In this document: positions 1-12,563 of the stretch, piece by piece | How the letters are laid out: every line of letters begins with the position of its first letter | How positions within the stretch are numbered: position 1 is the first letter of the stretch | Assembly (NCBI GenBank): GCA_019973975.1 | Contig: BMAO01019611.1 | Location: 1-12,563, forward strand | Direction of reading: 5' to 3' | Source of the DNA: Trichonephila clavata | Lineage: Eukaryota | DNA length: 12,563 nucleotides | Made by a program: the position numbers and the translations under genes | The notes under the pieces: generated by a model | The model's database searches: none | What the model was told of the DNA's origin: nothing | The model's input: the letters and a program-made list of their open reading frames with translations, nothing else

Positions 1-1095
1 AAAGAAACATGCTTAACAAATTTCAAGTAATGGGTCTAACAATTAAAAACAGGATTTTTTTTCTGTAACTCCTCTTGACCCCTCGCAACCCTCCTTGGGG
101 GTCAATTTTCGTTTTACTCTTTGTTAGAGGAACTCTATTCCATGAAAGGAACATGCCTACCAATTTTCAAGCAGGATGATCAAATAGTTTAAAATGGAAA
201 TATTTATCAATTACGCCTCTTAATCTCCGAAATAAACTTAGTAGTTCATATTCGCGAAACCCATTTTGTAGCGGTTCTCTACTTTACGAAAGGAATCTGC
301 TTATCAAATTTCAAGACTGTACGTCTAATAGTTTAAAAATGGGGATAATTATCTCTAACGCCACTTGAGCCCCGCAACGCCACTTCTGGGTCTGTTTTCA
401 CAAAACCAATTTTGTAGGGGAATTGCACACTATGAAAGGAATCTGCTTAGCAAAATTTGAAGACTGTGCGTCCAATAAATTAAAAATGCAAAAAAAAATA
501 TATCAATAACGCCCCTTGAACCCCGCAACGCGGCCTAGGGTCGATTTTCACAAAACACATTTTGTAGTGTATCTCTATCCTATGAGAGGAATCTGCTTAC
601 CAATTTCAAACTGTGCGTCTAATAGTTTAAAAATAAAAATAATTATTTATATCTGCCCTTAACACCCCTTGGGGGTCAATTCTCCCAAACCTGTTTTGTA
701 GCGGATATTTACTCCATGAAAGAAACATTCCTACCAATTTTCAAGCAGGGAGGTGAAGTAGTTTAAAAACTAAAATATTTATCTAGTACGCCACTAAATC
801 CCCCGCAACGCCATTTAGAGGTCTGTTTTCGCAAAACCTTCTTATAGCTGATCTCTACTCTATAAAAGAAATCTACTTATCAAATATAAAACTGTGCGTC
901 TAATAGTTTAAAAATGGAAATAATTATCTATAACGCCCTTAAGTCCCGCAACGCCACTTGAGGGCAATTTTCACGAAACCCATTTTGTAGCGTATCTCTA
1001 CCCTATGAGAGGAATCTACTTACTAAGTTTCAAGACTGTACGTCTAATAACTTAAAAATCGGAATTTCTAACGCCCCTTAAACCCCGCCCCCGCA
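1..1095. repeat. Satellite-like tandem array (left arm of large palindrome), unit ~143-150 bp, ~7.5 copies, truncated by window start
   Basis: Seen in sequence. The landmarks TATGA(A/G)AGGAAT and CCCCGCAACGCC recur at about 141/288/431/581/715/861/1005 and about 86/376/526/806/947/1083. Neighbouring units are only about 75-85% identical. The array is the mirror image of 2471-3578 on the other strand. Confidence 0.9.
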
Positions 1096-1650
1096 AATAA
1101 TTGCTGCTAATTTGAAATTACAAACAGACACTTCAATTTTATTTATTTGTATAGATATAGATTGGGATTATAATAACTATTGTTTAAATGTGACTAAAAA
1201 TGTAAATAAAAAAAAAAAGGATTAAAACTAACCCTAAAACTTATCAATTTTTTGTTTCTTGCATTGCTTTTTGCTTATGAAGCCTTGATTTATTATTTTT
1301 AAAAGTGCATCCGAAACAGCCGATGCTCTACTTAACTGAACAGTTGAGATAACTATCATAAAAAAAAATTATGGCACGTGTCAGCGTATTATCATGTGCG
1401 CGTAAATTATTATGTCTCATGAAGAGCATCGGTCGCCAGTAACCAAAACAACGACTTCATTAGCTCAGCTTGGCGTTTAATTTGGCGTTCATCTTGGCAT
1501 TCAGTTTCACGTTCACCCGTATAGTTTCCGTTCCCTAAGAATACGGGAATAAAATATAGCCTATGTTACTCCCCGTTAATGTAGCTTTCCATTAGTGAAA
1601 GAATTTTTAAAATCGCACCAGCCGTTTCCGAGATTAGCCGGAACAAACAA

Positions 1651-1672
1651 CAGACAGACAGACAGACAGACA
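1651..1672. repeat. (CAGA)5 microsatellite in core segment B. Its mirror copy at 1913-1942 is interrupted (gtctgtctttctgcctgtctgtctg)
   Basis: Seen in sequence. Confidence 0.9.
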
Positions 1673-1737
1673 AAAATTTTAAAAATTGGTTTTTTTGTTA
1701 TGAGTACCGTATATACTTTTAGTGCATTAAGTAAAAA

Positions 1738-1850
1738 GCTGCTAATTTGAAATTACAAACAGACACTTCAATTTTATTTATTTGTATAGATTATATATAT
1801 TATACAAATAAATAAATTGAAGTGTCTGTTTGTAATTTCAAATTAGCAGC
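1738..1850. repeat. About 113-bp near-perfect hairpin at the palindrome axis (A, 10-bp ttatatatat, A')
   Basis: Reverse-complement symmetry seen in sequence. The only blemish is one T indel (tttt vs ttt). Confidence 0.9.
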
Positions 1851-2470
1851 TTTTTACTTAATGCACTAAAAGTATATACGGTACTCATAACAAAAACCAA
1901 TTTTAAAATTTTTGTCTGTCTTTCTGCCTGTCTGTCTGTTTGTTCCGGCTAATCTCGGAAACGGCTGGTGCGATTTAAAATTCTTTCACTAATGGAAAGC
2001 TACATTAACGGGGGTAACATAGGCTATATTTTATTCCCGTATTCTTACGGGAACGGAAACTATACGGCTGAACGTGAAACTGAATGCCAAGATGAACGCC
2101 AAGCTGAGCTAATGAAGTCGTTGTTTTGGTTACTGGCGACCGATGCTCTTCATGAGACATAATAGTGTTACGCGCACATGATAATACGCTGACATGTGCC
2201 ATAATTTTTTTTTATGATAGTTATCTCACTGTTCAGTTAAGTAGAGCATCGGCTGTTTCGGATGCACTTTTGAAAATAATAAATCAATTCTTCATAAGCA
2301 AAAAGCAATGCAAGAAACAAAAAATTGATAAGTTTTACGGTTAGTTTTAATCCTTTTTTTTTTATTTACATTTTTAGTCACATTTAAACAATAGTTATTA
2401 TAATCCCTATCTATATCTATACAAATAAATAAAATTGAAGTGTCTGTTTGTAATTTCAAATTAGCAGCAA

Positions 2471-3960
2471 TTGTTTGCGGGGGCGGGGGTTTAAGGGGCG
2501 TTAGAAATTCCGATTTTTAAGTTATTAGACGTACAGTCTTGAAACTTAGTAAGTAGATTCCTCTCATAGGGTAGAGATACGCTACAAAATGGGTTTCGTG
2601 AAAATTGCCCTCAAGTGGCGTTGCGGGACTTAAGGGGCATTATAGATAATTATTTTCATTTTTAAACTATTAGACGCACAGTCTTTATATTTGATAAGTA
2701 GATTTCTTTTATAGAGTAGAGATCAGCTATAAGAAGGTTTTGTGAAAACAGACCTCTAAATGGCGTTGCGGGGGATTTAGTGGCATACTAGATAAATATT
2801 TTCGTTTTTAAACTACTTCACCTCTCTGCTTGAAAATTGGTAGGAATGTTTCTTTCATGGAGTAAATATCCGCTACAAAACAGGTTTGGGAAAAATTGAC
2901 CCCCAAGGGGTGTTAAGGGCAGATATAAATAATTATTTCTATTTTTAAACTATTAGACGCACAGTTTGAAATTTGGTAAGCAGATTCCTCTCATAGGATA
3001 GAGATACACTACAAAATGTGTTTTGTGAAAATCGACCCCTAGGCCGCGTTGCGGGGGTTCAAGGGGCGTTATTGATAATTTTTTTTTGCATTTTTAATTT
3101 ATTGGACGCACAGTCTTCAAATTTTGCTAAGCAGATTCCTTTCATAAAGTGCAATTCCCCTACAAAATTGGTTTTGTGAAAACAGACCCAGAAGTGGCGT
3201 TGCGGGGGCTCAAGTGGCATTATAGATAATTATCCCCATTTTTAAACTATTAGACGTACAGTCTTGAAATTTGATAAGCAGATTCCTTTCGTAAAGTAGA
3301 GAACCGCTACAAAATGGGTTTCGCGAATATGAACTACCAAGTTTAATTTCGGGAGATTAAGAGGCGTAATTGATAAATATTTCCATTTTAAACTATTTGA
3401 TCATCCTGCTTGAAAATTGGTAGGCATGTTCCTTTCATGGAATAGAGTTCCTCTAACAAAGAGTAAACGAAAATTGACCCCCAAGAAGGGTTGCGAGGGG
3501 TCAAGAGGAGTTACAGAAAAAAATTCCTGTTTTTAATTGTTAGACCATATACTTGAAATTTGTTAAGCATGTTTCTTTTGTTGAATAGGGATCCACTAAG
3601 AATGTATTTTAAGCAAATCAAGTTCTGCGGGGGGGGGTGCAGGGGTTACTGGGACGTATTGACAAAAAAAATTACTTTTTTCGAGCAACAAGGACTATAA
3701 TAATGAAATTTGGTTTGCATTTTTCTTTTGTTGAGTTGAAATCCGCTAAAAGCGGTTATTTTGGAAAACGGCTCTCAACGGATTACGGGGATATTGATAG
3801 TAAAACTTTTTTTTTTTCTGTTAGATTTAGACTTGAAATTTGGCTTGCATGTTCAATTTACGGTGTAGAGATCCACCGAAAATTGGTTTTGGGGGAATCC
3901 ACTTGGTTTTTGGGTTACGAAAGAGCAAACATCATTCTATGCATCAATTTTAGAGATTTT
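2471..3960. repeat. Satellite-like tandem array (right arm, inverted orientation), about 10 units of ~145 bp, increasingly degenerate toward 3960
   Basis: The landmark GGCGTTGCGGG(G) and its variants recur at about 2621, 2764, 2906 (degenerate), 3048, 3197, 3340 (degenerate), 3485, 3627, 3775 (degenerate) and 3900 (degenerate). Positions 2471-3578 are the reverse complement of 1-1095 at about 97-99% identity. Confidence 0.85.
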
Positions 3961-4088
3961 TAGAAAGCACAAATTAGATGAGTTCTGCCCCTTTTTTTTA
4001 TCAACAGGCGACAGTTACAGGTATAAGTATATTTTTCAATACAATCGAATTCTTAATGCAGGACTTAGATATCAATAATTTATACATA

Positions 4089-4121
4089 TATATAAGCAGT
4101 AAAAATTTATAAAACATCAGG
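4089..4121 (+). promoter_or_regulatory. Possible core promoter upstream of gag: TATATAAG at 4089-4096 and the Inr-like CATCAGG about 25 bp downstream
   Basis: A motif-level reading in an AT-rich context, about 120 bp upstream of the gag ATG. This is weak evidence. Confidence 0.25.
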
Positions 4122-4211
4122 AAATTCCAGCGAAGCGGGCGGGTAACAGCTAGTTATATTATATAGATAACCCCGATCTACGTAACAATTTAGTGTCAGA
4201 AGTGGGATTTT

Positions 4212-4742
4212 ATGCCAATAACAAGAGCGATGGAGGAGCAACTGAAGGCTCTGTTGGAGGGTATCAATGCTTTGAGAAGAGGCCAAGAAGAGCTGAGAAA
4301 TACTTTAGAAAAGAAACTAGCAGCAGTTGAAGAGGAAATGGAAATAAAAAGGATCAAAGAGCAAGTTGAAGAAAGAATTGAAGTGGCTGGAAATTTTAGC
4401 CAGCGAGTAGAAGATCTTGAAAAGAAGCTTCTAGCTTGCGAGAATATGACGAAGGGAATAAAGTTTGTGCCTGTCTCACCAGTATCAGTGAAACTGTCCA
4501 CCTATGACGGAAATACCAACTGGGAGGTGTACAAGATTCAATTTTCGATAATATCGGAAGCCAATGGATGGACTGAACGGGTCAAAGCATTTCAGTTAGC
4601 AGCATCCCTTAGACGAGAAGCCGCTGAAGTACTGCTGACTCTTCCCGACACAGAGCTGTTAAATTTGAACTCCCTCTATAATGCTCTGGATCTTCGGTTC
4701 GGACAGAAATACCCCAAATATACTACGCTCGCCTGCAGTTGA
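4212..4742 (+). pseudogene. gag: Gag N-terminal coiled-coil plus capsid-like domain (W..W..QF......W.E..K...L, ending LDLRFGQK). It is frame-shifted into the next segment
   Basis: The translation shows the retrotransposon Gag capsid signature. It is followed by a TGA, and the next frame continues with the conserved (L)KRRIQKTGENLQEYAFEIKRLANLAF. Confidence 0.75.
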
Positions 4743-5431
4743 AAAGAAGAATCCAGAAAACCGGAGAAAATTTGCAAGAGTATGCCTTCGAAATAAAAAG
4801 GCTCGCCAACTTAGCTTTCTCAGATTTCTCAGCAAATGTGCGAGAAATGGTTTCTCTCGAGTATTTCGTTGACGGACTGAAAGATGAAGAAATGCAGAGA
4901 GCTGTAAGAATGGCACATGTTCAAGATCTAAAATCTGCACTGTTATATGCCCTGAAATTTGAAGCCGCCACTCAAGCCAGTCTCAGGGTTCACCATTCCA
5001 TCCGAGGAGCTAGAGTGCTTGCAGATGAGTCACGTGAATCTCCGTGTGTAAAGGATATTGAGAAATTGATAGATGAAATTCAAGGTTTAATGACTCAACG
5101 TCAAAAACAGAGGAGACGTATCATCACGTGCTGGGAGTGTGGTGAATCAGGGCATATCAGAAGTAACTGCCCCCGAACAAATAAGGAAGATCACTGCACA
5201 AAGTGCTGGGGATGCGGTGGAGCAGGGCATCTGAGAAGTAATTGCCCTCGAGTAAATCAGGAAGATCCTCACCGTGCAAGTGTAATCGAGTCTAAGAAAG
5301 TGTGTGGAAACCGAAAAGGATCAGCAAAGGGGAATGGAGGTGTCCCTTTAGGAAGACAGGAGAACAGTAAACACTGCTCGAGAATCGAAAAGAAATTTGG
5401 CGTAATAGATCCAGTAGACCGCCAAGTATAA
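4739..5431 (+). pseudogene. gag: Gag C-terminal / nucleocapsid with two CCHC zinc knuckles (CWECGESGHIRSNC, CWGCGGAGHLRSNC)
   Basis: Two CX2CX4HX4C motifs are seen in the translation. There is no D(T/S)G protease motif before the integrase module. Confidence 0.8.
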
Positions 5432-5442
5432 CGCCATCGACA

Positions 5443-5925
5443 TTGGAATCGGACCCGTGGAATGATGAGAGCGTCCGAAAACATCAATTGGCTGATCCTG
5501 AAATTAAACCAGTAATAGAATTCAAAGAGTCATCTGATGAAAAGCCCAGTTGGCAATACATAGCCTCTTTCCATCCTACAACGCAGCGTTACTGGGCTCT
5601 TTGGGACTCTCTGCACCTGAGAAATGGTGTTTTATATCGAAAATGGGAGTCTGACGACGGAAAAGCATTCAGATGGCAATTAATACTCCCAAAGACGAGA
5701 ATATCGGCAGTCCTAAACGAACTCCATTGTAGTCCAACTGGTGGTCATTTTGGTGTTATGAAGACCTTACAAAAAGTTCGAGAGCGCTTCTACTGGAACA
5801 ATGTGCGGAGTGACGTTGAGAAATGGTGCCGCACATGTGATCCCTGTGCTGCACTTAAAGGTCCAAAAAACGCACCAGAGGACGACTCCAGCTGTATAAT
5901 GTGGGAGCGCCTTTCGAACGAATAG
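5443..5925 (+). pseudogene. int: Pol region immediately preceding integrase, plus the integrase N-terminal HHCC zinc-binding domain (LNELHCSPTGGHFGVMKTLQKVRERFYWNNVRSDVEKWCRTCDPC)
   Basis: H-x3-H ... C-x2-C pattern. The upstream segment W..W..L.LRNGVLYRK...QLILP is typical of gypsy pol at the RNase H to integrase junction. Confidence 0.8.
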
Positions 5926-6491
5926 CTTTCGACATCTTAGGCCCACTTCCAAGATCATCAGACGGCAACAACAACATCCTGGTTGTCATGGACTACTTCA
6001 CTAAGTGGCCTGAAGCCTATCCTATATCCGACCAAGAGGCCCCGACTGTTGCAGAGGTTCTAGTTCAACACTGGATCTCAAGATACGGAGTTCCTCTACA
6101 ACTGCACTCCGATCAGGGAAGAAACTTTGATTCTGCAGTTTGCAAGAGACTGTGCGAGATACTCGGCATTGACAAAACCCGGACAACAGCTTTACATCCT
6201 CAGTCTGACGGCATGGTAGAGAGGTACAATCGGACCATCCTGAACAGCCTCTCTCTCCTGGTATCCAGTAATCAACAGGACTGGGACCAGAAACTGCCTC
6301 TTTTCCTGCTTGCCTACAGGAGTGCCGTCCACGAGACAACTGGCTATTCCCCATCCCAGATGCTCTTCAGACGTGATCTTCGTTTGCCTTCAGATCTCTT
6401 GTTCAGCCGGCCACCAGATGCTCCATTGGCGCCTGAGGAGTATGTCGAGAAACTCCAGGCACGAATGGAGGAAATGCATCATTTTGGCTAG
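5901..6491 (+). pseudogene. int: Integrase catalytic core (DDE: D in FDILGP, D in HSDQG, E in MVERYN)
   Basis: Retroviral-type integrase core motifs in the translation. The end of this segment overlaps the next frame (frameshift near 6480-6495). Confidence 0.85.
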
Positions 6492-6762
6492 GGAAAGAAT
6501 CAGCATGGCTTCAGAGGAGATGAAGACCCGATACGACGCAAGAGCAACCGGACACGACTTTCACGAAGGCGACAAAGTGTGGTTATGGAATCCGAAACGT
6601 CACAAAGGACCCTCTCCGAAGCTGCAGACCAACTGGGAAGGTCCTTACACAGTCCTAAAAAGACTGAATGACGTTGTGGTTCGGATACAGAAATCACCAC
6701 ACACAAAACCGAAGGTAATACATTATAATAGGCTAGCCCCTTACCTTGGGCAAAGAGAATAA
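6310..6762 (+). pseudogene. int: Integrase C-terminal GPY/F (SH3-like) module (GDKVWLWNP...KLQTNWEGPYTVLKRLNDVVVRIQ). No chromodomain. Stop at 6760-6762
   Basis: GPY/F-type motif in the translation. Only the 3' part of this ORF (from about 6490) is the real reading frame. Confidence 0.75.
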
Positions 6763-7159
6763 GATCCTTAACTTCAGACCATGGTCACTAACTATTTTGT
6801 GAATAATGTAAATTGTGTTTCTCTTTTCTATTCCCTTAGTTTTATTTTAGTGTTGTAATTTATGTTTGTATTTTAAATTTATTTGCTTTTTGCTGTTGAG
6901 TATTTGTTACTTTATACTCGATTATTATGTTAATAGGTTATGTCTGTAAATAGATGCCTCTTACTCAGGGAGTGTACTGCTCGGGACGTGCAGTCTTTGA
7001 GGAGGAGGCAATGTTACGAATTTTGTATAAAATAATGTAAATAATTTGTATTTGGATGTGCAATGCCTTTATATTACTCTATGCTATATTTATTTCATGT
7101 TAAAATTGTAATATTCACAAGCAACGCCGTCCCTTACGTTATAATGGCGATTCAATGGG

Positions 7160-7356
7160 AACTTGGCGAAATATTGGCGATAGAGCCAAGTTGGCATAAT
7201 TTTTGGTGCCCATGTTGGCGAGTTCGGGACCCTCTGAATTCTTCTAGAAATTCGGGAAGAAATCTTCTAATTTCAAGACCTATGATGCAAGTGGATCTTT
7301 CTCGAAAGGTCCGCGAGGCCTATAAATAGAGAGATGCCCGCCGAAAATCAATCAGT
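7160..7356 (+). promoter_or_regulatory. Arthropod-type core promoter: TATAAATA at 7321-7328 and Inr TCAGT at 7352-7356. Upstream is an array of TTGGC(G/A) motifs at 7164, 7175, 7191, 7204, 7215 and an NFI-like palindrome TTGGCgatagaGCCAA at 7175-7190
   Basis: Motifs and spacing seen in sequence. The TATA-to-Inr distance is about 30 bp. No credible ORF lies downstream, so this could be the U3 promoter of an LTR remnant. Confidence 0.45.
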
Positions 7357-8510
7357 CTGGTTTTGACTTGCGATTGGTAGACTTGCCTTGACCGTGATGA
7401 CTAGCGATTATATATAGCTCGGCTGTTCAATAGGACTAGCGGTGCTTGTGAATAATCTTTTACATACGTGTATGTTAGATACTGCTAATTGTGTTTGAGT
7501 GCTATTGAAGGTGCGTGGAACTTTTGAGATTTATTTTGCGAATATTACTGCTGAATCCTGTATTTCAAGGATTAGATTTTCTACAACAAATTCTCATCGC
7601 TCTTAAAGAACTGTCTTGTTCCTTGCGACTAATTTGCATAATATCCTCGAACCCCGATCAACGTAGCAGTATGAAATCTTTAAACTGTAGGATAACTCTA
7701 TTTGCATTGGTCCACCCAATTTTTCTTCTTTTGTCAATTTCTTTTCTTTTTATAAAAAAAAAAACATTTCTGATTGTTTCTTTTTCACTTTGAAGTGAAA
7801 TACCTCCTATTTCTTGAGACATTTTTATATTTGTGAGTGCATTATGAAAGTGTAAAATTTGTGCATTTTTCAAATTCTTTTGGGAAGGAAAATTCAGTTA
7901 TGTACCACAATTCTCAAGCGATAACATGATTATTTCCCAGAATTTCTGAGCGTTGCAAATATTAATGGGTTACATGATCTCTCTCTTGTAACTGTGAAAT
8001 CATGATGCACACATTCTTGGATGAATGTTTAAAAACAAATTTTTAACCTTCTGAGCATAAGCATCCTTTTGCATTACATACTACTTGTATTTCAGCTGAG
8101 ACATGGTTTGTTTTTTTTGTTTTTGAACAAATTACTATTAACCAAGAACATTTTTACTGTCTCTCTACTAAAAGTACAAAGCATTCATAATTAGCATATC
8201 AGCAGCCTAATGCATAACGTTAGAATGCTACAAATTATACGCGTACAGTTTTCCTTAGCATATTTTTATTTGAATGTAATGTAGTGACGTTTTTTATCGC
8301 TTTCAAAATGAATGAATCAGGGGGGAAAAAATGTTTCATGCGTATTTATAAATTAAATATCTGAACTCGTGCTGATTTGGAAACATTCATGACCCCATCA
8401 ATATTTTAAAGCATATAATTATCAATAAAATCACTTGCATGTACCTAAAATCTGAGTAGGAAGCTAAATTCTTTCGATTCTTAACAATTGAAAAACACGA
8501 GTGCTGGTTT

Positions 8511-8660
8511 ATCCATTGGGCGCCCAGGGGCCCTGAGAGACCCGGATAAGCTGGACTTAACCAGATTTTCTGGTTATAAATTTCGATCCTTCAGTGCCAA
8601 GGGAGAACCTGTAGATGTTCTGCGCCCAGGGCCCGAAATGAGCTTAAATCGGCACTGAAA
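8511..8660. other. Locally GC-rich island of about 150 bp. It carries the duplicated 13-mer GCGCCCAGGG(G)CCC at 8520-8533 and 8622-8634, the small palindrome CCAGATTTTCTGG, and the inverted 8-mers TCAGTGCC / GGCACTGA at 8590-8597 and 8651-8658
   Basis: Seen in sequence. Its identity is unknown; it might be a small non-autonomous element or a SINE-like fragment. Confidence 0.3.
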
Positions 8661-9039
8661 AAACCAATTCTCCTAACTTCCTCACCACTCCACTGAGGTT
8701 TTGGGGATGAGTTTCATATAACATGCAGCAACCTTCATTGCACCAAATATTTGGTGAAATAATTCATAGAAACCAAGGCGGGTCTTTCGACGATGTAGTT
8801 CCACTTAATGGACAAGTTCTATTTTGTAAACAACAACATTGAGTGGAACCCTCACTTACTTCCGGTGTAATGTTAATCTATCGGAAAACATCGAAATTCA
8901 ACTGAGTTTTTCAAACTTTTAATGCAAGTTTTGGAAACTTTTTTGCACTATATGGATAGAAGATGATCTGTAGATTTCAGATTCAGGATTTTATAGTATT
9001 TATTTCAGTATCTTTTCTAAAATACCTTGTTAATTTTTT

Positions 9040-10700
9040 AGCTCAAAGCAATGGAGATTTTGCCTGAACCGGAAGAAGAAAAGGGTACTAAAATGACTGC
9101 AGCGCCCCCATAGTAAGCTTTATGGTCAAACTTGTCCATAGAGTGAGCAGAGTAAAAAAAAATTACATCTGCATGGTTCATCACTTTCCACATTTGTTGA
9201 AGCTCCAGCACGTTTAAAAGTACGGGCATTATCCGATATCACCATGGAACACAAACCTCGTCGAGCAATAAAACGTCGAAAAGGAAGAAGAAATGTGTCA
9301 GTAGTCATATTACCGACCAGCTCTAAATGAACCCTTCTTGTTACTTCACAAGTAATTAACAGTATATATTGTTTGGCATCACTGTTTTGACGAATAATGG
9401 TCCTGCAAAATCAATCCCTACAACTGAAAAGGGGGGGGGGATTCTGTTACGCGGACGTCTAGAAGAGGAGCGATAACTTGATTTCCTGGATTAGAGTTAA
9501 ATCTTTTACAAATAATGCACTTTTTTGGGAGAGACTTTATAGTCTGACGAGCTTTCAAAATCCAGTATTTCTCTCTCACCTGCACCAATGTGTGAGATAC
9601 ACCAGAATGAAATACTCTTTTATGTGACTCCCAAATTAACAATTCAGTTAACGTAGACTTGGAAAGAAGAATAATAGGATGTTTCTCATTCGCTGATAAA
9701 TAAGTAGTTTTTCCTAGTCTTCCTGTGACTCTCAGAACACCGTTGTGATCAAGGATGGGGTTCAAACACAATAACTTGGAATCTTTTTGTAAAGATTTAT
9801 CACTCTTCAAGCAAGTAATTTCCCTGGAGTAAAAATCATTTTGAATTACTTTCACCCAAAATATTTCTGCTTTGGAGAGTTCTTCCCTTTTCGAAGTCTT
9901 TCCTTCTGCGAAAAATATAAGCCGTAACTCTTAGCAGTTTAAGAAAACTACTATATTTGTCTGGATCGACAATTTTCTCGTGAGTTATTGTTAAGTTGAC
10001 AATAAGACTGAATTTCAACTCAACAGTTTCAGAATCTATTGATTCAAATCCTTTTAATTTGGGCCAAAGGTTTTCAGAATCTTTTAAACATTCAGGACCG
10101 TGCCACCATTCTTCGAAATTTATAAGCTCTCTGCTAATTATGCCTTTAGTCAATAAGTCAGCAGGGTTTTGTTTACTACTGCAATGCCTCCAAGATACAG
10201 GGTCTGTGTTTTCTTTAATTTCTGAGATTCTATTGGAAACGAAAGGTATAAATTTGGATCCTGAGCCGTTAATCCAATATGGCACAATCCCCGAGTCACT
10301 CCACAGTATTATTCTTTTAATATCCTTGAAAAATCTCTTAAGATATTTCACTAATCTAGCAGCAATTACAGCACCCATTAATTCTAACCTAGAAAGAGAT
10401 CTTTTTAATACAAATAACGAATCTAGTATTAAAATTGTTATCAGAAATTTTATATCTTAAGTAGGCCACAGCTCCAAAAGATTTAGGTGAAGCATCCGAA
10501 AATACATGTAACTGTAAATCATTTCTATTAATTAAATTTGTGGGGGAATAGTAGTATCGCGGAATCTTTAAATTTTGCAAATGTTCAATTTTTTTACACT
10601 TTTCTATAACCCCTTGTTTTATTTGTTCTTTCATAACCGAATTTTTCCTCTCAAATAATACTTCAAAATGTTTTAATCCGGAAGCAGGCACGCACACGAT
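9040..10700 (-). pseudogene. pol: BEL/Pao-family LTR-retrotransposon pol fragment: RT-RNase H junction (LQLHVFSDASPKSFGAVAYLRY), RNase H (WSDS..VPYWI ... NPADLLTKG), integrase HHCC (HPIILLSKSTLTELLIWESHKRVFHSGV ... CIICKRF) and the start of the integrase core (GIDFAGP ... FIARRGLCSMVISDNARTFK). It is truncated on both sides and frameshifted
   Basis: Motifs read from the minus-strand ORFs 10389-10748, 9836-10378, 9418-9855, 9126-9308 and 9038-9229. One frame break coincides with the C10 homopolymer (plus-strand G10 at 9431-9440). Confidence 0.8.
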
Positions 10701-10732
10701 ACTAACGTTAATGGTCGCGCGGAATGACTGAG

Positions 10733-10746
10733 TCTCTCTCTCTCTC
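10733..10746. repeat. (TC)7 microsatellite at the upstream (protein-N-terminal) truncation point of the BEL/Pao fragment
   Basis: Seen in sequence. Confidence 0.85.
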
Positions 10747-11863
10747 ACACCCCAATCTTTTTTTTAAATTATTTTTACTATACACGATAAAAATCACAAT
10801 TCTAGCAAATAATTTAAGTAAGAGAAAGCATACTTACCTACTTTCAAAGACTTTTCAATTTTTGTTTGATAATTTGAGAAAAAATCCAATAAAACTGAAT
10901 TTAAACGTGCGAGACCTTATTAAAGGACGCAAATCACTGCCACTTTTCGCTAACACTATAGGAACGTCATTTCAATGCATTTTTATTTTCATTTCATGTT
11001 CATCGCTTTTTCTGAGATTTTGTGAAGAAACGTTTGCCACTCCGAAAAAAGAGGGAGATATGTGACAAATACATTAAAGTTCCTCTGAAGATTGTCATAT
11101 AGGTGGATACTGTCAAGGTCATTGGTCAAATTTTAAAATATAAATTTAGACAAAAATTTAATCCCGGGTTTTCGTGATTGGAAAAACACCAGGATCCCGG
11201 GCTGCAAACCCTAACCCAAAGAAAAGTCGTGAATATGGCGAAGTGGATAGCAGTCAGACACAGTAGATCACCGAAAAACTCCTCATATCCTCGAATCTTT
11301 ATATTTTTCTTTTTAACAAAATGAAAAGTCACTTTATGTCATTCACTCTATAAGGATCTACTCCAATTAAATTTCTTTTAAAAGTAGCCCAAATTATAAA
11401 AATATTGAAAGAGTAAAAGGAGACAAATACTGGAGAAGGAGCAGGAGGAGCAGTTTCACTGGGTGGGCTGAGCCTCCCAGTGATTTGATTGGCTGATCCA
11501 TTCAATCCTATCGGTGGGCGTGGAAAATACAGATGGCACGTTCGGAGTGAACGGCATATGTTGTAAGAAACCAGAGAAAAGAAAAACTACGTGAAACAGA
11601 AAAATAATTTAGAAAAAAGTATTTTTATTTTGGAACCATCTTGCTCAATTGCCAGCTAACAGCTATGAATTAGAATAAAAAGGAGTATCGCGAACGGGCG
11701 CCATGTCAGCTCGCGATGAAGGGAGAGTTGATTTACGGGGAATGAAGTCATTTACAAAATGAAAAATAATAAAATGAGATACTGATATAATTAAACAAAA
11801 GAGGTCCCGTGCTACCATCTGGTGGCCGGGGAAAGAGACGGAAGATGATCCAAGCGCAAAATT

Positions 11864-11890
11864 GAATCGAAGGGGACACCCTCTCGATTC
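11864..11890. other. Small hairpin gaatcgaagggg-acac-cctctcgattc (about 11-bp stem with one mismatch)
   Basis: Inverted repeat seen in sequence. Function is unknown. Confidence 0.3.
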
Positions 11891-12026
11891 ATGGCCGCGC
11901 CAAATCATGCTTCATAAAATAGTTTAACCGTGACTCCCAGCACGGCGCTATGATAAATACAAGAGTAATTGGGAGTTTAAGCATTAAAAAATAATGACAT
12001 AAGAAAAAATTTACTATTAAAAAAAA

Positions 12027-12563
12027 TTTTTTTTTAAAGTTCCCATTTGCATTTCTGGTGAATTACACCCTGAGCCGTTTGGCGTAGGGGAAATTCACGA
12101 AATGCTGGTCGAGAAGAGCTCTTGGTCTTTTGAGCGAGGAAGGCACTGGTGGGTCATATGCAGGCTGATTTTGTATAAGTTCATTGGGAATTTGTGGTAT
12201 TTTAACAAAGAAACGTTTTGAAACATTTTGTATGTAAGGAAGAGTGGGTTGCACTTTTAAATCACGGTAAATGACTTCATTCCTAACATACCAGGGAGCA
12301 TTCACTATCTGTCTCAAAATAGAGTTAGAAAGTGTGTGCAGTTTACGGATGTGATACATGCCGGAGGAGCCCCAGATGGGGGAACCGTACAGCATGATCG
12401 GTCTGATGATTGAGTTAAAGAGCAAAACATTGTGCCTGATCGCTAGTTTGCTCTTCTTAGAGAGTAGCTGTTTCAGCATACTATGAACAATGTTCGCCTT
12501 TCAGCGAGCTTGTTCGATATGATGGGCAAAAGTTAATTTTGCGTCTAAAAACAACCCTAGGTA
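12027..12563 (-). mobile_element. 3' end of a jockey-clade non-LTR (LINE) retrotransposon. It holds the RT C-terminal thumb (YLGLFLDAKLTFAHHIEQAR*KANIVHSMLKQLL ... IRPIMLYGSPIWG ... NAPWYVRNEVIYRDL), stop at 12063-12065, a 27-nt 3' UTR and an A9 tail (plus-strand T9 at 12027-12035). It extends beyond the window end and is a pseudogene, with an in-frame stop near 12495
   Basis: Translation of minus-strand ORF 12063-12479 plus my own translation of 12480-12563. APWYVRN and LYGS..WG are hallmark jockey/I-type RT C-terminal motifs. Confidence 0.8.

Follow-up and report, generated by a model that had tools for sequence, protein, structure and literature searches.

The window analysed here is a stretch of 12,563 nucleotides of Trichonephila clavata DNA (contig BMAO01019611.1, positions 1 to 12,563). 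Positions 1-3578 form a single near-spacerless palindrome centred near position 1795, and each arm within these limits comprises 7.4 units of a tandem array and about 730 bp of non-array sequence. The array units were placed in register using an nhmmer unit profile together with mirror mapping, as L1 to L8 (from 1071 down to 1) and R1 to R8 (2501-3665). The features are as follows.

1-1071, minus strand: left-arm array, with units L8 1-62 (cut by the window), L7 63-207, L6 208-352, L5 353-499, L4 501-646, L3 647-782, L2 783-927 and L1 928-1071.
1072-1102, minus strand: first-unit end remnant between the left array and the 54-bp module A, mirror of 2469-2500, defined by a weak profile match (model positions 120-143) and direct reading.
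1103-1156, minus strand: outer copy of module A, the 54-bp 5'-terminal element module, identical at 54 of 54 positions to 1738-1791.
1157-1737, minus strand: inner non-array segment X, mirror of 1851-2408, containing an (AGAC)5 microsatellite (1652-1671), the site of a 12-bp indel (1470-1481) and one unit-like stretch.
1738-1791, minus strand: central copy of module A, ending in ...GTATAGAT.
1789-1800, no strand: palindrome centre, the asymmetric 12-nt GATTATATATAT, TA-rich and largely self-complementary.
1801-1850, plus strand: central copy of the right-arm module A', without the first ATC and one A.
1851-2408, plus strand: inner non-array segment X', mirror of segment X, with a (GTCY)n-type microsatellite at 1914-1941 (sequence GTCTGTCTTTCTGCCTGTCTGTCTGTTT).
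2409-2468, plus strand: 5' end of E2, the array-bearing element, where module A' (2415-2468) comes after ATCTAT.
2469-2500, plus strand: first-unit end remnant of the right arm.
2501-3665, plus strand: right-arm array, with units R1 2501-2645, R2 2646-2791, R3 2792-2928, R4 2929-3077, R5 3078-3225, R6 3226-3372, R7 3373-3516 and R8 3517-3665.
3666-3902, plus strand: degenerate outer units R9 (3704-3791, E 1.6e-9) and R10 (3811-3902, E 5.6e-8), profile matches whose mirror is absent inside the window.
3903-4155, plus strand: right (3') module of the element, ending in ...CCAGCGAAGCGGGCGGGTAACAGCTAG, followed by T.

Global alignment of 1-1795 with the reverse complement of 1796-3700 yields 1809 columns at 96.4% identity, pairs position 1 with position 3578, and contains 26 substitutions and 27 indel events. 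The preliminary description had confined the symmetry to the array, but it also takes in the non-array sequence (1072-1795 against 1796-2500) and reaches the 12-nt centre, which has the same length as a perfect palindrome would have and differs from one at three adjacent bases. The limits 1 and 3578 proposed there reflect the extent of the window: the left arm does not end at coordinate 1 but is cut there by the window edge, and the right-hand copy runs on to 4155. The unit number is equal in both arms.

Read as its reverse complement, the outer module A (1103-1156) begins ATCTATAC... and is followed by a degenerate GTCT-like stretch and then by the start of a unit; its 5' end resembles the 5' ends of elements from Trichonephila clavipes. 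From a comparison of its architecture with the left modules of HINEs, segment X' may be read either as a 3'-truncated upstream element (E1) or as a variable left-module segment. No homologs of segment X were present in about 250 kb of T. clavipes loci, and the ORFs of segment X' gave no protein-level matches. The inner segment had suggested a likeness to the common lepidopteran (GTCY)n repeat. A lepidopteran origin was rejected, as the gag matches listed are all from T. clavipes and only a DINE-1-like architectural likeness stands (PMC4067079).

The seven complete pairs of mirror-partner units are 96.6-98.6% identical (mean 97.4), against 55-78% (mean 67-68) for unit pairs within an arm and likewise 55-78% for non-partner units across arms. 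A neighbour-joining tree of the units places all seven mirror pairs as sister tips. The excess of mirror-partner over unit-to-unit identity described from the sequence alone is thus confirmed, as is the predicted pairing in a unit tree. The figures given there need adjustment: adjacent units, put at 75-85%, are 57-75% identical (mean 65-67), the pair 288-431 and 431-581 cited as an example being 74.5% identical, and 221-340 and 3241-3360, quoted as near-identical, are a few bases out of register and 94.3% identical as quoted. The array period, 146, is not divisible by 3, every frame contains stops, and a 108-aa ORF at 3637-3963 has no Pfam match; a coding role of the array was rejected on these grounds.

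We reached eight homologous loci in T. clavipes (L001-L003 and L014-L018) by searches with junk ORFs; the 108-aa ORF was used only as a handle for this purpose. All eight are collinear homologs of the right arm, from the array through 4155, at 73-76% identity, and the collinearity stops at 4155, the end of the right module. The repeat family occurs in each of them as a solo, one-orientation element of 1.3-2.1 kb, with defined ends, a 4-nt microsatellite, an internal array and a 250-bp tail. The 5' end, TCTATATATA..., follows an A, and the 3' end, ...GGGTAACGGCTAG, precedes a T; the termini common to the family are 5' (A)TCTATATATATATAAAGGAGAAAAGCGA(CTCA)n... and 3' ...GTGAAGCGGGTGGGTAACGGCTAG, with (CTCA/CTGA)n lying 25-45 nt from the 5' end in the T. 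clavipes copies. (TA)n is frequent in the flanks. The arrays comprise 8-13 units of about 146 bp in the seven full T. clavipes copies and 10 in the right arm of the window, and T. clavipes copies that are 3-6% apart differ by up to four units, so that array length is labile. No minus-strand units were found in the 25-35 kb examined around L014-L018, and a single stray inverted fragment, 71% identical, lies 3 kb from L002. The family, its termini, its solo state in T. clavipes and the age of unit divergence at the level of the family are direct observations.

Profile scores fall outward along the right array, from 109-138 bits in R1-R7 to 90 in R8, 33 in R9 and 28 in R10. The outward degeneration noted earlier is therefore real. 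The degenerate outer units recur at equivalent positions in T. clavipes copies at 81-85% identity, which makes them a built-in feature of the element rather than local decay. Positional orthology extends to other units (R6-A4 81%, R7-A5 77%, R8-A6 75%, R8-C4 74%). Among independent T. clavipes copies on different contigs, units at the same position are 90-98% identical, against a mean of 52-59% among units of one copy. An identity between copies that far exceeds the identity between units is thus generic to the transposon, and the mirror-over-neighbour pattern, first put forward as the signature of an inverted duplication, is equalled by solo copies and should not be taken as evidence on satellite evolution. 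Classical satellite DNA was rejected: neither the arrays in the window nor those of T. clavipes are long homogenised arrays expanded in place, there being 8-13 position-differentiated units, 52-68% alike on average, between conserved non-repeat modules.

The termini of the family resemble those of Helitrons. Shared homology starts with ATCT(A/C)TATA..., in which the 5' TC is preceded by A, in L001, L003, L015, L016, L017 and E2 of the window (2409/2415), with a boundary blurred by (TA)n; L014 and L018 have altered 5' ends. At the 3' end, CTAG, conforming to CTRR, is found in six of eight copies (the window and L014-L018) and is replaced by CGAG in L002 and CAAG in L003. A T directly follows CTAG, and thus opens the 3' flank, in five of the six; the 5' side of the insertion context is ambiguous and the flanks are TA-rich, rather than T-rich as at the TT or T-rich sites into which HINEs insert. 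No terminal inverted repeats join the element ends beyond TA-runs, and no direct repeat was seen by eye in the flanks of L003 and L014-L018. The 5' TC after A and the 3' CTAG before T are shared with canonical non-autonomous Helitrons such as lepidopteran Lep1 (PMC4038834), as are AT-rich or (TA)n targets and a tandem arrangement with a 3'-truncated inner copy, the comparison being one of structural features; the apparent lack of terminal inverted repeats and target-site duplications would also be in keeping with them. Unlike in Lep1, the body here is almost wholly tandem array, and the palindrome of 16-20 bp located about 10-12 nt before the 3' end in the canonical definition (PMC4038834) is missing, which counts against the Helitron class. 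In its place, 10-11 nt from the end, there is just a stem of 4-5 bp (CCCA..TGGG), which folds no better than shuffled sequence (z between +0.9 and -0.6).

HINEs (Cg_HINE of Crassostrea gigas, Pearl, Drosophila DINE-1; PMC7492417, PMC4067079) match the element in architecture: a 4-nt microsatellite marks the left module, tandem repeats occupy the middle after a segment of variable sequence, and the right module may carry a short palindrome. Like them, the present elements are non-coding, measure 1-2 kb and are dispersed, with array length varying from copy to copy. The left module of HINEs ends in a 4-nt microsatellite, reported there as GTCY-type and present in the window at 1914-1941, alongside (AGAC)5 at 1652-1671 (PMC7492417). 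Next come a variable segment and, in the middle, a short satellite-like array whose repeats measure about 150-170 bp; the right module is conserved and has its short palindrome some 10 nt before the 3' terminus. HINEs have a 5-10 bp palindrome 8-35 nt from the 3' terminus (PMC7492417); the stem here, 4-5 bp and not significant, lies at such a distance in L003 and the young T. clavipes copies and is weaker in the window and L002. The sub-terminal inverted repeats of HINEs lie 2-4 nt from the 5' end and 38-60 nt from the 3' end (PMC7492417). By eye, TCTATATATATATA at the 5' end could base-pair with GTATACATATATAC, situated about 45-58 nt before the 3' terminus, both being TA-runs indistinguishable from low complexity. 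The units here are also strongly position-differentiated rather than homogeneous, and the ends, with TC after A and CTAG before T, resemble a canonical Helitron, in contrast to the T-rich/TT ends described for Helentrons. From sequence architecture, we infer a non-autonomous Helitron/Helentron of the HINE, DINE-1-like kind, which would move accordingly. A literature search found no paper combining Helitron, tandem-repeat elements and spiders. Scans for the 3'-end pattern AGYRAAGYGGGYGGGYAACRRC gave four metagenome, six prokaryote-genome and no viral matches; these bacterial or environmental contigs have no unit-profile match, so we regard the matches as due to chance and rejected them as family members.

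The palindrome is best read as an inverted pair of tandem-array elements, an ordinary repeat structure that fully explains the pattern: two young copies (K2P 1.5%) that meet with their 5' ends at TATATA. From the centre outward, each copy would begin with the 54-bp 5' module and continue through a (GTCY)n microsatellite and some 560 bp of variable sequence to a second 54-bp module, followed by some ten 146-bp units degenerating outward and a 250-bp tail ending in CTAG. The units would have diverged from each other long ago, inside the transposon family, and the whole element would have been copied recently, which accounts for an identity of about 97% between mirror partners and about 67% between neighbours. 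In agreement with the preliminary description, independent satellite expansion is not the origin of the arms. The proposal of a diverged array recently duplicated in inverted orientation holds for the prior divergence, the orientation and the recency (1.5% substitutions), but not for its object, since a whole composite mobile element, and not just the array, was copied. We consider it very probable that 1-3578 is a real inverted pair of copies of one transposon. The pair extends to 4155 on the right and, by extrapolation, to about -576 on the left; the point where the symmetry would end, at the left CTAG or beyond it in the flank, lies about 576 bp left of the window. No second head-to-head pair occurs among the eight T. 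clavipes copies, all solo, which weighs against this explanation.

These solo copies also bear on whether the whole palindrome is itself the mobile unit, a foldback-type transposon with tandem-unit terminal inverted repeats like Drosophila FB, Tetris of D. virilis (PMC4079207) or Galileo. At this locus alone, the long inverted tandem-repeat arms, the almost absent loop and the outward degeneration resemble such elements. All eight sampled T. clavipes members are, however, single-orientation and asymmetric, with distinct 5' and 3' ends, and none has an inverted partner within up to 10 kb. As the outer end of each arm is the family 3' end and the centre is the 5' end, each arm is a complete element on its own, and a foldback transposon is extremely improbable.

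The differences between the arms were used to weigh how the pair arose. Substitutions number 15 in 1071 positions of the array and 11 in 724 of the inner part, an equal divergence, and the 53 differences are evenly spread, with a variance/mean of 0.49 per 100 bp. Together with the equal unit number, this argues for one recent event. An old palindrome whose arms are kept alike by gene conversion, the alternative offered in the preliminary description, would be expected to show high-divergence patches left by unconverted stretches; there are none, the spacing is over-even, and the longest identical run, 147 bp, is at chance expectation (P=0.49). Large palindromes in other genomes are known to be homogenised by gene conversion, and the two arms resemble each other far more closely than the copy in the window resembles any from T. 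clavipes, yet conversion hardly seems credible here.

The left arm could also be non-genomic, a fold-back chimeric long read or amplification chimera that turned at the TA run at a contig end, with the arm differences being residual read errors or another haplotype. The palindrome is practically spacerless and starts inside the left arm at position 1, and the window length of 12,563 would agree with a contig end. In vivo, long perfect palindromes are unstable. Indels make up 27 of the 53 differences; 1-nt indels account for about half of all differences, many of them in homopolymers, and about half of the 27 lie in runs of three or more bases. Outgroup polarisation with L001 and L003 was noisy (10 vs 15, 11 ambiguous) and was replaced by polarisation with a paralog consensus, by which the changes derived in the left arm are mostly 1-nt losses from G/C runs. 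The direction of indels differs between array and inner part (Fisher p=0.007), which could point to sequence error, but is balanced overall (14 vs 13). Real mutation is further indicated by a Ts:Tv of 16:10 (1.6) among the 1.5% substitutions, a GC-to-AT bias (14 sites with G/C in the left arm and A/T in the right, seven the opposite), the 12-bp slippage indel, and CpG-to-CpA changes that occurred in parallel at three places inside the right arm (R1, R2, R5), where the supposedly erroneous left arm has the family consensus. Polishing would also tend toward identical artefactual arms, and the imperfect centre excludes a fold-back in a k-mer graph. An artefact is improbable.

For a real pair, we tentatively favour a single event at the DNA level, in which fold-back or a template switch duplicated a resident copy in inverted orientation. 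The switch site would be the self-complementary TA run adjoining the element 5' end, and the small changes at the centre would have come after the duplication. Fold-back (template-switch) inverted duplications at short inverted repeats or AT-rich palindromes likewise have a near-spacerless, self-complementary TA-run centre, uniform low arm divergence and small asymmetric centre changes. They are defined by their outer boundary, and the left boundary here lies beyond the window. Against fold-back, the right-central 54-bp module lacks ATC, which requires a later change, and the centre coincides with a transposon end, which also fits re-insertion. By such a second insertion, a possible though rather unlikely course, a sister copy would have transposed in opposite orientation into (TA)n at the 5' end of the resident copy, so that each arm would be an insertion in its own right from one young subfamily. 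Elements of the family either prefer (TA)n or have it at their borders, several 5' flanks being (TA)n; CTAG, T and then a TA-rich run are found in three of four young T. clavipes copies (L014, L015, L016), and in L018 CTAG-T precedes GATAATATATA. Copies from T. clavipes that are independent of one another are up to 95% identical, with 3% substitutions, a level comparable to that of the arms; the 5' end of the left copy is complete, and the spacer consists of TA only. Helitron-type elements are known in tandem with 3'-truncated inner copies (PMC7492417), so the composite E1-E2 could move as one unit. Second insertion nevertheless needs a transpositionally active composite with both 54-bp modules and the 560-bp inner segment, and the inner segment has no other copy among the T. 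clavipes loci sampled. It also requires a landing within about 10 nt of the partner's end, a 5' truncation of the right copy by 2-3 nt, and identical unit numbers despite the labile array length.

What appeared to be an inverted duplication of a satellite array is, in our reading, a pair of transposon copies carrying an ancient, position-differentiated array, and an abundant Helitron/HINE-like family in orb-weaver genomes is now defined, termini included. If real, the palindrome is a candidate fragile site and a candidate source of hairpin RNA; if an artefact, it flags an assembly error at a contig end. None of these consequences would surprise a specialist. The region 1730-1860 folds as a perfect hairpin with the 12-nt centre as its loop (-57.8 kcal/mol, z = -22). 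Rfam gave only sub-threshold miRNA-precursor matches at the centre (48.9 bits, where the gathering score is 101); these reflect a hairpin in general, and a miRNA precursor was rejected; the search returned no tRNA or SINE-type signals. It is conceivable, although very improbable, that the palindrome is transcribed, for example by read-through from retroelements nearby, and that the transcript forms a hairpin RNA, some 1.8-2.4 kb long, from which dicing yields small RNAs directed at the HINE-like family. By analogy, and with the same very low expectation for the two together, such a locus might be a spider counterpart of the Drosophila hpRNA/endo-siRNA loci. A real and transcribed palindrome would also be one of the rare spacerless palindromes of multi-kb size that an animal germline tolerates.

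The neighbouring gag ORF has at least 120 matches, all from Trichonephila clavipes among the matches listed. Outer units of the family have repeatedly been mis-incorporated into T. clavipes gene models.

A single large palindrome occupies the initial 3.6 kb of the window. Alignment of 1-1795 with the reverse complement of 1796-3700 gave 96.4% identity over 1809 alignment columns. Of the 26 substitutions, 16 are transitions; the 27 indel events include one of 12 bp, and window position 1 falls opposite 3578. The palindrome centre, 1784-1805, reads GTATA-GATTATATATAT-TATAC and leaves a loop of just 12 nt; folding predicts a perfect hairpin for 1730-1860 (z = -22). Each arm comprises 7.4 visible array units and about 730 bp of non-array sequence (1072-1795 and 1796-2500), which the preliminary description did not mention. 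The whole is an ordinary object, a head-to-head pair of transposon copies with an internal array, resembling HINEs (non-autonomous, DINE-1-like Helentrons), in transposon-rich spider DNA. Each arm is a complete element whose 5' end meets that of the other across TATATA; the outer part of the left arm would lie beyond the window. The right arm is organized as follows.

Right arm of the palindrome, from the centre outward
1801-1850, plus strand: 54-bp 5' module (A') without its first ATC
1851-2408, plus strand: inner segment, with a GTCY microsatellite, one unit-like stretch and ~350 bp of other sequence
2409-2468, plus strand: ATCTAT, then module A' a second time
2469-2500, plus strand: unit stub
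2501-3902, plus strand: units R1 to R10
3903-4155, plus strand: tail

The two copies of the corresponding module A in the left arm are identical at 54 of 54 positions. The layout of an arm can be read in two ways: a 3'-truncated element and a complete one in head-to-tail tandem, an arrangement known in Helitrons (PMC7492417), or a single element whose left segment is long and variable. In ~250 kb of sampled Trichonephila clavipes DNA there is no homolog of the inner segment. Its ~350-bp stretch (1157-1500; 2090-2408) matches nothing in Pfam or Rfam and might be host sequence that was captured, or a piece of another element. The motif TTGGCGTTTAAT (12 bp) is a tandem double in the left arm (1465-1515) and single in the right arm (2068-2103); this difference, a 12-bp indel separating the arms at 1470-1481, is of the slippage type. 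Three arm-specific GCAT/GCGT differences lie at 2639, 2785 and 3219.

A junk ORF translated from the degenerate outer units led, through T. clavipes gene models, to eight genomic loci of that species. Homologs of the right arm are collinear in all eight, at 73-76% identity (for example, 564-1827 of locus L001 aligns with window 2830-4128). Homology begins at (A)TCTATATATATATAAAGGAGAAAAGCGA, with a (CTCA/CTGA)n microsatellite and then the first unit behind it, and ends at one fixed point, after ...CCAGCGAAGCGGGCGGGTAACAGCTAG in the window (last base 4155) and ...CCCAGTGAAGCGGGTGGGTAACGGCTAG in T. clavipes, each followed by T. The element termini are 5' TCTATATATA... and ...GGGTAACGGCTAG 3'. Full-length copies, present at seven of the loci, measure 1.3-2.1 kb and hold 8-13 units. 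From this comparison of sequences, the array is part of a dispersed mobile element.

Units of ~146 bp occupy 1-1071 on the minus strand and 2501-3665 on the plus strand (Tandem Repeats Finder and a unit profile), and the profile revealed two more, degenerate units at 3704-3902. Identities were computed on units cut in register. The seven complete mirror pairs are 96.6-98.6% identical (mean 97.4), versus 57-75% for adjacent units; pairs within one arm range over 55-78% (mean 67-68), as do cross-arm non-partners (55-78%). In a neighbour-joining unit tree, mirror partners are sister tips for every pair. The excess of mirror over neighbour identity noticed in the preliminary description is therefore confirmed, including in the phylogeny, although its figure of 75-85% for adjacent units was somewhat high and its example coordinates lay a few bases out of register. 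R1 is more like R4 (82%), and R2 more like R5 (79%), than either is like its own neighbours (2501-3225), which suggests a three-unit-shift duplication within the array; the two extra units are absent from L001.

The same pattern is found between dispersed copies. Between four young T. clavipes copies, each on its own contig, overall identity is 92-95%; same-position units reach 90-98%, whereas those within one copy average 52-59%. The best L001 counterparts of R6, R7 and R8 are units 4, 5 and 6 (81, 77 and 75%). Since units are differentiated by position in a pattern common to copies, higher identity between mirror partners than between neighbours is generic for any two copies of the transposon and carries no specific information on satellite dynamics. 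The region had been described as a recent inverted duplication of an old array, or arms under homogenisation. That something old was recently copied in inverted orientation stands, but what was copied is the whole element and not an array, and homogenisation falls away. Degeneration towards the outer edge is likewise present, but it is conserved at the right end of the element (81-85% identity among the degenerate outer units of L001 and two further loci, L002 and L003) and must be read as such.

Helitron hallmarks as listed in PMC4038834 include a 16-20 bp 3' hairpin. The window element and the T. clavipes copies are Helitron-like in their CTAG end followed by T (CTAG in six of eight copies, namely the window and L014-L018, T next in five of those six) and their TA-rich flanks, frequently (TA)n. 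No terminal inverted repeats were seen between the ends beyond TA runs, and no target duplication is visible, which would also agree with Helitrons. Folding did not reveal the 16-20 bp hairpin, only a 4-5 bp stem 10-11 nt from the end that was not significant. The modular plan matches that of HINE or DINE-1-like elements (PMC7492417; PMC4067079): the left module bears a 4-nt microsatellite, a variable segment leads to satellite-like repeats in the middle, and the right module is conserved, its 4-5 bp stem standing where HINEs would have a short palindrome. The match extends to the GTCY-type microsatellite at 1914-1941. The family is filed, on sequence features, as a putative non-autonomous element of the Helitron superfamily with HINE-like architecture and lacking the hairpin. 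A literature search found no paper on non-autonomous Helitron tandem-repeat elements in spiders.

The substitution distance between the arms is 1.5%, equal in array and inner parts. Their 53 differences show an even spread (variance/mean 0.49), and no run of identity exceeds 147 bp, the length expected by chance. Even spread and equal distance fit one recent copying event. The differences show no sign of gene-conversion tracts, contrary to the homogenisation proposed earlier, and an old palindrome maintained by conversion is very improbable. A mobile foldback element is equally improbable, as each of the eight T. clavipes copies stands alone and the family is thus not a foldback family. We tentatively favour an inverted duplication made in one step, with fold-back or a template switch at the self-complementary TA run. 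This would take a single event and would explain why composite structure and unit number are identical in both arms and why the centre is as long as a perfect palindrome. Possible, but doubtful, is that a sister copy inserted itself into the TA run, next to the resident copy; the family's TA-rich flanks and the 95% identity reached by independent copies favour this. In that case, or if the palindrome itself were mobile, the left arm would be expected to end at CTAGCTGTTACCC... near -576, left of the window. A long-read fold-back artefact at a contig end seems unlikely. The near-zero spacer, a window that starts within the left arm, numerous indels in homopolymers and the regional bias in indel direction (of 14 events in the array part, 11 leave the left arm shorter; of 13 in the inner part, 10 leave the right arm shorter; Fisher p=0.007) would suit it, but the 1.5% substitutions have a normal spectrum, indel direction is balanced overall (14 vs 13), and the internal right arm carries three parallel CpG-to-CpA changes at sites that retain the family consensus in the left arm.

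The outer-unit stretch (peptide ...LLGRIDRQNSSFRTTRTIIIKFGLHVSFVELKSAK) also forms residues 2-53 of ~9 T. clavipes gene models (among P0124-P0142), annotated as Tcb1/Tcb2 transposases, Tf2-9, R1 and 297 polyproteins, and occurs within models named sodium channel, adenylate cyclase and rhoGAP. It lies at ~10001-10160 of five of the loci (L014-L018). A systematic artefact of annotation is the probable explanation, exonisation a possible one.

The remainder of the window is transposon debris.

Other transposon remnants in the window
4212-6762, plus strand: Gypsy-type gag-integrase remnant
9418-10748, minus strand: BEL/Pao remnant with Peptidase_A17 and an integrase zinc-binding domain, frameshifted
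12063-12479, minus strand: separate RT-tail-like ORF of 138 aa without Pfam match

The Gypsy remnant starts 57 bp from the HINE-like 3' end (4155). Its gag is directly joined to the integrase (H2C2, rve and C-terminal SH3-like domains); protease, RT and RNase H are missing from 4212-6762 and a 5' LTR was not seen. The gag has two CCHC knuckles, and a 75-bp tandem repeat (5128-5267) is a knuckle duplication. A protein search with the gag ORF gave 236 matches; all 120 listed are from T. clavipes, the best at 69-74% identity. These matches point to a spider host, T. clavipes or a relative. A lepidopteran origin for the palindrome's inner segment, suggested by its resemblance to a repeat of that group, was rejected, the taxon being wrong. 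A dispersed repeat at 7012-7672, perhaps an LTR belonging to the Gypsy remnant, aligns with L003 20606-21244 (69%), and its stretch 7028-7219 with L002 18201-18371 (78%) and L003 13683-13851 (73%). Another, at 10657-10948, aligns with L001 7651-7932 (76%).

Follow-up and report, generated by a model that had tools for sequence, protein, structure and literature searches.

A repeat-derived palindrome in spider DNA and its possible origin by local inverted duplication of a putatively Helitron-like element copy

Fold-back inverted duplications, or palindromes initiated by short inverted repeats, are known from studies of gene amplification and of structural variants. Their axis is spacer-less and located at a short self-complementary sequence, and their arms are identical at birth, including the DNA next to the break; in both respects they resemble the locus described here. 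Long inverted arms are also found in the foldback transposons FB and Tetris. In Tetris, each arm consists of a TIR flanking domain, tandem repeats of approximately 220 bp, and an inner domain (PMC4079207). For Helitrons, the canonical form starts with TC at the 5' end, terminates with CTRR at the 3' end, and inserts between A and T without a target-site duplication (PMC8969392). Satellite-like arrays in the center of the element are common among Helitrons and Helentrons, and arrays that combine a single 3' end with several 5' ends have been described (PMC12628747).

The window analyzed here is a stretch of 12,563 nt of Trichonephila clavata DNA (contig BMAO01019611.1, assembly GCA_019973975.1, forward strand). 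A sequence-only reading had flagged a core in which a segment B, bracketed by direct repeats A, is present twice head to head, and had taken 1096 and 2470 as the bounds of the symmetry. However, the mirror extends outwards, with positions 1 to 1795 pairing with 3578 to 1796. The flagged core therefore makes up the central 1.4 kb of a palindrome that spans at least 3,578 bp (arms 1–1795 and 1796–3578), and both this larger structure and the tandem array of approximately 146-bp units in its arms had been overlooked. The A-B-A / A'-B'-A' core and its head-to-head arrangement are real after small corrections of the coordinates (Table 1). With about even confidence, we regard the flagged region as the apex and adjoining inner domain of a palindrome that is natural, non-coding, and derived from a transposon, and that arose by local inverted duplication of one copy of a possibly Helitron-like repeat.

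Table 1. Features of the palindrome and its right flank in the window (u, array unit; a prime marks the mirrored orientation).
Feature	Position	Strand	Description
Left arm of palindrome	1–1795	-	mirrors 3578–1796; cut by window start; inverted pairs I1–I25
Left array copy	1–1092	-	7.3 units: u7' to u1' and a 24-nt partial unit (1069–1092)
A, outer left copy	1103–1156	+	exact, 54/54
B, left copy	1157–1737 (581 nt)	+	non-coding, no homologue found
A, inner left copy	1738–1791	+	exact, 54/54; minus-strand reading opens with TCTATAC after A
Apex	1789–1800	.	12-nt TA-rich center GATTATATATAT; from DNA fold and arm alignment
A', inner right copy	~1797–1850	-	imperfect
B', right copy	1851–2414 (564 nt)	-	from global arm alignment
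A', outer right copy	2415–2468	-	exact reverse complement of A; plus strand opens with TCTATAC after A
Right array copy	2483–3930	+	partial unit, then u1–u10; from nhmmer matches and unit alignment
Terminal domain	3931–4154	+	ends in GGGTAACAGCTAG, followed by T; last 120 nt best conserved
TA-rich junction	4155–4168	.	TATATTATATAGAT, between repeat terminus and LTR remnant
Ty3/gypsy copy, internally deleted	4169–7670	+	from Pfam, blastn to L001 and L002, LTR ends, integrase homologues

The repeat A is an exact 54-mer (GCTGCTAATTTGAAATTACAAACAGACACTTCAATTTTATTTATTTGTATAGAT) that starts with GCTG and ends with AGAT. Four copies had been claimed, three of which are indeed exact, while the inner right copy is imperfect, with a 1-nt deletion in an AAAA run and differences in the 3 to 4 nt proximal to the axis. 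The first copy had been put at 1098–1150, which is 5 nt too far left. B' is one 12-nt TTGGCGTTTAAT unit short compared with B. The short inverted repeat (CCCGTAT...ATACGGG) and the TTGGCR run that had been noticed inside B were located at 1516–1547 and 1470–1499, respectively, the latter consisting of three motifs with 12-nt spacing, and an (ACAG)5.8 run occupies 1650–1672. From the center outwards, the arm is composed of A-B-A, around ten diverged 146-bp tandem units, and the terminal domain, with a linker of 14 nt between the outer A copy and the array.

The symmetry axis falls between 1794 and 1795 within a self-complementary TA run and is essentially spacer-less; the inner A end is only 3 to 4 nt away. 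The central 205 nt (1692–1896) form one DNA hairpin with a 12-nt loop and a dG of −101 kcal/mol against −15.6 ± 2.9 kcal/mol for shuffled sequences (z = −29.7), which is far beyond chance. In a global alignment of 1–1795 with 3578–1796, the arms agree at 98.5% of the aligned bases (1743 matches, 26 substitutions with 16 transitions and 10 transversions, and 27 indel events), and 3.6% of the alignment columns differ between the halves. The identity is uniform along the arms and shows no gradient. Seven of the 26 substitutions affect CpG sites, which account for 6.2% of the bases (4.3-fold enrichment, binomial p = 8e-4), and five of these seven are changes from CpG to TpG or CpA. One indel corresponds to exactly one 12-nt repeat unit, the (ACAG)n run is also of unequal length, and clustered double substitutions occur among the differences. 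Indels and substitutions are found at a ratio of approximately 1:1 and most 1-nt indels lie within homopolymers, a pattern that also matches consensus errors of long reads. The unit order is identical in both arms across all 7.3 units visible in both, and the right arm reaches 4154, past the portion that is mirrored inside the window.

The outer units and the terminal domain belong to a dispersed repeat of Trichonephila clavipes. TRF reported a period of 146 with 69% matches for the left array, and nhmmer placed its unit matches on the minus strand; u8–u10 of the right array lie beyond the part mirrored in the window. That A might be a degenerate array unit was ruled out by the unit HMM. In a comparison sample of 181 kb of T. 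clavipes DNA from nine loci, one one-armed copy of 1.5 kb was found (L006, T. clavipes BMAU01015471.1). By blastn, window positions 2665–4169 match L006 5975–7459 with 72.6% identity over 1537 bp in a single orientation. Units u7–u10 are reciprocal best matches of the L006 units v6–v9, i.e., the four outermost units are positionally orthologous, while the number and type of units vary on the inner side. The terminal domain aligns to L006 7239–7442 and is 86.5% identical over its last 120 nt (4035–4154). Both copies end with GGGTAAC(A/G)GCTAG followed by T and then TA-rich DNA, which at the position equivalent to the 14-nt junction of the window is (TA)12 in L006. The L006 copy reaches less far inwards and carries neither A nor B. 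As it is the sole other DNA copy recovered, A-B-A may be local DNA and not part of the repeat family. A minus-strand unit relic at L006 5309–5485 does not make this copy two-armed, as it belongs to a different repeat (M), which is also present in L003 without an array after it. An apparent extra apex copy in L009 proved to be an AT-rich chance match.

Further copies are visible through gene models. The ORF over u8–u10 matches at least 71 protein clusters, whose common part is only an N-terminal exon of approximately 54 amino acids. These gene models begin within units u8–u9, and their peptides are 28–71% identical to the window ORF. All 20 clusters that were looked up are T. clavipes models; their longest contigs have 20 different lengths, so that they apparently lie on different contigs. 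The 71 peptide clusters carry no information on the number of arms. The outer arm is part of a high-copy repeat with a 146-bp internal array that is apparently specific to T. clavipes, and no published description of such a repeat was found in the literature.

The core shows no coding or RNA-structure signal. B contains no conserved ORF, and the short ORFs in one arm are not retained in the other. Concatenated six-frame translations of A-B-A and u1'–u7' gave no match with E ≤ 1e-3 among 5.8 billion proteins; since the later match of u8–u10 revealed that the array query had missed the part inside gene models, this negative result says little about A-B-A. The secondary structure of B, for which a prediction had been suggested, is no better than that of shuffled sequences (z = 0.01). 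No Rfam family was found at threshold, and the best of the sub-threshold matches, all generic hairpins, reached 48.9 bits, where the gathering score is 101 (1735–1853). A miRNA or structured-RNA reading was rejected on the basis of the fold of B and the Rfam result, as was a tRNA- or SINE-like origin, since no tRNA was found. The sequence-only reading had also proposed a search for solitary A-B-A units or A alone, and neither these nor solitary B were present in the 181 kb of T. clavipes DNA. Within the same sample, nhmmer detected nothing similar to A-B-A, be it an LTR or any other sequence, and B was therefore discarded as an LTR relative, although one weak local similarity and the TTGGCR motif remain. 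Exact-pattern searches of the metagenome and viral collections returned zero matches for the A core and for the most conserved unit motif; the prokaryote-genome collection likewise gave none for the A core, and a 28-mer conserved in the terminal domain was absent from both the viral and the prokaryote-genome collections. These results say little, as the collections probably contain no spider DNA.

With regards to its ends, the repeat resembles a Helitron. When read 5' to 3' in their own arm, three of the four A copies open with TC(TATAC) after an A, the inner right copy having lost the C. The 3' CTAG followed by T is shared by both copies (window 4150–4154, L006 7438–7442), the boundaries being derived from these two copies only. 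Besides such conserved ends, the locus has in common with Helitron/Helentron elements of the DINE-TR1 and oyster Cg170 type (PMC12628747) a central satellite-like array with units of around 150 bp, an AT-rich insertion context, a layout with two 5' ends and one 3' end and, in the L006 copy only, a subterminal hairpin. This hairpin (TACCCA/TGGGTA, 6 bp) is located 9 nt upstream of CTAG (dG −5.3, z = −1.85), whereas it is degenerate in the window copy, where none is stable (dG −1.5, z = +0.8). The 5' end of L006, TC after A, possibly lies at approximately 5926, but the putative 5' ends of the two copies share only TCTATA. Also unlike the known elements, the head-to-head pair corresponds to no described Helitron product, and the small sample of nine loci yielded no RepHel partner that shares its ends; the terminal motifs occur there only in L006, and a Pif1-type helicase remnant in L002 lacks matching ends. 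Since the end of B has no CTRR terminus, A'-B' is not a complete second element. The assignment to Helitrons is based on short termini that were recognized after several transposon classes had been considered. Of the traits of a non-LTR retroposon, a conserved 3' end followed by TA-rich DNA is seen, as is a copy (L006) with a shorter inner side, with no target-site duplication or RT-encoding master element visible.

From this evidence, we infer a fold-back origin of the palindrome, a Helitron-like identity of the repeat, and A as its duplicated 5' end. Each arm would be one copy of the dispersed repeat, which from the center outwards would consist of the 53- to 54-nt terminal segment A', B', a second A', and the linker, followed by around ten old, diverged 146-bp units and the conserved terminal domain of approximately 220 bp with CTAG then T. 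The starting point was probably one repeat copy adjoining a TA-rich tract. Fold-back replication or repair, by a hairpin or a template switch, with its axis in the self-complementary tract would then have generated the inverted copy, and the arms would have drifted later by CpG decay and by slippage in homopolymers, the 12-nt mini-array, and the (ACAG)n run. A would represent the inner (5') end of the repeat, present twice in direct orientation, which resembles Helitron arrays in which several 5' ends go with a single 3' end, and the 113-nt hairpin noted before would be two inner ends face to face. The proximity of the inner A to the axis would follow from this, because the end of A would be the terminus of the copy and the axis its flanking TA tract. 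The repeat itself is probably a non-autonomous Helitron-like element with an internal tandem array. The palindrome would have no dedicated function, and an ssDNA or RNA form of it would fold into a hairpin of approximately 1.8 kb.

An origin by inverted duplication had already been suggested, and it is favored by the spacer-less TA axis and by the identity of the arms to each other (98.5%) compared with that to L006 (72.6%). The companion proposals found no support. A is hardly a recombination site that brackets B, as its inner copies end next to the axis and resemble the terminal segment of the repeat; A-B-A is the inner domain of each palindrome arm and does not behave as a separate unit, with no solitary copy found in the 181 kb or in the protein and public collections searched; and nothing points to a circular intermediate. 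Compared with known fold-back inverted duplications, the arms here are approximately 2 kb each and germline-fixed in a repeat-rich region, the locus is no part of an amplification, and the second junction lies outside the window.

A different explanation, which we consider fairly unlikely, is a genuine foldback transposon of the Drosophila FB or Tetris-like type that moved as a two-armed unit and inserted into the 5' LTR of the neighboring gypsy copy. The latter retains the last ~19 nt of its 5' LTR, gag, integrase, and the 3' LTR (7012–7670). The palindrome adjoins it at 4169, where the ~640-bp 5' part of the LTR (...GCATAAAATCCTCGA) is missing, as would be expected if the right terminus had inserted into the LTR. 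That the array is itself part of the gypsy element was rejected, since two related copies (L001 and L002) have a normal LTR at this position. In terms of a foldback element, the arms would comprise a flanking domain of ~220 bp, outer 146-bp subrepeats, an inner A-B-A domain, and almost no middle, and this layout of three domains fits the description of Tetris, including the small or absent middle domain and the non-coding nature (PMC4079207). The inverted repeats are very long (at least 1783 bp, with 98.5% identity over aligned bases), about ten subrepeats of 146 bp are followed by an outermost domain that is the best conserved part between copies (86.5% over the terminal 120 nt), and inner units vary in number and type while outer units are orthologous. 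Even the one-armed state of L006 is not fatal, since most genomic Tetris copies are fragments or rearranged as well, with variable subrepeat numbers (PMC4079207). However, the only other arm recovered from the 181 kb is single, and both the duplication of A and the end of the inner A at the axis are left unexplained. The termini (TC after A and CTAG before T) belong to no recognizable TIR class, and no transposase partner was found in the sampled loci. The unit of 146 bp also differs from those of Tetris (220 bp) and FB (10–155 bp), and the target-site duplications of 8–10 bp known there have no counterpart to be compared, as the left terminus lies outside the window. No described spider foldback family was found in the literature.

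It is distinctly unlikely that the palindrome is an assembly artefact, in which a foldback long read, with template and complement strands joined into a single read, extended a contig end and the left arm (1–1795) is the reverse complement of the true sequence. Foldback reads reportedly account for 1–4% of genomic Nanopore reads (PMC12870357), the public assembly of T. clavipes was built from Nanopore data with Flye and polished with Pilon, and, as in such artefacts, a near-perfect forward/reverse join has its shorter half at the end of the sequence. Here, the left arm stops exactly at the window start, which is a contig end if the window is the whole contig. The essentially spacer-less axis would fit as well, and 1-nt indels, most of them in homopolymers, account for half of the differences between the arms. 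Against this, the halves also differ by CpG-enriched substitutions, a clean repeat-unit indel, and clustered double substitutions, and after polishing, two copies of a single true locus would be expected to end up identical. The 27 indel events in 1.78 kb amount to several times the frameshift density in the integrase remnant of the neighboring gypsy element (2 per kb). Moreover, no sequencing-adapter remnant was found.

Two separate repeat copies could also have inserted head to head into one TA-rich target, 9 nt apart and with no duplication, but we deem this very unlikely. Both inner ends are at the same position of the element (the start of A'), and the spacer (TTATATATA), the right outer flank, and the L006 flank are all TA-rich; in a passage of PMC12628747 that cites McGurk and Barbash, dimers arising from site preference are reported to be common in Drosophila. 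The arms, however, are far more alike than any other sampled copy, given the identities of 72.6% for the other DNA copy and 71% for the best of the 71 peptide clusters, and local duplication is therefore favored over two insertions. No young subfamily was seen that could supply two near-identical copies, and the unit order common to both arms speaks against independent insertions as well. Hardly credible, finally, is A-B-A as an element of its own, either a miniature LTR-type element or one derived from a circle by recombination at A, that was later duplicated with its surroundings: although 581 nt are bracketed by perfect 54-nt direct repeats, the TTGGCR run resembles the U3 region of the neighboring gypsy LTR, and B has a weak similarity to an LTR-like repeat of L006 (Smith-Waterman score of 23 against 15 ± 1.9 for shuffles, of which 1 in 300 scored as high), the repeats lack TG...CA termini, neither a primer-binding site nor a polypurine tract lies next to A, a short target-site duplication is missing and the palindrome instead extends into the flanks, neither solitary copies nor nhmmer similarity were found in the 181 kb, and the repeat boundary at the palindrome axis is left unexplained.

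The locus is ordinary repeat debris; it is neither a gene nor an RNA, and no recombination cassette either. What had been described as a core architecture turned out to be the apex of a palindrome derived from a repeat, within transposon-rich spider DNA, and the gain lies in its correct classification; nothing here would surprise a specialist in transposable elements. Of practical relevance is the contamination of at least 71 clusters of annotated gene models, in which the repeat contributes a spurious first exon. Provided that the palindrome is real, it offers a clean example of how long inverted repeats, which are foldback-like structures, potential sources of hairpin RNA, and fragile sites, can arise from a one-ended element. 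A bolder interpretation, which we rate as improbable, sees in this locus a foldback-type element that was born in a single step: a Helitron-like repeat that is one-ended, species-specific, and present at no fewer than 70 loci would have undergone a hairpin-primed inverted duplication at its TA-flanked 5' end and thereby become a palindrome with two ends and with long inverted termini that are perfect. If this were true and the locus were transcribed, e.g., from neighboring LTR elements, the resulting 1.8-kb hairpin RNA could be a source of siRNAs against the repeat family.

The mirrored left terminus is expected approximately 0.6 kb to the left of the window start. In this mirrored orientation, as expected for the left arm, the right terminus reads ACTAGCTGTTACCC... 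/ ACTAGCTGTTACCCGCCCGC...

The A-B-A core, in which copies of the repeat A bracket the segments B (left) and B' (right), forms the middle of a palindrome derived from a transposon. When positions 1-1795 were globally aligned with reverse-complemented 1796-3600, position 1 was paired with 3578 and 1795 with 1796; therefore, the palindrome spans 3,578 bp or more, the left arm being truncated where the window begins. In this alignment 1743 bases match and 26 are substituted, 27 indel events account for a further 40 bases, and identity is even along the arm. Outside A-B-A, each arm carries tandem units that recur approximately every 146 bp and are only about 70% alike. Past the mirrored part, the right arm continues with three more degenerate units (u8-u10) and terminates in a non-repeated tail reaching approximately 4154. 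The remainder of the window has no sequence similar to A, B or the units. A self-standing A-B-A unit does not fit, the core being part of this larger palindrome.

The description of the core in the sequence-only reading (A copies, B/B', central hairpin) was correct with two exceptions: its start of the first A copy was offset by 5 nt, and one of the four supposedly perfect copies is slightly damaged. From the central 205 nt, a single DNA hairpin with a 12-nt loop was predicted (dG -101 kcal/mol vs -15.6 +/- 2.9 for shuffles). The proposed folding of B gave no structure beyond shuffles (z = 0.01), B held neither a tRNA nor an Rfam match at threshold, and its short ORFs are broken differently between the two arms. 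Nothing indicates that the feature codes for a protein or acts as an RNA, and no LTR-type ends were found on A-B-A. In the 5' to 3' direction of the arm to which each belongs, three of the four A copies start with A|TCTATAC, the C of which is lost in the inner right copy, and the inner A stops 3-4 nt short of the symmetry axis. We infer that A is the inner terminal segment, present twice. A as a degenerate array unit was ruled out.

Features of the core and of the neighbouring transposon debris in the window
Feature	Position	Strand	Remark
A, outer left, 54-mer GCTGCTAATTTGAAATTACAAACAGACACTTCAATTTTATTTATTTGTATAGAT	1103-1156	+	exact match
B	1157-1737		581 nt
A, inner left, 54-mer	1738-1791	+	exact match
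A, inner right (fourth copy), slightly damaged	~1797-1850	-	imperfect match
B'	1851-2414		564 nt
A, outer right, reverse complement	2415-2468	-	exact match
Ty3/gypsy gag and integrase remnant			remainder of window
3' LTR of Ty3/gypsy copy	7012-7670		intact
BEL/Pao remnant, Peptidase_A17 and integrase zinc-binding domain	9418-10748	-	
138-aa ORF	12063-12479	-	no Pfam match

The arms were then compared with nine loci (181 kb in total) of Trichonephila clavipes assembly GCA_019973935.1, chosen around integrase homologues. At one of the nine, L006 (BMAU01015471.1), positions 5975-7459 (1.5 kb) matched window 2665-4169 at 72.6%. This copy has nine units in a single orientation and the same tail; its four outermost units and those of the window are reciprocal best matches (u7-v6, u8-v7, u9-v8, u10-v9), and the inner units form one homogeneous type. 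The last 120 nt are best conserved (86.5%), and both copies end in GGGTAAC(A/G)GCTAG, followed by T and TA-rich DNA. An ORF across u8-u10 (3637-3963) matched 71 protein clusters in a profile-free search, which have in common only an N-terminal segment of about 54 residues (MDFTEINS...AKNAVNE) and beyond it pass into mutually unrelated sequence, e.g., an SH2 phosphatase, a Tc3-type HTH or a Tf2 polyprotein. All 20 clusters looked up were T. clavipes gene models; their longest contigs had 20 different lengths, so that they apparently lie on different contigs. Given the L006 match and the 71 clusters, the outer arm is a dispersed high-copy repeat, apparently species-specific, which gene predictors often read as a first exon. 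A and B, for which a search for solitary A-B-A or A copies had been suggested, were absent from the 181 kb of T. clavipes DNA. A six-frame protein search gave no match either, a weak negative, nor did public collections of viral, metagenome and prokaryote sequences, where spider DNA is probably not represented.

The MDFTEINS...AKNAVNE exon of at least 71 T. clavipes gene-model clusters (proteins P0121-P0191) corresponds to u8-u9, and L006 carries a splice-donor-like site, GAG|GTATTG, where the models diverge. Gene models starting in u8-u9 are probably annotation artefacts.

Canonical Helitrons insert between A and T and have a 5' TC, a 3' CTRR and a subterminal hairpin (PMC8969392). In Helitron-type elements, conserved ends commonly enclose satellite-like arrays, and Helitron arrays that combine multiple 5' ends with a single 3' end are on record (review PMC12628747). 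Similarly, three A copies begin with A|TC, and the far end of the arm reads ...CTAG|T. The L006 copy has the same 3' end with a 6-bp hairpin 9 nt upstream of CTAG, and may begin with A|TCTATA. However, the window copy no longer has this hairpin, and the 5' ends agree in six bases only. Judged by terminal marks from two copies, a Helitron-like element is conceivable, but we rate it somewhat short of probable. The sampled T. clavipes genome does contain a Pif1-type helicase remnant. It lies at L002 2853-4685, comprises the C-terminal part (UvrD_C_2 and Pif1 2B domains), adjoins a Tc1-like transposase and may be a relic of a Helitron RepHel; its ends do not match those of the studied repeat.

Foldback reads are a known artefact of long reads (PMC12870357), and the T. 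clavipes assembly available publicly was built from Nanopore reads. Such an origin of the palindrome would agree with window position 1 being the end of the left arm, an axis without spacer, and arm differences of which about half are 1-nt indels, mostly in homopolymers. However, 7 of the 26 substitutions fall at CpG sites, which hold 6.2% of bases (p = 8e-4), and five of these seven are CpG to TpG/CpA. Moreover, one indel corresponds precisely to a single 12-nt unit of the TTGGCG mini-array, an (ACAG)n run is unequal between arms, indels between the arms are several times denser than frameshifts in the adjacent integrase remnant, and no adapter remnant was found. We consider a read artefact quite improbable. 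Four C-runs (window 369, 520, 935, 1082), of which three lie inside a unit motif of the CCCCGCAAC type, are each one base longer in the right arm than in the left; this one-directional difference could be a strand-dependent consensus error rather than mutation.

Two independent insertions of an old repeat family are unlikely, since the arms are 98.5% identical at aligned bases, compared with 72.6% for the other DNA copy and 28-71% for the peptide clusters. The axis lies within a self-complementary TA run immediately at the inner end of the copy, which fits a fold-back inverted duplication (by hairpin or template switch) that would have begun in the TA tract flanking the element. Of the earlier ideas on origin, inverted duplication fits, whereas a circular intermediate does not. 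The layout, in which a flanking domain is followed by tandem subrepeats and an inner domain while a middle domain is nearly missing, is that of a foldback transposon such as Tetris (PMC4079207); here, the left terminus and any target-site duplication fall outside the window. The right terminus adjoins a gypsy 5' LTR of which just the last ~19 nt remain; an insertion into this LTR would be consistent with that.

Outside the palindrome and the end of its right arm, the window consists of eukaryotic transposon debris; in all, it brings together four or more transposon families. Its integrase ORF shares 85-90% identity with dozens of T. clavipes proteins, the genome being that of T. clavipes or of a very near relation. 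This ORF belongs to an internally deleted Ty3/gypsy copy (4169-7670), in which integrase directly follows a gag with two CCHC knuckles, and protease, RT and RNase H are missing. The zinc knuckle is doubled by a 75-bp tandem duplication (5128-5267; 1.9 copies, 81% matches). The same deletion form recurs in L001 and L002, while RT and RNase H are encoded in L003 and L005 and RT in L004; multiplication of the deletion derivative therefore seems likely. TTGGCR motifs are clustered in U3 of the gypsy LTR (7163-7220, spaced 11-24 nt), in B (1470-1499, spaced 12 nt), and at L003 5644-5705. LTR and B have motif and periodicity in common without alignable homology, which could reflect a common factor-binding array or coincidence. 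A separate repeat, M (L006 5319-5929; L003 4789-4509 and 3345-3120, minus strand), contains unit-like sequence amounting to about 1.3 copies of the 146-bp unit, opposite in orientation to the neighbouring L006 array. These copies lie directly upstream of an LTR-like start (82% to window LTR 7028-7112), which hints at a relationship between the 146-bp unit and a retrotransposon's 3' region.

Follow-up and report, generated by a model that had tools for sequence, protein, structure and literature searches.

A Gag-integrase fusion in Trichonephila clavata is very probably a dead copy from a non-autonomous Ty3/gypsy LTR retrotransposon family of araneid spiders

BARE-2 of barley is a defective element that is packaged by, and depends on, a related autonomous element, and its polyprotein is partial, functional gag having been lost and pol kept. 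The loss in this non-autonomous partner of BARE-1 (cited in PMC13570524) is opposite to that of the spider elements described here, which we refer to as gag-IN, as they keep Gag joined to integrase (IN). Several other plant elements are known as gag-only derivatives, namely TR-GAG (Coffea/Arabidopsis), RLG_Sabrina_A, RLG_WHAM and RLC_Giselle (wheat/barley), and RLG_Quinta with its partner RLG_Cereba; the intact gag ORF of TR-GAG/Quinta-type elements points to their supplying protein to the particles (PMC13570524, PMC5738225, PMC11302176). Like the gag-IN elements, those of the TR-GAG/Quinta type exhibit an internal deletion, keep their LTRs, PBS, PPT and part of their coding capacity, and carry the termini and PBS of a presumed autonomous mobiliser. 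However, the plant elements retain gag, at times together with protease, and have lost integrase, whereas in the arachnid family the integrase is complete and fused to Gag.

Non-autonomous families of sugar beet keep ‘at least one POL-associated domain’, and, like the spider family, they illustrate that remnants of RT, RNase H or INT often persist in non-autonomous LTR families, which grade into one another in domain content (PMC13570524). Yet the sugar-beet pol remnants are partly decayed and patchy among copies (PMC13570524), whereas the consensus of the spider copies is an intact Gag-IN of 940 aa with an integrase of strong synonymous bias. Gypsy-type integrase or gag coding without RT is also found in host genes such as GIN1/GIN2, PEG10 and Arc (PMC3424704), though these are single-copy, LTR-less and syntenic, while the spider family is multi-copy and LTR-bounded. 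Current classes of non-autonomous LTR elements rest mainly on plants and are either non-coding (TRIM, LARD) or gag-only (TR-GAG, Quinta, Sabrina). In the searchable literature, with subscription journals and Repbase outside it, our search for non-autonomous gag-integrase families returned only gag-only or fragmentary-pol cases, and no animal family in which Gag is fused to a full integrase minus protease, RT and RNase H.

The window analysed here is the whole of a 12,563-nt stretch of T. clavata DNA, and all features given below lie on its forward (+) strand. We conclude with high confidence that positions 4169-7672 are a dead copy, truncated at its 5' end, of a non-autonomous LTR retrotransposon of the Ty3/gypsy type, from a family found in araneid spiders. 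Many other transposon fragments are present in the window, and Rfam yielded no match within it.

The copy opens with the last 19 nt of a 5' LTR (AACCCCGATCTACGTAACA, 4169-4187), recognised because sister copies and the end of the window’s own 3' LTR are homologous to the window from 4169 onward; upstream of this position, unrelated sequence replaces the rest of the 5' LTR. A PBS-like motif (TAGTGTCAGAAGTGGGAT, 4191-4208) follows, located 3 nt past the LTR end as in all copies. In sister and autonomous copies this motif reads TGGTGTCAGAAGTGGGAT, and a G>A change in the window turns its TGG into TAG. Neither the window nor the compared loci yielded any tRNA genes. At the other end of the element, a PPT (GAGGAGGAGGCAA, 6999-7011) lies directly 5' of a complete 3' LTR of 657 nt (TGTTACG...ACGTAGCA, 7012-7668), a position kept in gag-IN and autonomous copies, where tgaggaggaggcag is immediately followed by TGTTACG. 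The 3' LTR matches both LTRs of four loci of T. clavipes (L001, L002, L003 and L006), and it is followed by GTAT (7669-7672), the 3' half of a presumed 4-bp target-site duplication, similar 4-bp duplications being found in sister copies; the window has no 5' copy of the duplication, as it is gone together with the 5' LTR. The initial annotation of this DNA had not included the flanking LTR, PBS and PPT.

Within these flanks, gag (4212-5299) was delineated from two ORFs (4212-4742 and 4739-5431), a Pfam zf-CCHC match, protein identity in the gag core and the list of lesions. Its N-terminus is a coiled coil, shorter than that of the sister copies through in-frame repeat losses, and a capsid-like core begins at 4482. 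Two CCHC knuckles (CWECGESGHIRSNC, 5129-5170, and CWGCGGAGHLRSNC, 5204-5245) lie in a tandem duplication (5128-5267) composed of 65-nt copies whose starts are 75 nt apart, as indicated by knuckle counts and by a self-match (5128-5192 vs 5203-5267, 81.5%). Gag is followed by a relic of the RNase H C-terminal tail with the RNase H-integrase linker (NRKGSAKGNGG...ENSKHCSRIEKKFGVIDPVDRQV.TPSTLES, 5300-5451), which aligns to HRKGSAHGNADALSRRPCPESCKYCSRIEKKFGVIGPIVRQVTTPSTSALDPW in the proteins P0021, P0019 and P0088. The integrase, with an N-terminal extension, occupies 5452-6762, as deduced from Pfam, motif coordinates, lesions and dN/dS; it comprises an H2C2 zinc finger (5689-5859, with HH at 5725-5748 and CC at 5827-5847), a DDE catalytic core (5910-6230, with motifs at 5913-5945, 6102-6119 and 6210-6230) and an SH3/GPY C-terminal domain (6568-6744, with GPY at 6634-6654), and ends with a stop codon at 6760-6762.

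When successive forward ORFs were compared to Pfam, we obtained zf-CCHC (E 5.6e-8, two knuckles), Integrase_H2C2 (1.4e-20), rve (2.8e-10) and Integrase_p58_C/SH3 (1.6e-12), with SH3_Tf2-1 also found. The two-knuckle Gag joined to a complete-looking integrase, as described initially, is therefore borne out by both Pfam domains and motif coordinates. Protease, RT and RNase H gave no match in the frameshift-corrected fusion or in the three frames of 5180-5470, and no frame concealed a protease or RT motif at 5250-5450, where one might have been overlooked. The element displays Ty3/gypsy traits (TG...CA LTRs, a PBS and a PPT, and an integrase with HHCC, DDE and GPY/F), but departs from the pol order PR-RT-RNase H-IN: neither the window nor any gag-IN copy has PR (protease), RT or the greater part of RNase H, making the window element a Ty3/gypsy derivative and not an autonomous member.

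Alignment to the sister copies placed four frameshifts in the window ORF (+2 nt in gag at ~4718, -1 nt in the RNase H relic at 5427, and in the integrase -1 nt at ~5862 and +1 nt at ~6482), in agreement with the initial count of at least four, and revealed no nonsense substitutions in the coding region. The frameshifts at ~5862 and ~6482 are both located in short homopolymer runs; counting one in an AT dinucleotide, three of the four fall in short repeats and could in principle be assembly errors. A frameshift originally placed near 5435 corresponds to the private 1-nt deletion at 5427, some 120 nt past the gag-pol junction and distinct from it. A programmed frameshift at the gag-to-integrase frame change of the window was considered and rejected, as this deletion is private and sister copies read straight through. 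With its 5' LTR cut to 19 nt, its PBS altered from TGG to TAG and its ORF carrying four frameshifts, the window copy is immobile now.

The deletion junction was located by fine alignment to both of its edges in two autonomous T. clavipes copies, L003 and L004, and lies at 5290-5312, a breakpoint precision no better than about ±10 nt owing to later small indels at the junction. Here, the gag end ...VIESKK (in the parent ...SSSKQEN followed by a stop) is fused in frame to VCGNRKGS (parent VEIRHRKGS). The junction sequence, ...TCWAAGAAAGTGTGTRG.MACCRAAAAGGATCAGC..., is the same in five copies (the window, L001, L002, L005 and L006), non-parental bases included, and the window is colinear across it with the other four at ~84% identity. 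A plausible point for the switch from gag to RNase H is a CAGGA that both carry in frame at their ends. With its edges mapped colinearly, the missing block amounts to 2101 and 2145 nt relative to L003 and L004, respectively, and the retained pol starts ~10 codons before the RNase H end. Hence, the initial annotation was correct in noting the absence of the protease, RT and RNase H block, though it put the size of this block at 2.5-3 kb, where we measured 2.10-2.15 kb; it also ended gag at ~5250, whereas gag-derived sequence reaches ~5299, and began the pol segment at ~5445, whereas pol actually starts at ~5300, in gag’s own frame.

The deletion resides in DNA, since the T. clavipes gene spans hardly exceed their coding lengths, the loci are colinear and the edges can be found on L003 and L004. 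Splicing was rejected as its origin: the parent gag end (CAAGCAGGAAAACTAA) has no GT donor, though AG sites are present at the 3' edge.

The initial annotation had left it to be seen whether Gag and integrase belong to the same gypsy lineage, whether other copies share the junction and whether intact paralogues exist. Both parts were found to match one araneid Ty3/gypsy lineage. As for the junction, it recurs in T. clavipes, whose assembly is independent of the window’s: among the best 120 proteins, the junction motif was present in 11, and none of the 11 (0/11) contained an RT or PR motif. T. clavipes thus holds at least 11 loci with the junction by protein models, four loci being DNA-verified (L001, L002, L005 and L006), and its gag-IN loci lie on different contigs. 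The closest protein identities of the window (83-87%) are to T. clavipes, and its gag core is 74-80% identical to most T. clavipes gag-IN proteins vs 54-57% to P0002-type gag. Target-site duplications were observed at L002 (GTAT/GTAT, a perfect 4-bp match), L006 (ATAC/ATAT, 3/4) and L003 (3/4). LTR pairs within copies are 92-93% identical, and the window’s 3' LTR is 75-79% identical to the T. clavipes LTRs. The lineage, the shared junction and the lack of a concealed protease or RT motif support an internally deleted non-autonomous gypsy derivative, one of the two readings originally offered.

Regarding intact paralogues, the answer is mixed. No full-length intact gag-IN copy was found among the T. 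clavipes copies examined; however, a single ORF of 557-563 aa spans the junction in L006, and the majority consensus of four degraded T. clavipes copies is one intact Gag-IN ORF of 940 aa. The window and the T. clavipes gag-IN copies carry the knuckle duplication, which all RT-bearing forms lack, the RT-bearing relatives having one knuckle (57 gag-containing proteins were counted), as do L003 and L004. In TR-GAG elements gag is the sole coding capacity, whereas here integrase is retained, and in LARD and TRIM elements the internal region is non-coding, whereas the consensus here is a 940-aa ORF. The window element is an ordinary dead transposon copy, yet it belongs to what is apparently an undescribed kind of non-autonomous LTR element with partial coding capacity.

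An autonomous counterpart is available in T. clavipes: L003, annotated as ‘Pol polyprotein from transposon 412’, is 6.4 kb long, and the order PR-RT-RNase H-IN is present in both L003 and L004. L003 resembles the window element in its termini (TGTTACG...ACGTAACA), PBS and PPT, and its gag, RNase H tail and integrase are homologous to those of the window, the integrases sharing 88-89% nucleotide identity. It differs in having only one CCHC knuckle and in encoding protease, RT and RNase H, which follow a -1 frameshift located at the gag stop. The nearest RT-bearing relatives (P0021, P0019, P0088 and P0053) exhibit the same RNase H tail and linker as that found after the window knuckles. LTR termini (TGTTAC(G/A)...CTACGTAACA) are common to gag-IN and autonomous copies, as is the PPT. 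The PBS reads TGGTGTCAG(A/G)AGTGGG in gag-IN copies vs TGATGTCAGAAGCGGG in L003; the two are near-identical and, to judge by their sequence, are the same site with copy-level mutations. Moreover, identity between gag-IN and autonomous LTRs in T. clavipes is 89-92%, which equals that of gag-IN LTRs among themselves. Cereba and Quinta were regarded as partners on the basis of the same PBS, the same LTR termini and a conserved LTR body (PMC11302176), and gag-IN and autonomous copies of T. clavipes have all three in common.

We propose that the family ancestor underwent one internal deletion of ~2.1 kb, running from the gag stop/-1 frameshift site to ~10 codons before the RNase H end, which would have put Gag, the RNase H tail and a complete integrase into one frame. 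The deleted element, of ~4.4 kb, retained its LTR termini, PBS and PPT and spread to many loci, and its master copy encoded an intact 940-aa Gag-IN. For packaging, reverse transcription and processing, its RNA presumably relied on protease and RT/RNase H from the 6.4-kb autonomous element resident in the same genome. We infer this trans-mobilisation from the cis signals shared with the autonomous element, and spread by borrowing the missing enzymes from an intact relative is, on comparison of the copies, the most likely course. We give even chances to the further proposition that the element was ‘semi-autonomous’, in that its own Gag-IN product would have supplied capsid and integrase to the particles.

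Alternatively, the Gag-IN product may be a passive leftover of a purely parasitic element, dispensable for its spread or harmful to the helper; we consider this possible, if somewhat improbable. Between the window and the T. clavipes consensus, dN/dS was 0.10 for the integrase, 0.39 for gag and 0.61 for the RNase H tail, and between copies it was <1; integrase changes are almost only synonymous, and the constraint on the RNase H relic is relaxed. In T. clavipes, however, gag-IN and autonomous elements differ by 1 diagnostic site in 1.4 kb, located in the integrase, and are phylogenetically indistinguishable in integrase and LTR, where they form a star phylogeny. Since the integrase and LTR of the two forms are inseparable, the signal of purifying selection in the integrase may come by recombination with autonomous elements instead of from selection on the Gag-IN product, and recombination of LTR elements during reverse transcription is well documented (PMC6894440; PMC11302176). 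A passive leftover could accordingly seem conserved in its ORF, through copies that are young relative to the master and through template switching that refreshes integrase and LTR.

Similar Gag-IN elements, of independent origin, were found in Araneus ventricosus, and these bear on the same question in both directions. The Araneus gag-IN family lost the DDE core and has still been amplified to at least 48 near-identical members, implying that a catalytic integrase in cis was unneeded there, as a passive leftover would have it. On the other hand, Araneus derivatives with ORFs of 781 aa and 850 aa are intact, and the four-copy consensus of T. clavipes is a perfect ORF. The window, furthermore, has an LTR that has diverged by 21-25%, yet it keeps the junction and the knuckle duplication, and its integrase stands at a dN/dS of 0.10 while the adjacent RNase H relic, part of the same ORF, is relaxed at 0.61. 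These observations argue against a passive leftover.

A pseudoscorpion gene model, also of independent origin, has gag running into the same RNase H tail. The 3' breakpoints of the two spider families (Trichonephila and Araneus) lie within about 5 codons of the motif E-I-R/Q-H-R-K-G, and the 5' breakpoints at the gag end, so that the families differ by just a few codons. The 3' breakpoint cluster falls at D-V/F-E-I-R/Q-H-R-K-G. Zinc knuckles number 2-3 in both spider gag-IN families vs 1 in every RT-bearing relative. It is conceivable, though in our estimate unlikely, that Gag-IN elements constitute a recurrent, selectively maintained ‘semi-autonomous’ class of arachnids, having their own capsid and integrase and borrowing protease and RT/RNase H, with hyperparasite adaptations such as knuckle multiplication that could aid competition for RNA packaging. 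Separate deletions in Trichonephila, Araneus and the pseudoscorpion would then each have removed the PR-RT-RNase H module, running in the spider families from the gag/pol boundary to the final ~10 RNase H codons, and left Gag-IN as one in-frame polyprotein. Given the synonymous bias of the integrase against the relaxed RNase H relic, the independent recurrence and the knuckle gain, certain combinations of retained proteins may be favoured. If so, such families would offer a natural experiment on the functions required in cis (capsid, integrase) vs those that can be borrowed in trans (protease, RT).

Independent recurrence of the breakpoints in two spider families, together with the pseudoscorpion fusion to the same tail, also raises the option that gag-IN copies are generated repeatedly from autonomous elements, whether at a deletion hotspot (RT template switching from the gag/pol frameshift region to the RNase H end) or from subgenomic RNA. 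In line with this, one deletion in Araneus is delimited exactly by a QH codon pair on each side, both in frame, and T. clavipes gag-IN copies are inseparable from autonomous copies in the integrase. Nevertheless, the five Trichonephila-type copies share one idiosyncratic junction with its non-parental bases, and the 75-nt knuckle duplication common to them occurs in no RT-bearing copy, the diverged window retaining both. A spliced RNA, for its part, is unlikely in view of the missing GT donor at the parent gag end. We therefore regard repeated generation as a very unlikely source of these copies, and favour descent from a single deleted ancestor.

The second of the original readings, in which a host gag-integrase gene was domesticated and survives as a relic, is rejected as highly improbable. 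Conservation is protein-like in both halves, and host genes derived from gag or from integrase have precedents (PMC3424704), but an LTR stub, PBS, PPT and full LTR delimit the unit, its LTRs are shared with an autonomous transposon, it is multi-copy (at least 11 T. clavipes loci) on different contigs with target-site duplications in its sisters, and the window carries four frameshifts. A host gene would be single-copy and LTR-less with an intact ORF, unlike the window element. In terms of annotation, the region is accordingly a dead transposon copy and holds no gene. A chimeric juxtaposition (two unrelated neighbours, a nested insertion or an assembly artefact), to which the unusual domain order and a window rich in transposon fragments could point, merits almost no credence, as Gag and integrase are of one lineage, both edges are colinear on single autonomous copies and the junction recurs in the independent T. 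clavipes assembly at four DNA-verified loci. Separately, a search of representative proteins with P0010 as the query returned mostly ordinary integrases.

An ORF scan of the window revealed five overlapping ORFs on the forward strand between 4212 and 6762, in which Pfam recognised two zf-CCHC knuckles, Integrase_H2C2, rve, and Integrase_p58_C with SH3_Tf2-1. Rescanning an 850-aa conceptual protein with four frameshifts corrected, along with 5180-5470 in all three frames, yielded gag-knuckle and integrase domains only, with no Pfam signal for protease (PR), RT or RNase H. These results bear out the initial annotation's Gag joined to integrase (IN) without these three domains, a reading that also withstood the search for a hidden protease or RT motif at 5250-5450 (none in any frame of 5180-5470). 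On the forward strand, the CCHC knuckles lie at 5129-5170 and 5204-5245, the integrase HH and CC motifs at 5725-5748 and 5827-5847, the D, D and E motifs at 5913-5945, 6102-6119 and 6210-6230, the GPY motif at 6634-6654, and the integrase stop at 6760-6762.

Alignment to sister copies confirmed the four annotated frameshifts and fixed them at ~4718 (+2 nt), 5427 (-1 nt), ~5862 (-1 nt) and ~6482 (+1 nt); three coincide with short repeats (an AT dinucleotide and the runs A6 and T4), and the same alignment showed no nonsense substitutions in the window copy. The frameshift annotated near 5435 is a 1-nt deletion (CAAGT-ATAAC at 5427) that is private to the window, lies about 120 nt 3' of the deletion junction and is not part of the gag-integrase fusion, which is in frame in the relatives. 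Compared with four Trichonephila clavipes loci (L001, L002, L005 and L006), the N-terminal gag coiled coil (4287-4483) is an E/K/Q-rich repeat region of variable length, and the gag N-terminus is ~270 nt shorter in the window with the frame kept.

The coding region is flanked by retrotransposon cis signals that the initial annotation had missed, all on the forward strand: a 19-nt remnant of the 5' LTR end (4169-4187), its remainder lost; a PBS-like motif (4191-4208) starting three bases past it and followed by the gag ATG at 4212; and a polypurine tract (PPT; 6999-7011) adjoining a 657-nt 3' LTR with mapped termini (TGTTACG...ACGTAGCA, 7012-7668). The PBS reads TAG in the window and TGG in all relatives. 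With its 5' LTR lost, its PBS mutated and four frameshifts, the window copy is a dead transposon of an ordinary kind. Comparison with sister copies shows no relation to the element in the sequence before 4169, and the breakpoint of the event that took most of the 5' LTR is 4168/4169. The ~200 AT-rich nt at 3960-4168, between a satellite array and the LTR stub, match no gag-IN or autonomous copy. The array itself (1-3960, ~145-bp unit) is laid out as a giant near-perfect palindrome centred near 1775-1813, with arms 94-99% complementary (e.g., 665-890 vs 2684-2909 and 936-1092 vs 2480-2636); ending ~200 nt upstream of the stub, it may be linked to the 5' LTR loss.

When a large protein collection was searched with the fused protein, only Ty3/gypsy models from araneid spiders matched (Trichonephila clavipes, Araneus ventricosus and Argiope bruennichi), as expected if Gag and integrase belong to the same lineage. 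Five RT-bearing T. clavipes models (P0021, P0019, P0088, P0045 and P0053) have integrases 83-87% identical to the window's and read ...EIRHRKGSAHGNADALSRRPCPESCKYCSRIEKKFGVIGPIVRQVTTPSTSALDPWSDESVRKDQLADPEIKP... at the RNase H-integrase boundary. Shorter T. clavipes models (P0010, P0022, P0028, P0044, P0082, P0095, P0078, P0104 and others) are single-protein gag-IN forms, ordered gag, two knuckles, ...SKKVC(S/G)NRKGS..., the same linker as in RT-bearing models, and integrase. The window's post-knuckle stretch (VCGNRKGSAKGNGG...ENSKHCSRIEKKFGVIDPVDRQV) is therefore not novel but consists of the RNase H tail and linker.

Since gene models can hide sequence in introns, we compared the DNA of the loci; gene spans are longer than the coding sequence by only ~340 nt in P0010 and ~100 nt in P0022. 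Window 4169-7206 is colinear through the junction, at ~84% identity, with the four T. clavipes loci, each on its own contig, and the junction sequence is common to all five copies. Among the best 120 proteins, 11 carry the junction motif, none of them with a YxDD or DTG motif, and 32 have an intact RNase H tail; the deletion junction is thus shared by other copies, as the initial annotation had asked. The autonomous counterparts in T. clavipes are L003, a 6.4-kb copy with two LTRs, and L004, whose 5' end is cut by the contig end. Both have a gag ending in ...SSSKQEN*, with pol (GKLIYGHLAGRRLP...VVDTGANVSII...) going on in the -1 frame. This gag end (L003 7852-7880, L004 769-800) reads CAG GAA AAC TAA, pol following after a ~10-codon overlap, with no obvious canonical X XXY YYZ slippery heptamer there. 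The window's gag is alignable to the autonomous gag end (...VIESKK, 5282-5299), and homology resumes at GTGGAAATT...AGAAAAGGATCA, encoding V-E-I-R-H-R-K-G-S at the end of RNase H, so that 2101 nt (vs L004) or 2145 nt (vs L003) are missing. The switch may have occurred at CAGGA, which both deletion edges have in one frame; because of later small indels, the breakpoint is resolved no finer than 5290-5312. The deletion takes out the frameshift site, and all translation products of the derivative would be fusion protein. An origin from spliced RNA is unlikely because the parent's gag end lacks a GT donor.

Of the two readings first proposed, the internally deleted non-autonomous gypsy derivative proved right. 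A host gag-integrase gene is rejected, as the element is bounded by LTR sequence, PBS and PPT and occurs in many copies, with target-site duplications around its sisters. Structurally, the window element is very probably a dead Ty3/gypsy derivative. Shared LTR termini, PBS and LTR sequence are the published pairing criteria (PMC11302176; also PMC5738225). In T. clavipes, gag-IN and autonomous forms have common LTR termini, PBS and PPT, and LTR identity between the two forms is 89-92%, matching that among gag-IN copies. This agreement makes mobilisation in trans by the autonomous form what we infer to be the best-supported mechanism. LTR pairs are 92.0-92.7% identical within gag-IN copies and 93.9% in L003, which places the activity of both forms in roughly one, fairly old, period. 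Four-bp target-site duplications flank gag-IN copies L002 (GTAT/GTAT, perfect) and L006 (ATAC/ATAT) and autonomous L003 (ATGT/ATAT); these duplications, with the window half-site at 7669-7672 (each sequence being GTAT, ATAT, ATAC or ATGT), suggest that the integrase prefers an (A/G)TAT-like target. Two gag-IN copies carry secondary insertions, of ~0.9 kb in gag (L002 ~4886-5765) and ~2.5 kb in integrase (L006 ~8511-11078).

Repeated new deletions might have produced the Trichonephila-type copies. Their two knuckles, however, form a tandem duplication with a 75-nt period (window 5128-5192 vs 5203-5267, 81.5% identical), whereas a single knuckle is found in every RT-bearing gag of the data set, among them >40 P0002-type models, both L003 and L004, and the Araneus gag-PR forms. 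This gag-IN-specific duplication, common to the Trichonephila-type copies, argues that they are one lineage. Among the proteins examined (P0097, P0099, P0078 and others), knuckles number two in Trichonephila gag-IN copies and two or three in Araneus gag-IN proteins, a gain that may be convergent in these independently derived families.

The longest ORF in any single gag-IN copy is 563 aa. A majority consensus built from the four T. clavipes copies, by contrast with any one of them, is an uninterrupted 940-aa ORF from gag ATG to integrase stop, and therefore the master copy encoded Gag-IN. Between copies, dN/dS is 0.32-0.44 for gag and 0.15-0.54 for integrase. The window lineage is clearly diverged from the T. 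clavipes copies (LTR 75-79% identical, integrase nucleotides 88-90%). Against their consensus, dN/dS is 0.10 for the window's integrase (383 codons; codon-position differences 23/6/56), 0.39 for gag and 0.61 for the relic RNase H tail and linker of the same ORF. With a single origin of the junction, only gag-IN elements would lie on the path between window and T. clavipes, and the integrase would have been under strong purifying selection in the deleted lineage. Alternatively, the "selected" integrase sequence could have been imported from the helper by template-switch recombination, an exchange well known between LTR elements (PMC6894440, PMC11302176); in T. clavipes the two integrases are indeed inseparable, with one diagnostic site in 1.4 kb, compared with four in gag. 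That the Gag-IN product helps its own element spread is about an even call.

Similar architectures recur elsewhere. The A. ventricosus protein P0097 (intact 2346-nt ORF on L007; 781 aa, gag-H2C2-SH3) represents a gag-IN-like family whose cluster at 90% identity comprises 48 members, of which many measure 781-830 aa and sit on different contigs. Relative to the autonomous Araneus copy L008 it lacks PR-RT-RNase H, and a second deletion took the DDE core. Its DNA is 82-83% identical to L008 and 73% to the window over 260 nt, the sole matching stretch; being closer to L008, the family arose independently, with a 3' breakpoint (INHHKE, matching EIQHRKG) 1-3 codons from that of Trichonephila. A second derivative, P0110 (L009), has an intact 850-aa ORF (gag-PR-H2C2-SH3) that keeps the protease, its RT-RNase H deletion falling exactly between two in-frame QH codon pairs; the DDE-core deletion (L008 3382 to ~3818) is common to L007 and L009. 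Deletion derivatives with intact ORFs make up at least two families in Araneus, neither of them with RT/RNase H. The pseudoscorpion Cordylochernes scorpioides is a third lineage with Gag-IN architecture: P0148 (833 aa) comprises gag, an RNase H tail and integrase, and its 2622-nt gene span is too short to conceal a PR-RT-RNase H block. Its locus (L010 2431-6143) is a complete 3.7-kb element, fairly young given 494-nt LTRs that are 97.2% identical. In the freshwater mussel Sinanodonta woodiana, P0165 and its cluster are 729-775-aa gene models with protease directly followed by a complete integrase, without RT/RNase H; these may represent a further type of pol-deleted element, or could be gene-model artefacts.

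BARE-2 is a non-autonomous LTR element without gag. Known gag-keeping ones include TR-GAG, RLG_Sabrina_A, RLG_WHAM, RLC_Giselle and RLG_Quinta, and sugar-beet non-autonomous families hold patchy pol fragments (PMC13570524, PMC5738225, PMC11302176). In working mode and partner criteria the window element resembles such partly coding elements, yet it falls outside the definitions of TR-GAG, since it retains integrase, and of LARD/TRIM, since it is protein-coding. In the literature outside subscription journals and Repbase we found no published family with Gag and complete integrase as one in-frame fusion, which is weak evidence. The interest of the window's family for transposon biology is moderate, and lies in the restored 940-aa ORF with a strongly constrained integrase, in an architecture recurring in three arachnid lineages with nearly the same breakpoints in the two spider genera, and in the possible parallel gain of zinc knuckles in the two spider families. 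Elsewhere in the window, the minus strand carries a BEL/Pao-type LTR retrotransposon fragment of several ORFs at 9000-10750 (Peptidase_A17, E 3.7e-13; Integrase_H2C2, E 4.4e-10) and, at 12063-12479, a 138-aa ORF (…NVLLFNSIIRPIMLYGSPIWGSS…) without a Pfam match at E<=0.01, which we take to resemble the C-terminal part of ORF2 from a non-LTR retrotransposon.
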